A DNA stretch of 63,209 bases, counting the filler, from Licmophora abbreviata (Eukaryota), in NCBI GenBank assembly GCA_900291995.1. It is 9 parts of 9 records of this genome, joined end to end, with 100 filler letters (N's around TTAATTAATTAA, not from the genome) between each part and the next. Parts side by side here need not be neighbours in the genome. Positions count along the whole stretch, not along the records: positions 20,858 to 25,216 come from OLMU01000165.1; positions 25,317 to 42,958 come from OLMU01000166.1; 7 more parts are not named here. The stretch is one strand, 5' to 3'. The notes under the pieces were generated by a model, which did not search any database, was not told the DNA's origin, and saw nothing but the letters and a program-made list of their open reading frames with translations. Position numbers and translations under genes: made by a program. Every line of letters starts with the position of its first letter. Positions within the stretch are counted from its first letter, which is position 1. This document shows, one piece after another, positions 1-63,209 of this stretch.

Positions 1-59
1 AACTACTCTCTCTCTAGAGCTTATTCTGATTCAAAAGTCATGTATACGACGAGCGATAT

Positions 60-835
60 CTATGCATTGGGATCCATGAGATTTCCTTCACGATCATACA
101 GAATCGGAAGAACTTTTTCCTCGTCGACATCGAGCGTAGCTCCGAGCACCTTCATGAACGCGTGTTCGTTAACATAAAGTTTTGGTAGGCCATCCAACGC
201 GCTCTCTTCTGGAGACTTGGGAGTGCCGTCGTCCATAATTTCCAAAGAGACACTAGAGCGAGACAAACAAAGACAAGCAAGATAAGCGTCCGGTAAAGAG
301 CAGATAGGCAGCTCAAGAAGTAAAATAGTACTCACCCTTCGTCACTCGGTGAGAGTTGCGCTGCTGTAACAAAATTGAATCCATAAACCATTCTCGGTTC
401 GCCGGATGACGATTGATGATATGTCAGCATTATTCCAATGATGTCAGGTTCGGGGGCGTTTTCTAATAAAGAACGGAAGAAGTTCCGCGCTTTCGGCGTC
501 AGCAGCACGGGCGCCTTACGAGGAACAAACGTGCGTCGTCGTTCTCGGGAAGCTTTGATTCGCTGTGGTGGTGTGCCTCCGTCAGTTGTCTTGTCGCCCG
601 AACCAGACCCACTGGAAAAGACACGCCGGTACTCTGCAAAGGGGACAGTCATTTCTCTCGCTGAATCCAGTTTCGAGCAAAAAGGACGTCGGATTACAGC
701 GAAATTCGGGTATGCAGCAGTGGTTGCATGTCGGAACGTAGCAACGCGACCAGAACGGTGCCGTCCAGTGTCTGCTCTTTCCACTTTTGCATTGGTCCCG
801 CGCCTGAGCGTCCAATAATGAAAAGAGCGCCTCAT
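60..835 (-). CDS. HesB/IscA-like fold protein lacking the Fe-S cysteines, with a probable mitochondrial presequence; 2 exons (835-336, 252-60)
   Basis: A GT-AG intron at 335-253 joins ORFs 332..874 and 60..335 in frame (DEG|VSLE). 'PVLLTPKARNFF...GIMLTY...VYGFNF...KLYVNEHAFMKVLGATLDVD' resembles the IscA scaffold. The N-terminus is Arg-rich. Confidence 0.6.
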
Positions 836-1262
836 TATAGTATAATAAGTGTAGTTGAGATATAACAAATCCAATACGCTGAAACTTGGTGTTCAATTGC
901 CGTCGTCTTCGAAGGCAAGATAATTGTGTCGCGTTTCATTCTCGATGTCGCAACGTGATGAGCGGCGTTTTTGCCCGCCGATCGGTGAGTCTAGTCGAGT
1001 GAGTCGAGTGTCGCCAGCCGCACATCAAAATGGGCTGGCGTGTGTTGACGTGGAATGACGTTTGCGGGTATACATGTACGAGTAGAGCTATGGCGCAGTG
1101 TCTGGCCATCATCAGTGCGGTTGTCATTGAAAAGTATCGCTCAGACTTTCAATCGCCGCGTCGCCGGGTTTGAGGTGTTTTGCGATGCTCAATGGCGCTT
1201 TGGCGGTGGCGTATCTCCTCGATTATAGCTGAGAACAGTCAAATTACATCGTTTACAGTACC

Positions 1263-4200
1263 ATGGACCTGCAGGCAATTTTGAATGAGTCAGATTCGTC
1301 GTTTGAAGGCGACGAAAAGCCAGGTTCCTCGAATCTGTCGGACGACGACCACAGTCATCATGTAGACTTGGAACGACTCTTGCGAGAAGACGATGACGAT
1401 AATGATGGGCATTATTTCTTGGAAGAGCGTACCAATATGTCCATGTCCACCATTTCGACAGCTGGACATCATTACCATCTTAGGAGAAGCAGTGGTGGTG
1501 GTGGTGGTGGTTTGAAAGAAAGTTCGCCCTCGGCACGTCAACTGATTATGGACGAGTCTTTCATGACGGATTCAGCAGGCGATGTGTTGGGTTCTGGTCA
1601 CAGTTCTTTGAATCAAGACGAGGTGGATCCAGCTTCAGCCTCTTCAAAGTACAGTGGCATGCACAATGCCGATGATTGGGCAGTCTTGCAACAAATTCTA
1701 GGCGAAGAAGACGAGGGGGGCGATGAAGAAGATCCACTGGCGAGCCCCGTGTACAACAGCAAGAGGCAAATAAAGCCAGAGAGCACTCGCTCTAGAACGA
1801 AACAAGATGTTGACATAATTCTCAATTCAATTGACGATCAAGACAATTTCGAGAATCTGCTGTTGAAACCGCAGCCATTGTCGCATCACGACAGTCCACC
1901 TCCTCTTCGGGACGGCGAGGAGCACTCCATGACCCAGAAATTGGATACTAGCTTCATGTCGGACCAAAACACTGAATCACCAAGTCTTCCTTCAATTCCC
2001 AATACAGAGCCTTGGGACCCAAAAGGGAAACGAGCGGGGTTGTCATTGAATCTCTGTGACGAACCTCTGCTAACTTTGCAAGAGTCGAAGTCGAGTCGCG
2101 ATGTTCCATCCGGACGCGAAAACGGTGATATAAGCTCGGGACCAAGGGCCGAGGTTATGTCGACAAAAGCACTTGCGTATGCAGAGGCTTATGAACAGCG
2201 ACTGTTGCGCCCAAGTCAACGAGACATCGTATCGCCGCTCATGGTGAAGCGACGATTGAAGCCGAACATTGAACTCGGGAGTCGGATGCAGCAACAGAGC
2301 AGGGACTCTATTGACCAGCCACATATAAAGCCTTCCTTTTCGGGAACATCTCACAATGCAAGGTTCGGGTTTTCGGGAATCATTGAGAACAAAGTCATGC
2401 CCGGTCTCACAGCCGAACTTCAAAAAGAAACGCCTGCCAAAGTAACTGGACTGCCGACAGCGTTGGCAGTAAACTCCAAATTTATTGCGATTGGAACGCA
2501 GCATGGGGTAATTCTTGTGTTTGATTTGTTTGAAGTTCTTCGACATCAGCTTGGAAGGCTGTCCCAGCCGGACGGTTCATGGAATGCCGGGCAAGGTGGC
2601 TCGGTGACGTCGATCGATCTTGCTGACAATGGAGAAGCCCTGATCGCTGGCTACACTTCAGGAGCTGTCGTATTATGGGACGTCATCAAGGGCACTATCC
2701 TCAAGAAGATAACAGATACACATCCATCCGCTATGACTGCGGTCCGTTTCTTGCCCGACCGGGAACTCAAAGTAGTGACAGTTGACGCGGCCGGTCTAGT
2801 CAATAAGCTGCACTTTTCCAAGAACATCCTTTGGGCCAACTACTCAGTGGACACAGAGTGTCTACTAGATGGAACTGCGGGGCAGATATTGGCTATGAAT
2901 GTACTGCCGCCACTCTCAAGCGTTCCTCATTTCTCCCAGGACGGACCGTCGAGTTCACTGTATCCTCCGATTCTCAAGCGATTGGTGTTACTTGGTCTGT
3001 CATCTGAGCGGAGCTCGTTTGCGGTCGCGGTGGAGCCAACGATTTCCGTGTTGCATCGATGGGCTCGACCCGACTCAGAACGAATTCAAAATTCAAGTCA
3101 TCATTCCGATGAGACGTTTCTCGACATGCCGGAAGATCAGTCCTATTTGCCATGCTTATCATGGGGTTGGGCGCTCGTATCAGGCGGGGGTCATGTCGTT
3201 ACGCCGATACTAGCTCGTGCGTGGGGATGCTGCGTCCAGCTCTTGCGGGCCAGTTTCCCAACCTTTGACGATGCGCCGTCTGCAGGACAAATACACTGGC
3301 CGGCCTTCGGCATCCACGACGAATTCCAGGTTTCAGCGCCCATAGTCGCTCTTGAATGGTTGGGCGAACGATCACTGGTACAACTGAGTGTCACGAATGA
3401 GCTTATGGTAGTTGACACAGTCATGATGACACTTGTTGAGCGCCTTGACTTTTCCGGGATCAAGTTGGTGTACGCCGAGTTCTCACTGAGTCGAAGTGCG
3501 TATGCTGAAGCAAAGGGGGAGACAAGTGGAGACTCCAGTGACAACCGAATGGGCGAGGTATATTGCTCAACATTCTTGAACAGCATTCGTTCGAGTGACA
3601 ATCGCCTTTTGGTTCTTTGTCGATCAGAAGTAAAGCGAATCTCACTCTTTGGTGCAAGACAACGTATAACAGGACTGGAAGAAGACGGAGAATGGTTAGA
3701 GGCGCTCGCGTTGGCGCTTGACCACTACGAGAACACCATCAAGAGCCAAGAAGACAGAAAACGTGACCCTGATGGCCTGCGCGATTTGTCAAAGCACCCA
3801 GAGTTCGTCTCGACTAGGCGAACCGAGGATGAAGAATGGATTGCGAAGTTGTTGATTCGCTATCTAAACCTTGCTGTTGAGAATGCACCCGAAGCGAAGG
3901 AAGACTTAATGCCGCCGTCTAGCTCATCCCATGCCACTGGAAAATTGGATCTTGCGCAGAGTCACTTTCAGATGTTAGCCGGAGTGTGTATCGAGTTCTG
4001 CGTTGTGGCAAGAAGATTGGACTTGCTGTTTGGCCCAATCTTCCGCCGCTTTCAGAATGTTCGATATCTTTCTATCTTCTTGGATGTTTTGGAGCCTTAC
4101 GTTTTGAACGACAAGCTCAGCTACATCGCCCCTGAAGCCATGGCATATTTTGTCGAGCACTGCAAAGCTACCAGTGGAATTGCCACCGTTGAGCGGTGTT

Positions 4201-6839
4201 TGCTACACATGGATGTCACAATAATGGATTTCGATTCGATCCTATCACTGCTTCGACGAAATGAGATGCACTCGGCATTGTGCTACGTATACACACACGG
4301 GCTAGACGACTTCCTCTCTCCACTGGAAGTCATGCTTGATCGAGTGTTTGATGCGGCTGATGAAGGCAGTGTTCTCAACCGAAGGCGTGCAGATGGAGCT
4401 CCGCAGAATGTCTTCGAAAGAGTCGGATACAAAACCATTGTGTATTTACAGTATTGCCTCCAGGGGAAGAACTTTCCCCAGGGCACAAAGTTGAAACCAG
4501 AAGACAAGTTAAAGTCCCTGAGGCCGCAGCTGTTGCGGTTCTTGATGAGAGAGAATTACGAGCCGCCCCGTAGGTCTCAGTCTGAAGTTGTCGGGCATCG
4601 CAAATTTCCTTATCCATACACTCGAATTTTGCTCATGGTTGATGCGAGAGCTTTCTTGGATACAATTGGCCTCGCCCTTGACGCCCCAGACGAAGCCTTT
4701 GCACAGAAAACGGATTTCGAGTCTATCGGAGGGTGGGAGGTCGAAGTTGGCGGTGATACGTTGGAATCCGCAGCCAGACTTGGCCTGAGTTCATCCATCG
4801 AAGCCGATACGGATCCTGAACGCCAGCAAATTATTTCTATGTTATCTTCAATCATTTTTCCTGACAATAACTCAGCACTGTCAGAGGTAGTTGGAAGCCC
4901 GAGTCAGAACAAGAGCGCAATCGATGCATTCCTTGATTTCATTGCGACGTACTTGCTTCAAGGCGTTGTACGGGCCAACAGATCTGTGACGTTTCTCATT
5001 TTATCTCGAATGGCAACCCGGTTTGAACACGCACTTCGCCCAGAGGATAGAGAAGGAGCTCAGAAACAGATCATCGAACTTCTCACGACGTTGCCCCGCA
5101 ACGCTTACGATCCCGAAGAAGTGCTGCAGCTGATGGAAAAAGCCGGTGTCCATAGAGCAGCGTTGGTGCTACACCAGCAAGGCGTGTCGGCTTGGCACGA
5201 AGGCATAGACGAATCGCGCAGACGGTCCCATCACTTTCGCTGTGTGATTGATTGCTATCTGGAGGACTCTGATCCTGTGTTCCAAAAAGAGGTTTTTTCT
5301 TACGTGAAGAAGGAATGCGCGAGTGGCAGCAGTTCCTCTGTCGCCCAGGAAGAGTCATTGACGGCCAATCTACGGGCTGCCCTTTGTTCGAAACTTCAGA
5401 AGCTCGTCGAGTTGGATCCCATTTTATCTGCTCAGCTCGTTGCCGAGCTGTACATCGAGGAACTAGATGACATCATAAGCGTTTTGGCCGACGGTGACGA
5501 GAATGTCGAGCAATTCAAGTTCCTGCACTCCATAATTTCGGGTGAGCTCGTCAAGGTCGATCCGGTTGCGGGACCAGTACTGAATGCAAATCTGACAATG
5601 AATCACCATCAGATCTACCTTGAGCTTCTGGCCAAGCTTTACCCGGACATGGTTTATAATTATCTATCGACGCACGACAACTATCGACCGGAAGAATGTC
5701 TAAGCCTATGTCAGAGGTACGACATCGCAGACGCATCTGCATATCTTCTGGAACGAATGGGCAACGTTTCAAGTGCTCTCCAGCTCATTCTGCAGAAATT
5801 GGAAGGTCGGTTGATGGGTCTAAAACGGACAATGCGAGGAATGAGCACTGACGCGTCTCATGGCAGCACTTCAAGATGGCTCTCGTCTGAATGGAACAGA
5901 GACGACAAACAAGCTTTGGAGCAAAAGGCGAAGCAGGAGAAAGAGATTGACGGTGTTAAACGCATTCTTGTTGTCGCCCTTGATCTATGCGATCGAAACT
6001 CAGGGTCAACGTCGCGTAGCGAACACGGCTCTCAGCTGTGGTTCAACACTCTCGATCGGTTGATTAACGCCAAGGGCTTTCTGCGCCTCCCAAAGGAGCA
6101 GCCTGTACACGCAAAGGCAATGGCGGGTTTTTTGGGAGAGTTGTTGCAAATAACCATGCAGCGAATGGTGTCTCGTGTGCCGCTACCTGATCTTGTGCGC
6201 AAAGTAACGACGGATCATTCAGGCAGTCGGCTCGGTGAGCTTCGCGAAATGATCGAAAGTCTGCTGGGCACGTTCGGGTCTGAGCTGCAAATGTGTTCAA
6301 AAGCTGTCAGGGTAATGAACTATGATATGAGAAGCATGGAGTCGGAAAATCGTCGTTTTCAGGTGCGATGTTAGTTGTTAGATGAATCTTGCAAACGTCG
6401 AGTTGCTCTGCGTGTGGCCGCCGCGTCTAACACCAAGGATGTTGTTTTCCTTTGTCGACAGATGGAAGGATGTAGAGTCAGAAGCGTCATGAATCATCTA
6501 TTGACTTCCGAGTCTTCCCTTGATGTGCGATCTTCTGATGCCTTCGCACTCGTGGTTGATCAGAATGGTGATGCGTCGCTTGGAGATGACCTCCGCCCAT
6601 TTCACGCTCAGAGCGCTCATGGAGGTTTCGTAGACGCGCTTCACCGCCTGAAAGCAAAACGGCAGTATCGCAACGACTCTGATCCGAGGAACAACCCTTG
6701 GACTCGTCCACAAAGCGGGCTTAACATGATGTCGGGTTCCGAACAACTCTTTAACGCAGGCGAATCGTTCGACGGTGCCCAGGTTTCAATACAGGTGGGC
6801 AGGCTCGGTGAGGCAGAGCACTTCGGCAGCTTTCGCTAA
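1263..6839 (+). CDS. VPS8: Vacuolar protein sorting 8 (CORVET subunit); exons 1263-6362 and 6462-6839
   Basis: 1703-aa ORF with an acidic N-terminus, a WD40 region (GLPTALAVNSKFIAIGTQHG), the Vps8 core (FLDVLEPYVLNDKL, VERCLLHMD) and a clathrin-repeat-like end (DASAYLLERMG, LWFNTLD). An intron at 6363-6461 joins the last exon in phase 0. Confidence 0.9.
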
Positions 6840-7082
6840 ATTATGACGAACATCATGAGCGTGTTGATACAGGTCTCTTGTTGACCACACTGCTTGTATG
6901 CGTGGACGCCTGTATTAGTTTTTGAAGTGAATAGACCTTATAACTGGTATTGCTTCGTCATCCGATCGTATTTTCAATTTCATCTAGCTGTCGTCAATCG
7001 GACGCAGACTCAAAATTTTGACGTCATCGCAACATCACGCTTTCGATCTCTCACATTGTTGTCGCTGTCTTCTGGGGTTTCT

Positions 7083-8326
7083 ATGAAGAGGTTACGCTTC
7101 TCGAGAGCCGTCGGGCTTTTTTGGTGTACGTACATGTGGCTTGACGCACCGTTCTGTATCGGATTCACTCGACAAGTCAAGTATTCGCTGCGGCCACCTG
7201 CAGTGCTGCAAGCGACTAGTACGGCGGCGCCACCCCAATCCGCGTCGGAGGCTCCTGTATCGGTGGGTTTCGTTGGGTGTGGTACCATAGCGAAGGCAAT
7301 AGCTACCGGTCTGGCGACCCAGCATTGCGTCTCTGTGCAGTCCATTGCAGTCTCTCGACGGTCGGAAAGCAAGTCGACGGCCCTTCGAGACGACTTTCCC
7401 GACTTGGTCTCCATCTACGACGACAATCAGGAGGTGGTGGACAAGTCTGATCTTGTATTCATAAGCGTTCTTCCACAGCAGACCTCGGCGGTCTTGAAGA
7501 AGCTGTGTTTTGATGCGTCACGACATACTTTGATTTCGGTCGTCGTGAGTACAATCTTCTTTCTTTTGCTCAAAAACCATCCCACGTTTCGACGGACTCA
7601 CACACCAAATAACCCACCTTCGTATGGAGTCTACTAGCACCCTAACAGGACTCACAGCTGAAAGCGGCTTGCCGAAGGATTGTGTACACAAGATGATATG
7701 TGAGTTAGAAAAATAAGCTCTGCGCGCGACGAAGACGAGTACTCCTGCTGATGGCTTATTGCAATACCACATTGCTCGTGCAGGTCTCCCGTCGGTGGCC
7801 CGTCAGGAGGGAGTCAGTCTGTTGGTGCCTCCGACGCAGCGAAACTCGACATTGAAGTCCATTCTGGAAAGCTTGGGTGGGTGTGTCCAATGCGAGAACG
7901 AAGAAAAGATGAGTTCGTTGATGGTACCGAGCGGGATGATGGGGCCCATGTACGGCCTTTTGCGACACAATCGGGACTGGCTCGTCGAGAGGGGTGCATC
8001 AAAGAAAGATGCTAGCTTTATTGTGGGCCGAATTTACTGGGGGATGATGCAGGATGCCGAGCGAGTCTGTGAAAATCCTGATGCGTTTGACAAACTCATA
8101 GAAGAACAGACCCCGGGAGGACTGAATGAACAGGTACGTGTCTTGCATGTATGGGATTTGCGCGGGTCGACGCGAGGGGTTCTTTCTAACATGAGGAGAC
8201 ATGTCGATGTGCTGCGTTCGACAGGCACTTGTGAATCTCGAGAAGCTGGGCATCTTTCTTGACTACGATACAGCGATGAATGCTCTTCTGGAGCGCATCG
8301 AGGGTCGATCGGATGGATCGCTATGA
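7083..8326 (+). CDS. Pyrroline-5-carboxylate reductase-like NAD(P)-binding protein, probably plastid-targeted; 4 exons
   Basis: Rossmann motif VGFVGCGTIA, plus NQEVVDKSDLVFISVLPQ and C-terminal QTPGGLNEQ. Introns start near 7545, 7700 and 8134. The last exon 8225-8326 reads ALVNLEKLG...GSL*. Signal-like N-terminus ending CIG-FT. Confidence 0.8.
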
Positions 8327-8482
8327 TAAGAAGTCGTCTCAGAGTTGAATTATTTACAAATGCACACCGCACACATCTCTTATACTTTGGACTTTTACAG
8401 CTAGTTGTGTGATGCACCATCGGAGCGAGGCAATCGGAATCAATCGATTCGATCCAGAAATAAAGCCGCAACCGTATAAAAC

Positions 8483-9324
8483 TTAGCTTTCCCCGTGCCG
8501 ATCACGAAAGGTTGAAATGCTGTCTCCTGTCTTGCCCGCGGCCGCACAGACCCCCGACTTCCAGTTGGTATCGTGCTTTCGAACATGCTTGTCCTGCTGG
8601 ATGAGCTTGCTGACCCTCGCTCGCTGCTTGCGGGCTTCCTCCTTTTCATGCTGCGCCTTTTGTTCCATCAAGAGACGAGCCTTTTGTTTTTCCGACAACT
8701 TTTCAGTAGACGTCGACTTGACTAGGGGTCTCGCGCTTACTTTCTTTTCTTCAGTGTCGACACGTGGTTTCGTGTTGGTGGCTGCGACTCTGTCAGTGGT
8801 AATAGTAGTCGACTGATGCCGAGGCATGACAACAGCCAAGGCATTCGACACCTCCGTGAGAGAGGCATTCATGGACACAATGTTTACACTGTCCACTAAC
8901 AAAACTCGCCCTCCTTCCTCATCAGTCATTTCAACAAAACCGATTCTCTTGAGGTATTCCAGTGCCGACGGGAAGGGAAGAATCTTAGCAGCCACTTTTG
9001 CGTTTTCGAGCTTTAGCTGTCGGTACTTTGGCTGTTTTGACTTGACTGGGTCTGCCAGATTATTGATGACTACCTTGAGTAGCTTCAGCTGTGCGTTTGA
9101 GAAGGAGAGAGGAAGAAATCTGAGCAAAGGTGCTCAGAATGACGTGAAACCAGTCGAGATTGTCGCCGCTGCAGCATCGGCACACGGAATGTTGTCGTTA
9201 GTCGGAAGTAATTAATTTGCAATGCACTCACGCAGTCGATTTTTTGTTCCGCTGAAGTCGCGCTGTCCAACACAAGCGACTGAAGATGAATCCCAGCGCC
9301 CCCAGTGTAAGCAGACGATGCCAT
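8483..9324 (-). CDS. PUB-domain protein (p97/Cdc48 adaptor-like); exons 9324-9232 and 9088-8483
   Basis: Intron 9231-9089 gives KIDC|LKLLKVVINNL...PKYRQLKLEN...ALEYLKRIGF, a typical PUB signature, followed by a coiled-coil C-terminus. Confidence 0.8.
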
Positions 9325-9572
9325 GGTGGTCTCTAACGTCTCTTCTCGATGCCTTTGTCCTTTCCTCTCCCATCCATGTTCGGCAGCCTTCGTCATTTTG
9401 TGGTCGCGTGATTGCACCGCGTGTGACGTGGCTGTGCGAAATAAGTTTCGCGAACGCTGTGACGTCATATGTATGCGGAACTTCAATTTTCAAAGTGTCT
9501 CTCGCGAACAAAAGGTTACGAAGCAACGAGACGATTGTATTTCATACTCGACAGATGTAACCATCCTGAGGC

Positions 9573-10856
9573 TTACTCGGACGACGTTGCTGTTTTCTTC
9601 TTGCGTTGTCTCGCTCGACTTCGCGCCTTTGCTTTTTGTTTCTTCTGAACAGCTTTCTTCGTTTTCTGACTAGCTTTGCTGTCGGCACCATTCAAGTATT
9701 CGTCTACTTTCATCCGCAGTCGTTTCCTGGCAATCTTTCTATTCTGCTGTAAGGAACGAGTTTCCTGACATTCCACCTTCAGCTGCGTAGGTTCATGAAC
9801 CAGCACCACGCGATTCGATGTTTTGTTGATCTTTTGACCTCCAGCCCCGGATCCTCTGACAAAGGTTTCAGTCAAATCACTCTCGTCGACATTGGGCAGC
9901 TGATACTTGTCCAGCGAGGGACCTTTCGTGCCCTCCAATCGACGTGATACTTCGGTGAGGATGGGTTTCCGCAGATCCGCGTTCGGTAGCAATGCGGCAA
10001 GTTCCGAGAATATGTAGAGTGCATCAATGTCCGTCGTGGGAATCAGAGACGGCTCCAAGCTGGTACTGGGATCCCGTCGTGCATCTTGAAACAGACGCAG
10101 TGCGGCCTGCACATAGGCCTCAATATCCTTCTTTTGCAGCTCCCTTCAGCATGTACGAACGTCTCTTGCAAAATAGAAGATTGCTCCTTAAGCTCCGCGA
10201 ATCGTTGAAGGCCCAGTATTTGTCGGATGCGGTTGCTCACCATTGCTTGCTTCTCGCGGTTCCATCGCTCGAAGCATCCTCATTTCGTTTCCACTCTTCG
10301 TATGTTGTGATAACGCCATCAATCGTCTCGCCATAACTTCCCACGGACCCAAAGACACGGTCAATTCTCTGTTCACGATCCCAGACTATCCGTTCCTTGT
10401 ACTTGATCGCAACGACACGATGCTCCGGCAGTGCCAAGACCAGCTGTTTCTCCGGTCCGGCAATCGATTCGTTCGGCGCATCCATCGGCGACTCGACGAC
10501 TTGGTCCTCCACGCGGTCGTAATGTAGCACTGTAAAGTCACTCATGGACAAGGACATATCGTACTGTATTCGCCTCAGGACTTCTCGACAAGGCACCAGC
10601 TTACTAGTAGCTTTTCCTGTGTCGTCGGATTTGGTTCTGTCCGCAAAGAGTCGCTCGTAAGCAGGACTATTAACGTCGCTTAGCTTTGCCAGCCTGGATT
10701 CGACTCCCTTCAATCCTCTCCCCAGAAGGGATGCTAGCGTTGGCAGTGATTCCTGACGATGCTCGTGCAGGAGTCGATCTTGGTCGATCGACCATTCGTG
10801 GTAGAGGCTGCTCATGGGTTCCGGAAAAGGAGCTGATGATGATGAGTCGTTCGCTG
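9573..10856 (-). CDS. Myb/HTH-like + MJ1316 (DUF504) + class-I release-factor-like GGQ domain (C12orf65/ArfB type) fusion; two 1-nt frameshifts; 5' end runs into a gap
   Basis: ORF 10237..10815 has MJ1316-like 'EVLRRIQYD...LHYDRV...LPEHRVVAIKYKERIVWDREQRIDRVF'. ORF 9573..10112 has 'ETFVRGSGAGGQKINKTSNRV...CQETRSLQQNRKIAR' and a basic tail. A bridging frame (10043..10243) is joined by single missing bases near 10273 and 10143. Confidence 0.75.
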
Positions 10857-10956
10857 NNNNNNNNNNNNNNNNNNNNNNNNNNNNNNNNNNNNNNNNNNNN
10901 TTAATTAATTAANNNNNNNNNNNNNNNNNNNNNNNNNNNNNNNNNNNNNNNNNNNN
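10857..10956. other. Assembly gap with artificial linker (N44-TTAATTAATTAA-N44)
   Basis: Seen directly; an identical structure occurs at eight sites. Confidence 0.98.
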
Positions 10957-10986
10957 CAATGGGAGAAACAGCTACACTACCATGCA

Positions 10987-11688
10987 ATGTATCTGCAGGA
11001 CGGAGCTTTTGAGTTCATGACGCCTATTCACTTTGAAGATGGAATGGACTTCGATGAATGCGACTGTTACTACGCCTCTATCAACGATGGTCCAAGTCGA
11101 TCTGCCACTGCGAAAAAGCCGAAGCGCCGAAAGTCGAAAGAACAGATCAGAGACGAGGTCAGGGGCATGCTTCCATCCTGCCTGCGCGAAAGTGGACGCA
11201 AGAATCCAGACCTGGCTGTAAATGGGCGGCCTCCTCTTCGTCGTACAGTCTCCTTCTCGTCAATGCCGAGCGACAACAGTCTTTACACCGAGGCGATCTA
11301 CGAATGTACGAAAGAATCGGCGCCGGGTCCCAACGTCACATTCGAAGAGTACGCCACAGTTGCAACCATCTACGCTATCGACGACTACCCAGAAGATGTT
11401 CGAGCTTCCGTCTGGATGTCACGGGAGGACCTGTCGCGGTGCATGAGAAGAGCCATGGTGGAGGAGATGAAAGAACGCCGAGCAAGAGAGACAGAGACTT
11501 CAATCGTCGAGAGGCCTGTTGTGGAAAATACATCTCAAAAAACAAAAGAAGTTCATATGCTAGACGACGGGAGCGACGACTCATTCGATGCTCTGGACCT
11601 CGTTAAATGCAAGAATGGGTATACAGAATACACTGAAGACGTTGAAACTATGCCCATGACCATGTGCGAGGTTGTTCTTTCGCAATAG
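10987..11688 (+). CDS. Hypothetical protein (diatom-type low-complexity family)
   Basis: 233-aa ORF with 'RRTVSF' and 'VTFEEYATVATIYAIDDYPEDVRASVWMSREDL' motifs; no recognisable domain. Confidence 0.7.
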   Translation: MYLQDGAFEFMTPIHFEDGMDFDECDCYYASINDGPSRSATAKKPKRRKSKEQIRDEVRGMLPSCLRESGRKNPDLAVNGRPPLRRTVSFSSMPSDNSLYTEAIYECTKESAPGPNVTFEEYATVATIYAIDDYPEDVRASVWMSREDLSRCMRRAMVEEMKERRARETETSIVERPVVENTSQKTKEVHMLDDGSDDSFDALDLVKCKNGYTEYTEDVETMPMTMCEVVLSQ

Positions 11689-11846
11689 GGCAACACTGCT
11701 CTGCTTGTTCATAAAAGACGGTGGAAGCCGTGTAAGAAAGCAGTAATCCATGGGGTAGACTCCTTTCGCTTACGACAAAGAATCACTTTACGGCGTATCG
11801 AATTTAGATTGTCTCTGTCTCTTGGGTGAGCCAGAAAGTCCCGTCA

Positions 11847-13283
11847 CTAGGACGGTCGAGCACTTCTCTCGTCCACAGCTGCCATAGCGTCAAGAACAAC
11901 TCGTACTTCGCCCAGCATACGCAACACCTCGTTGCGGAGTTGGTCAACACCCACGCCTTCGTGAATACTAAGTTTGATATACGACGTCCCATCCAACATA
12001 TCCCCAAGCTCCTCAAGCGCCCCATCGACAACGCCCAGGTCGTACTTTGAGACTACATCAATCCAGGGTCGTCGAGGGAACTGTTTGCGGACTTCTTTTC
12101 GCAACTGCAGTTGATCTGCAATACTGGAACATTTGTCACCTGCTTCACCTGAGAGATCCATGACGTACATTACTGCCGTTGGTAAATGCTGCATTGCAGC
12201 CAATGTCAATGCCTCCATCTCGTTGCGTTCTTCGTCCGGTCGAACCAAGAGACCAGGAGAGTCCATAACTTGACATAACTGCGAGAAAGCATACCGCCCA
12301 GTAAGGACTTCAGGGGCTGGTTGATTCGATTTTCGTTTGTCGTGCGGAATGACAGCCTTTGCAATTGCATCCTTGTCTGACCAGAACACTTCGACATGCC
12401 CCAGCGTCATACCGCGAGTAGTGAACGGATAGTTGTTCACTTCAGGAGTGGCCGACGATATTGCTCGTACAATGCTACTCTTCCCTACATTTGGCGCACC
12501 GACAAGCACTACAGCAGGGGTATCAAGACGAACGGCCGGTGCACTCCTCAGTGAACGTTGCAAGTCCAATATCTGTGCGACTGGCGGAGCCGCCAATACT
12601 CGAAAGAGTTCCAGCAAAGCGTCTTGACCCTCTCGCATGACTTCGCTGGCTTCGCGTGCCGTCTCGGCGTTCTTGGCCTTCGCCACCCAGTCTTTTCCAG
12701 CCTCTAGTATTTCTTTCCGAGCTTCATGTATCTCGTCCAGCACGTCGCTCAGCGTCAGACCATCCTTCTTTTGGCGTGCGCGAGCGGTCAGATCGGCGAC
12801 AACTCGTTCGAACGGATGAAGTCGGCGCCACTCTGTCTTGTATCCCTTGACCAAGTCTCGAAGCGGAATACAGAGTGCTTGAGTAAGAGCATTAAGGGTT
12901 TCCGCTCCGTGTTTCCGAGCTCGGTTCCGTATGTTCTTTACGTCGGGGTCGGCCTTGATGCTTCGACACGCCTTCCCTGCTTTCGCCAATAGCTCATCCG
13001 GTGCTTTGACGACAGGTAGCCGTCGCAGGCCTCCAGTGTTGCTGTTTTTCTGCTTTTTCGTTCTCGTCGCCTGATCCGGGCGCTGCGAGCTTGCTAGTGA
13101 TGACAGGCATCTGGGACCAGCCCGGAAAGTATTGATGTGTTGCGTCAAGGCCATCGGTCCAGGCGCCACAGAACCAAGACTCGACATTGGCCTTCTGAAA
13201 GAAAGTGAGACAAAAGCCATTACGTACGAAGAACTCATTGCGACAAAACTTAACCCCAGAGATAAGCAACGCCACTGCGTCAT
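11847..13283 (-). CDS. NOG1-like OBG-family GTPase, probably plastid-targeted
   Basis: NOG1 N-domain LHPFE, G1 GAPNVGKSS, G2 YPFTT, G3 DSPG, G4 SKYD. The signal peptide ends VMA-FV. Confidence 0.88.
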   Translation of the reverse strand: MTQWRCLSLGLSFVAMSSSYVMAFVSLSFRRPMSSLGSVAPGPMALTQHINTFRAGPRCLSSLASSQRPDQATRTKKQKNSNTGGLRRLPVVKAPDELLAKAGKACRSIKADPDVKNIRNRARKHGAETLNALTQALCIPLRDLVKGYKTEWRRLHPFERVVADLTARARQKKDGLTLSDVLDEIHEARKEILEAGKDWVAKAKNAETAREASEVMREGQDALLELFRVLAAPPVAQILDLQRSLRSAPAVRLDTPAVVLVGAPNVGKSSIVRAISSATPEVNNYPFTTRGMTLGHVEVFWSDKDAIAKAVIPHDKRKSNQPAPEVLTGRYAFSQLCQVMDSPGLLVRPDEERNEMEALTLAAMQHLPTAVMYVMDLSGEAGDKCSSIADQLQLRKEVRKQFPRRPWIDVVSKYDLGVVDGALEELGDMLDGTSYIKLSIHEGVGVDQLRNEVLRMLGEVRVVLDAMAAVDERSARPS

Positions 13284-13650
13284 GGCGTCGGAGATGGTAT
13301 GGCTGCCCTCTTCAAAGCTGATGGATGATGTCTGTCGTCGCCTGCATGATGGCTTCATCGTCACATCATCGCGGAGATTGCCGACAAAATCGAATGGCTC
13401 AGCAAGTCTTGCTGCCTGGCGACTGACATACCGCGGCACTTGTACGAGTATCATACATACGCAAACGCCGTCACCATTGTCTGCGACGAGGGTGTATTAG
13501 TCTACCAAGTATATCAGTTTAGCAAACGTAGTGAAGCCACACTACTAGGTACAATAGATCACTTGACGATACATCCGTTCTCAGCTTTCTTAAAAAAGAT
13601 GCGATTGGACCTACCGTCGCCCCAATGTTGAATGTACCGACACTAGCACG

Positions 13651-15369
13651 TCAATAGCGCTTTGCCCTCTTCCTCGAAGCGACTGCTTGAATTCCACCCT
13701 CCAACATACCAACAACACTAAATGTTCCTCCAATGATGGCAAGAATAGAAGTAACGTAGTCATACCAATGTCGTGATGTGTTCTCGAGGGAAACTTTGAT
13801 GGGGGACAAGTCAAGAATGAATTTCGCCTCTGTCAAGTGAAACACCCGTGGTGAGCACAAAAAGACGAACAATCGATAAAAGGAATGAACTCATCAGACG
13901 TACCTGGAGCAATATCGTTCTCGTAAAACGTAAGCTGGCTACTCTGCAGAATTTGATAAGCCATCTTCGACCCACGACGTCCCGAGTTACCGTTCATTCC
14001 TGGGACCTGGGTCGTGACGACTTTCAAGTAGTGGTGAAAACTTTGGTGCATGTCACGAGTCACGTAAGCATTGCCGTTCATGGGAGTCATCTTCTCCCTA
14101 ATTTCGTCGGGGGTGAATATGTTACGGTCTGTCACCATTCGAGTCGACATAGGGTCGCCAATTGACAAATGATGCACGATGTGGGATGTGTTCGTTCGAT
14201 ATGCGAGAAGAGAGTGTTGCGGCGATCGGGCCAGGATTGCAAAGTTTCCGGGCACACGTTCCACCATCAAATGCCCCGCAATTTGGCATCCTGGATGTTC
14301 GACGTCCAACCAGTTGTCATTTGCTTTGTGTTTCTGCTTGCGAGCGATGCGCTCCTTCCATTCGAGTTCTTCTTCGCCCATGTGATCCTGGGCCGCTTCA
14401 AAGGCAACGTGTAGCCTTCGTTCAGCATCAGTTCCTTTCTTGTGCTCCTCTTCCACGCTGTGCAACCAGTCTGTCATCGCCATTACCGTCCTGTCTGCAC
14501 GGTAGTCGCCCTTGGCGACTCCATCCACAAAGAGACGAAGCGTTGGGTAGGCACGGATATCGTGTTCGATGCAAAATTTGTGGTGGTCGACACAGTCAAT
14601 CTTGGCAATGAAAACAGGTTTCTCGAGGCTGGCGGCATGTTCGAATTCATCTTCCGAGTAGTCGTGTTCCAGCTTGTCCTCGGCGATTTGTTCCGCTGCA
14701 TCAGCCATTACCTCCGCCAATGTTTCCCATGTAGGAGCAAGATCACGACAATGACTACACCACGAGGCGTACTGCATGTATGCAAAGGGAGACTATTGGT
14801 TGAGAATGTCGTGATGTACGGTGTAGGTATTCCTCATAAGAGCAAGCAGAAAGACTTACGAAATCGAGAAAGAGGTACTCGTGTTGCTTGAGAGCGTACT
14901 CAAAAGTCTGTTCGTCCAAGGACACAGCGTCCTCTCCGTCTTCATGCAGTTCCTCCAAGGTGTATGTAACTTTGTCATCTTTGAGATGAATTTCGTTCTT
15001 GGCTTTTCGGTTGCGTCCCGAGAATTGCTGGCGCACTCCCTCGGCGTCGACGTCCCATTTGGTGACGGCAGCGGCGACAAACTGGTCCTTTCCGAGCACA
15101 GACACAACGTCGACGACAGCAAAGTCGCACTTCATGTCCATCATGGTAATGTTGAAATTAACACGGATGCGCCTTTCCACATTGTCGTCGAGCGTGAGGG
15201 ACGTAGTCCAATGGGACTGTAGGTAGGCCTTAGTCTCAAGCAAAAACAAAACAGCAATGGTGAAGAGTGCCACCAAAGACAGAGCAGACCCCCTCTTCGT
15301 TCCCTCCATCAGGTCCACAGGGACCTTTCGGTACATATCCAGGCTCGCAGCCCATCGTCGAGGCGCCAT
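13651..15369 (-). CDS. ERV/ERGIC-domain protein with internal thioredoxin domain (PDI-C type); 3 exons
   Basis: ERGIC_N 'LDMYRKVPVDLMEGT', Trx 'YASWCSHC', COPII-coated ERV domain 'GCQIAGHLMVERVPGNF', and C-terminal 'LSPIKV...ILAIIGGTFSV'. Confidence 0.9.
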
Positions 15370-15593
15370 CTTTCGTATTGCAGTTTGGGTTAGAGACTGC
15401 ACTGCCCAACGGATCAATCCAAAGCGACGCGGTATGCTGCACGCAATCATAAATCATATCCCATGCGGCATGGTCATTTTTCATTTTTCATTGCTGTGTA
15501 ATATCCGGGTTACAATATTCACGAGCTCCGAGCTTTCGAAATACGAGGAGGTCGGCTGATGACAGTCGAAGTCTTAACACGCACCACATCACC

Positions 15594-16922
15594 ATGGCAG
15601 CCGAAACAGAAAGGTCTCATCCCATGCTGCAGCTACCGGCCTTACCTCCTCCGTCCCACAATTCAATCGTCTCTTATCAAGACGAGTGGAAGAAACAAGC
15701 TGAAGCAGTGTCCAATAGCAAGCAAACCGTGCTAGATGCCGCCTTTCACGGGCAGCACCTTGTTGCCTGCACGGCATCCGGAGAGATCTCCATTTGGCAA
15801 GTCCCTTTGCAGCAGGATGGCGATGGCGAAACTAATGATGCCAATGGCTATACACAGGAAGTAGAGACATCACAAGGAAGTATGGGAACAAAAATCAGAA
15901 GGCGAAAAAACATAGTGTACGTATGGCGCATCGAGTGCTCAAACCTGTGGTAAAAAGTGATGTCATGCGTCGACTCACTACTCCGGCGTATGTCGCTCAA
16001 TCTTTTTATCAACAGAGTAAGAATTTCGACTGGGGCGTTGTACTGTATTCAATTTCAGACCTTGGCTGAAAAGATTATTCTGGTTGTCGGTGGCGATGAG
16101 GGTGTATGGACCTATGACTGGGCTGACTGGATGCATTTTCTAAAGGCCAGGAATTCATTGGCTTCGCCGAACGTACTGACACACTTTCAACCACACCCAA
16201 GCGTCAAGGGTACGCCGATCTATGACTGTGCTATTTCTCAGAGCCAATTATATGCTGCGGCGGGCGATGGCTTCGGCTGCTACAAGTGGGATATGGAAAC
16301 GCAACAGTTGCTTGCGACGTACGGCACAAAACAAAAGGGATGCGGTTACGCGGTACGAGCTTCTGACAAGACAATTTTGGTAGGGGGGTCAGATGGTTCA
16401 CTAGCACTCTGGGATGGAGCGCAGGACAAGCTGATCGAGTACGTTGACGTCAAAGCCGTCCTGCGACAGAACGAATCGCTCGTCACGACGGATGCTGCCA
16501 TGAAGCATAAGTGGACCTCCAAGACAAGTCTGTGGATTTCCGACATTTCCACTACAAACAAAGATTGGTGGACCGTGTCTGGTGGCGCGCATTATCCACA
16601 GTCTGGCTTTCTCGCAACATGGCATGCGTCAACACGATCGCTTGTTGCCGCCAGAGTTACACGGGAAACGCCACAGCGCATGGCGCAAACGGAAAGCTCA
16701 CTAGTCACCGTTGCAGACGAAGGCGTCGTGTCATATTGGAGTCCTACGCAGCTAGAACGCACAGGTCGTGTTTGGTGCAGTCCACCAAGCTCGTACGCGG
16801 TCGCGGTTCGGCCTCAGGACGACTGCGCGATCATTGGCGGAGTAGGGACGCAGTTGGATGTCTTTCATAATCTTACAGACCGGGATTTCACGCTGTCACT
16901 GCACAATCCGAGCGAACAATAA
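15594..16922 (+). CDS. THOC6: WD40 protein, THO complex subunit 6-like; 2 exons
   Basis: WD repeats (LVACTASGEISIW, YAAAGDG..YKWDME, GGSDGSLALWD) with THOC6-like layout. Intron approx. 15920-16016. Confidence 0.65.
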
Positions 16923-16976
16923 TGCTTGAGTAAAGAAGTTAAATTACACAGACCATTGTAAACCAGTACCAGACCG

Positions 16977-18297
16977 TTAGCTTTCGCCATTCATGGTCGA
17001 GAGCGCATGTCCGGATCCACTTTGATGGACTGGGCCCTTTCGTACCGTATGATTAGTGCCGTACCCAAACAGTTCATTCTTGTACTTGGAATCGTCGACG
17101 ACCCCTGAGCTGGAACGGAAACGAGCTCGTGCAAGCGCAAAGTAGGTAGTCATCGTCAGCAACGAGTCCGACCCGGCTTGATGCTCTGGTCCCATTCGAG
17201 GACAGTTTAGGTCGTCGGCCAGCTTCTGCAGTCCGCCGAAATGTCCGTCGAGTAGACTCGTCATGTACTTGATGTCGTAGATGGCTGGGAAGTATAGCTT
17301 AAGCATCTCAAAGAAACCTTTCTCATCTTGCGGTAGCTCGACGGTGGTCAGCAATTTGAGCAGGTAACCGTAGTCGTACCCTGAATGGAATGACACCCAC
17401 TTGACACGATCGTCCAAGACAAGACCGCTCACTACGAGAAGTTCGCCGAAGCGAAGTGGATCAATTCCCCTTGTCGCATGGTCGGCGAAGGATATTCCTG
17501 AATTGACCAGCAAATCTATCGAGTCTTGCGCAAACATGTCATCCTGGAGGTTAAACTTGAAGTTGAACTGCCAACATGGGCAACCCTTGGCCAATTTTCC
17601 ATCCTCGTCGGCAAAGGAGAGACCGAGCTGAATAATCTTCAAAAGGTCAACGTTCACCTTGAGCGACTTGTAATGGTAATCAGGAGAGTACGTCTCCGAC
17701 ACAGGGCGCGCTACAACCCCGGGAAATTCCGTGTCCATGGCAACGTAGGGATGCGTCTCGACAAGCTCTCGAATCGCAGCCATTTCCTCGTCAACATTTT
17801 CCGCCCAAACATTTCGGATTTCAAGAGTTTCACTAAAGCGCGAGGAAATAAGAGATTCCATAGTGTGAGGAGGTGAATAGCAATAGATGTTGACAGGATA
17901 GGTGCCGCTGGCGATTGTAAACTCGAGGTCGGAAGCAAATTGTGAGCTTAGTTGCATCCCCACGTAGAACATCGTAGACTGTTGTACCGCTGTGGACAGC
18001 CGCGCGACCGTGACGCCATGGCCACGTTCCCTTTGTTTCGTCTCGACTCTCATCCTTCTCTCCCGCAACCAGTTTATCAATATGATCTATGCCTTACCCT
18101 TCGAACTCAAAAGTAAACTTTGGAATTGTGTTGCTGTGCTCCGCAGCGTGTTCCGAGACGTTAGAAGAAAAGGGCGAGTTCGCTCCGGATCTGGGAGATC
18201 GACTTCCGCTCGAGGATCCTCGCACACGTGGATTAAATGGAGGGGATTCTGTAGAAAGAGCCGACCCCGCTCTGGAGAGAGGCGCCACCGCCGCCAT
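16977..18297 (-). CDS. CAF1: CCR4-associated factor 1 deadenylase (CNOT7/8); exons 18297-18098 and 17832-16977
   Basis: DEDD motifs VAMDTEFPGVV, FHSGYDYGY, HQAGSDS. The GTAAGG donor at 18097 and TTTAG acceptor at 17833 give an in-frame 351-aa product (FEG|ETLEIRNVW). Confidence 0.92.
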
Positions 18298-18512
18298 TGT
18301 CGCCGTCGTTCCTCTTGTCAACAGCTCACACAGCAAAAGAACTTGTGCTTTGCTTCGCGATCAAGAACTTTTTTGAGACATCCTGTCGTGCCGACTGTAC
18401 GGCCGGCTACGTAGGTGATAAAGCTCGTGATCAGTCCCAAAGACTTCGTGAATTGCTTCGATCGACTAGAGCACGGGACTTATCATAAACCCGGTACGAC
18501 GCCTCTTCGGGC

Positions 18513-18612
18513 NNNNNNNNNNNNNNNNNNNNNNNNNNNNNNNNNNNNNNNNNNNNTTAATTAATTAANNNNNNNNNNNNNNNNNNNNNNNNNNNNNNNN
18601 NNNNNNNNNNNN
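18513..18612. other. Assembly gap with linker
   Basis: Ns flanking TTAATTAATTAA. Confidence 0.98.
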
Positions 18613-18673
18613 GTCGACGAAGTTTGTTTGTCTAAATATAGGCTAAACGTTGAAGTACCAGGGACTCGTTGTC

Positions 18674-20175
18674 TCACGTCATTCGCGAGTATCGGGTACT
18701 TCTCATGCGTCCGTCGTGAAGATCCTTCTGGCTTGGCATTAGACGTCCCCGCTGTCCCACAGTTTCCGGCATGAAGCAACCGAAGAGAACGAGAGGGATG
18801 ACGGATATTACTAGCGAGCCCGTCAAGCTAGCAACGTGGCCAAGCTTTTCGACGACCAGCTGACCCAGAAAGTTCGACATGGTGGCACCCAACCCAAAGC
18901 AAGAGGCCGTCAAACCCACTGTATGGAACGAAGAGAAGCGATACACTATATGAGATGTGACAAAAACACATGCGTATGCCGCAATGAGAACCAGGACGTA
19001 CTGATGACATTGAATCGGCCAGTACCAAAGGTGATATCGGCGACTAAGTACGGATGAAGCAGGCTGCTCAATCCGGCGCCAACTCCGTCCAGAATTTGTG
19101 TAGATAACAACGTCGCTTCACCCGCATCCTTGAAATAGATAATTAAGGCGCATCGCACTGGCAATGTGAGCAGACCGGCCATGAAGAGTGGCTTCCGGCC
19201 GACTCCAGATCTCGTCAGTCGGTCGCCGACGACAGTCGCTACCGCCATTGTGACTTGTGCCAACACAATGGCACCGGCAACCAAAGGGATTGCACTCCGT
19301 TTGACAGATCCATCTTCATTGTCTCCACCCATGAGTTCACCTAGCACTAGTAGCACATTGGCATTGGCGAAATGAAAGAAGAACCCCGTCAAGGAGAGGA
19401 TACACGTCATTGGATCAGAGAAGACTTCCCAGTAGCTCGCCGCCTGCGGTGGCATCTCTTCCTTCTCAGACGAGTCGGACTCAGAGTAGTCTTCATTCTC
19501 CATGCGGCTGTTAACTTCGGGTATCGGCTCCAAGCGTCCCTGTAAGTCCAAGGCGAACTTCCCCTGAAATCCCCTGCCCATCAGAGGGTCACCCTGGGGT
19601 ACTGACTGAACGAAGAGAATGGCCGTCAATGCAGCGAACGCAATCACCAAAAAGCAGTACTTGATGTTTGGATACAAAAAGTAAGAAGCCGTTCCTGCCA
19701 AAATAGCAGCAACGACGCTTCCGACGTGTCCCCAAAACACGTTGCTGGCCATGACGGCATCAAAGCTCCTGGGCCCAAAGCTTGCCAAGGTGAGCGCTCC
19801 GAGACACGGGCCGATGAAACTACCTGCGACACCCTCAATCACCTTGGTGATGAACATAAGCACATGATCAACGTTGCCTTCGTGAACCATCAGAATCGCC
19901 GAAGCCGAGAGCGCTGTAACAACGGACGCTGCCGACAGAAAGTGACGACGGTCAATGGTAGTTTTGTCGACGACATCTCCGGCTACGGTCTGCACCAGGA
20001 GAGCCGTGAGACCCATTAAAGACAGGGCGATGCCTACGGAACCTTCATTCCATCCTAGACCGACAAGGTATATACCCTGAAATATATTGAGCCCGTCGCC
20101 CAATTCGCCCAGACTGAAGGACACCAGGGCGAACGCTAGCATTGGCGACAGCGGACTGGTCGACGAGAAGAACAT
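18674..20175 (-). CDS. Major facilitator superfamily transporter; 2 exons (5' start uncertain)
   Basis: About 12 hydrophobic segments, motif-A-like 'AGDVVDKTTIDRR' and 'GDRLTRSGVGRKP', and 'VADITFGTGRFN'. An intron (approx. 19000-18928) joins ORF 18674..18946. Confidence 0.88.
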
Positions 20176-20757
20176 CTTGCCGAGAGAGTTTGTGGGAGAG
20201 AAAGTCAGGAACGCTTTTGCACTTCAGTCTACCAATGTCAAATGGTGTCAAGGTGTGGAATGGATCTCCAGGATTCAGGAGCGATGAGAAAGGACTTGAC
20301 TCGACTCAGCTAGAGAGCCGTCGGCGATTCGCTCTTGCCCATGGTGTGTTTTTGTGTCATGCTGTACCGCGGTACGACTGGCTCGACTTGACGACTCATT
20401 CGACTTAAAAGAAAGACCAAAGCGTGAAGGCGCATTGGACAGGAGACGAACCCCAAGATTATTTAATTTTATTTGTGGTGATAGATGAATATTTCCTATT
20501 CACTTTAATAAGAACCGTGCTCAAAATGTCTCCCGGCGATGAAGTCATGAAGTGGCTCGCGCGCCTCTGGGTGATGGGGGACAGCGGACTGACGAAGTAG
20601 GCTACAGAGTAGTACGGACAGCGTTCAGTATTGCTTCACTGGATGTTCTCTATGGATGATTACAGTGCGGCCACAATGGCGTAAGACTATTCGTACAGGT
20701 AGAGCATTCATCTAAAATGCACTCTCGTACACTAGACTGATCTGAAGGATCTTCGGC

Positions 20758-20857
20758 NNNNNNNNNNNNNNNNNNNNNNNNNNNNNNNNNNNNNNNNNNN
20801 NTTAATTAATTAANNNNNNNNNNNNNNNNNNNNNNNNNNNNNNNNNNNNNNNNNNNN
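20758..20857. other. Assembly gap; flanks overlap (20712-20757 = 20858-20903)
   Basis: 46-nt exact duplication on both sides of the linker. Confidence 0.97.
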
Positions 20858-20915
20858 CTAAAATGCACTCTCGTACACTAGACTGATCTGAAGGATCTTC
20901 GGCTTTGCCGTCATC

Positions 20916-21823
20916 TCAGGGTGACATTCTTGACCGTCTTCCGTTGTCGGCATCAGAAGGCGCAAGAAATTTCAGAATCGGCATCAAAATCAGCTGAATT
21001 AGCAAGACCGCCGTAACCGCAGTTGATGCCACAAACACGATTATCAACGGCTCCACTTTTGGAATACGAACAAATATAAGCTATGGAGGCAAGCATACAT
21101 CAAAACATGTTTGAGCGGGCACCTTTGCAATATGTTGCATGACACACGAGCTAGACACACGTACCCGTACAAAGTCGCTGGACATGCCCAGTAGTGATCC
21201 ATAGTCGTAAACGTGACTATTGAAATAAGATATCAGATAGGTCGTAATGCTCATGACTGTTGCAACGAATAGGATCAGTACTTTCTCCCTCCCTGGTTTC
21301 AGAAGGTTGAACTGAACAATGCTTTGTGCGCCAGTGCCGACCAGGAACGAGAATATGGAAACGATGAAATTTAATCGACAGGATAGGTACTCAAATTCAA
21401 AGTGTCGAAGGAGCAGCTGGTAGGGAGTTGATGCCATCGGATCAAATCCGCCGTGAAGTATCTTGACTCCAGCCGCTGTACCCGAAACAACCGATGATAC
21501 CGCGGTCATGAAAGCCAGCAAAACGAGAAATTGCGTCGCGCTCGTTAGGATCTTTTCCACGTCCTGACCAACTTCATCGCGTGCTCGCTCAAGATGAAAC
21601 AGACTGTTTAGGGCTTGGGTTGCTAGAAAGGTTGCCGGCAGTCTCATCGAGCTGAAGTAGTTGGTGATTGTGGTCGTTTGATCTGAAGGGTGGGTGTGTC
21701 ATGTCGGTCGATTACGTTAGTTGAGACAGCGCGTTTCGTTCCCACGACTCAGAAGGGGGCTCACACTTGCCTACAAGGACCGCTACCCCAGAAGAAGCTG
21801 TCGCTCCAGTCCAAAAGTTCATT
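20916..21823 (-). CDS. Hypothetical multi-pass membrane protein (5' exon uncertain)
   Basis: Hydrophobic ORF 21081..21647 (open upstream: TTITNYFSSMRLPATFLA; 'LLLRHFEFEYLSCRLNF'), spliced to a terminal exon LIFVRIPKVEP...MSP* ending at 20916. Confidence 0.6.
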
Positions 21824-22331
21824 GTCGACCTTATTCCTCTGTATTGACACACTTGTTTGAGACGTCGCATTCTCGCTCGCTCGCGATGATGCGCGCCAGC
21901 CACGCTCCTTCCCTAAAATGATGGAGCTCTGACATGAAGATGACATGTACGAGGTTACTAAGTCTTCTAAACTACTGATGGGACCTGCGCGTATAGTGCT
22001 AGCACCCGTGGACTAATCTAGGTCACCTTGGCATAGGTTGCCGTGTCACGTAGCGCCGTCATTGGTTTGGGTTAAAATGTTCTTTTCGTAGTTAGTCGAT
22101 CCAAGTCCTCGGAGGCAGAGACGGGTGGCTCGGACGATAGCACACACTTCAGAGTAGGGTTTCCCGCTCTTCTCTAGACTCTTCAGCAAAGCTGTTGTGG
22201 CGGATATAGAAAAAAACGGCGTTGTGTTCCTGCATCGTGTAGTCCATAACTCGTCGTACACAATAACCAAGAGGAAGTCGGTGAAGCGAGTCGGTAATCC
22301 CTAAGAACGCGGTGGTAACTACTATTTATTT

Positions 22332-23429
22332 CTATCGCTTCATTTCGGCAGAAATTCTTCGTTCCCCGAATCGACGTCCATGAAAGATCTGTACAGCTTG
22401 TTCGGCATCGCACGCCCGATCAAACTCGATCTCAACTTGTACAGCTGGCTGCAGGGGAGGTTGCGCGTCGCGGAGCACAACCGTCTTGACAGTCCCGCAC
22501 TGCTCCTCGCACTCTTCGCGAACTTCATCTGCCAAATCGTCATCGAGTTGCCCAGGTGCTGTCAAGTTTGAAAGTATGACGGTTCTGATCGACACAGACA
22601 CGGCGGCGGAAGTTTCGACACCCACTCGATCTTTCTGTTTTTGAACCAGCCATGCAGGTAGATTACTTACGCCTCTACCACGTCCTCTCCCTCTCCCTAT
22701 ACCACCTGCAAGTTTGGTTCGATGGTCCGCAATTTGTTCAACTGTTCCCGAGGTTTCAATAATTTGTCGCTCCTTCTCGAGCTGCAGTCTCAAGTTCTCC
22801 TGCCGTTCCAGGGTCTCTCTAGCTTCCCGTTCTAATTGCACGCGCTCCTTCTCCATGGCTTTACGATCCCAATAGGCCAACAAGTCGTTTGGAAGATGAG
22901 GATGATACACGTCCTCTGGGTTCACGGACGCATGTAGCCTCCTCATGACGTCGGATTCCACTTCGAAGCAGGGCAGGTTTGTATCTCCTTCCACGACAGT
23001 GATTGGTGCGTGCTGAGACGGTTGTCCACTGAAATGACTCCCATGAGGATCTGTAAGTGTCGTCGTCTCATGAACTTGCACGACTTGCGATGACGATGTC
23101 GCCACCGTCGTTGTCGTTGTCGCGTCTTGTCGTGTCTTGCGTGTTACAGGCGGAACTACAGTCGGTCGCTTCTTTTGTCGGAGAGCAGTAGGAACGAATG
23201 CCATGGTCGTCCCGCTACTGCCCAGCCCACTCACAATAGATGACCCGGTTCGCTTATTGGAGGTTGATCTGGCCGCGGCAGGTTCCTGCGGGGACGCAGC
23301 GACAGTCGTCGTCGTGCCACCATCGTCGCGGCCGTCGCCATCTGTAATGGTCTGATCGGATGCTACTGTTTTTTCCTTCTCTGACGATCCTTTCGCGGAA
23401 GGCAGATCACCAAAGAGTCCTCCGTACAT
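22332..23429 (-). CDS. SPF45/RBM17-like splicing factor (C-terminal UHM)
   Basis: N-terminal MYGGLFGDLP, SPF45-like motif YHPHLPND, and UHM/RRM 'VILSNL...EVREECEEQCG...FHGRRFGERRI'. Confidence 0.75.
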   Translation of the reverse strand: MYGGLFGDLPSAKGSSEKEKTVASDQTITDGDGRDDGGTTTTVAASPQEPAAARSTSNKRTGSSIVSGLGSSGTTMAFVPTALRQKKRPTVVPPVTRKTRQDATTTTTVATSSSQVVQVHETTTLTDPHGSHFSGQPSQHAPITVVEGDTNLPCFEVESDVMRRLHASVNPEDVYHPHLPNDLLAYWDRKAMEKERVQLEREARETLERQENLRLQLEKERQIIETSGTVEQIADHRTKLAGGIGRGRGRGRGVSNLPAWLVQKQKDRVGVETSAAVSVSIRTVILSNLTAPGQLDDDLADEVREECEEQCGTVKTVVLRDAQPPLQPAVQVEIEFDRACDAEQAVQIFHGRRFGERRISAEMKR

Positions 23430-23638
23430 GAAGAACACGTGTCTTTTGTCTTTTGGGTGATTCGAGTGGAGTCGAGTCAGTGCAATTCGTAGTACGATGC
23501 TGTGATGTTTGATGTTTGCAATGTTGTGTGTGTTATTGTGTGAGAGAGTGCGGTGCAGTCGGGTTCGTATCCTGCGAACACACGGTAGCTCCAACTTCTG
23601 TCGCTTTTGTTTTCTCACTTCGCACACACAGAGTCGCC

Positions 23639-24958
23639 ATGTCCCTCCAGAATCTGTCGCCGGAAGCAAAGGCGCTCAAGAGTAAGCTAGACGAGTTCGT
23701 CCGCGATGACTGCATTCCGGCCGAAGCCGAATTTGAGGAGCATATGAAGCATCGACACGGCGCCGATCGCTGGAATCAAGGCGCCATCCCCCCATGTATC
23801 GAACGCCTGAAAGCAAAAGCGCAGTCTCTGGGACTGTGGAATCTCTTTGTGCCGCCGCATCTCATGAAAGCAGTCCCCGCAGACCTGCGCCCTCCCATGC
23901 CCCTCTCCTATCGCGAGTATGGAATTCTCTGCGAGTCTATGGGGCGATCATTCCTAGCTCCTGAAGCCTGCAATTGCAGCGCTCCTGACACGGGAAACAT
24001 GGAAGTTCTCTTGCATCATGGGACCGAAGACCAGAAACGACGCTATCTCCTTCCATTGCTTCGGGGTCACATTCGATCTTGCTTTCTCATGACGGAACCA
24101 CAAGTGGCCAGTAGCGATGCGACCAATATTGAAACGACGCTTACGCGGGGTCAACATGCCACCTGTCAAAAGGTGCATTACGTGCTCAATGGAACCAAGT
24201 GGTGGAGCACGGGCGCCATGGATCCGCGCTGTGATGTGGCTTTGGTCTTGGCTCGCATGGACTACTCGCAGTGCCCTTCGGAAGCACCGAAGACGCGTCA
24301 CGGAGCCCACACGGTGGTATTGGTAGATATGAAGCAACCAGGAGTTCGAATGGCGAGACCATTGACAGTCTTTGGGTACGACGATGCTCCTCATGGACAC
24401 GCCGAAGTCGCCTTACGGAATATCCGACTTTCGCCGGAAGACCTCATTCTTGGCGAAGGCAGCGGCTTTCAGGTGGCGCAGTCGCGATTGGGACCTGGAC
24501 GCATTCACCACTGCATGCGCTCGATCGGATTGGCTGCACGTTGTTATGACCTCATGTTGGAGCGATCCATTACACGTAAGACGTTTGGAAAGTATTTATG
24601 TGAGCACGGTGGATGCCAAGAGATGATTGCCGATTCGGCCTCGGATATAGAGGCGGCGCGACTCTTGACGCTATCGTGTGCGGCCGCCATGGATGAGCAC
24701 GGTGCAGTGAAAGCGCGAGACAAAATCTCATCCATCAAGGTGTCTGTGCCGGAACTGACACATCGCGTCGTAGATCGAGCTGTGCAAATATACGGTGGAG
24801 CTGGTGTAAGCGACGACTTCCCCCTGGCGCGTGCCTTGGCGGGACTACGATCTTTGCGCATTGCGGATGGCCCCGACGCGGTTCACAAACGTACTGTGGC
24901 GCTACTAGAAATAAGGAAAGCCAAGCGAGCCAAGACCACGCTGCAAAGTCGACTATAG
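23639..24958 (+). CDS. Peroxisomal acyl-CoA dehydrogenase (ACAD10/11-like)
   Basis: NCSAPDTGNMEVL, FLMTEPQVASSDATNI, RLGPGRIHHCMR, LRIADGPD and C-terminal PTS1 -SRL. Confidence 0.93.
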   Translation: MSLQNLSPEAKALKSKLDEFVRDDCIPAEAEFEEHMKHRHGADRWNQGAIPPCIERLKAKAQSLGLWNLFVPPHLMKAVPADLRPPMPLSYREYGILCESMGRSFLAPEACNCSAPDTGNMEVLLHHGTEDQKRRYLLPLLRGHIRSCFLMTEPQVASSDATNIETTLTRGQHATCQKVHYVLNGTKWWSTGAMDPRCDVALVLARMDYSQCPSEAPKTRHGAHTVVLVDMKQPGVRMARPLTVFGYDDAPHGHAEVALRNIRLSPEDLILGEGSGFQVAQSRLGPGRIHHCMRSIGLAARCYDLMLERSITRKTFGKYLCEHGGCQEMIADSASDIEAARLLTLSCAAAMDEHGAVKARDKISSIKVSVPELTHRVVDRAVQIYGGAGVSDDFPLARALAGLRSLRIADGPDAVHKRTVALLEIRKAKRAKTTLQSRL

Positions 24959-24990
24959 CTAAAGAGTAACCTTGACAAAAGGTTTCATTT

Positions 24991-27900
24991 TTAATTGAAT
25001 GCGGAAATGAACAGAAGTCGATCTTCAAAGTGTATGTTTCCGTCGTCGTCCACTCGATGCTTTTCGTCTACCTTGATACGATTGCACGCTTTCTCCAGTT
25101 CATCGTCTGAAAAGTTTGAAAACGTGCTCCAGAATCGCGACTTGACCATACCCAGCCAACAATTTAGTGGGGTCGAACATGGGTAGGCTTCGAGAGAATG
25201 AGATACACGCTTGAAGNNNNNNNNNNNNNNNNNNNNNNNNNNNNNNNNNNNNNNNNNNNNTTAATTAATTAANNNNNNNNNNNNNNNNNNNNNNNNNNNN
25301 NNNNNNNNNNNNNNNNAATGAGATACACGCTTGAAGCCAGCCGCGAGCAAATCGGACTCTATTTCATCAAGCGAAGGTTGATTGTTTGCCCACACCTGAT
25401 TTGCTTCCTTCCATAAGGGATAATCATGCTCGAGTTGTGGCCTTGTGACGATGAGAACGGCTGGACTGTGATGCGTACTATCGTCCATTGGACAAACCTC
25501 CCTTTGCATTCTTTGAAAGATTCGCTGTCGATTGCTAGCATCCAAGTGATGGACGACTTCTTTCATCAAGACTTGATGGTATCCTTGTCTCCACAAGGCA
25601 TCGCTCGGAGAAGAAAAACTCTCAGCTCCAGCCTTGACGAATCTCACTTGCTCATCGTCAACATTCCAATCGGACGAAGACTCCAAGAAAGGGTCGACCA
25701 CGACAGCCTTCACAGATGCTCGCCCTTGGACAATAAGTCGAGTAAAGTTCCCAGTTCCTCCACCAACGTCTAGTAGAGTGCGAACCTCGCGAGGGCCCGA
25801 AGACCAGCCAAGTCGTGAAACAACTAAATCAACGAGATAGGTCATGTACTTTCCTGGTGAATAGAAGAATGCCGACTCGTACGATGACGCCGAGTGCCCT
25901 TCGTAGTGAGCCTGGGTCTTTGTGTTGGAAACAGAGTCACCACTTTTCTCCAAAGTGCGGGGCTTGTGCTGTAACCAGGCTACCTTGATATCTCGATAAG
26001 GCTTCGCCCATTCGGGCATGTCGACCTCCAGTAGAAGCGCAGCCAATCTCTCGTCGATCGATCTGCCTTGCTGTCCTTTCTTGTTCATAGTTATCTCGTA
26101 GCGCAAGGCGTGTAAGCAAATGATATGTCCCGTTTCGAGCAGTTGAGCCGCCGTAAACGAAGATTCGATACCCTGTTTGCCTCCCTGACAGCATTTGCAG
26201 TTACGAATCGCACCTTGAGCGTCCGCGTCAGGCGTCTTCGATAACTGCCGGCTTGTGTCTGCTTCGAAGCAGCTTTTCGAAATAAGTCTCACCGCATCGT
26301 CCTTTCGGTTCAGCGTCAAAGGCTCTCCACCGTACTGGACGTCGCCTACGATAGGGAAGCCTAGCCATTGTAAGTGGAGACGAAGCTGGTGTCCCCGACC
26401 CGTAAGTGGACAACACGAAATTATAGAGCAGTCGGCCTCCGGATCATAAGACTGGTACTGGAAGCGACTCTTGGCTGCCTTGCCCTCTTGTGCAATAGCG
26501 CGAATTCCAATCATGGGGTCAATGGTATGTATGGGGGCATCAATCTGAAAGCATTGCATCTCATCGGCCCAGGTCCAGGCAGCGCAGTCGGATGGCGAGA
26601 AGGATGGGAAAAGATCTCTGGCAGAGTCCATTGCCTGAGGAAATCGACCCTGGGCGCAAGACACCACATAAACCATCGGTTAGAATTGAACGGCCCAAGT
26701 GAAGTGAAGAACAAAACAGCAGTAGCACTCACCTTCACAAGAGCGAGGTAAAGTTTGCGGACCATCCCCTCGTTCATTTTGCTTTGCACCAAACGAGCGG
26801 TGGCTGTGTCAGTACTGCAAATCGTGAGTCCGCTGGTGACTCGATCAATCCTGTGACAAGTGTGCAGCGAGCGAGTCCTGAAATGCTCCTGTGCTTCCAC
26901 CAGAAGGGAGAGTGCATTCGATAAATAGGGTCCCGTAGGGTACACGGGCACTGAAGCGGGTTTGTTGCAAACTACGATCCAGCTGTTGTCAGAACTAAGC
27001 CCATACTCCTCGATGACTGGTGTGGCAAGTGAATGCTTTGCACTTGAATTACAGCAGGAGTAATGACTGGTGGCTCGTGCCAATGCGTCACTCGCGAAAT
27101 AACATCCATGTTCCGAAGCTTCGTCGACATAGTTTGTTTGGTCACTTTCAGATCGTTGAGACAAAGAAGTCCTGCGCTTATAGTAGCACCAAGTGAATCA
27201 TCATCGCTGAGGCCCCAAAACTCTTGTTGAAGAACAGATACCAACGACCTTCCGTTCCATTTTCCTTTCACAGACGTTCTCAGGACTCGGACGCAAGGTG
27301 GTGGGATACGAATTCCGGTTTCTTCATCTCTGTGCTTGCTAGGACCAAGGGAAAGCTGAAGTTGCTGAATCTCGTCGATTGATTCCTCCCGCCGTCTAAT
27401 CTTTGACACTCGCTGGTTGGCGGTTCGGCGCGTTGAGCGAGATGGCGGCGCTATTGGCTCTTTACATGTTGCACTAGCAGCTGGAGCTGATGCGATTGGC
27501 AACGCTGTCGGTCGAGGTTCAAGTCGATCTTTTCGATGTAGACCATGGAATCCCCAGCAGCTGCCGGAGCAATCGACGTCGCCACAGTTTCGACAAACGA
27601 AAGCGCCGCTGCTTGACACGCTTCCACCGCTAATCGCACTAAGTCTTGCGGTGAGTCTGTCACATTGCTTTTGCAAAGTTTTCCGCTTCTGTTTGTAGCG
27701 TCGACCAACCGAGATCTTTGCAAGCTGCTGCCTCAGTTCGTCAAGCTGACGCGACAGCTCGTCTTTTCCATATTCCTCGAGATTTGTGAAATAACATGTC
27801 CGCAAGTGAAAATGATTTACACAGTGGTACTCTTGATTCTTCGGTCTACACGGGTCGCAAACAAGGGTGGGCTCTCGACAAACGGTGCATACGCAACTGG

Positions 27901-29092
27901 AATGAAATGTATCATAAGGGGTGCGGCAGTACAAACACCGACCAACAACTTCCTCGTTCACCTCCACTGCGTCAGAATTGACCGTGTATCCATCTTTTCC
28001 AATTTGTGTCTCAGCAGCACCAACAGCTCCGCGCCTATCGAACATAAAGTTCTTTCCTTTCCATAGACCTGCGTTTCCATACTCTTCGAGGTACTTGTGA
28101 ACACCTCCTTTGAGATGACCGACAGATCTTACACCGGGCACCTCTTTGCGGATATAGGCCGACGCTTTTTCGCATCGAACACCCCCAGTGCAGTACATAA
28201 GAATGCGCTTCTTGGTCAGTTCGTGTTGATGCTCCTGGACCCAGTTAGGGAACTGGGCGAACGTTGTCGTGTTTGGGTCCACAGAACGCGGGAAGTGACC
28301 AATCGCGCACTCTTTCGTGTTCCTGCAGTCGATCAGGACCGTGTCGTCCTTAAGGTTTGATATCTCCTCATGCCATTCTCGAGGCGTCAGGTACCCTCGC
28401 GAGGTTTCGAGGACAGAGATCGACGACAGGACGCCTCCAGTCGATATGATTTCGTTTACGAGTTTCACGTTCAGATCGGGGAAGACGGACTCCTCGGAGT
28501 CGCTGGACGTGGACCACTTGAAATCTTCAGGCGAGCTCATGGTGAGCTCCTGAATTCCAGCGTTGGCTGCGAATGCTTTACTCTTTGTCCAGAATTCCTC
28601 CAGGATAGATTTCACTTGCTCAGTCAAAGAATCAAAGCCATGATCTTGAACATATAGTCGCCCCAGAAATGCATAGGTGAGCGCTCGCACGTCAGTTGTT
28701 CGACCAGCCAGAGATCCATTGATTCCTTCCGCATTATCGGAGCAACCAATCAGTATTCTACCCTTGAGCTGTAGTGAGTGACACAGCGTCTCCACTGCCG
28801 TCCGATAGGGTTCCATCACATCAAATGACGACGACAGCGGATGATATTTGTAGAACAGAATGACGCTTTGAGAACGAAATTTCTCGAGACCGTTATCACA
28901 CTTCCGCATATCAGGCAGAGAGGGACCCGCCACGCCCATTTCCCGCTGAGATTGTTTCAGCATCCCGTCGTTCGTCGGGGATCGTTCGAGGCGACGAGAG
29001 AGCCTCGATGAGCGATCATGTTTTGTGGTTCCAAATTTGCAAAAGTTTGTGATGCTATTTTGGAACGCGCGTCTAGCCCGCGCGAGCGCCAT
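24991..29092 (-). CDS. Multidomain protein: TrhO/TSTD2-type rhodanese + RluA-type pseudouridine synthase + class I SAM methyltransferase; one intron, one 1-nt frameshift, spans a negative gap
   Basis: Rhodanese IDCRN...MYCTGGVRCEKAS (approx. 28170-28340). RluA HWHEPPV, NKPASVP, HRIDRVTSG, TGRGHQLRLHL, LHA. MTase LLDVGGGTGNF, KEVVHH. Frameshift near 27021, intron approx. 26732-26650, and the C-terminus continues across the overlapping gap to TAA at 24991. Confidence 0.8.
25217..25316. other. Assembly gap; flanks overlap (25197-25216 = 25317-25336)
   Basis: 20-nt exact duplication; the reading frame is continuous after merging. Confidence 0.97.
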
Positions 29093-29235
29093 CTTTCAGC
29101 GTACCGTCTGTCCGCGCATCCGAGCTATCAATTTCGTCCGTGTGTCTATCACCCTGTGAATCCCGCGATCTTCAAACTTCAATCCCTCCCTCATCTCACT
29201 GAGCGCACCGGTTGAGATGTCATGGAGATGACACC

Positions 29236-29892
29236 ATGGCGTCGTTCCTGTCGTCCACGATGAGTTTCAAGATCATACTTCTTCAAACAGTTCTGTTTGC
29301 CTGTACCCGGGCTTTTGTCTTGCCCAATGCTGCCCTGGTTGCACCGTCGCGAGCTTCAGTCCACCATGCGCTTCCACTACTAGATCAGACGGCGGTATCA
29401 GATCAATTGAAAATGCTAGACGCTTCTGTTGATTCTACTTTGTCGCTGCCTTCGATCGTCGACACGAGCTCGTCGGTTTCCTCAACAATCTTGACCGCCG
29501 ACGCCTTGGATTTACTGAGGAACTTTTTTATTATAATCGGCGGCATTGTCGCGGTTCTGGCAGTTGGCGCGATTGCGTTCTCTGCTTGGATCGTCCCGCA
29601 GGCGGCAGCCGAACTCGAAAAGCAGATCAAGGAACGCGATCCTGCTTTGTGGGAGGAGTATCAAGACAAGCTTGAAGAAGGTGAAGTACTGGCCATGCGC
29701 CCAGAACTGATGCAAGAGTTGGGTGACAGGTATCAGAAGATGGTGATGGAGGAGTTTGACGCACAGGAAATGGCTACGGCTAAAGAGACGAGCGCCAAGA
29801 CGAGCCGCACCGGTGGAACGGTGACCTCTCCAAGCACAAATAACAAGGCCGTCCTAGATGCAGAGATTGTGGACTCAGACAAAGATGACTAG
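29236..29892 (+). CDS. Hypothetical plastid-targeted single-pass membrane protein
   Basis: Signal peptide ending TRA-FV, a Ser-rich transit-like region, one TM helix, and a conserved-looking tail 'QIKERDPALWEEYQDKLEEGEVLAMRPELMQELG'. Confidence 0.75.
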   Translation: MASFLSSTMSFKIILLQTVLFACTRAFVLPNAALVAPSRASVHHALPLLDQTAVSDQLKMLDASVDSTLSLPSIVDTSSSVSSTILTADALDLLRNFFIIIGGIVAVLAVGAIAFSAWIVPQAAAELEKQIKERDPALWEEYQDKLEEGEVLAMRPELMQELGDRYQKMVMEEFDAQEMATAKETSAKTSRTGGTVTSPSTNNKAVLDAEIVDSDKDD

Positions 29893-29974
29893 GGCAAATA
29901 ATGAAGCAGCTAGTATCAAACAACTGCGCTATTGAAATTGTATTATCCTACTCTAGAACTTACCTGGCACCTCT

Positions 29975-30550
29975 TCAATACAACTGTCCTTTCGCTCGGA
30001 CAATCTCCCGAAGCATAAAGTGCTTGTGTTTACTGATACGATGACAAGGAGTGATCATGACGAGATCACCCATTTTCGCAACTTCGTTTTCGTCGTGCGC
30101 CATGAACTTTCTCGTGTATTTGAGGCGCTTTCGATACTTTGGGACCATCCGATAACGATCCACTGCCACATTAACAGTTTTATCCATCTTGTCACTCACA
30201 ACTTTTCCAACCAGCACGCCTCTGGGAATGCCGCCAGGAGGCGAATGAATGAACTCCCATCCCGGTATCGTGGAGGTATCTGCAAGCTCCTCGTTGGTCA
30301 TCGACGAAAAATCCTTGGGCTCTGCAGCCATCTCTTCAGGCGCGGTTTCTTTTAAAAGTTGCGACACTGAGTCTTCCGTCGATAGTAGGCGAATAGACTG
30401 ACACGCGTTTGCAAGCTGGCTAGAGTGCACCAAACGAGCATTTGCTGCTGAATTCAAGCCGTGACCATCACTATCAGAGAAGGTGGCAACAACTTTGGAA
30501 GCTCGAGGGAAACGTAATCTCGGGCCGAACCTGCTCAAAGACGACATCAT
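29975..30550 (-). CDS. MRPS17: Mitochondrial ribosomal protein uS17
   Basis: GKVVSDKMDKTVNV...KFMAHDE...GDLV.I..CHRISKHK, preceded by a mitochondrial-type presequence. Confidence 0.9.
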   Translation of the reverse strand: MMSSLSRFGPRLRFPRASKVVATFSDSDGHGLNSAANARLVHSSQLANACQSIRLLSTEDSVSQLLKETAPEEMAAEPKDFSSMTNEELADTSTIPGWEFIHSPPGGIPRGVLVGKVVSDKMDKTVNVAVDRYRMVPKYRKRLKYTRKFMAHDENEVAKMGDLVMITPCHRISKHKHFMLREIVRAKGQLY

Positions 30551-30892
30551 GATACTGAAAATAATTTGGAGCGGTTGAAGGCAGCTGTGCTATGGTATGG
30601 GAATGCTGTCGGCAACGTGGTTCGGATCTCGTCGTCGTCGGCGCCGTTGTGAAATGTGTGTCGCGGTGTGAGATGTCTCGCTGTGCGTGCAGTGACGACA
30701 GACAGGCGACCGCGGCGCGCACGCGCCTCTCACTTCGATATCCATTAGACTTGACTCGATTTTGAGCTAGGACTCGACGGCAAGCAAAGCACACATCACT
30801 GGTTGAATACAAGGCTTCCAGCCTTAGGCCATCGTCCAATCGAGTAAAATAAAAGCGGGTAGCAGTCGGGTTGTAAAGTAGCTACTTCTAAC

Positions 30893-32098
30893 TTAGATAT
30901 TTTCGTCCATGGCGCTTTGCAAGGCTTTGTCAATCGTTGGGTGCAAGAACTGGAAGCCGGTCTTTTCCAGTTTTCCAGGAGCCGCTCGAACGCCACCCAA
31001 AAGCATCTCATTGCCCATTTCGCCGAACAACAGGTTGACAGCGAACCCAGGGAATGGAAATATAGTGGGACGATTCAAAGTTTTGCCAAGTGCTACTGTG
31101 AACTCGGCGTTGGTGCAAGGACTTGGGGCGCAAATGTTCACAGGACCCTTGAGTAGCGGGGTCGATAGTGCGAAGACCATGGCACGAGCCGCATCTCTTG
31201 CGGAGACATAGGTGAAGTATTGTTGACCGGATCCGACGTTGCCACCACCGCCTAAGAAGAAAATGGGGTACAGTTTGGCAAGCGCGCCGCCGTTTTTGGA
31301 CATGACGACACCCATGCGAAGATTCACGACCCTGTTCTTTCCAATCGCCACGCGCGTGGCAGCCTCGCACTCACGTGCCACTTGTGCGAGAAATCCCTTT
31401 GTGCTCGACGTGTCCATACTTTCGTCAACTATGGAAGAGGACTGGCCGATAAAGTCGTCGCCATAAACTCCTATTCCCGATGCCGATAGGAGCGTTGTCG
31501 GAGTCCGGGAAGACGCAATTGCCTTTGACAAGGCTTCTGTAGAAACCACACGCGAATTGAGGATTTCTGCCTTCTTTTCTTCGGTCCATGGACGAATACC
31601 CAGGAATCCTAATGGACCCAGTCCAGTCGCCACGTTTTCCCCTGCCAGATGTACCACTGCATCCATCGACTCGAGTACTTGGGGATCCACCACAGACTCG
31701 GGATCCGTCGCCTTTGGATTCCATGGCGCAGCTACAACAGTCTCGTCGCCAAATTCAGGAGCATTGACGGAGCTTGATCTATTAAGTTTCACCACCCTTA
31801 CTGGTTTTCCGTTGAGAGATGCCTTCTTTCCCAGCTCGTCGATCAGGGCCGATCCCAAAAGACCAGACGAGCCTGTGATACCGACCGTGTAGAAAGGGTT
31901 CTTACTAGAGGCAGTCGTCGACAAGGCCCTGGAAAAATTGTCAGCAATATCATTGAAGAACGACATGGACAGGCGTTGCTGGTTGTTGGATGCAAAGGAC
32001 GCAGTCTTGCGTCCGGCAAAGGCCGCGATGATTGGACGAGAGGAAGCTGGAGAGCTTAAGACTACCGTCAAGAGCATTGCAGGGATTGTCGTCAACAT
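30893..32098 (-). CDS. SDR39U1/YfcH (SulA/GC1-like) epimerase-family protein, probably plastid-targeted
   Basis: GITGSSGLLG, AVVHLAGE, GGNVGSGQQY and DUF1731-type tail 'PGKLEKTGFQFLHP'. The presequence ends IAA-FA. Confidence 0.9.
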   Translation of the reverse strand: MLTTIPAMLLTVVLSSPASSRPIIAAFAGRKTASFASNNQQRLSMSFFNDIADNFSRALSTTASSKNPFYTVGITGSSGLLGSALIDELGKKASLNGKPVRVVKLNRSSSVNAPEFGDETVVAAPWNPKATDPESVVDPQVLESMDAVVHLAGENVATGLGPLGFLGIRPWTEEKKAEILNSRVVSTEALSKAIASSRTPTTLLSASGIGVYGDDFIGQSSSIVDESMDTSSTKGFLAQVARECEAATRVAIGKNRVVNLRMGVVMSKNGGALAKLYPIFFLGGGGNVGSGQQYFTYVSARDAARAMVFALSTPLLKGPVNICAPSPCTNAEFTVALGKTLNRPTIFPFPGFAVNLLFGEMGNEMLLGGVRAAPGKLEKTGFQFLHPTIDKALQSAMDENI

Positions 32099-32461
32099 TG
32101 CCTTTGGCGGGAGGGGCGCTCTCGTGTTGTGACAATGTGAAAGACTTGTCTAGTCCATTGATGCCACATGGAGTCGAGCGGATGACTCATCATGGCCACC
32201 GCACCCAGAGGCGTGTTTCTCAGTTTGGAACAGAATAAGACGAGTTCCCGCCATCACTGACGTCATTACAACTCTGAAACGTGAGGGAGAGAGATTTATT
32301 TTTCATATACAGGCTTGAATACCATTGTACGCTGAAGAGTGTAAAAGTCAAAAGGTACCGGGCACACTGATGTCAATTCTCAATTCATCACAACGCGACG
32401 TCCGACGTCGAGGAACGACACTTCAGGTATCGTCCTGTCCTACTACGTTCGCCGATCCACC

Positions 32462-33666
32462 ATGACGAAACTCCCATGCCTTTCGCTGTTTCTTTGCTTG
32501 CTGACAATGACCCATGAGATTCGGAGCTTATCGGCGAAACCAGCGATGCCATTGAAAGCCGAGTGGATTCAACTGACCCCTAGGGGTAAGATTGAACCGA
32601 GACGCTCTGGGCATGTAGCGTTCACTGTTGACAAGCGGTTACTTCTTTTTGGAGGTTATGCTGAAGTAGATGAGCCAGATCAGGGAATGAGGCGATTCGT
32701 GGTGAATGATCTCTGGGAGTGGGACGATCACGAGGGCTGGACCGAACAAGAGCAACAGTCTGACACGACACCCGGTCCGAGGCTCGCGTCAGCTGCGGTT
32801 GTATTAAACGGAAGGTAAGATACCGACACTGAGTCCGTATCCTTTGTTGAATGGGCGATGCGAGTGCCTCTGAACCATATGACCATTCACGTTGGCTCGA
32901 TTGTAGTCCTTACTTGATCGGGGGCTGGGATCCGCAAACCGCTGGAACTGGAGGCATCATCCTCGACATGGTTCAAAAGCTGGATGTGTCTACAGGAAAA
33001 TGGCAGGAACTATCGTCGCCTCTTCCAGATGGCCCTACGAGTAGGCATGTTGCATTAGCTTTGCCAGGGGCAAAGAAGGCTCTTATTCACAATCACCGAT
33101 GCACAGATCATGTGTTGGTCCTGGACAGTGACACCGATACGATCCGTGTTCAACCGACTACTGGAACGGCGCCCAGCAGTCGAGGCCTCCATGCAGCAGC
33201 CATGGCAGGAAAAACTGCAGTCATATTTGGTGGAGCAGCAAAAGATACAGTAATGTCAAATGAGGTATTCTTGCTGAACACCGACACATGGGAATGGACG
33301 CCTATTCAACTTGAGTCGGACGATTGTCCATCGCCTCGGGCCGGTGCCTGCATGTGTCGGTACAGTGATGAGTGTGTTCTACTCTTTGGTGGAGCCGAGA
33401 CTACGGAAACAGGTCTGAATCCTAAAGGCGACATCTGGGCGTTAAGCTTTGACGATCAGGAAGGAAAGGGTCTATGGACGAAACTCTTGGACGAGACCGC
33501 AGATGGCTTATGTCCGCCACCCCGCAATGCTGCAACGCTCAGCAGAATAGACGCTATCAGCGGCCGAGAAGGAGAAGGGTCCTGTTTTCTGTTGTCAGGT
33601 GGCTGGGCACCGTTTCGAACGACTTGGAACGACTCCTTTGTGCTGAATGTCTCGCCCGCCAAATAG
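32462..33666 (+). CDS. Kelch-repeat protein with N-terminal signal peptide; exons 32462-32814 and 32907-33666
   Basis: Repeated 'P.R.GH...LLFGG' kelch blades. The intron at 32815-32906 is in frame. Confidence 0.87.
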
Positions 33667-34062
33667 CTATTATGCCTATGCTCTTAGACTAGAGTAGTAC
33701 TAGGCCCCTGTCCATAATACTGATGGTTCGACCTAGACTAGACTCAGAAGGAGAACAATGTTGCGCGGCACTATGTGGTGCCTATGTTCTCTATGCTAGT
33801 CCAGCACATTCTGCCGAGGGATCGTCGCGTATCAATCGCATCGCGAGATGCGCAACGCGCGGCATAGTGGGAGTCCTGCGAGAGACATGCTTTGACGCGC
33901 GCCACGTGATGGACGATGGTGGACGCGCCATCATACTGAGAGATGACAATGGCACACCGTGAAACCATCACTACTTGTGTACAAACACAATCACTCATCT
34001 CTGGAGCGCACTGCGGCTGGCATTTATAAAGTTCAGGTCTGATCCGGACAGCGTCGTGTGCG

Positions 34063-35021
34063 ATGAGATCTCGAGCGGTGGCGGGGTTCTCAGTCCTGAT
34101 GCTGTGTTTCAACTGTGCCGAGACGGCCTCGTGCTTTGTCTCTCGGCGTGGGGCGCGCTCCCTTACAACGTGGCGACAAACGATGGTTAGCATACTTCCC
34201 ATCACCACGTCGGAATCATGTTCGGTGGCGTACAGAGCTACCGTCAGACGAAGAATTGTCCAGGTCGGCGACGGCAAGCCTCGCGGTCGGATGCTACCAG
34301 CTGCGCTTCACATGAGCACTGATGCGGATTCCCCTGTAACGACGCTGGCTAGTGGATCCCATGTCGCCGAGATGGAGGTGAAAAAGAGCCGCTTCATTGG
34401 TTATGCTCAGCACGTAGAGACCTGGAAGAAAGCACAGGACTATCTCGAGACAATACACATGGAGCACCAAAAGGCGAGGCACGTATGTTTTGGGTTCGTT
34501 GCAGGTTCAAACCCTGTCCAGGAACGATGTTCGGACGACGGGGAACCGACCGGGACAGCAGGCTTGCCGATTCTAGGTGCTGTTAAGGGCGAGGGACTAT
34601 CCGATACTATCTGTGTCATAGTTCGCTACTTTGGTGAGTGGATGCGATGAGTGTTGCGTTAAGTTTGCCCGGGTCAGCGCACATGCTCATGGCGTTGGCC
34701 GTTTGTCGGGTCGATACGAAAGGGGGAACAAAACTAGGAGCGGGGGGCTTGATACGAGCGTACGGGGGAGCTGCTAGGCTAGTTCTGAGGGATGCACCGA
34801 AAGAAGTGCTGATACCAAAGACATCGTTTCGGGTCTCTGTCACATCTTCCTATGCCGGTTCAGTGTACGATTCCGTCGCGAAAGCTGGCGGTGACACGAG
34901 TGAAGAAGAGTACACACAAGATGGAACTTTGGTAATAACCGTCACGTGCGAGACGGAACGTCTGGATGTGCTGAAGGCGAACCTACAGGATTCGACCAGA
35001 GGAAGTGTGGAGTATATATAA
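34063..35021 (+). CDS. IMPACT/YigZ-family protein, probably plastid-targeted; intron 34634-34721
   Basis: EVKKSRFIG, SDDGEPTGTAG, VRYFG|GTKLGAGGLIRAY. The signal peptide ends ASC-FV. Confidence 0.9.
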
Positions 35022-35180
35022 CGATATCAGGAACTACGGCGTAAATGCTAGGCTAACCAGAGAGCAATCAGGTTTCCGTGTTTCTAGCTGGCGTAGCGCG
35101 TATTTGTAAGCCGGTAGACCTTTCAAAGACAAGAGTTAGATGAGAGCACCAGATGAGGTTTCGTCACATAATGGGAGCAA

Positions 35181-36105
35181 TTAGGACACGAGCGGCTTGA
35201 AGATGTTGTCACCGTAGTCGCTGAAAAGCACATCTTGGGCGTACATGCCTGCAATAGCAAGCATGGCAAGGCGTCCATTGTTAATCTCCTTGTTCTGGTA
35301 CGAAACCCATCCCTCGTCACTGTCGTCGACCCAGTAAGCGGCTCCGAGGATATCTCCAGGGACGTATCCTGGACGATCCTGGATCTTCTGGGCGATCCAT
35401 TCGATGGCTCCGCAGCCGAGGAAGAACTGAAGCCATCCAACGAATGGAAGCTGTTGGGCGGCCTCCAGGGGATCATTGGAAAGCTCGCTGTTGAACGCCG
35501 GGTGCACGCCCCCAGCATTCAAGTACCATCCGAGGCAAGCCGCCATGGCAACACGTCCGTGCTTCAACTCAGATTCACGGTAGTGCAACATGACCTTATC
35601 AGGCTGGTCCTTAGAAAGGCCCAGAGGATCAAAGAAGCCAACCGGTGCAGTGATACCGACAACAGTGTCATCCTTCCATGCCTGAAGAGAAGTTTTCGCC
35701 GAACGGGTCTGCGACGCGGGGGCAAAGGCCGCACTGTTGAGGAAAAAAGAACGGCGCGAGAACGAATGTCAGCCAGCGTATCGCGAGAGTTGCCATCGTC
35801 ATGGCACGCACGAGACCCAAGCCGCAGGTTGTGATGAGCTCGACGCCTCCCTTCACTAACTCCGGAAGTCGCTCCTAGGACAGAATCTTCTCGTGGTCAC
35901 GAACGACACCTGAACTGCCAAGGAAAAGCGCCTCGCCAGACAATCTAATACGAGCTCCCAGTCGGTTCGTCTGTTTGCAGCGAGGAAAATCGCTCCATCG
36001 GATTCGCATTCATCTCATTCTTTCCCATCCCAACGTTCCTATCAACTTGCACTACATTCCAACTTACGCCGATCCAAAGACAGCCAAGAGAGTTGCGATC
36101 TTCAT
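35181..36105 (-). CDS. Fucoxanthin-chlorophyll a/c light-harvesting protein (LHC/FCP); exons 36105-36068 and 35733-35181
   Basis: MKIATLLAVFGSA|AAFAP presequence, GFFDPLG, ESELKHGRVAM and KEINNGRLAM. The 334-nt intron spans 36067-35734. Confidence 0.95.
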
Positions 36106-36416
36106 GGTCAAACGAGCGTATTTGCGGCTTTCAACAAGATGAAACGCAAGCTTGGTAATTTTGATCAAAGATCATCGAGTACGTACGTCTCCGCGTAGCT
36201 TTCTACGCGCGATCTTTCAGATTCAACCTAGCGACCAAACGCCGACGGCTGATTGGCAGATGAACTACGTCACTATGACATCAGTCGAGGTGGAAGCGGG
36301 AAACAGGGAATGTGAGACGACGAAAGCCATCAGATTGCTTCATTCGACCTACGATCGACGAAGCAATCCTAAAGAAGACTGCCTGTCGGTAAAACGAATT
36401 ATAAGCAGTGGAACAG

Positions 36417-37280
36417 CTACACTGATTCACCAGGAATAATCCCACTCTGTAGATCCTCAATCTCCTTTCGCAAATTGTCTCTCGCTTTATGTTCAAAGGC
36501 ACTTCGAACGAGCTCAGTACAAAAGATATGGGGCGTCTCAAGGAATGCCTGCAGGATCTGAGCCCGCTTCTCACAGTAGACATCTCGCTCCACAAAAGCA
36601 TATTCCATTCGTATCAGGCCCGCATAAATAGCATACGCCGATGGCTCTTTCCCCAACACGGCAATGTCCACGTCCAACAAGTAGCCGCAGCAGAAGTCTC
36701 CACGGTCTGCAAGTTTGTGATCTTTAGTGGCCAGTATACAAGACAGGATGGTGTCGTTCAAATCTGGATAGCTACAGCGACCCATATCGTTCGAGAACTC
36801 CTGAAAGAGTGCTGCACTGTCCTCCTCGTTCGTCGACGACCTAGGATCGTAGACAACGTCATGGAAAAAGATAGCTAGTACCATGACAGAATAGTTTCGC
36901 GCCTCGTTGATTTTCGCTTCTTGTTGCTGCAAGAGTGATAATAATCCCAACATTTCTTCCAGGTGCACCAAAGTATGATAGTGTCGTTGAGATTCGCTGT
37001 GAAGGTCCAAGATACGGTCGAACCACTGCGACTCAATCATGGACGACCGATTGGCAAATGGAAATGTAGCGTTCTCCCAGTGTTTGCGCAAACCTGTTTT
37101 GCGTTCCACATACGCTTCTGTATCAGACTCTGGGAATACGAAGGTGCTATTGGAGGTCACCCAGTTTGATCTTAGATCGGACTGGTGCTGATTGCCTGGA
37201 TCCTGGTTGTCGCGTCGTATTGGGTTCGGAAGAGCGTCGACTATCTTATTTAACATCGGCGGGATGGGATTTCGACTCAT
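36417..37280 (-). CDS. Predicted HD-superfamily metal-dependent phosphohydrolase (COG4339-like)
   Basis: RHYHTLVHL, AIFFHDVVYDP, NEEDSA, LDVDIAVLG, IRMEY. Intronless. Confidence 0.88.
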   Translation of the reverse strand: MSRNPIPPMLNKIVDALPNPIRRDNQDPGNQHQSDLRSNWVTSNSTFVFPESDTEAYVERKTGLRKHWENATFPFANRSSMIESQWFDRILDLHSESQRHYHTLVHLEEMLGLLSLLQQQEAKINEARNYSVMVLAIFFHDVVYDPRSSTNEEDSAALFQEFSNDMGRCSYPDLNDTILSCILATKDHKLADRGDFCCGYLLDVDIAVLGKEPSAYAIYAGLIRMEYAFVERDVYCEKRAQILQAFLETPHIFCTELVRSAFEHKARDNLRKEIEDLQSGIIPGESV

Positions 37281-37668
37281 TGCGTACGTTGTCAGTTCCC
37301 TTGCATAACTGGTGGCGTGAGAAGACGGGACCTCCTCACGTGTTGACTCACATTCAAGCTGTCAAGCATGGTGAGTTAGTGATGAGTTCACACCGCAGAC
37401 TATCCTCAAAAAGAGGGAATTTGGAATGTGATGGGACGCGAACACAATACACGATGACATCATGGCGACACAAAGCACTCACCTCGCTCACCCCCTGTCG
37501 CATGTCTTCCAGGCTTAGCAAGGTAACAGAATCGCGAACCTATTCAGTGGTGCCCTCAACAGAAAATCAAAGGAGCAATCCTAGAGAGCGGAGAGAGTCG
37601 AATCGAATTAAATCGAATCTGCCTATATATACTCAAATCGTGCACGCGGTATCTGGTACACAGTCACA

Positions 37669-38541
37669 ATGAAGGACCGATCTGCCATTACGCCTGTTGC
37701 TCCCCAGGCTAAAAAGGAGCGACCTAGGCGAAGGCTCTATCAGCCGAGTGTCTATCGCTACCACTGCGTGGGTGACTTGCAGGCGTCGTCGGACGACGTT
37801 GGGTCCCGCGGGGTCTGTCGAGGGATTGAGACTCGAATGCAACATGTGCGAGATCTTTACCCGTCGACGCGAGAGGAAGCCATAAATCACTTTTGTCAGG
37901 AAACCAGTTATCCTCCTGTCCAGGACTCGGACGATCCGCATCCACAAGAAACGCTCAACTCGCTCCTCAACAATTATCAAGCTATTATCTACGACGATGG
38001 GGACCTCGGAGCGAAGGGACGACAGTCGTCCAGAAATGAGAAAAGTGACGAAATGTGGCAGGATTGGAATTCCTTTGGTTATACAAGCGTTGACTTTCTT
38101 GTTTTGAAGGACATCAAGACCAAGCAGGAAAAAGTCGCTGGCGTCGCACCCGAGTGTCGGCAGGGCCTTGCAACGCGTGGCATAGGCACGAACGACGGAT
38201 CAGAAAAGAGCTTCTCGTTTCGAATCCTCTGGCTAGAAATAATGCTACGTGAGTCTTCAAAGCCAGAAGATCAACATCATGAAGCAATAGCGCAGTCGGA
38301 CCATGATTCAGAAGGGAACGCGAGTCCGTTTTCGGAACGATTTCTAGATGCCTCCAGGAAAGTTGGCATGCACATGAAGCAGAACGCGACTTTGTTGAAG
38401 GAGGCCGTCTCGGACGACTTTCCGGGGCGCACAATTGGCGCCGGTAAACGTATCGTCTCTGAAATGGGCAAGAACATGGATCGCACATCAGCATTTTTGG
38501 AGTCACTGTATAAGACTTGGCGAGACGACAGTGACGACTGA
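37669..38541 (+). CDS. Hypothetical protein
   Basis: 290-aa ATG-initiated ORF filling the space between known genes; no recognisable domain. Confidence 0.65.
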   Translation: MKDRSAITPVAPQAKKERPRRRLYQPSVYRYHCVGDLQASSDDVGSRGVCRGIETRMQHVRDLYPSTREEAINHFCQETSYPPVQDSDDPHPQETLNSLLNNYQAIIYDDGDLGAKGRQSSRNEKSDEMWQDWNSFGYTSVDFLVLKDIKTKQEKVAGVAPECRQGLATRGIGTNDGSEKSFSFRILWLEIMLRESSKPEDQHHEAIAQSDHDSEGNASPFSERFLDASRKVGMHMKQNATLLKEAVSDDFPGRTIGAGKRIVSEMGKNMDRTSAFLESLYKTWRDDSDD

Positions 38542-38760
38542 CTGGAACTCAACCAAAGTATAGTACGAACGTAAACCAGATGACCGCCTCGAGCCTATCG
38601 CCATCACTGTTTCGACGGATGTTGCCATAGCCCATGTCAAGTAAGAATGCCAACTTACACCTGTACACATTGACCGCTCACTCAATAGCTATGTATGTGA
38701 TACGAATCGTAGGACAAGCAGTCATTCAAGTAAAACGTTTTTCGTTTGTCAATTACAGCT

Positions 38761-39824
38761 CTACAGACGTCCACCAGCTCCGGCAAGGTTGGTTTCCTCG
38801 ACAGCTGGGGCGACAGCTTGTCCAACGTCTTGGGCATCATCGGCATTATGCCATTCCATAAGCGCAGTAACGTCGAACTTTGGCTTCTTGAGCACCTTCA
38901 CCTTGCGAATGTAGCAGTCCTTAATGGGAAAGACGCCAGACGCTTCCCGTGCGATTTGTTCGCCAATAGGAGCCGAGATGAGTTCCTTGACGAGGGACTT
39001 CAAGTCTCCCTTGGTACCAAGTTCCGTCATGATGGACGTCATCTTGGCGCGGATCGCCCGCATCTGAGCTGACTTGGCATAGCAGGTGCTCTTGATTTGA
39101 TTGTCCTGTGGCTTTGTGAAGGCGATGCAGAACATACGGACAATGTATCCATCGGTCGTCCGGCAGTCGACAGTTCCCTCAATGATAGATTGCTTCTTGC
39201 GAATGAGACTGCAAAGCTTATCCCGGGTCATATCCATTCCATGAAAGTTCAGAAGGCAGTTGTATCCCTGGACATCCTCCACACAGAGCTTGATCTTGCG
39301 AAAGGCGAGTGCCTCATTCTTGTTCAAGTCGGCGAGAGAAAGCTCGATTACTCGTCCCTTGAGGTAGTCCGAAGCAATCTTTTGACCCTGTGTCTTGGTA
39401 ATAAGGGTCTTGCCGCACTCCTTTTGGGCAAAGATAGTGGGGGGGATGAGCTTGTACCACTCCTTCTTGAGAAAAGGGTCCACCGCCTTTTTGCGGGAGC
39501 CCTTTTTGCTCTTTGTCAATCGCTTATTCTTTCCCTGTAACGCGTAGACATGAGAAAAAGTAGAACATGTCAGTATGCAGTGTCAAAGCAGAATAAACCC
39601 CATCTTTCCTAATGAAAATGCCACAGTCGTTTCGACACAGCGAGCGGACGGAGGACAAACATGACGTCCACGCAGGTCGCTCCGGAAGCAGTTGACAATG
39701 AGATTTCCGTCGCCATCCGTTCTTCCGCAACATTCCTCGTCCCCGGCATGTCAGACTCGCAAACAGTCATCAATAGGCAGCACCATCGTCGAGCGAAGCC
39801 TCGAAAATCACTCACAATCGCCAT
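38761..39824 (-). CDS. RPS3A: 40S ribosomal protein eS1 (S3a); exons 39824-39816 and 39534-38761
   Basis: MAI|GKNKRL...VDPFLKKEWY...LKGRVIELSLADL...NFHGMD. The 281-nt intron spans 39815-39535. Confidence 0.97.
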
Positions 39825-40187
39825 CGTGAAACTTGCTCTGATCCACAGTGACAAGCTGCAAGAGAGTGGCGCTCCAATGGCCGCACAAACCTTGCCGTAT
39901 AATTCACGTAGGATACATACCAAATAGTACTGACCACGTAGCAGTCAGCGGTCGAGTAAGTGGTAAGGTCAATTTTAGTCGAGCTAGTCGAAGTATTTCT
40001 TTCAAACCTCGCGCGATGGACCTCGAGGCCCGCGATCGTCGTCGTCTCCGACGTTGAACGTGTCTCATTGAATCGACAATGGGTGTTATCGCATTCACAT
40101 GAACGCTGTCTGTTCTGAATAACCACGCTGGACACGTTTCGATCAAATTGTGTTATTGCAAGCTTAGCGAGTGACTAGTATTACAAA

Positions 40188-41164
40188 ATGGAGTCGAATC
40201 TTCCTGCCGCCAAAGCATGTCTGGACGTGATCCAACACGCTCCGCCGTCACTGTCTGAAAAGGTACGCGGCTGCGTTGTGTCGTCCGTGCTCATCACAGT
40301 TCTCTTGGTGAAACGACTCACGTCGTTTTATTTTTCATTGATTCATAGGCACTTGAAAAGGTGAGAGAACTTATATCGTCAAATAAGGAGCTTAGTCGAG
40401 AGCTGGAACAAGAAATTCATTTGCCACTCAGGGTATCCACCGATCCCAATACCGACGGGAAGCCATTTCTTCTCTGTCCCTTCAATAGCTTCCACGACAG
40501 CTACCGATCACCTTGGTCGAACACATTCCATCCTCCGTTAAACTCGTCTTTGAGAGACGAGACTTCTCATCCAATGGAATCCCTGCTTAACTTGGAATTG
40601 GCATTCGGGGAAGTGTGGGACGCGTATCGACAGCACTATTACGGCAACGACGCTGTTGGGTCCGTCTATGTATGTGAGAAAGAGTCCATGTCCTTCGTAG
40701 CGTGTCTACTCTTGCAAAAACATGTGAAAACGGTGGCGTCGTTGGAGCAGGGCCAATGGGACAGTGCTCATGTGTGTATCGTGGGCCCCGTGAAGGATGG
40801 AGCTGCCGAGTACAACCTGCAATCGACGGTGCTCGTAACCATGTCACCGTCAGTTTCCCCAGATGACAAGAGTCATAGTAGTTTGACAAATGTAAGCTCT
40901 CGAATGACCAAGGAAACGACGCAGTCCGCTTTGGTTTTGGGAGACTACGATCATGTGAAAACGATTGGCAAGATGGTGGAAGACGTAGAGATAGAGTTGA
41001 GGTCAAATATGGAGGCGGTGCACTTCCCGAAAACTCAACAAGTCGTGGAATCTGTTCGCAAAGAGAAAGCTCCTATGGCTGGTATCCCTATGATGAATCA
41101 TACCGCCATGCTAAACCATGCCGTCTTGGCAAGAGCGGCTCTCAACAAGAAGGCAACTAGTTAG
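40188..41164 (+). CDS. CAPZB: F-actin capping protein beta subunit-like; intron 40263-40348
   Basis: GKPFLLCPFN...DSYRSPWSN, YRQHYYG...GSVY, WDSAHV, IGKMVEDVE..LRS. Confidence 0.85.
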
Positions 41165-41491
41165 TACTCGCATCTATATCGCTCTTCTTGGCTGTACACG
41201 GGAAATCATTAGTTTAGTAGTGGCGTAGAGTGGTAGCGCAGAACGCTCATTCGGCCTTCATCGCAGACCCTCGTTGCATGTATTGTCGTTTGCGAGGTGC
41301 GTGCTCTGATGAACCTGACCCGTCACGTGATTATGCGCGACAGAGGGCGTGCGACGCATCAATTCTGAAGTTCTTCTCTTGAACACGTCAGTCATCGCAC
41401 CCCGGCGTCGTTCTTCTCACGACTGCAGCGCGGTTGTTCTGCCACAGTCTGCGTCGCGTTACACCTCTTCGTCGATTGAAGAGTGCCGCTG

Positions 41492-42188
41492 ATGTCGTTC
41501 TTGAGACGAAGCTTTGCCAAGGCGCAGGATATGACGACGCGCGCCATGTACGGGAAGGAAATGCCCATCAACGCGAAAGAGTCCTTCTACTCTCTGAAGG
41601 ATCGCGACATGAACGGTGCCGAGGTTCTCATGTCAGCCTTTCAGGGAAAGGTCCTCTGCGTGGTGAATGTTGCCTCGAAATGAGGCTTCACCAAGTCAAA
41701 TTATACCCAGCTTACCCAACTTGTCGACGAATACGGTGACAAGGGATTCCGAGTTTTGGCTTTCCCATGCAACCAGTTTGGCGCACAGGAACCGGTAGGT
41801 GTTGGTGCATTGAATTGGGACGATGCGTGCCTGATTCTTGCGTTTCAAGTTACTCGACTCACACGACTTTATATCCAATCTGACGCTTCTTCCTCGTCAG
41901 GGCACACACGAGGAGATCCTCGAATTTGTTAAAAAGTTCAATGGAGCGGACACAAAGCTGACGTTCTTTGAAAAGGGAGAAGTCAATGGTACCAATACTC
42001 GCGAAGTGTTCTCTTTGCTTAAGCAGAAGCTTCCCAACGACGACGATACGACTGACATTCGGTGGAACTTTAACATCTTTCTGGTGGACAGCGAAGGGAC
42101 GCCAACGAAGCGTTACCAGCCATCGGGAAAGCCGTACGAGTTGATGAAGCCAAAGATTGAAGAGTTGTTGGCCAAGGCGACGAGTTAG
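41492..42188 (+). CDS. GPX: Selenocysteine-containing glutathione peroxidase (PHGPx/GPx4-like); Sec TGA at 41681-41683; intron 41795-41900
   Basis: VVNVASK-TGA-GFT sits at the catalytic position and continues in frame to [15 protein letters not shown] and IRWNF. A SECIS lies in the 3' UTR. Confidence 0.93.
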
Positions 42189-42240
42189 TAGACTTATGCA
42201 CCTGCGACAGGTGGTCGTATTGATGCCGGGTACGTGATGT

Positions 42241-42308
42241 TTGATTCCGACGAATGACGCGATACTTTTCGTGAAAACGAGAGAGTGTCTCTGACGGTGA
42301 AAGGTCAA
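42241..42308 (+). promoter_or_regulatory. Eukaryotic SECIS element
   Basis: ATGAC core (42254-58) opposite TGAC (42292-95), upper stem GCGATACTTTTCGT/ACGAGAGAGTGTCTC, apical GAAA, and lower stem TTGATT/GGTCAA. Confidence 0.8.
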
Positions 42309-42958
42309 GGCCGTCTCGGTGTGCGTCGTGTTTTCTGGGTATGATTTGCACGACGCAACCGGTGGCTCACGGGCTTTCGAGGAATCAAACAGTGCGTGTC
42401 CTCCTACAGGGCTGGCTTCCTCTAGGGACGGAAGACATATCACGTAATTTTCTAGGATTATTATGCTCCGAGAAAGGCGTGGGATGCGTGCACTGGGCTA
42501 GTCGCTTTGCGTTCGTACCTGGTATCATACTGGAGACAACGGAGTGAGGCACCGCTCTTGTTGAAAATAGTTTCGACAAACGCATGTTCTCCAAGAGGCG
42601 AGAATGACAAAAATTAGTGTCGACTACTTTATCTCCACCAGCAATATGGCGGTATTGTCCTTGGCGCAAGTGCTCTCCCGCCCCATTCCGCGATCCAGTC
42701 AAAACGTCATTGCGTATGGTGTAAGCGCCTGCTAGATAAACGTAGAAGAAATGGCATCATCGACGACTGAAGCATCGCTTATCATTGTCTCGCGTCCGGT
42801 GAACTGCAAACTGCAATGTCCAATACGCACCAGAACCAGGGGGACATTTCGCCAACAGCAATATTAGTGCCGGATCCTTTACTGTGCAAACCAGATCCAA
42901 GCATGAGCGCATTAGAACCGAACACTTCCGAGAACCGGGGAATTCCCAAGTCTCGGCC

Positions 42959-43058
42959 NNNNNNNNNNNNNNNNNNNNNNNNNNNNNNNNNNNNNNNNNN
43001 NNTTAATTAATTAANNNNNNNNNNNNNNNNNNNNNNNNNNNNNNNNNNNNNNNNNNNN
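42959..43058. other. Assembly gap with linker
   Basis: Ns flanking TTAATTAATTAA. Confidence 0.98.
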
Positions 43059-43123
43059 GAGGCAGCGAGATTGGATCACATTCTGAGTGACGAGGCAGCG
43101 AGATTGGATCACATTCTGAGTGA
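43059..43123. repeat. 33-bp tandem repeat (2 visible copies, abutting the gap)
   Basis: GAGGCAGCGAGATTGGATCACATTCTGAGTGAC at 43059-43091, repeated from 43092. Confidence 0.9.
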
Positions 43124-43986
43124 GACGCAACTCTGGAACGCAGTGCTGGCCCCATACGATTGGGCCGGCCCCAGCCCCGAGCAGCAGCTTCAGGCGATTT
43201 TGGAAGATGGGTAAGTTCAGCCACACATGCATGGCAAGTGGTCATTGGTTTGTTTTTCATTGCCTGTTCACTCACTTGCTTCCATCCCTTCTCGACTCTT
43301 CCTAGCGCTAAATCCCCATCTGATGATCCGCAGCCCTCTCGGGATGCAGATGATTCCCTGTCGGACCTCAAATAGAGCGTTTTGCGTCAACAGACACTAC
43401 TGTTAAGCCGCAGCCAGGGAAGAAACAAGACTCGCGAGCCTTTACCATAGTTAGTCCATTACTAAATACTTCATCATCTCAAGTGCATTCCAAACCCATG
43501 TACAAACCTAATACGGAATTAAAAAGAGTTCAGAACATCTACTAGCTAGCTGGCTAGCTAAGGTTTCTCATCGTCGTCGTACAGAAACGAATCGAAGTGT
43601 TCCCAAACGTGAAATCGCGCTGCGTAGTGCTTTGTCAAGGCATGTTCGTCTGTTCCTGCGAACATCGTTCGAATCGTACCGAATCGATGACGCCAGAACT
43701 GACAGTCGTGGGGCGCCTCTCCTGACTTCTTGGCGTCTTCGTGATCTTTATGTGACTTGATGTACTAGCTTGGAGTATACTATGGCGATCAGGATTCCTG
43801 CAAGGCTCTCTCTCTCTCTTTGAACTATAGGCAGCAAACAGAACTCATCGCAAACGGGAGAGAGTTCGGCTCATGAGAACATTGAGGCAACGGGGGAATT
43901 GAGCAAACGAACTGTACGGACACAAATCACAGCACATTACGACCTCTTTCGCTTCATGGCTCTCAGTTCAATGTTTTCTGGCGACA

Positions 43987-46900
43987 TTATACCGGGACGC
44001 AACGAGTGGTCCAGATTCTGTTGCTGACATGCTGGCAACGTTGCGTCAAGTATCGAATGACAATTAAATCAAGCAGTCGAGCGACTCTGGGGTGTTTTTC
44101 AACCAGCCACTCCCAATCATGTCGCTCCAAAGCAAAAACAACCGACTTTTGGGACATGCATTCGACACTGGTCATTCGTTTCAATCCGTAGACAAGACCT
44201 AGCTCGCCGATGAAGTGTCCCTTTCGCGCAATCTCCGCCGTATCTGTTCCCTCCAATCGGGAGATCAAGGTGCCTTGACAAATAAGTTTGGCGCAATGAG
44301 ACTCGTCGCCTTGACACCAAAGAATGTCGTTTTTATTGTACTCTTTCCTGTGAAACTTGCTAAAGAGGAGATCGACTGCAAGTGCATAGCACCATATTCA
44401 ACGATGAGATCATGCCTTCGCTCAAGAAAAGAGTCGCACTTCGTTTCGTAGAACGTACCGTCCTTTTGTTCTGCCCCTGGACAAAGCTCGAGCAAGGTCG
44501 TCTTGGCGATTGCCCGCTCAGCTTCAGCCGATAGGTGTAAGCCCGCTATCGCAGTGTCGGAATCGAGGTTTCGTAAATCATCAATTCCTTCCGAGAAGGC
44601 TACTTCTTCGGTGCGCAAATACTCCTGATCGGCTCTCGCAATAAGTACATCCTCACCAAACTTCAACGCCTCGTCCATGTCAAGACAGACTCGATTCCTC
44701 GGAAAACCTCGTCGAAGCAAACCATTTCTCATGGCGTTAGGATCACGAGCAAAGGGAATCGAGCCTCGTCTCGGGGCCATACTACCATGGGTACCACCCG
44801 GGCTTTTATCCTCGCTTCTGTAAAACACTGGAAGATCATCTTCCGCCGAAAGCTCTTTCGTTAGGTTGTATTCACAAGGAAAGCCTAGTGGGTCTCCCGC
44901 AACAAACAGAGTGACTGGTACATCAAAAGCTCTATTCAAGACCGCTTTCAGCTTCCCGACGGCGTGCGCTGCCGAAGAGTCCATACCGGCGACAAGAGTG
45001 AAATCAAGAATCAGCTAAACCAAAGCAAGAATGTTAGTGACTGTGAGATAGGTCGACGGTAATAGTCAACAATGGAAAATGGAGAATTATGGAGACCACT
45101 CACTATCCAAGGCTCGTTGTCCGTATCTCTACGCTCGCCCAATGTCTCCTTGATGTCGTCCGTCAACTGCGCAATATTACCGAAGAAAATCTATCTCGCA
45201 CGTACAGTAAGAGTGTGGAAACTATGGTAAGAATACTGCCAAGACACGACACGCAACCCTAAACGCATATGGTCCACTTACATGTCCCCTGCAGCTGAAA
45301 GATTAAGATTCGATGTCTGCCTGTCATTTTGTCCTCCAAAATAGCTAGAGCTTTCGGGGACCTGTTCCATTTGCTGCTTCGCAAGGTTGTAGCAGTCATC
45401 GTCTTTCGAATCGGGTCATGATGGGCAACCGACTGCATCGCATAGGTAAGCAGAGCAGAGATAACGCCTGCAATGAGCGCCGCGCTCATGCCCTTCCATG
45501 TCATGACAGCCGTGATTACCCAGATTCCGGCGTACTCCAACATGTCGAATTTTCCTATTGCTGTGTTGGCGTAAAGACAAGTGAGCAACTGAGAGAATGG
45601 GAGACGTTGTCCTTTACAGACTCAACATAAGCCTCTTACAATCATAGATACCCTCCAGGAATAGATCAACACCAAGATGGAGCAGTAACGTTCCAGCCAT
45701 GCACCGAGGAATATAGGTTGCCAAAAAGGGACCGACCACAAAGAGTACACTCGTTATGCTGGCTATGGCAAGAGAAGAAGCTTTCCCTTCGCCGCCTGAT
45801 TTTGCGTACAAGACTGAGTTGGAGTAACACAAGTAGTTTTGCAATCCTAGAAGTTCCGATACATTCGTCCGACAGAGGCCGCTTCACCATTAGGGGGCGT
45901 CCAACGATACAACTGACACTCAAAGGGAAATGAGCTTACCTCCAAAAATTCCCGAGAAGAAATTCGAATATCCGTGCGCAATCAACTCGGCATTCATGTC
46001 CGTATCTATCGGCGGACCGTGCACCCGCAGAGTGGCAGAGGCAAGGGGATAAGTCCAACCCTCACTCTATGCCAAAATAGCGTACACGGAGTACCTACCT
46101 GCATTGGTTGAGATGGCGAAGCTTGGAATATTGATGGGCACATGGATGAGAGAAAATGCCGCAAGCGCAACCATTGTTGGGATAGCATTGGCCACTGCCT
46201 TCCATGAAATGCTCCGAATATCAATCACATGCCAAATGTCAAAGAGGTGCTCGTCAAATATAATCGCCTGTAGCGATAGTTGACCGCAAGACTCCTCAGA
46301 ACTGGCGTTGCACTCTGTTACTGATGGAAAAAAGTAACCAGCTTCTTGAGCGGCTGACTGATCAATATCAAATAGCCACAAACCTAAGTAAAACATGGGC
46401 GTAATCAGGCAAAAGAAAACAGGAGACAAGAGTACGAAGAAGGGTCGCCCCGATTTGTCTGTGTTGAGATATGAAAATACACGTAGAATAGCTTCCCAAA
46501 ACACAACGATACCAAGCAGATTGAGTTTTCCTACAAGAATTTGGAGACTCTCTGTACTGAGACGGAAAGGAGAATCGATTGTGACCTCGATCGATGTGAA
46601 GATGATGAATACACCTGTCATTCGGCCGGTAGTGAGGAGTGAGATTAGGCCATCCGACCGGCCGCCGTCGGACAGAGCTTGAAGCACTTACCGATACCAC
46701 CAATGCAACCGATCAGCACGTGAGCAGGAAAGTAGTAGACGACACGCCCCAACTTCAATTTTCCGAGTGCATAGAATGTAGCTCCAACAACGACCGACGA
46801 CATGCCAAACAGAAAGAAGAGCGTAGACAGCGCGTCGACACCACACCCTTGCTCTGAAATCACTGTGAAAGCCAGAGCATGACAAAAAGGGACGTTTTCA

Positions 46901-47659
46901 ACCATCTGCAAGGCGACTGGATTCTTAAACTTTGACGCAAAGGTATATGCAACCTGACCGACAATCGTGGCGAAGAGGAACATTCGGATACCTAGAGCTT
47001 CCTTGCCCGGCAACGGGAAAACTACCACAAGGCACCCAACGAGAAGAGATAAGCAAAGCTCACGGTAAGATGACGATGAACAAAGATATGAACAGCACTC
47101 TTCGCTTTGGCTATGACCTACCTCCACTGACACCATCCACAGACTCGTCGGATGCATCAGACGCGCTCTCAGCACCATTGCTAGACCAACCGACCGGAAA
47201 ATAAGAAACTCCAAACGGTATCCCCATCATTAGCGATATGAGACATACAATAAGAACAGCGGGGACCTGCATGGCAAGTTGATACAGATTCTTCTGGAAG
47301 CCTGTAGCCCATTCTTCCTCCCTTCCCCTTTCGTCTTCTTCCGCCAGCGCCTCCAGCTCTGCAGTGGCATCTTCGAGAAGAGGGTGCAGCTCCAGATGCC
47401 GACGAACGTCGACAATAGAATTTCTCGCACGCAGATCGCCGACTTGTAGCAAGGCAGCAGAAGCTCGACGCATCGAGTCAGACTGGACACCACTTTGAGG
47501 AGTCATAACCGAGAAGCGGCGATATGCCGTTGGAGCAACATCTTCACCAGTCGACGGCATTAGCGGCTCTTGTTCGCTTGCTCGAATTCGAAACGACGCC
47601 GACGAATGTCTCCGGCGCGCTCCACCCGGCGAATCAGGTATTGAAGGGAATTGTTCCAT
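43987..47659 (-). CDS. SLC26/SulP anion transporter with STAS and cyclic-nucleotide-binding domain (Vsb1/YGR125W-like); many introns
   Basis: Exon fragments: PFGVSYFP, LQMVENVPF, YYFPAHVLIGCIGGIG, LIHVPINIP, ELIAHGYSN, QNYLCYSNS, STAS 'QLQG...DFTLVAGMDSSAA', and cNMP 'GHFIGELG'. Confidence 0.88.
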
Positions 47660-48148
47660 ATTGGCTTATAAGGTGCAGCTCAAACATTGAAGAACCATCT
47701 TCACCAGATGGATCGGTCTGTCATGAGCTTTCGGATCGCTGATCCGGCGTCATCAGTTGGAGATCCGAAGTTTCAAGTTAGTTCAATAAAATGTCTCAAT
47801 GTATGAATATTACAATTTTATTTTCGAAATGAGCATCTTTAGCACTGAAGAAACTGGGTCGTAGCAAAAGCCCGGCGAACTTCATACAACTCAAAACATA
47901 CATGCCGGTACAGAACGAATAAAAGACGCGCAGAACAACAAACCGAAAGATGAAGTGCCGCCGCGATCACAATAAGTTTCACGCCGTTCACGAAAGTGAC
48001 TCCGTTCAGTGCCAATTTCGGTGCTGCATGGAGGGTGCAGAGAACTCAGACACACGAGGGGGAGAAGCATCCTTGTCGAAAAGAAGCAAGACAAATTGAT
48101 CTGACACCATTCTGTCAAAATTCGTCACTTTATTGAAATGCGAATGAA

Positions 48149-49889
48149 ATGTCCGACAATAGCATCGACGTGGGTCTCGCCCTCGACGTGGACAATGATG
48201 ATGACAAAGGCTCCACGCTGCCAGTAGAGTCATCTTCGAGTCAAAAAATTCTAAGCACAATCGTGTCTCCAGAGAAATTTGATTCGACAAAGAAGATGAA
48301 AGCACCACCATCTGCCAAGCATTATCGATATGTTGACGAGACTAGCAAAACGACGGGAAGACGCCTGGAGTTAGAGGAGCTTCGAAGCAAACATCTGGCC
48401 AAGAATTTGAGAATCGAATTTGCTCAAGCAGTCACAAGATGATTCGGTTCCACTTGCAACGTCTGATCTAACGTCCTTCTTTCTACAGCAAACAGAATTG
48501 GGAACAGAGCTGCGCAAGAAGAAACTTGACTCGGCAGATTACTTGCACCAATACAGAAACAACAATATCAAACCTGGAGTTTCCAATCGATCGCCAAAGA
48601 GTGTCGTACAGTCAGCTCCGATATATGCGACAATGACAGAGATGGAAATGTTCTTTCGGCAGCAACGAGAAATTGATCAAGAATGGCGACAACATCAGCG
48701 AAACTCGTTAGACTATCTGCATGGATACCGAAGAGAAGTAAGTCTCTCGCCATCGAGAATCTCCGAATCCGGCTCTCGTCACAAAAATTTCCCGCTACGT
48801 GCCCCATCAGGATACGGTGATGATACGATAACTAACCTCTACGCAAGCTTTCTCGATATGAGAAGGTCTCTGGAAGCTCGCTTTGTCAGTGCAGTCCAGT
48901 GTCCGCTTCCAGATTCTCCCTCGATTGGTCCTGTTGGAGTTCTAAAAGTATCAGACTTTACCTCTGGCGCGAACAGGGACAATGAACTTCTACTTCCCAT
49001 TCTTCCTGATGTAAAGGAGCCACAAGATGCCGTCGACGACGGCCTCCAAAGCGACGAAACGGATGTGATCGACACAAACGACGATACGATAGTACCAAAA
49101 GAGAATGACATGGGCAAAGCGATCGTGGTTTTGGAGTCTGAAGAGAGCGCCTGTGATGAGTTGAGAAAGAATGATCATCTGGTGGAGGTGACAAGATCGC
49201 GTCAAGGAGAGACACTGGTTGAAGTCGAGGATATAGAATCCATGGCGGCCATTCTCGACCTCAACGATCAACTGGAGTTCGGAGCGCTTCAAGGAGAGGG
49301 GACAACGGGGACGAAAGGTCAGGCTAGTTTGGAATTCGATATGTCCAACGCTGTCAAAGGCAGCGCCCCCGTACTCAGCAAAGCTGGCCAACTTCGGTCA
49401 ACGGCTCTTTCACCCAGACGCAATACTAGAAACCCACTTTCTAGCACCCTTCGAGCGCCCAAGACAAGTGCTCAACCTCCAGCGCATCGATCATCAACAA
49501 CAAATGTCTCTGCCATCAGCAGTGGTCGGACTCGAAAGCGCGATCCAACGCGGTTAAAGTCGGCGATTGCAAGCGTATCGAGACCATGGCGACAAAAGCC
49601 AACTACGCCGCTACATATCAACTCTACTCGTCAGCTTATTGAAGGACATTGTGACCAAAAGTGGAAGCCAAACATTCATGTGACCAGAGGTGGGTGCGAG
49701 CTTTGTCTTGCGCTGGCTACAGAGGAAGAGAGACGCAAGTTCGATATTGAAGGGCACCACTACCGTGTCAATGACGTGCGATGAGGGTGTACTAGAACTT
49801 GCAGGCAGTTCCCTCGAATGGAAGGCGACGAGCCGCCAGTGCGCCTTTGCCGAACCTGCTTTTACATCACACACAAATTGGGGGGCTAG
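48149..49889 (+). CDS. Hypothetical low-complexity protein with C-terminal Cys/His-rich domain interrupted by an in-frame TGA (49782-49784)
   Basis: ORF 48149..48442 probably splices to the acceptor at 48488 of ORF 48420..49784. The frame stays open for 34 codons after the TGA (GCTRTC...RLCRTCFYITH). Confidence 0.65.
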
Positions 49890-49951
49890 AGTTTTAACAA
49901 TCGATAGAAAGGGTGAGATCAAGCTATAGGGTATCTCTTATTCGGTTTAGG

Positions 49952-50605
49952 CTAGTCCCACTTCGGTACCGACCCGCCGCCGGAACCGATCGAGAGTTGA
50001 TCTCCATAGCTGGCATAGGATGCCGTATCGCTCATGCCATCGTCGGATCTTCGTTCCGACCCCTCATCCGCGCCAAACAGCTGTACCAAGAACACCATAG
50101 ACGCGATTAAAGTAGCTAGCAACATCACAGCGGATCCTCCCGACAGATCGAGTCCCTCTTCTTCAACCCATTTGTACGAGACGCGAAAGCCAAACTCGCC
50201 CCGAGTGGTGGGAGCGTACTTTGCATGGCCCGATATTGCATGGATAGATCCCTCCCCACTACGAGAGTACACAAACGTGACAGTCAAGCGGTCTAGCGGA
50301 TTTCCGCTGTTGTCCTTGAGTTCAAACCAAGGTAGCGGCCGAAGACCCTCCTCGAAGCTTAGCGAGAAGCTCCAAGGTTGCTCGTCGAATTCAGCGACTG
50401 AGTTGACCCCAAACAAAGGCATCTGGCTTCGCAGTGCATCCTTACTTTCGTGTAATGAAGTTCGAAGGGTAGTATCGACCGCATCCCCGACTCGGTAAGC
50501 AGTGCAAGAAGTCCCCATCAGTGATACGATCAGAAACGCGAGAATAGCGGAAACGTGGCGTAGATAAGGACCTGAACATGCGATCATTGTTTGTGTTCTT
50601 GGCAT
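49952..50605 (-). CDS. Conserved hypothetical type-I membrane protein
   Basis: Signal peptide followed by 'AYRVGDAV', 'QMPLFG', 'YKWVEEEGLDL' and a C-terminal TM helix. Confidence 0.75.
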   Translation of the reverse strand: MPRTQTMIACSGPYLRHVSAILAFLIVSLMGTSCTAYRVGDAVDTTLRTSLHESKDALRSQMPLFGVNSVAEFDEQPWSFSLSFEEGLRPLPWFELKDNSGNPLDRLTVTFVYSRSGEGSIHAISGHAKYAPTTRGEFGFRVSYKWVEEEGLDLSGGSAVMLLATLIASMVFLVQLFGADEGSERRSDDGMSDTASYASYGDQLSIGSGGGSVPKWD

Positions 50606-51036
50606 GATGCGCGCAATACTTGTCAACGCCGACCGGATATTCGAGGCTTTCAATGCTGCGCAAGGAAAAGGCGAGAAAGACCAACAAGTTCAAGGTAGTG
50701 CAGAGGCTGCGCCAACAACTTATGCCATCATCCACGACGTCGCGATCATCAGAGCATCCTCGGCGCGTCTCTCTCATCGCGTCGCGGCATCTCGTCGTCG
50801 TCGCATCACAATGACCGCGGCGCGTCTGCTCGCGGCCCGTTCGTGATGAGTTCTCGATTCTTCACTCGAATGGAATGCAATCGATACGGCCTCAATCGGA
50901 TTCGGCGCCACCCACCATACAGCTCTACCAGTCACTAAATTGTAGACGACGGACCGAGTTCGTCTCGTCCTATCTCGTCTAAACTCTACAGATAGAAGAT
51001 GCCCACAGTGAAGCAATAGCTCAAAACTTATAGTTT

Positions 51037-51878
51037 TTACCGAAGTAGTTGGTCCAGAATGGGAGCCGTGGTGCTTTTTTCTACCTTCTTCTCGAATTCA
51101 GTTTTGGACACATCTACCTCGTCATCAATCAACTCATAGACGTAACACACTACTTTTGTGTCTTGAACTGCGAGTAAAACAAACGACGGGGTGACCGGTT
51201 TCGTCAGCGATGTGTATGCACCTGTCATGGAGCCCTATTGGATCGATGATGGCATGATCACAGTGAAGCCCAAAACAAGGAGAAACGTGAGTGATAACGC
51301 CAAGACGAAGTGGCCACACAGAGACAAATACACTAAGACGTACCGGATTGATGTGATAGTATCCATCATGCTCGACGACTTCATTCTGATGCGAATGACC
51401 CGATATGAGAATATCCACATGAAGCTTTCGGCGCATACGCGCAAGCGCCTCGTGATCCTTCCACGGTAGCACCTGATGACCATGAACGACCCCAATCCGA
51501 AATTTCCCTACCTGCACGACTCTCGTTTCCGGAAATGTGGTGGAATCGTCAAAGTCCCCTGCCACGATATGCACATTCGGAGCGAGTTTTCGTAGCTCGT
51601 CGTATTGTTCGGAGGACCCCACATTTCCTGTGCAAATTACGTGCTGCATTTTCCCTGGAACCAACATTCTGCGTAACAGTAATACAAAGAAACAGTGCCG
51701 GTGTACCCGAAATGAGTATCACGCTTGTCATCGTAGACGTCGACAGAAAAGATACGAACTCAATTTACTATTGGTCGAGGCACGACACATACCGTTGGAA
51801 CTTCTCTGGGATCGAGGTCACTCTGTGGGGAATATGAAGGTCTCCCAACACCAAAACTAGCTCTCCAAAGTTTGCCAT
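51037..51878 (-). CDS. VPS29: Retromer subunit VPS29; multiple introns
   Basis: MANFGELVLVLGDLHIPHR, MLVPGKMQHVICTGN, HGHQ, ISGHSH, INP|GSMTGAY, PSFVLL. Confidence 0.95.
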
Positions 51879-52004
51879 TGTGAGAGCGGCTGTCTCCTAT
51901 TGATGTAGAACTATAGTCAAGGCAGCGATGATGCGATCGAATGATCCGGCGCCGGCACACACGCAGAGAGTGAGAGTGTGTGTGATGGATATGTTTGCTT
52001 TCTT

Positions 52005-52128
52005 CAAATTGCTCTTTTTTTAATTCCTTTCAAATAGAAGTTATGATACAAATTGCTTTTTTTCAATTCCTTTTTCATAGTTATGATACAAATTCTTTTT
52101 TTCAATTCCTTTATCATAATTTTGATAT
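52005..52128. repeat. AT-rich degenerate ~40-bp tandem repeat (3 copies)
   Basis: Units CAAATT(G)CT(n)(C)AATTCCTTT...TTATGATA start at 52005, 52049 and 52089. Confidence 0.85.
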
Positions 52129-52258
52129 AAATCGCAAACATTCTGGACAAACACTTTCCTTTTTGGTCAACTCCGAGGAAATAGCAGACACACAAGGACG
52201 ACGACACGGCGGTGAATGCACAGAGAGTGTCGTCGCTTCCATTGCCTCTCCCACGACA

Positions 52259-54577
52259 ATGGCGGAACGCCCCACGCCTCTTTCTCTCGCAGTCTGCGTT
52301 CTGATTGCGTTCCAAGCAGATCGCAGGTCGCCGTATTATGAAATTGAGATAGATCAAGACGCAAGAGAACGAGCGGTCCAAATTCTCCAAGATTCGGTCT
52401 CTCGAGGGTGGAGCAATGGTATCCAAGACTTTCTACGGAAATTGCAGACTGATGTAGGACCGCAACTGTCGTCCCTCATGATGGACTATCTGAACGAACT
52501 TTGCACTTCCATTGATGCGCTGATGGATCTGATGGATTCCTTACAAAAGGCAATTGCAGCAAACACGGTCGACGGAGCCAGTCCTCCTGGCATTTTTGTC
52601 CGCAAGACGTGTCTGGGCTTTGATACTCTGTCCTTTGAGACAATAGCGCGACTCTGGGAGACGCTGAAAGAAGAAGTCGAGCGATGCAGTCTTGAAAGTA
52701 TTGACAAGAGAGAGATTCAGAATGAGAGTACCGGTACTTTGGGGGCGCCTTCGTCGTGGCCTCTATCGCCGAGCCAGATCGAGGCCGAGTTGATGAAGCT
52801 TTGTCTCGACATGGAAAAATCAGATCATTCCTATGAAGAAACCGAACTCAAAATACAGCGAGTCTTGAAGAATGATCCAGACCTGCCGACGGTTCACTTT
52901 TTGCGATTCCTCAACTGCATCCGTCATGGAGAACGTGTCGATGCGCTGTACGCGCTCCACAAATACTTTGACTTTGTGCGGATTCGGGAATACAGAGCTG
53001 CCAAAGACCACAAACCTGATCTCAAGACTCGAAATGGGGTGCTACCATATGCCTCGATCGTCCTGGCGGCGTTGCATCACTCCTTTGGAGAATACAGTCT
53101 GTCACTCAAAGCGACCGAGGAGGCCGTGCGCGTCGCGCAGGAGAGCAACGATACTGCCTGCGTCGCCTACGCATTAGGATGGCTCTACGTGAATCGCCCA
53201 GGATCCGATGCCGAAGAACTTTTACGAAAGTGTGCTTCTCGTGCAGGTGACGCGCGTGCGCTCGTCGCTGGGGCCCACATGTCACTGGCGCAGCACTATC
53301 TGGGCAGCAACGTGTCCGCAGCTCGTGCATGGGAAAGCGTCTACAGCGCGTCTGCATTAGGAGCCGTTAGCACCACCATTACCGCCACCACTCTGGATAG
53401 ACCAGCTCGCGTTTCGAATGACACTTCCAGCGAAGATGCTATGGTCGTATTGGTGAAACAAGCGTTAGTCGGTGCCGGTGTATGGGAATCATGCGGGCTT
53501 CCTGTCATGTCGGGGCAGGCATCTCAAGTCGCTCTTGATTCTTATCCGAATGGCATGACACGACAAGATCAGTCGTTGGCGATTTACAACATTGCTCGTG
53601 TCGCCTTGTGCGGACCAAACATTGATTCGTCGTGTCGATATGCGACGGCTTTGCGTACGATATCTAAGTCGGGCTCTTCCCAAGAACCATGTGGGCCCAT
53701 AATGGGAGTCGCTCTTGTTTTGCACGAATGGGCCATTCGTCGCGGCGATCTTGCGCATGCGCACTACCTGACAAGTGTCCTCCATAGTTCATTTCATTCG
53801 CGAGTCTCGAATCATACTGGCGCTTTCATCGACATACTGTCGCAATACTCTCTCCTCCTGATGCGACAAGAACAGTGGAAGCAGGCTTACAACCTCACCC
53901 AGTATCTTTGTACCAGGTGCCAGAAGCAAGGTTTGAGAAGTCAGCATGCGTTGCATCTGATTCAGCTTGCTACAATCCAGCTTCAGTCGAGTCCCAACGA
54001 GTTTATCGGGGCTCTTCCGCCGTTGATCGAGTGTTTGTCCATGTGCGACCGCCTCTCTATGGACACATACCACGCTGCAGCGCTATCTGTCCTCGCTCAA
54101 GTGCACTTGCGCCTACGCAATACCAACCAAGCCATTGCTTTGCTAAAGGCATCGCTGCCGTGCTTACTTCAGCAAATGCATACGTCATTTGCGGCTGAGG
54201 CGTACTTGACCCTCGCGAAATGTCACTTGCATAGAGCCAAGCGTCGCGAGTTAAAGAATGGGAATACGACGATTCGTATCCTTCGGTCGGCATCTGTGAA
54301 CCTGAAGAAGTGCCGGCAACTTTTCTACGAGTGCCATGACTTGGTGCGACTTAAAGAGGTGTACTATTTGCAAGCCCTGACCTACAATTCGATTCCCGAC
54401 CTTGACGACAAGCGGAACGAAGCATCACGTCAATTTCTGCAGGCATCCAAACAGCTTGCAAAGTCACGCCATGGTGGAGCACAGTTTTCACTGTGGGGAT
54501 CTTTAAGGGATGCGACGTATGTAGAGAGTCTCGTCACAAGACCACTGTTGCTTGACACGACTCGTACTGATAGTTGA
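52259..54577 (+). CDS. APC5: Anaphase-promoting complex subunit 5
   Basis: N-terminal 'PTP.SLAVCVLI', 'S.PGIFVRK..LGFD.LSFE', the ANAPC5 domain 'ALYALHKYFD...LAALHHSFG...EEAVRVAQE..D..C' and TPR-like helices. Confidence 0.88.
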   Translation: MAERPTPLSLAVCVLIAFQADRRSPYYEIEIDQDARERAVQILQDSVSRGWSNGIQDFLRKLQTDVGPQLSSLMMDYLNELCTSIDALMDLMDSLQKAIAANTVDGASPPGIFVRKTCLGFDTLSFETIARLWETLKEEVERCSLESIDKREIQNESTGTLGAPSSWPLSPSQIEAELMKLCLDMEKSDHSYEETELKIQRVLKNDPDLPTVHFLRFLNCIRHGERVDALYALHKYFDFVRIREYRAAKDHKPDLKTRNGVLPYASIVLAALHHSFGEYSLSLKATEEAVRVAQESNDTACVAYALGWLYVNRPGSDAEELLRKCASRAGDARALVAGAHMSLAQHYLGSNVSAARAWESVYSASALGAVSTTITATTLDRPARVSNDTSSEDAMVVLVKQALVGAGVWESCGLPVMSGQASQVALDSYPNGMTRQDQSLAIYNIARVALCGPNIDSSCRYATALRTISKSGSSQEPCGPIMGVALVLHEWAIRRGDLAHAHYLTSVLHSSFHSRVSNHTGAFIDILSQYSLLLMRQEQWKQAYNLTQYLCTRCQKQGLRSQHALHLIQLATIQLQSSPNEFIGALPPLIECLSMCDRLSMDTYHAAALSVLAQVHLRLRNTNQAIALLKASLPCLLQQMHTSFAAEAYLTLAKCHLHRAKRRELKNGNTTIRILRSASVNLKKCRQLFYECHDLVRLKEVYYLQALTYNSIPDLDDKRNEASRQFLQASKQLAKSRHGGAQFSLWGSLRDATYVESLVTRPLLLDTTRTDS

Positions 54578-54635
54578 GTTGAAAGTCTCTATGGCATCAC
54601 GGCACTATAGTCGGAATCATTGTACTACTCGTATG

Positions 54636-57600
54636 TTAGGCCTGTGCTGTTAAATGCCATCGTCCATTCTGTACTGATGCAATCGAGTTCAATAGACGAC
54701 GAAAGATGGCAGCGTCACAATTGGGGACAGATTCGAATTCTCTCAATATTTCGTCAGTCGTTGGACCTTTTCCGGAGCGCAGGCCGCCGCGCTGCTTCAC
54801 AAAGTTTTGGAGGCGACGCAAGATCTCCGAGTACTGACTCAGATCGGCGTCGGCGACTCCCGTACTCTGTTTTGGCTCGCTTCGCCTTTTCAGTCCTGCA
54901 AGGAGACCTTTCGAGGACATGCTTCGACTGCCGTTGCCTAGTCCGACGCCAGCTGTTCCACCTCCCCCAAAACCAGGGTCGGCGCCACCGGCGACATCTA
55001 GTCTCACAGCACCAACGCTACCGAAACGGCTTGCGCGAGTCTCTTTGGATCCTGTCCAAGTTGGTTGAAAAGCATCAGTACCTGTCGTGCTTCGACGAAG
55101 CGCTTTCGTCGCTTGCGTCGCGATTGACTTGGCCTTCTCCTCCATTTCACGGACCCGAGCATCTTTTGTGGGACCAGAACCCTCAACGACGTCGTGATCG
55201 AAAACACCGGCTAGTCCTTTACTTTTCATCACATTCTGTAAAATATCCACATTCTCCCGGTGATTGGTGTCGCGTTTAGACGGTTCTAGAGCTGTCGCTT
55301 CATCGGGATCCACAACGCCGCTCCCCTTTGTGATTTCCCCCGTCTCGGTCAGGCCGTCTCCACCACTCGCGACGCTTCCTGTGTCAGCCTTCAACGTGAA
55401 GAAGTCTCGAAGGTCACGCTGCGAGAAAAGACGACGCTGCCTTGGATCCTGCAAAACTTTGTTAGTTAAAGCCGTCTTGAAAATTTGGCGTTGGTAGATC
55501 TTCTCTTCGATCGTTCCGCTAGTGATCAAACGATAAACAGTGACAGGTTTCTTCTGGCCAAAGCGCCATGATCTTTCGCGTGCCTGAGCATCGATCTGTG
55601 GGTTCCAGTCTGTGCAAGAAGAGTTGAAGAAACTTGCTTATTAGTTCCCAACTGAGGTGGGTCGCGAAATGGCGCTCCATGCCGCTGACCTACCTGGATC
55701 GTATAATATCACGCGGCTGGCCCCTTTGTCGAGACGAGGAAACGGCAACAATCGTCAGCATGAACAATAGAACATTGCTCCGAGGTCCGTTTGTTTGTAT
55801 GCTACCGTACACGTACCGGTGAGATTAAGACCAATTCCACCCGTCCTCGTCGTCATGAGCATGCCAAAGTACGACTCATCTGAGTTGAAAGTGTCAACTA
55901 GACGCTGGCGAGCAGCCACATTCGTGTTACCATCAAGGCGACCAAACTTCCAGCCCTGCACTTGCGTGAACCTCTGTATGATGTTTAACATTTTTCTCCA
56001 TTGACAGAAAATGAGAACGCGATGACCCTGCTTTTGCCAAAGCGGGAGAATCTTTGCTAGCACCTCGAGCTTTCCTGCTCTTTCAACAAGCGACGATCCG
56101 TACTCCATATCCTCGTCATCCGTATCGGATACGTCGGTGTCCTCTAGAGCTAAGCCTCCGCTTTGTATGAACGACTGGAACGAAGACTCCTTAGGATCGC
56201 AAACCAAGTCTGGATGGTTGCATATTTTTCGTAGCACAGTGATCGCGCTTAGAAGTTGAGTTGAGCCTCGACGCAAGCTTCTGACGGTATCAGACTGAAT
56301 GTATGCCTCGTACAATGAGCGTTGCCGGGAGCTCAGTCTACAGAATAGTACGTGCTCTGTCTTTCCAGGCATTCTAGTTTTATAAGGAGCAACACCTGGG
56401 TTAGTACCCGTAACGGGGATACCAAGAAACCTCAAGCATGGCGGGGACAACTTACCGACTGACNNNNNNNNNNNNNNNNNNNNNNNNNNNNNNNNNNNNN
56501 NNNNNNNTTAATTAATTAANNNNNNNNNNNNNNNNNNNNNNNNNNNNNNNNNNNNNNNNNNNNTTCTTCTGGCGTCGCAGCGAGTAAGGGTTGATGAGAT
56601 CACGAAGCGCGAGAGCACATCTATAAGCGAGCTGCACCTGCATTGGCGATGCATTTGAGTAGCCACCTCGACGAATCGGGTCAGCAAATTCGGCTTCAAA
56701 CGCGGGAAGTGTCCCGAGCCTCCCCGGAAACACAAAATCGAATAGAGACCAAAGCTCGCGAAGGTCGTTTTTGAATGGGTGTTCCAGAAAGGAGAAGTCG
56801 ATGCGGGGTCCGTATCCGCTGATCGAATGAGAGGACGCAAACATAGGAAGCATCGTGAGCTACCGGCCACACTAGATGTTGTTAGGCGTTGCGTACGAAC
56901 CTTGCATGCAAGAGTTACATCGGCGTCTGGATTTCGGATCTTTTGGCCTTCATCCAGAACGCAGTAGCTCCAGTTGTGATTTGTCCAAACATCGGGTGAT
57001 CTTCGCACATTCTCAAACGTTGTAATAACGACATAACCCGTCCCACAAAAGCTATCCTCGTCCATAGTTTCAAGATCCTGCGAGTCTATTGGTTCGTTGA
57101 CGCGGTCCGCTCGGGCCCGCAGGAGCCACTTGTCCAGCGTGCGAAGGAGTTTCGGTGCTACACTTCTCGACAATCCATCGACCTCCCCAGATTGATGGAT
57201 CAGCACACGTCGCAGACCTGGAGCCCATGTGGACATTTCAGACAGCCAGTGCTGTAGCATCGTTGCGGGGCAGACTACGAGAACAGAATTGAGCTTTCGT
57301 CCCAATGACATGGCACCAAGGAACGCACAGACCTGAACAGTTTTTCCGAGACCCTGTTGAGCACGTCCTCACGATAACAAGAACGTCAGAAGGAGACTAT
57401 TTAAAGACATAAGGGTCGGAAAAAAGAACGCACCATCTCGTCGCCAACAATGCCGCCAGCTTCTTGAGAGTGCAGTTCCCACATCCAACGAATGCCTTGC
57501 CGTTGGTACGGAAAGAGACGATTGTTCAACCAAGCTGGAATAAATAGGCCACCGTCATAAATTGTGGCACCCGGCGGGGTTTCATGCTGATCACGCTCGC

Positions 57601-59014
57601 TCATTTCTCTCATGTTTTTCACTCCCGATGCAATCCACTCATCGACTCGGTCTTCATAGTCACACTCCTGCAAGTCGTCGAGAGACTGCCTCGATGACAC
57701 GTAGGAAACCCGTCGTCGCGATTTAGGCTTGGACCGACCAATCATCTCCTTCATGTGAGTNNNNNNNNNNNNNNNNNNNNNNNNNNNNNNNNNNNNNNNN
57801 NNNNTTAATTAATTAANNNNNNNNNNNNNNNNNNNNNNNNNNNNNNNNNNNNNNNNNNNNCGACCAATCATCTCCTTCATGTGAGTCTGTCGAGGCGTAT
57901 TTGTACTGTCTTCGCGTGGAAGCTCGCTGGATCGACCGGATTGTCGTCGTGCGCGTCGCCCTTCTCGCTGGCATTGATCAATGTGCCTGGACAGTATAGC
58001 GTCGCCATCTGCACTCGTCTCCACCGGAATTCTCGCATTGCATAACGGGCACTCCAAGGTCTCTTCGACTACCGCCGATGCCGCTAGAGATTGCTCCTCC
58101 AGCTGAGTAGGAATAAGTTGTTGGTCCACACCCCCCTCGTCGTCGAACGTCAATTCATGTTCATCATCGTCATCGGAGGATTCAACCCACTGTTCCCTTC
58201 GTTTTCGTTGCAACGCTTGCCGTTCCTTTCGTTTTCGTCGCAGGAGATCCTTTCGTTCTGTCTGGTCCTCATCCAGTTTGTCACTAGCTGCCAACCTCTT
58301 TTGCTGCATCATGGTGCCTCTCGCCCGTGCGGACCTTGTTTGCTTTTGCTCGGAAAGAGCCTGCTTTCCAAAGGAGGACGTGGACGAAGCGGAAACGACA
58401 GAGCGAGCTAAAGTGCCGTCTTGTTTGATGGCTTCGAGACGCTCGGAAGCTGATTGAGGTATCAACCTCGCAGTCGCACGCTTCTTGTTGCTGGGGCCGT
58501 CGACAGTAGTAGAATCATAGTAGTCGGTGGCGGCATCAGTGTCGATGGAAGCCACAGTCGTGGATGTGAGCATTCGTCGCGACCGCTTTCGCTCTAATTG
58601 CTCCTCTCTAGCCTGGTCGACTGGCATATCTTCAGGAGTCAGACCAGCGACCTTCTGTAGATACACCAGAAGCATTTGTTCCTTGAGTCGAAGTAGCAAT
58701 GAGTCGTGCGTCTCCGCTGTTGAATTCCGGCCCAATTCGGAACGTAGTCGCGCCAAAACCGTCGTGACGGTAGGAACATCCACCGCACCACTGGAAAGTC
58801 CCCGTCGCATATCATAGGAAGGGCCCAGTGGTGCTAGATCAGGAAAACCTACCCCAGTCAGGAGGGGCGCCGACTGCAGCGTTGCCTCACGAATGACGGA
58901 ACTCTCGTACGAAGCCATGGGCGTGATTCTGGACCCCATGGACTTCAGAATCTCCTCTGTCTCGTCCACGTTCGTCATGACCTTTGGCATCGGAGGCTTT
59001 CTAGAGGACTCCAT
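54636..59014 (-). CDS. ERCC6: ERCC6/CSB (Rad26) SNF2 helicase with UBZ-type zinc finger; several introns, two gaps and a homopolymer frameshift
   Basis: [79 protein letters not shown]...HIDQC and a winged-helix-like end. Confidence 0.93.
56464..56563. other. Assembly gap inside ERCC6
   Basis: Ns with linker; the flanking protein sequence suggests only a few codons are missing. Confidence 0.95.
57761..57860. other. Assembly gap; flanks overlap (57735-57760 = 57861-57886)
   Basis: 26-nt exact duplication; the ERCC6 frame is continuous after merging. Confidence 0.97.
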
Positions 59015-59388
59015 GCCCTACCGTGGCGATTAGAATCTCACGGCCCCCCGAGAGAATGGAATCGATGGACAATGGGCACTCTGTATATTTTATCAAGAGG
59101 TTTTGTTGTTTCGTTGTTTTGTTACTTTTGAGACGTCATAGTGACGACTCTGGCGGGTCAACGAGACGACAATGCAACAGACACCATGGCCAAACGCTGC
59201 CGCTGCTTAGTGTAACATTAGCCCAGCTTGAAGCTGCTCCAGGTCCCTTTCGTCTTGGCTCGGTAGCGTGGAAACAAGGGACACTCAAGAAATCCGGAAA
59301 GTTGGACTTCCAGCACACGTTTCCAAACACTGCTGCGTGTTGCCTCTTGTTTCGACCTTAGCACTCTACGAGTAGTCCGTTCTCAACC

Positions 59389-60295
59389 ATGGCCGGCGTC
59401 GTTGGAGCCCCAGACCTTTCAGAGGATGAAGACGAACTGCTGCGCTCCTCGCTGCTGCGTGTCACTGATGGACTACCAAATGTGGAGTTGAAACTGATGG
59501 TATCGGAGGCCGCTGAGGTCGAACCGCTACTGGAGCAGGATATTCAGCTGCTGGAAAAAGCGATCAGCGAAGGACAATCCTTGTCTGAGACTGACCAGGA
59601 CAGAATTGAATCGTTGCTCGCTTCAGAACTCTCTACCGCCGATCAGTTCTATACCGTATCGGCACTTCTCGGTCGAATGCGAAAACCACTTGCCATGCCA
59701 CTACCGCCCAATTCGTCTATCCATGTGGAAGCCAATGTAGACGATGAAAAGTCGCAGCAGCTTGACTTTCAAAAGTCTATCGTATCCTTGGATACTAACC
59801 CCGAATATAGGCGCATCCATGATGACACGACGGAACTCATGGCGCTCTGGAAAAAGATTTCTTCTCACAAGACAGCTGCCGTCTTTCGTCGGCCGGTCAA
59901 TCCCAAAGAGGCCCCTGGGTACACGGAACGCATTGCCTTTCCTATCGATCTCAGTCTGATTCGTAAAATGATCATTGCCCGTGTTGTCGTGTCCTATGCC
60001 GACTTGCAGGAGCGCATTGGGCTCGTTTGCCACAATTGTCTAAAGTACAATGGGAGGTACGTTTGTGCGCTGGCGGAAATGAACTCAAATACGTCGTGAT
60101 TGCATTTGGAACTCACCCGCGGCGCCATGTATACGACTGTGCAGGGAAAGTGATTATGGCGTTGTCACTCGTGACTTTGCAGCTCAAGCTGACAGATATA
60201 TTGTTGATGCCGTAACCGAAGCGGCGGGGAAACCGGCGCTGGAAACGACGCCGGATGCTGATGGCAAGACGACTTCTGCTGCAAACGAGGTGTGA
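59389..60295 (+). CDS. Bromodomain protein; 2 exons
   Basis: VFRRPVNPKEAPGYTERIAFPIDLSLI...NCLKYN. An intron (approx. 60057-60144) leads to ESDYG...EV* ending at 60295. Confidence 0.87.
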
Positions 60296-60460
60296 TACCG
60301 CCAGTGTATTTTCTAATAGGTCCCGCGAATACAATAACAATGGTAAATCATACTGCTATATCATACATTTCTTGTACAGTCCCGTCACTCGGAAATCTAC
60401 CACCGTATCTCATGCTGGTTACGCATATGAATCAAACACTTCGCAGTACATGTGATGGCC

Positions 60461-61897
60461 TCAGAGTTCGCCAGTCTGTTCCTCTGTTTGTTGTTCGCGT
60501 AGAACTATCGCCTCTTGTTGCGCCTGCAACAGACTTGTCTGCTGCTGAGAACGGATGGACGATGTGAATCGTTCTCGCAGCTGGTCGTTCATTGCCAGAG
60601 TCGTCTGCAACCGGTGAAGCGTGCCAGCAGCGCTCTGCTGCAGAACTTGATCCGTCCTGTAGTTTGCAAGACACCACTCCAGCATCTGGTAGAAGTTTGG
60701 TGTCAGAAGTAGACTCTCGTGGTATTCGCTTGTAAGCGAAAGATTGTGCAATACCAGGCACGCTCGATTGAGAATCGATTCACTCGAGCAGAAGTTCTTC
60801 ATGGCGAGCACAACTAGATTCGTAATCTGGCCAACTTGTTCGTCCAGCATTTCTTTTTCTGTAGTCTCGTTCACATCACCTAGCTGTGCGTCGAGAGATG
60901 CGTCCTCGCTTGAGTTGGGGCGGAGCTTGACAGCTGCAGCAGAAAGAGAGCCAAAATAACTTGAGCTGGCTGTCGCAACGTTCGACTGCAGTACAATGCA
61001 CATCCGCGGGATACTTACAGGGAATGACCAGGTTGATCAAAGCGAAGAGAGCACGGAATTGGACCTCCGCATCACGCGGGTGGCGTAGCATTGCGTCAGC
61101 AATAGCACCGATCCCACCTAGCTTGACGAGCACTGTCTTTTGCGACGGCGCCAAGGCAATATTGACCATGGACCAGCAGCTCATGGCTTGGAGCGAAGCC
61201 TCCTGGCCGAAACGGTGCATGGAATCAAGCATGACAGCAATCCCGTTCCGCCCACTTCGCGTTCGGCTACCGAAAATGCCGGAAGAGTTAACCATCGATG
61301 AATGGAACAGCATTCCTTCTTTCCCGCCGAGCGGTCGCGCGAGCAGCACGATCGTGTGGAATGCCGCAGTATGGAGGCTGGCACTGTCAGGGTACAGGAC
61401 CATACCCCGAAGAACGATATCCGTTAGACCGGCGCGTTGAGCCGTCATACGCTGGCTTTCGTCTTCAAGGATATGCGGGAAAACCGACAAGCACATCGTC
61501 TTTTGTGGGGAAAGCGAGCACAGGATTGAGATATGATACGGCTAATGAGAAAAGCACGAGAAAAGGTGTCGTTGGAACGTACCTGAATACCTTCAACATC
61601 GGAGAAAGCAACCATCCAGTTCACGATCGAGTAGATGGCGCAAGACCACGGAAGATTCACATTTCCCGCCTGCCCAGTCTGCGACGGTCCCAAAAGACGC
61701 TGGGTAAGCGTTGAATGACCGAGTCGCACTTTGGGCTTCTGTCGCACAGGCCGCTCCTGTAAACTCTCGATGGAGTTGGCGTCATCTGTCACTCCAACTG
61801 GCCTATTCCCAAGACCCTGGGAGCTGGCACGACTACTATCCGCGCTGTGAGCGGGAAGCGGTTGATCTCCCACAACAGGTGGAGTCCTTCTTCCTTC
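60461..61897 (-). CDS. Armadillo-repeat protein, 5'-truncated by gap; at least 3 exons
   Basis: Repeated ARM-type units 'GGIGAIADAMLRHPRDAEVQFRALFALINL' and 'AMKNF.SSESILNRACLVLHNL'. Confidence 0.8.
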
Positions 61898-61997
61898 NNN
61901 NNNNNNNNNNNNNNNNNNNNNNNNNNNNNNNNNNNNNNNNNTTAATTAATTAANNNNNNNNNNNNNNNNNNNNNNNNNNNNNNNNNNNNNNNNNNNN
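61898..61997. other. Assembly gap hiding the 5' parts of two divergent genes
   Basis: Both flanking ORFs are open into the gap, so the true gap is probably much longer than 100 nt. Confidence 0.9.
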
Positions 61998-63161
61998 GCG
62001 CGAGTCGACCTCCGAGAGCAACCGAATATCATTCAGAATAGCGTCGGTGTTTCTTTGCACGGTGAACCGATCTTCGATGCCTGCTTCTTCACGACCGGTG
62101 GTGCTGGTCATCAAATTGCTCTATTAACGGGTGGTGAAGATTGCTCCGCGAGAGTGTCGATCTACAAGGACGCAACATTGGTTGCCTCCACGCTCTTGCC
62201 GCCTCAAGAAAGCAGTGTTCGTGCTGTTGCTGCGAGTCGTCACATCTCGAGTTCATCGACTGTGTTGGTTGTCGGGGGTGGGAAGCTCACTGTGCAATTC
62301 TTTCTACTCGAGCATGACGGGGAATTGTTGAATATATCTATGCTTGGGCGGGGTCAATTTCCCCTTCGGACGTCGATAGATCACCGCATCAACGCCGTCG
62401 CTGCAATTCCGTTGGTCGCTCCTAATGGGGGCGAGATGCACCACCTTGTAGCGATAGGCGATTCAAATGGTTCTCTTTCCATTTTTCTAATATCTGAAGG
62501 CCAGGCGTCTCGGCCTATATCCGTGGCGTGTCATGAAGTGTACTCGCTTTCAAGGCCAATTTTCTCAATTGAGATTATTAGAACCGGTGAACGATTCTTT
62601 ATTCTGGTCGGCACCAGCGCTGGTGAAGTACTGCTATGGGAGTTTCCTGTTCATATCGATTCCATCGTGTTTGACTCGTTCCCACTGTCTCCAATCGGAA
62701 AATATGCTGCTCACCAGATGGGAACAAACAGCATATCCGCCGTCACGAAGAGAGGGCTCGACGGCATCGAGACCCTCTCTGTTTGCAGCGGGGGAGACGA
62801 TCAGGCTATCACAATGTGCCAAGTCGAGCTTCGTGGACAAGACGGTTCATTTTCCCGTGAAGCAAACGTCATTGACATTTCAACATTGCGAGATTCTAGT
62901 TTTTCCGCGCTTAAAGGAGTTCGCTTCATAAACACAGAGCTCTTGCTATCTGTTGGCTATAGCCAGCGTCTATGCCTATGGCGCCGAAAGGCTGGCAACA
63001 AACTTGAACTTATTGACGTGAAACAAGTCGACATCGCTGACGTAAATTGCCTTGCGGCTCTATCGTCGCAAGAGCGTTGTGATGGTCGCTCGGAAGACAT
63101 CCTTGCTGTTCTGGGGGAGGGTTTGGAACTCTTTTCAGTCGATGGGATGACAATTAAGTAA
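61998..63161 (+). CDS. WD40 protein C-terminal part, WDR6/Trm734-like (5'-truncated)
   Basis: LLTGGEDC, AHQMGTNSI, VCSGGDDQAI, LLSVGYSQRL, VDIADV. Confidence 0.7.
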   Translation, partial: ARVDLREQPNIIQNSVGVSLHGEPIFDACFFTTGGAGHQIALLTGGEDCSARVSIYKDATLVASTLLPPQESSVRAVAASRHISSSSTVLVVGGGKLTVQFFLLEHDGELLNISMLGRGQFPLRTSIDHRINAVAAIPLVAPNGGEMHHLVAIGDSNGSLSIFLISEGQASRPISVACHEVYSLSRPIFSIEIIRTGERFFILVGTSAGEVLLWEFPVHIDSIVFDSFPLSPIGKYAAHQMGTNSISAVTKRGLDGIETLSVCSGGDDQAITMCQVELRGQDGSFSREANVIDISTLRDSSFSALKGVRFINTELLLSVGYSQRLCLWRRKAGNKLELIDVKQVDIADVNCLAALSSQERCDGRSEDILAVLGEGLELFSVDGMTIK

Positions 63162-63209
63162 GCATACATTCCATCAACGCGACTAAATTCACATATTAAA
63201 CTACGATCA

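Follow-up and report, generated by a model that had tools for sequence, protein, structure and literature searches.

A minus-strand gene at 9573-10856 of the Licmophora abbreviata DNA analysed here (63,209 nucleotides, filler included, hereafter the window) is likely to be a nuclear diatom ortholog of a conserved protein that unites, in one chain, an MJ1316 domain with a peptidyl-tRNA hydrolase of the mtRF-R type. Three reading frames carry the MJ1316 domain, a conserved helical segment and the RF-1/GGQ domain, and tblastn places all three colinear with the single-chain orthologs. The preliminary description of this DNA had joined the same minus-strand frames, here called A, B and C, into one protein in which a Myb/HTH-like module is followed by MJ1316, a helical linker leads on to the GGQ domain, and a basic tail closes the chain. 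All three frames are present, the domain order is right, and the claim of one chain is borne out by orthologs that are single uninterrupted ORFs. The copy in the window is itself not one ORF from start to stop, having two one-base breaks and its 5' end in a gap. The features are as follows, in the direction of reading.

10857..10956, no strand: spacer N44-TTAATTAATTAA-N44, which marks an assembly gap; the 5' end of the gene is missing
10854..10240, minus strand: frame A, 205 aa, with its stop TGA at 10239-10237
10276..10854, minus strand: segment of frame A in use, holding the presequence tail, the conserved Met, the HTH-like module, MJ1316 and the first part of the helical domain
10645..10794, minus strand: Myb/HTH-like three/four-helix module, frame A residues 21-70, no Pfam family
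10375..10593, minus strand: MJ1316 domain (PF04457), frame A residues 88-160
9930..10325 (approximate), minus strand: middle five-helix domain, spanning both frame breaks, no Pfam family
10264..10278, minus strand: first frame break (A to B), one base short against the orthologs, in a GCTTC context
10279..10046, minus strand: frame B, 78 aa
10142..10273, minus strand: segment of frame B in use, 44 codons, with the first conserved helices of the middle domain
10139..10148, minus strand: second frame break (B to C), one base short, in a GAAGGGA context
10145..9576, minus strand: frame C, 190 aa, with its stop TAA at 9575-9573
9597..9893, minus strand: RF-1 peptidyl-tRNA hydrolase domain (PF00472) of the C12orf65/mtRF-R type, with GGQ at 9842-9834
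9576..9695, minus strand: basic C-terminal helix/tail, 15 K/R in 39 residues, followed by the TAA

The gene has not ended by 10856; this coordinate is the edge of the spacer, where the 5' part is cut off. The conserved Met lies at 10815 in frame A, and the orthologs continue for 35-140 aa upstream of it; in the part lost to the gap they have a presequence of about 50-140 aa. Eight spacers of the same type occur in the 63-kb window, and an SNF2 gene is colinear across two of them.

The MJ1316-RF-1 fusion is genuine. Among the 120 best longer relatives listed, 109 carry PF04457 together with PF00472 and 11 carry PF04457 alone, and the named relatives among these 120 are diatoms. The fusion is present in Triparma laevis and T. 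retinervis too, so that the search for the same architecture in other diatoms and ochrophytes, proposed with the preliminary description, has found it. Moreover, all eight related metagenome loci hold one uninterrupted ORF running from MJ1316 through the linker and the GGQ domain to the tail; the best of these loci reaches 58% identity, and the protein relatives at most 65% and 64%.

Studies of the two frame breaks drew on tblastn searches with eight full-length orthologs as queries against 9001-11000. With the ortholog P0003, residues 1-183 align at 10815..10264 in frame A, residues 184-215 at 10264..10169 in frame B (E 1.2e-7, 62.5% identity) and residues 225-406 at 10139..9579 in frame C. 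The frame-B match has an E value below 1e-4 for six of the eight orthologs, 0.010 for one and 0.42 for another, and frame B aligns to the ortholog consensus EWNRQRQxEVSxRIQxILGxxRxxxLKELSSxL; it is therefore coding. The shifts that had been suspected near 10273 (GCTTC) and 10143 (GAAGGGA) each prove, by their tblastn placement, to be one missing base. At the first, P0003 residues 183 and 184 both fall on 10264, so that no intron fits, and once one base is added the spacing from WKR to WNR is seven residues in the window as in P0003. The second comes directly after a frame-C stop at 10148-10146, and here the DNA from 10169 to 10139, about 30 nt, corresponds to nine P0003 residues (216-224), which again leaves no place for an intron.

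Splicing could handle the frame changes in one of two ways, by the 134-nt intron (10240-10107, B to C) that the preliminary description had offered in place of the second shift, or by a 97-nt GT-AG intron (10240-10144, A to C), the best candidate from a scan for GT/GC-AG pairs joining frame A to frame C, in which several dozen combinations were open. The donor GTGAGC at 10240 is a good one, with the 97-nt version frame A reads openly into frame C and no frameshift is required, and other window genes have introns of 67-100 nt and GTRAGT donors. However, both introns delete 10240-10166, where the conserved ortholog linker is read in frame B (E down to 1e-8), and both were rejected because of this deletion, the 97-nt candidate having ortholog homology inside the intron itself. 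An intron is found here in none of the eight related loci, the 134-nt version would still require the first frameshift, and the 97-nt version has AAG as its acceptor, where the best-supported candidates in other window genes have CAG or TAG. The product would moreover contain 12 out-of-frame residues and lose about 32 residues of a folded domain, and we consider splicing to be very improbable as the source of the frame changes.

A division into two separate genes, one for an MJ1316 protein that terminates with the stop of frame A at 10237 and the other for an RF-1 protein translated on its own from frame C, is scarcely credible. It is true that frame A stops, that frame C is a 190-aa open frame, and that MJ1316 occurs without RF-1 in 111 of the 150 best representatives (local profile), many of them fragments. 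Yet the first Met of frame C comes after the GGQ domain, the frame-B stretch between the two shows homology to the linker of the orthologs, and the orthologs are single ORFs. The window gene is best described as incomplete and frame-broken in a draft assembly, and should be annotated neither as two genes nor with an intron.

The quality of the assembly elsewhere in the window was gauged with all 195 stop-to-stop ORFs of at least 90 aa, scanned against Pfam. Uninterrupted ORFs reach 1713, 863 and 707 aa, and among the ORFs of at least 90 aa with Pfam matches no frameshift outside this gene was confirmed. Four split genes have plausible GT-AG introns of 67-100 nt (pseudouridine synthase, the first SNF2 junction, ERGIC/thioredoxin and UPF0029), while for the MFS, Kelch and second SNF2 junctions a convincing intron candidate was not found. 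GTRAGT donors accompany introns of this length elsewhere in the window.

With the single-chain reading in place, the cause of the two missing bases has to be weighed. Local errors of sequence or assembly are somewhat favoured. A real and very young lesion, whether in a pseudogene of recent date or in an allele of this diploid diatom that carries the shifts, with no full-length protein made, is a serious but clearly less probable explanation. What speaks for a real lesion is that both breaks are unambiguous in the sequence, that other window genes have no confirmed frameshift and keep their long ORFs, as expected of an assembly that is not generally error-prone, and that the 580 nt nearest the gap are without frame errors. 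Two errors 130 nt apart would also be unusual in an assembly that is not generally indel-ridden. Against this, all eight related loci and many diatom lineages have an intact single ORF, the frames in use are free of stops and keep GGQ, and the frame A segment retains all 24 invariant columns of a 91-sequence alignment (A2). At the 118 columns that at least 85% of 108 orthologs conserve, the window has four mismatches (the ortholog median is 3.5), all conservative (W/Y, I/V, R/K and R/K), although this comparison has little power against a very young pseudogene. Two indels with no further damage would be an odd pattern of decay. The artefact is preferred over a young pseudogene because the copy is without decay and adjoins an assembly gap that removes its 5' end. 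The draft state of the assembly, eight gaps in 63 kb, points the same way, and the breaks lie 583 and 713 nt from a gap edge.

The GGQ domain is of the C12orf65/mtRF-R type and not of the ArfB/ICT1 type. The RF-1 family proposed for frame C is recovered above its Pfam cut-off, PF00472 matching residues 85-183 with E 9.2e-22 and 77.6 bits (cut-off 35); GGQ is invariant across 108 orthologs, and a Pfam scan found no codon-recognition (PCRF) domain in any frame. Among solved structures, the window piece matches 7a5h_C (E 5.6e-25) and 2rsm_A (4.7e-19), the next best standing at 9e-12. The family profile matches 7a5h_C at E 7.4e-36, the next best structure outside C12orf65 at 1.4e-15, PrfH at 1.4e-11, ArfB at 1.4e-4 and ICT1 at 0.013, and on these values the C12orf65 part of the earlier C12orf65/ArfB-type assignment is upheld and the ArfB part is not. 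The basic tail aligns to mtRF-R up to residue 154. An ortholog model superposes on 7a5h_C with Z 10.6 and rmsd 2.3 A over 108 of 114 residues, the C-terminal helix included (VIA-align), and has a Foldseek TM of 0.74. In the AlphaFold2 model of P0003, which is an ortholog and not the window protein, strands 334-340 and 345-349 follow each other with no alpha-i helix between them.

The MJ1316 domain anticipated by the preliminary description is likewise a clear Pfam match (PF04457, E 3.3e-14): it scores 53.8 bits where the cut-off is 26.3 and covers positions 3-75 of the 75 in the profile. An AKAP7-type 2H phosphoesterase domain (AKAP7_NLS) accompanies it in eight of 53 scanned MJ1316 relatives, a co-occurrence that ties MJ1316 to RNA-end chemistry. 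Recognition of 2',3'-cyclic-phosphate RNA ends by MJ1316 is a computational prediction, carried by the Pfam name and by the discussion of this domain in PMC6514570. Full-text searches for MJ1316, PF04457, UPF0248 and DUF504 found no experiment, only the 2019 analysis and unrelated papers. Searches by sequence (chance matches, E 0.5) or family profile found no solved MJ1316 structure, and fold searches with whole models gave no clear match for the MJ1316 part.

Flanking MJ1316 are two further modules that belong to no Pfam family. The N-terminal one is modelled by AlphaFold2 with pLDDT 93-96, and its VIA-align matches to the HTH domains of Myb, Reb1, Tc3 and GcrA (Z 5.0-5.7, up to 6.4 with an ortholog model) are weak and generic, 1h89_C (rmsd 1.5 A over 44 residues) being one of them. 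Foldseek found no match for it at E up to 1e-3, and Pfam no Myb/SANT match at E up to 1, the only entry being a sub-cut-off HVO_A0114 (E 0.052); the precomputed Pfam annotation of the orthologs likewise has only PF00472 and PF04457, and no Myb/SANT. As for the segment after MJ1316, the description 'helical linker' was right as to the helices but imprecise, for in the AlphaFold2 model of the ortholog P0003 it is a confidently folded five-helix domain. There, residues 164-290 form helices at 171-200, 202-219, 227-246, 261-273 and 278-290, mostly with pLDDT above 90, and VIA-align matches to harmonin-homology five-helix bundles (Z 6.5-8.2) are, for a helical fold such as this, no more than suggestive.

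Judging from the presequences of the orthologs, the protein probably serves the plastid, either alone or together with the mitochondrion. In 38 of 89 distinct ortholog N-termini a hydrophobic core precedes an [ASGC]-F at positions 17-49, whereas composition-preserving shuffles yield 6.2 such cases on average and at most 13; this count is crude, the ortholog sequences are related and non-independent, and the N-terminus of the window copy is missing. Such an excess fits the bipartite plastid signal ASAFAP, as it is described in PMC4329603. The terms 'release factor', 'peptidyl-tRNA hydrolase' and 'ribosome rescue' were not found in the main text of Dorrell et al. 2017 (PMC5462543).

How might such a protein work? 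The predicted presequence would deliver the HTH-like, MJ1316, five-helix and GGQ domains to the organelle as one chain. Since the GGQ domain is homologous to human mtRF-R, it may be expected to enter the peptidyl-transferase centre of the organellar large subunit after splitting, where peptidyl-tRNA is retained, and to release the nascent chain, with the basic helix as a putative anchor to rRNA or tRNA. The HTH/MJ1316/helical module would read some RNA feature that marks the stalled particle. A candidate is the 2',3'-cyclic-phosphate end that a nuclease leaves where it cuts tRNA or rRNA, and recognition of that end would direct release to damaged complexes. By analogy, the protein may thus couple the sensing of RNA damage to organellar ribosome rescue.

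An ArfB/ICT1-like action can be set beside this proposal, in which the protein would act on intact ribosomes on truncated mRNA, its tail probing the empty channel and MJ1316 reading the cut 3' end of the mRNA. The basic C-terminal tail and the lack of a codon-recognition domain are shared with ArfB, and an endonuclease-cut mRNA would bear just the cyclic-phosphate end predicted for MJ1316. Sequence and fold are, however, far nearer to mtRF-R than to ArfB or ICT1, and according to the account in PMC8786322, human mtRF-R acts together with MTRES1 on split large subunits, on which it was captured, and not on 55S non-stop complexes, non-stop 70S-type complexes being the substrate of ArfB. We regard the ArfB-like action as unlikely.

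The split-subunit reading can be taken further, in a form that is rather improbable as a whole. A diatom/bolidophyte hydrolase of the mtRF-R type, working in the secondary plastid (or in plastid and mitochondrion), might have absorbed the role of MTRES1 in cis, the HTH/MJ1316/five-helix part docking, on split large subunits, either on the exposed anticodon loop of the P-site tRNA, cut by a nuclease to a 2',3'-cyclic phosphate, or on a cut rRNA loop, and release would then be gated by RNA damage. Were this so, the protein would be a eukaryotic single-chain counterpart of bacterial RtcB-PrfH logic.

The fusion of C12orf65 with MJ1316 is already in print. In section 2.5 and Fig. 4C of Burroughs and Aravind (Int J Mol Sci 2019;20:1981; PMC6514570), the same two-domain C12orf65-like/MJ1316 fusion is presented, and the idea of damage-coupled rescue was published there for exactly this fusion, with RtcB-PrfH as the analogy for a release-factor activity that is linked to RNA damage in the organelle. 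That treatment, one sentence and the figure, predates the mtRF-R/MTRES1 structure, and its text on the fusion mentions neither the HTH-like module nor the folded middle domain, nor does it bring in plastid-type presequences or an occurrence across diatoms and Triparma. The present analysis adds the conservation of the fusion across many diatom lineages and Triparma, the mtRF-R-type character of the GGQ part, which implies a split large subunit as substrate, the two further domains outside any Pfam family, and the plastid-type look of the presequences. Should the published hypothesis hold, the protein would tie RNA damage directly to the quality control of organellar ribosomes in one of the main groups of primary producers of the ocean, and its role is open to testing in transformable diatoms.

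Human mtRF-R (C12orf65; 7a5h chain C) resembles the GGQ domain and basic helix of the diatom protein at about 50% identity over 104 residues, and both proteins are without a codon-recognition domain. Human mtRF-R and fungal Pth3 are stand-alone proteins of 110-190 aa, whereas the diatom protein has about 290 more residues upstream, comprising the HTH-like, MJ1316 and five-helix domains. Human mtRF-R has a separate RNA-binding partner in MTRES1, and a further difference is the plastid-type look of the diatom presequences. ArfB (YaeJ) and ICT1/mL62, rescuers of stalled ribosomes, are GGQ hydrolases like the diatom protein; they too lack codon recognition and carry a basic extension at the C-terminus. 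Their distance from the diatom GGQ domain is evident in the profile comparison, and the helix between the last two strands, named in PMC6514570 as the mark of the ICT1/ArfB class 1, is absent from the predicted ortholog model.

Bacterial PrfH with RtcB2 (7sa4; 9mor, 'Damaged 70S ribosome with PrfH bound') offers the conceptual model for coupling damage to rescue, a release-factor-type hydrolase tied to RNA damage. PrfH belongs to a different RF subfamily from the diatom GGQ domain, and its partner is encoded as a separate RNA ligase gene, whereas the diatom chain has a fused end-recognition domain and no fused ligase or repair enzyme. Finally, the diatom protein has its MJ1316 domain in common with the MJ1316-2H phosphoesterase proteins (RWD/zf-CCCH-MJ1316-AKAP7_NLS), which we take to be LENG9-like. 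In these proteins the effector is an enzyme of the cyclic-phosphodiesterase type that acts on the RNA end, whereas in the diatom protein it is a peptidyl-tRNA hydrolase.

The three minus-strand frames from which the preliminary description assembled one protein are present at 9573-10856, and the Pfam scan it proposed for MJ1316 and RF-1 matched both domains:

10854..10240, minus strand: frame A, 205 aa, ending at TGA 10239-10237
Frame A residues 88-160, minus strand: MJ1316 domain PF04457 (Pfam E 3.3e-14, 53.8 bits vs a cut-off of 26.3)
10279..10046, minus strand: frame B, 78 aa
10145..9576, minus strand: frame C, 190 aa, ending at TAA 9575-9573
Frame C residues 85-183, minus strand: RF-1 domain PF00472 (Pfam E 9.2e-22, 77.6 bits vs a cut-off of 35)
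9842-9834, minus strand: GGQ motif, in frame C

The final 39 residues of frame C include 15 K/R. This gene copy is incomplete and frame-broken. The MJ1316-GGQ fusion is real and conserved, because relatives carry both domains, at eight loci as one ORF. A protein search found 256 longer relatives of frame A at E <=1e-3; among the best 120 of them (364-570 aa, at most 65% identical to the window), PF04457 and PF00472 occur together in 109 and PF04457 alone in 11. The matches listed include entries named as Nitzschia, Skeletonema, Thalassiosira, Cyclotella, Mediolabrus, Odontella, Attheya and Bacillariaceae, and the same fusion appears among more distant representatives in the bolidophytes Triparma laevis and T. 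retinervis. At all eight related metagenome genomic loci (41-58% identity), a single unbroken ORF spans the MJ1316 region, the linker, the GGQ domain and the tail. The proposed single chain is thus borne out in other diatoms and in Triparma; no relative closer than 65% was found in the searched protein collections and metagenome loci.

Searched by tblastn against window positions 9001-11000, eight orthologs match colinearly in three frames, and the alignments agree. For the ortholog P0003, residues 1-183 match 10815..10264 in frame A, residues 184-215 match 10264..10169 in frame B (E 1.2e-7, 62.5% identity) and residues 225-406 match 10139..9579 in frame C. Six of the eight orthologs match frame B at E <1e-4, one at 0.010 and one at 0.42, so this frame is coding. 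This colinearity also shows that the shifts had been correctly placed, at GCTTC near 10273 (A to B) and GAAGGGA near 10143 (B to C). Each shift amounts to one missing base, and neither junction leaves space for an intron. That splicing handles the frame changes is very improbable, as both candidate introns would delete the conserved frame-B segment: the 134-nt intron (10240-10107) offered earlier for the second shift, and a 97-nt GT-AG intron (10240-10144) that would lead from A to C with no frameshift needed. The latter also has an AAG acceptor, whereas for other genes of the window the candidate acceptors with the best support are CAG/TAG.

The window consists of nine contigs linked by identical N44-TTAATTAATTAA-N44 spacers, with stops in all six spacer frames:

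10857-10956: one of eight such spacers in the window
18513-18612, 20758-20857, 25217-25316, 42959-43058, 56464-56563, 57761-57860 and 61898-61997: the other, identical spacers

Since an SNF2-family helicase gene (minus strand, 55758-57760) is colinear across two of them, the spacers are gaps in a scaffolded draft, and the scaffold sets contig order and orientation. Position 10856 is no gene boundary and, 10857-10956 being a draft gap, the 5' end of the fusion gene is missing. The contig past the gap starts with a plus-strand ORF (10957-11685, 243 aa, without a Pfam match) that is likewise gap-truncated, so the two genes, which are transcribed divergently, should both have their 5' ends in the missing stretch.

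The frame breaks most likely stem from sequence error, and we rate the chance that both are a sequence or assembly artefact as somewhat better than even. Counting for this is the absence of decay: of the 118 columns that 85% or more of 108 orthologs conserve, the window copy departs at 4, each time by a conservative change, and the ortholog median at these columns is 3.5 differences. Likewise, all 24 invariant columns of the 91-sequence family alignment A2 are retained, no stop occurs in any used frame, and the draft is fragmented, with a gap 583-713 nt away from the breaks. Speaking against an artefact are an assembly that looks clean elsewhere (unbroken ORFs of 1713, 863 and 707 aa), the clean reading of the 580 nt closest to the gap, and four Pfam-split genes explicable by plausible GT-AG introns of 67-100 nt. 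A genuine frameshift of recent date, in an allele or a pseudogene, is a possible if rather doubtful origin.

Plausible GT-AG introns elsewhere in the window are as follows:

26732-26650: pseudouridine synthase gene, donor GTGAGT at 26732
57433-57354: SNF2 gene
14859-14793/14772: ERGIC/thioredoxin gene, donor GTAAGT at 14859
34634 onward: UPF0029 (Impact-like) gene, donor GTGAGT at 34634

Introns in this genome appear short (~67-100 nt), with donors GTGAGT/GTAAGT/GTGCGT and acceptors CAG/TAG. The predicted splice sites of the pseudouridine synthase and SNF2 genes line up with interruptions of the Pfam profile; no convincing intron was found at three other junctions (MFS, Kelch and a second SNF2 junction). 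On the minus strand at 43990-47665, several short ORFs in different frames hold a cyclic-nucleotide-binding domain and fragments of a sulfate-permease domain (only profile positions 34-123 of 380), and AT skew is unusually high (0.16-0.20 at 46-50 kb); a gene rich in introns, or one that is decaying, could account for this.

In the frame-A model (pLDDT 86.7), residues 23-70 form a module of three or four helices, and the alpha/beta MJ1316 domain comes after it. The label 'Myb/HTH-like' is fair as a description of the module's fold, given a weak likeness to the HTH domains of Myb, Reb1, Tc3 and GcrA (Z 5.0-5.7), and is not a family assignment, as neither Pfam nor Foldseek (E <=1e-3) gave a match. 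The supposed linker between MJ1316 and GGQ is indeed helical, and is confidently predicted to be a five-helix domain in its own right (P0003 residues 164-290; window about 10325-9930). In structure it comes nearest to harmonin-homology five-helix bundles, at Z 6.5-8.2 (CCM2, RTEL1 HHD2, harmonin and whirlin at Z 7.1-8.2), a level attainable by chance for helical folds, and no Pfam family covers it. Among 53 scanned relatives, MJ1316 occurs alongside an AKAP7-type 2H phosphoesterase domain in eight and alongside CIA30, a complex I assembly factor, in two (P0200, P0225), partners that would fit an RNA-end role and a mitochondrial link without proving either. The CIA30-MJ1316 fusions are a further hint of mitochondrial work by MJ1316 proteins. 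The HTH-like and MJ1316 part is also shared by a good number of proteins of 300-480 aa without RF-1 (P0161, P0166, P0168, P0169, P0188, P0189 and others), for whose last 150-250 residues Pfam gives no match.

The orthologs carry 35-140 residues N-terminal to the conserved Met. Among 89 distinct N-termini, 38 show [ASGC]-F after a hydrophobic core, usually at positions 17-28, as in RASAF, AGAF and VKAF (orthologs P0001-P0120; metagenome loci L001, L004, L005); composition-preserving shuffles yielded 6.2 on average and 13 at most, and windows from inside these proteins 0 of 89. The pattern resembles the ASAFAP bipartite plastid signal (PMC4329603), and dual plastid/mitochondrion targeting of diatom translation proteins is documented (PMC5462543). 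As a lead only, from a crude motif count on kindred sequences with the window's own N-terminus missing, the factor, of mtRF-R type, may act in the plastid, or in plastid and mitochondrion.

Burroughs and Aravind 2019 (PMC6514570) report the C12orf65-MJ1316 fusion and propose that release is coupled to the repair of organellar RNA, as with RFH/prfH; the central idea of a damaged-RNA ribosome-rescue factor was therefore already in print. The observation is confirmed; the reading put on it has partial support and is not new. No experimental follow-up was found in full-text literature on MJ1316/PF04457/UPF0248/DUF504 and C12orf65 in diatom.

Among known systems, human C12orf65/mtRF-R (7a5h chain C) comes nearest to the frame-C piece, matching it at E 5.6e-25 with ~50% identity across 104 residues, basic helix included. 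Searched against solved structures, a family profile from 91 members ranked 7a5h_C at E 7.4e-36, mitochondrial RF1 at 1.4e-15, PrfH at 1.4e-11, ArfB at 1.4e-4 and ICT1 at 0.013. The AlphaFold2 model of P0003 (108-sequence alignment, pLDDT 88.7) superposes on 7a5h_C over 108 of 114 residues (Z 10.6, rmsd 2.3 A), with a Foldseek TM of 0.74. Stand-alone relatives of the GGQ domain are fungal Pth3 and an insect protein named 'mitochondrial translation release factor in rescue'. According to PMC8786322, human mtRF-R and its partner MTRES1 work on large subunits that have been split off and still bear peptidyl-tRNA, whereas ICT1, in the manner of ArfB, works on non-stop complexes. Since the GGQ domain is mtRF-R-like and mtRF-R works on split subunits, the mtRF-R mode is a better model for this protein than the ICT1/ArfB mode.

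Follow-up and report, generated by a model that had tools for sequence, protein, structure and literature searches.

A TrhO-RluA fusion shared by diatoms, with a putative methyltransferase domain added in Licmophora abbreviata

The gene described here encodes a TrhO-type module joined to an RluA-family pseudouridine synthase, an architecture shared by pennate and centric diatoms. In Licmophora abbreviata, the same frame reads on into a class I SAM methyltransferase. Judged from its sequence, this is probably a nuclear, diatom-type gene for two-enzyme RNA modification that has undergone a recent, lineage-specific methyltransferase fusion.

Results

Gene structure and reading frame

Within the window (the whole 63,209-nucleotide stretch of DNA that was analysed, filler included), the gene lies on the minus strand at 29092-24991, where four open pieces give one frame of ~1,299 codons. 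Piece 1 (29092-26975, frame A, 706 codons) begins with the ATG at 29092-29090. It is followed by piece 2 (27020-26733, frame B, 96 codons) and piece 3 (26649-25318, 444 codons), the latter holding the RluA end, a linker and the methyltransferase start. Piece 4 (25215-24994) leads into the stop codon at 24993-24991. A preliminary description of this DNA had proposed these four pieces, a protein of ~1300 aa and a missing base, an intron and a 20-nt overlap as the joins between them; each of these is present on this strand at the position it gave. The frame and its joins are as follows.

27023..29092, minus strand, frame A coding part, residues 1-690 (open frame; Pfam and NCBIfam matches)
27021..27022, minus strand, frameshift site with orphan bases CA between frame A (..CCA) and frame B (CCA GTC..), read from the sequence
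26650..26732, minus strand, GT-AG intron of 83 nt, phase 0 (GT at 26732-26731, AG at 26651-26650)
25217..25316, no strand, scaffold join, N44 + TTAATTAATTAA + N44, one of 8 such joins in the window

Frame A opens with a basic N-terminal extension (residues 1-72), followed by the TrhO module, the basic region between the domains and the RluA start to HWHEPPV...HLP. Relatives align to it from residue 66-183 onwards, mostly from ~73-77. At the frame change, homology continues in frame A up to ...HLP and in frame B from PVIEEY. An intron is ruled out as the cause, since no more than 2 bases separate the stretches of homology in the two frames. In the closest relatives, LP and VI are exactly two residues apart, which means that one base is missing at 27021-27022. 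The loss may be a fault of the draft assembly, an allelic fault, or else a very recent mutation that inactivates the gene.

Splicing of the 83-nt intron yields ...LALVK/GRFPQ..., and the relative P0007 has VKGRFP. On either side of the scaffold join, the 20 bases 25197-25216 and 25317-25336 are identical. Methyltransferase relatives align across this join, with the end of piece 3 corresponding to residue 782 of P0008 and the start of piece 4 to residue 777.

Eleven short contigs of 151-219 letters from four public DNA runs match the locus at 99-100%. The site of the missing base, the intron and the junction of RluA with the methyltransferase are spanned by none of the 11, and 25958-26341 is uncovered. 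One of them (X1 record 4, depth 4) covers 26874-27020 without mismatch, and its last 4 letters are unaligned exactly at the missing base, a weak hint of a sequence difference there. Another (X2 record 7) extends 128 letters beyond 25318 into the gap.

The TrhO module

Three domains follow one another in the order that the TrhO family requires.

28448..28867, minus strand, UPF0176_N (acylphosphatase-like), residues 76-215 (PF17773, 39.7 bits against a cut-off of 26.2)
28085..28357, minus strand, Rhodanese, residues 246-336 (PF00581, 34 bits against 22.2)
27818..28060, minus strand, Rhodanese_C, Cys/His-rich, residues 345-425 (PF12368, 40.5 bits against 26.9)

The module scores 184.5 bits with the TrhO model NF001133, above the NCBI equivalog cut-off of 170. 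Among solved structures it matches 9j5o, a tRNA uridine(34) hydroxylase, at E 2e-29, and also 4f67. The Cys/His columns of Rhodanese_C are invariant in 27 sequences. The active-site loop CTGGVRCE (residues 301-308) is encoded at 28192-28169 (-), and its C301, T302, G303, G304, R306 and C307 are invariant in the 27 sequences as well. According to the mutational passages of Sakai 2019 (PMC6599085), the Cys, Thr, second Gly and Arg of the CXGGXR loop are essential in TrhO; all four are present here. The same passages name two basic residues of the beta-sheet, K112 and R114 in E. coli, as needed for TrhO activity. Aligned with Lpg2838, the diatom protein has VKLVNEII where Lpg2838 has VKLRKEIV. 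The Lys is retained and the Arg position is apparently Val, so that one of the two important basic residues appears to be replaced, if, as we infer, the E. coli numbering carries over. For the substrate of the diatom module we draw on bacterial TrhO only.

The inter-domain region

27023..27802, minus strand, inter-domain region and pre-catalytic domain, residues 431-690 (AlphaFold model, mean pLDDT 83)

Residues 431-690 form a helical hairpin, a Cys cluster, a disordered basic segment and a compact alpha/beta domain with HWHEPPV at its end. In the AlphaFold model, part-residues 85-114 have a pLDDT below 50. The Cys cluster, CRNCGx3CxGxCWGFHGL at 27595-27548 (-), has invariant columns in 27 sequences, as do many other positions of the linker. 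Residues 431-660 carry a net charge of +16 (pI 9.8). A fold search with the inter-domain model returned mostly generic helical hairpins (ribosomal L29-like, Z 8-9) and, for the alpha/beta domain, one poor row (6yxx_EC, Z 8.5, rmsd 8.0).

The RluA-family synthase

26733..27020, minus strand, frame B coding part, 96 residues, RluA catalytic core (PF00849, 48.9 bits against 26.8; TIGR00005, E 1.5e-15)
25969..26649, minus strand, RluA C-terminal half, piece 3 residues 1-227, ending in the terminal WLQ (TIGR00005, E 5e-19)

The intron splits the PF00849 match, which covers profile positions 2-82 on piece 2 and 108-151 on piece 3 (20.4 bits). The catalytic-Asp motif HRID lies at 26855-26844 (-), its H, R and D columns being at least 90% conserved, and the terminal WLQ at 25977-25969 (-). 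Family models and solved-structure matches bear out the TrhO and RluA-family identities of the preliminary description, and the three motifs it had called intact (CTGGVRCE, HRID and DVGGGTG) are all located in the sequence. The matches to the Pfam and NCBIfam models go well past what chance would give. The finer class of the synthase is less sharply drawn. The two halves score 17.7 and 29.4 bits with the RluA equivalog model (cut-off 286), and 27.2 and 34 bits with that for RluC (cut-off 378). Solved structures rank as RluC (5e-16), RluA (1e-11) and RPUSD4 (3e-8). Since RluC, which acts on rRNA, stands ahead of RluA, a target at tRNA position 32 is not established.

The TrhO-RluA fusion in diatoms

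The best 120 of 275 near-length matches were taken in. Nearly all of these 120 have both a TrhO-type part and PF00849, which the shortest entries lack. They include the diatoms Cylindrotheca, Amphora, Pseudo-nitzschia, Nitzschia, Epithemia, Seminavis, Thalassiosira, Skeletonema and Cyclotella, and the fusion is found in both pennate and centric forms. MMETSP transcripts marked complete carry it too (P0013, P0216, P0235). A complete RluA end is present in 99 of the 128 proteins examined, and all 99 have the TrhO-RluA fusion; the best relative is 59% identical. Every one of the 99 terminates 0-71 residues past the RluA end, with the alignment ending at piece 3 residue 195-243, and none carries the methyltransferase. 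The preliminary description had said that absence of the fusion from relatives would speak against it; in the relatives the first two parts are there and the third is not.

This conservation across diatoms argues for a real functional coupling of the two enzymes, and we read the pair as a putative conserved two-enzyme RNA modifier. Our literature search found no description of a TrhO-RluA fusion, the supplementary lists of trhO carriers in Sakai 2019 aside. When metagenome loci were scanned with the TrhO-RluA alignment, no diatom loci came up. The pattern CTGGIRCE drew 80 loci at 26-43% identity, apparently genes for bacterial TrhO. In these 80 loci, tblastn with the RluA and methyltransferase pieces gave no match at E<=1e-4, which is a weak test.

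The methyltransferase domain and its family

25317..25911, minus strand, class I SAM methyltransferase, N-terminal three quarters (PF13489, 26.6 bits against 27, tail absent)
24991..25216, minus strand, methyltransferase C-terminal tail, 74 residues (the first 6 duplicating the end of the previous piece) and stop (alignment to family C-termini)

The domain opens with the first conserved motif of its family, HY..H..SYE (AHYEG at 25911); in the family alignment, the first conserved residues are H6/Y7 of the free-standing P0017. Motif I, DVGGGTG, lies at 25770-25750 (-), and the acidic residue after strand 2 is found in VVVDPF. Across 39 family sequences, D53, G55 and G57 do not vary. Beyond the scaffold join, the tail matches the extreme C-termini of the listed family members, and also those of P0008 and P0012.

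At E<=0.001 the family has 268 representatives, 150 of them listed. It comes from protists and is mostly a free-standing protein of ~250-440 aa, acidic in character (median pI 5.5; pI above 8 in 1 of 38). None of the 150 listed representatives has an RluA or TrhO part. P0008 and P0012, from two other diatoms, carry this methyltransferase behind unrelated N-terminal parts, DBR1 in the former and an unknown part in the latter.

The methyltransferase of the window reaches no curated Pfam or NCBIfam cut-off; with PF13489, the relatives P0015 and P0035 score 30.7 and 32.1 bits. No TrmR-, CmoB- or CmoM-type model is listed for it at E<=1, the CmoB model being present in the library. A distant choanoflagellate relative reaches 18.8 bits with the CmoB model, whose cut-off is 209.

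The predicted structure of P0017 (pLDDT 93.4) matches class I enzymes with Z up to 17.3. At the top of the fold neighbours are small-molecule methyltransferases (Z 16.5-17.3), and METTL6 is the first RNA methyltransferase (Z 15.2). CmoA reaches Z 13.8, tied with many others, and TrmR, CmoB and CmoM are absent from the best 50 rows of either fold search. Five small-molecule class I methyltransferases with a C-terminal lid, 3ege, OxaG (5w7k), TTHA0223 (2yqz), HvrF (9e72) and TmtA (5egp), superpose on the family model with an rmsd of 3.2-3.7 over 221-239 residues (Foldseek E ~1e-10). Their sequence identity is only 10-16%, and they differ in the family's own invariant HH and TRP..P motifs.

Nothing ties this methyltransferase to ho5U. 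The preliminary description had taken it for the O-methylase of that base, an assignment that finds no backing in the relatives, the family or the models above. It had also said that a grouping with small-molecule enzymes would speak against its view, and such enzymes are the best fold neighbours.

The RluA-methyltransferase junction

25912..25968, minus strand, 19-residue linker without stop or Met, located where relatives have their stop codon

RluA homology extends to the last motif of that family, the methyltransferase is recognisable from the first motif of its own, and the 19 residues between them are in the same frame. HWHEPPV, at 27085-27065 (-), likewise shares its open frame with the rhodanese. 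Both fusions are visible without any correction, as had been claimed, each junction falling inside an open frame. A 72-nt GT...AG segment at ~25983-25912 was also considered; spliced or unspliced it stays in frame, and hence it has no effect on the fusion.

The layout of the junction follows the pattern of a true fusion and not that of two adjacent genes. Among the sequences examined, a third domain on TrhO-RluA is seen only in the Licmophora abbreviata window, and we read it as either lineage-specific or an artefact of a draft assembly. An artefact would mean that a normal TrhO-RluA gene and a methyltransferase gene of its own have been run together by a mis-join or by a small error that removed a stop. 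Such a fault could be expected in a draft pseudomolecule assembled from short contigs, with 8 N/linker joins in 63 kb and overlaps of 20 and 26 nt left unmerged, and in a gene that already contains one frame error; the uniqueness of the fusion among the sequences examined would fit it as well. We nevertheless consider it unlikely. The junction lies inside continuous sequence, away from the contig joins, and connects two complete domains that share strand and reading frame. Moreover, no Met lies between the RluA end and the first conserved methyltransferase motif, which leaves no space for a terminator, a promoter or a start. A random chimera would rarely produce such an arrangement.

Discussion

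A two-enzyme RNA modifier with an added domain

In the reading that we favour, the TrhO-type module is followed by a basic linker with its helical hairpin and Cys cluster, an alpha/beta pre-catalytic domain and the RluA-family synthase. The two catalytic modules would act on two different uridines of one RNA, with the basic linker supplying RNA binding. The most plausible substrate would be a tRNA anticodon stem-loop, hydroxylated at U34 and pseudouridylated nearby. In Licmophora abbreviata alone, the normal stop after WLQ would have been lost, and the linker would now read into a complete methyltransferase drawn from a protist family that mostly stands alone. Domain identities, motifs, joins, the conserved two-enzyme fusion and the lack of the third domain in other sequences are observations; the substrates, a joint action on one RNA, and the reality and any role of the third domain are inferred.

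It also seems improbable that the gene is a decaying copy, in which a real frameshift truncates the protein after TrhO, the C-terminal fusion reflects lost constraint and a working gene may lie elsewhere. The frame change at 27021-27022, for which no intron offers an alternative, and the unique architecture would fit such decay, and the best relative is too distant for a close comparison. However, this is a single lesion in ~3.9 kb of coding sequence, catalytic motifs and invariant family columns are retained in every piece, and the intron is still canonical GT-AG in phase 0.

Relation to TrhO-TrmR proteins and wobble-uridine chemistry

The passages of Sakai 2019 (PMC6599085) on gene fusions describe TrhO-TrmR proteins in Phytophthora sojae, P. 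ramorum and Phaeodactylum tricornutum, and there the fusion served as a clue that TrhO makes ho5U. Like the protein described here, these join a stramenopile TrhO homologue to a second tRNA-modification enzyme. As described there, they are set apart by their partner, which is TrmR, a known ho5U O-methyltransferase, where ours is an RluA-family synthase. The extra methyltransferase found here belongs to another, uncharacterised family, unlike that TrmR. The same passages suggest xo5U-type modification in eukaryotes and do not show it, which agrees with the earlier remark that this chemistry is not established in eukaryotes.

A single-chain, three-step modifier of the anticodon loop, with RluA making psi32, TrhO making ho5U34 and the methyltransferase converting ho5U to mo5U, is very unlikely: three intact catalytic motifs in one frame, the stramenopile TrhO-TrmR precedent and, as leads only, the JGI name of relative P0202 ('tRNA pseudouridine32 synthase') and the Atlas neighbours of the RluA part (including 'RNA pseudouridine synthase 7-like' and 'DRAP deaminase' clusters) are set against a methyltransferase that is missing from all 99 relatives, is mostly free-standing and acidic in its family, falls below every cut-off without a CmoB match, has METTL6 below small-molecule enzymes among its folds and sits behind unrelated N-terminal parts in two other diatoms, and if diatoms have TrhO-TrmR, as Sakai 2019 describes for one of them, the mo5U step already has a dedicated enzyme. 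A broader version, in which eukaryotic xo5U-type wobble chemistry is carried by fused diatom enzymes and an unrelated methyltransferase has been recruited here, so that one chain modifies a single RNA loop in three steps and methylates ho5U, or a base next to it, independently of TrmR, is speculative and seems to us highly doubtful.

Significance and known relatives

Retention of TrhO-RluA in centric and pennate diatoms would say that eukaryotic TrhO works on RNA, beside a site of pseudouridylation. Phaeodactylum, Thalassiosira and Cyclotella are transformable. Diatom TrhO-RluA may thus be a tractable system for finding the target RNA. The third domain, if real, would be a natural experiment in enzyme fusion, and on present evidence it adds little.

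Several RluA-family enzymes have an N-terminal pre-catalytic domain, among them yeast Pus8/Pus9, human RPUSD2 and plant RNA pseudouridine synthase 7. They share with the diatom synthase PF00849 with the HRxD Asp, H(W/R)HEPPV and an upstream alpha/beta domain, whereas the diatom synthase is fused behind TrhO.

Homologues of TrhO occur widely among eukaryotes, human TSTD2 being one of them, and no eukaryotic substrate or product is known from the relevant parts of two sources (PMC6599085, PMC10135228). TSTD2, an orthologue with UPF0176 and rhodanese domains for which the 2023 review (PMC10135228), in the part that treats it, has no functional information, is not fused to a pseudouridine synthase, unlike the diatom protein. 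Bacterial TrhO (oxygen-dependent tRNA uridine(34) hydroxylase; YceA in E. coli, YbfQ in B. subtilis) has the same three domains and the CTGGxR loop. In contrast to it, the diatom version is eukaryotic, has a predicted activity and forms the N-terminal module of a protein of ~930-1,300 residues. Its UPF0176_N also contains an insertion, with 140 residues on a profile of 92 positions.

Architecture of the fusion gene

The TrhO-RluA-methyltransferase reading forms a single minus-strand gene. It begins with an ATG at 29092, ends with a stop codon at 24993-24991 and comprises four open pieces that together amount to about 1,299 codons.

Features of the fusion gene, in N- to C-terminal order
29092-26975, minus strand: piece 1, 706 codons; CTGGVRCE at 28192-28169 and HWHEPPV at 27085-27065, close to the end of the piece
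27020-26733, minus strand: piece 2, in a frame different from that of piece 1; HRID at 26855-26844
26649-25318, minus strand: piece 3, remainder of the pseudouridine synthase to WLQ (25977-25969), a 19-residue linker, then the methyltransferase
25911, minus strand: start of the methyltransferase (AHYEG) within piece 3, followed by DVGGGTG at 25770-25750
25215-24994, minus strand: piece 4, methyltransferase tail

At the junction of pieces 1 and 2, first-frame homology ends with ...HLP and resumes in the second frame at PVIEEY, with two orphan bases in between. The nearest relatives have exactly two residues at this position, so one base is missing. An intron as the cause of the frame change is ruled out by this same spacing, together with the two residues of the relatives. 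Pieces 2 and 3 are separated by a GT-AG intron of 83 nt in phase 0, whose removal places VK directly before GRFP, as in the relative P0007. A scaffold join of 100 bases (N44, TTAATTAATTAA, N44) separates piece 3 from piece 4; the same 20 bases are repeated on both of its flanks, and the methyltransferase relatives align across it without interruption. The pieces, joins and motifs of the preliminary description are hereby borne out in every detail.

The TrhO and RluA modules

Piece 1 lies above the Pfam cut-offs for UPF0176_N, Rhodanese and Rhodanese_C, and reaches 184.5 bits with the NCBI TrhO equivalog model (cut-off 170). Among solved structures it matches 9j5o, a tRNA uridine(34) hydroxylase, and 4f67, with E about 1e-29. 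In the CTGGIR loop of E. coli TrhO, C200, T201, G203 and R205 are reported to be essential (Sakai et al. 2019, PMC6599085). All four are kept in the window protein and are invariant across 27 aligned sequences. One of two basic beta-sheet residues described as important in the same work is apparently a valine here, if our transfer of the numbering holds. The first 72 residues form a basic stretch (pI 10.8) that has no equivalent in relatives and may constitute a targeting sequence or reflect a mis-set start.

For pieces 2 and 3 there are matches to both PseudoU_synth_2 and the RluA subfamily model, and among solved structures ranked by sequence RluC comes ahead of RluA. The Pus8/Pus9/plant PUS7-like group is suggested by one automatic source name and by the names of some Atlas clusters; psi32 as the product would be a guess.

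The stretch separating the two enzymes is itself conserved, with a CRNCGx3CxGxCWGFHGL cluster, many invariant columns and a net charge of +16. In the AlphaFold model it comprises a helical hairpin and a basic, disordered stretch, with a confidently modelled alpha/beta domain directly before the catalytic core. This conserved anatomy suggests that TrhO-RluA is an old, integrated protein rather than an accident.

A conserved TrhO-RluA fusion in diatoms

A search of the longer proteins yielded six fused relatives, and one of proteins of similar length gave 275 matches at E<=1e-10. Nearly all of the best 120 of these 275 carry TrhO-type and PF00849 domains, the shortest entries being those without PF00849. 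The named sources include Cylindrotheca, Amphora, Pseudo-nitzschia, Nitzschia, Epithemia, Seminavis, Thalassiosira, Skeletonema and Cyclotella. As the relatives include MMETSP transcripts marked complete (P0013, P0216 and P0235), both enzymes lie on one mRNA in these organisms. The highest identity among the matches listed is 59%, which means that the source organism itself is not represented. The TrhO-RluA fusion is a conserved diatom protein. Among the titles surveyed on TrhO with pseudouridine synthases, which mostly concern bacterial tRNA, on diatom rhodanese-pseudouridine synthase proteins and on TSTD2, we found no published description of a TrhO-pseudouridine synthase fusion, and it appears to be undescribed so far.

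One relative, P0001 of Nitzschia sp. Nitz4 (1586 aa), has an adenylate/guanylate cyclase domain (PF00211, E 2e-34) ahead of TrhO, and is either a further lineage-specific fusion or a merged gene model.

Is the methyltransferase part of the fusion?

We compared piece 3 with 128 proteins, 105 of which align to it and 101 of which extend to its residue 190. Of the latter, 99 are TrhO-RluA proteins, whose alignments stop at residue 195-243 with 0-71 residues remaining. The methyltransferase was found in none of these 99, all of which align through the end of RluA. The other two, P0008 and P0012, share the methyltransferase only, after different N-terminal parts.

The third domain could be an artefact of the draft assembly rather than a true fusion. 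The RluA-methyltransferase combination is unique among the sequences compared, the assembly contains unmerged overlaps, and a frame error lies inside the fusion gene itself. However, the junction falls within continuous sequence, away from the contig joins. RluA homology reaches the last motif of its family, and methyltransferase homology begins at the first motif of its own (H6/Y7 in the free-standing P0017). The 19 residues between them are in the same frame and contain neither a stop nor a methionine, so two adjacent genes cannot fit. We consider it probable that the RluA-methyltransferase join is a true genomic fusion.

When 1.84 billion representatives were scanned in full with the methyltransferase part, 268 matched at E<=0.001. 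The best 150 of these 268 are mostly 250-440 residues long, and none of the 150 contains RluA or TrhO sequence. Members that stand alone include P0017 (272 aa), a complete transcript from the centric diatom Helicotheca tamesis, and proteins from Thalassiosira exigua and a choanoflagellate.

P0008 (850 aa) and P0012 (957 aa), both from other diatom assemblies, carry the domain C-terminal to a DBR1 lariat-debranching enzyme and to an uncharacterised Cys-rich stretch of 640 residues, respectively. Either this domain was fused to a C-terminus more than once or these are merged gene models. Six distant relatives with 32-37% identity (P0093, P0096, P0102, P0114, P0120 and P0122) are fused to a PhyH-type Fe/2-oxoglutarate dioxygenase, and one such PhyH-fused relative is labelled halogenase by its source. 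The dioxygenase fusions hint at small-molecule chemistry in the wider family.

Affinities of the methyltransferase

As its last domain the protein has a class I SAM methyltransferase, for which the Pfam matches are generic only. The truncated window piece scores 26.6 bits with Methyltransf_23 (cut-off 27), and some relatives exceed the cut-off. No NCBIfam model comes close to its cut-off, and at E<=1 none for CmoB, TrmR or CmoM is listed for the methyltransferase part of the window. Searching PDB sequences with a profile also gave generic matches, comprising MM_2633 (5e-10), Hen1 (6e-8) and phosphoethanolamine and natural-product methyltransferases.

The model of P0017 (pLDDT 93.4) has small-molecule enzymes as its nearest folds. 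Foldseek ranked highly OxaG, a Methanosarcina methyltransferase, JHAMT and histamine N-methyltransferase with E about 1e-10, and an exhaustive aligner placed 3ege, OxaG, TTHA0223, HvrF and TmtA at Z 16.5-17.3. In the latter ranking, METTL6 (Z 15.2) is the highest-placed RNA methyltransferase. The family is acidic, with a median pI of 5.5 and a pI >8 in one of 38 members. The mo5U-forming role proposed in the preliminary description loses ground with these small-molecule neighbours, an outcome which that description itself had taken to count against it, although a fold neighbour does not fix the substrate.

Proposed function and relation to known systems

Judged by sequence, one conserved polypeptide unites a basic linker with two catalytic modules for RNA modification, both intact. 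The two modules may act on one RNA. They would do so at two different uridines, since no single residue can be both C5-hydroxylated uridine and pseudouridine. The likeliest substrate would be a tRNA anticodon loop, as bacterial TrhO acts at U34.

TrhO-TrmR fusions have already been reported in Phytophthora and Phaeodactylum, and eukaryotic trhO homologues were taken to suggest xo5U-type modification in eukaryotes (Sakai et al. 2019, PMC6599085). In these fusions, the partner of TrhO is a dedicated ho5U methylase. Combining TrhO with a methyltransferase in stramenopiles is thus not a new idea, and a dedicated ho5U methylase exists elsewhere in diatoms. For human TSTD2, a 2023 review notes no functional knowledge (PMC10135228).

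The window protein had been interpreted as a single-chain anticodon-loop modifier making psi32 and converting ho5U to mo5U. What stands are the identities of TrhO and RluA and their conserved fusion; the methyltransferase, absent from all 99 TrhO-RluA relatives compared and small-molecule-like in fold, is unlikely to fill the mo5U-forming role. It is the conserved pairing of two enzymes, rather than the three-enzyme reading, that gives the protein its significance.

Assembly and neighbouring genes

The scaffold is a pseudomolecule built of short contigs. The 63-kb window contains eight identical contig joins.

Contig joins (each N44 + TTAATTAATTAA + N44)
10857-10956
18513-18612
20758-20857
25217-25316
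42959-43058
56464-56563
57761-57860
61898-61997

Two of the eight show exact unmerged overlaps, of 20 nt (25217-25316) and 26 nt (57761-57860). At 20758-20857 the flanks share about 34 repeated bases, offset from each other.

An intact acyl-CoA dehydrogenase gene (23639-24955, plus strand), with all three Pfam domains at E down to 2e-36, is convergent with the fusion gene, their stop codons lying about 35 bases apart. A ribosomal protein S17 homologue (29978-30550, minus strand; PF00366, E 1.7e-25) has an extension of about 114 residues ahead of the domain and could be the organellar form. A 218-codon ORF (29236-29889, plus strand) without a Pfam match at E<=0.001 diverges from the fusion gene. 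Its start is about 145 bases from the fusion-gene ATG, so one short promoter region may serve both.
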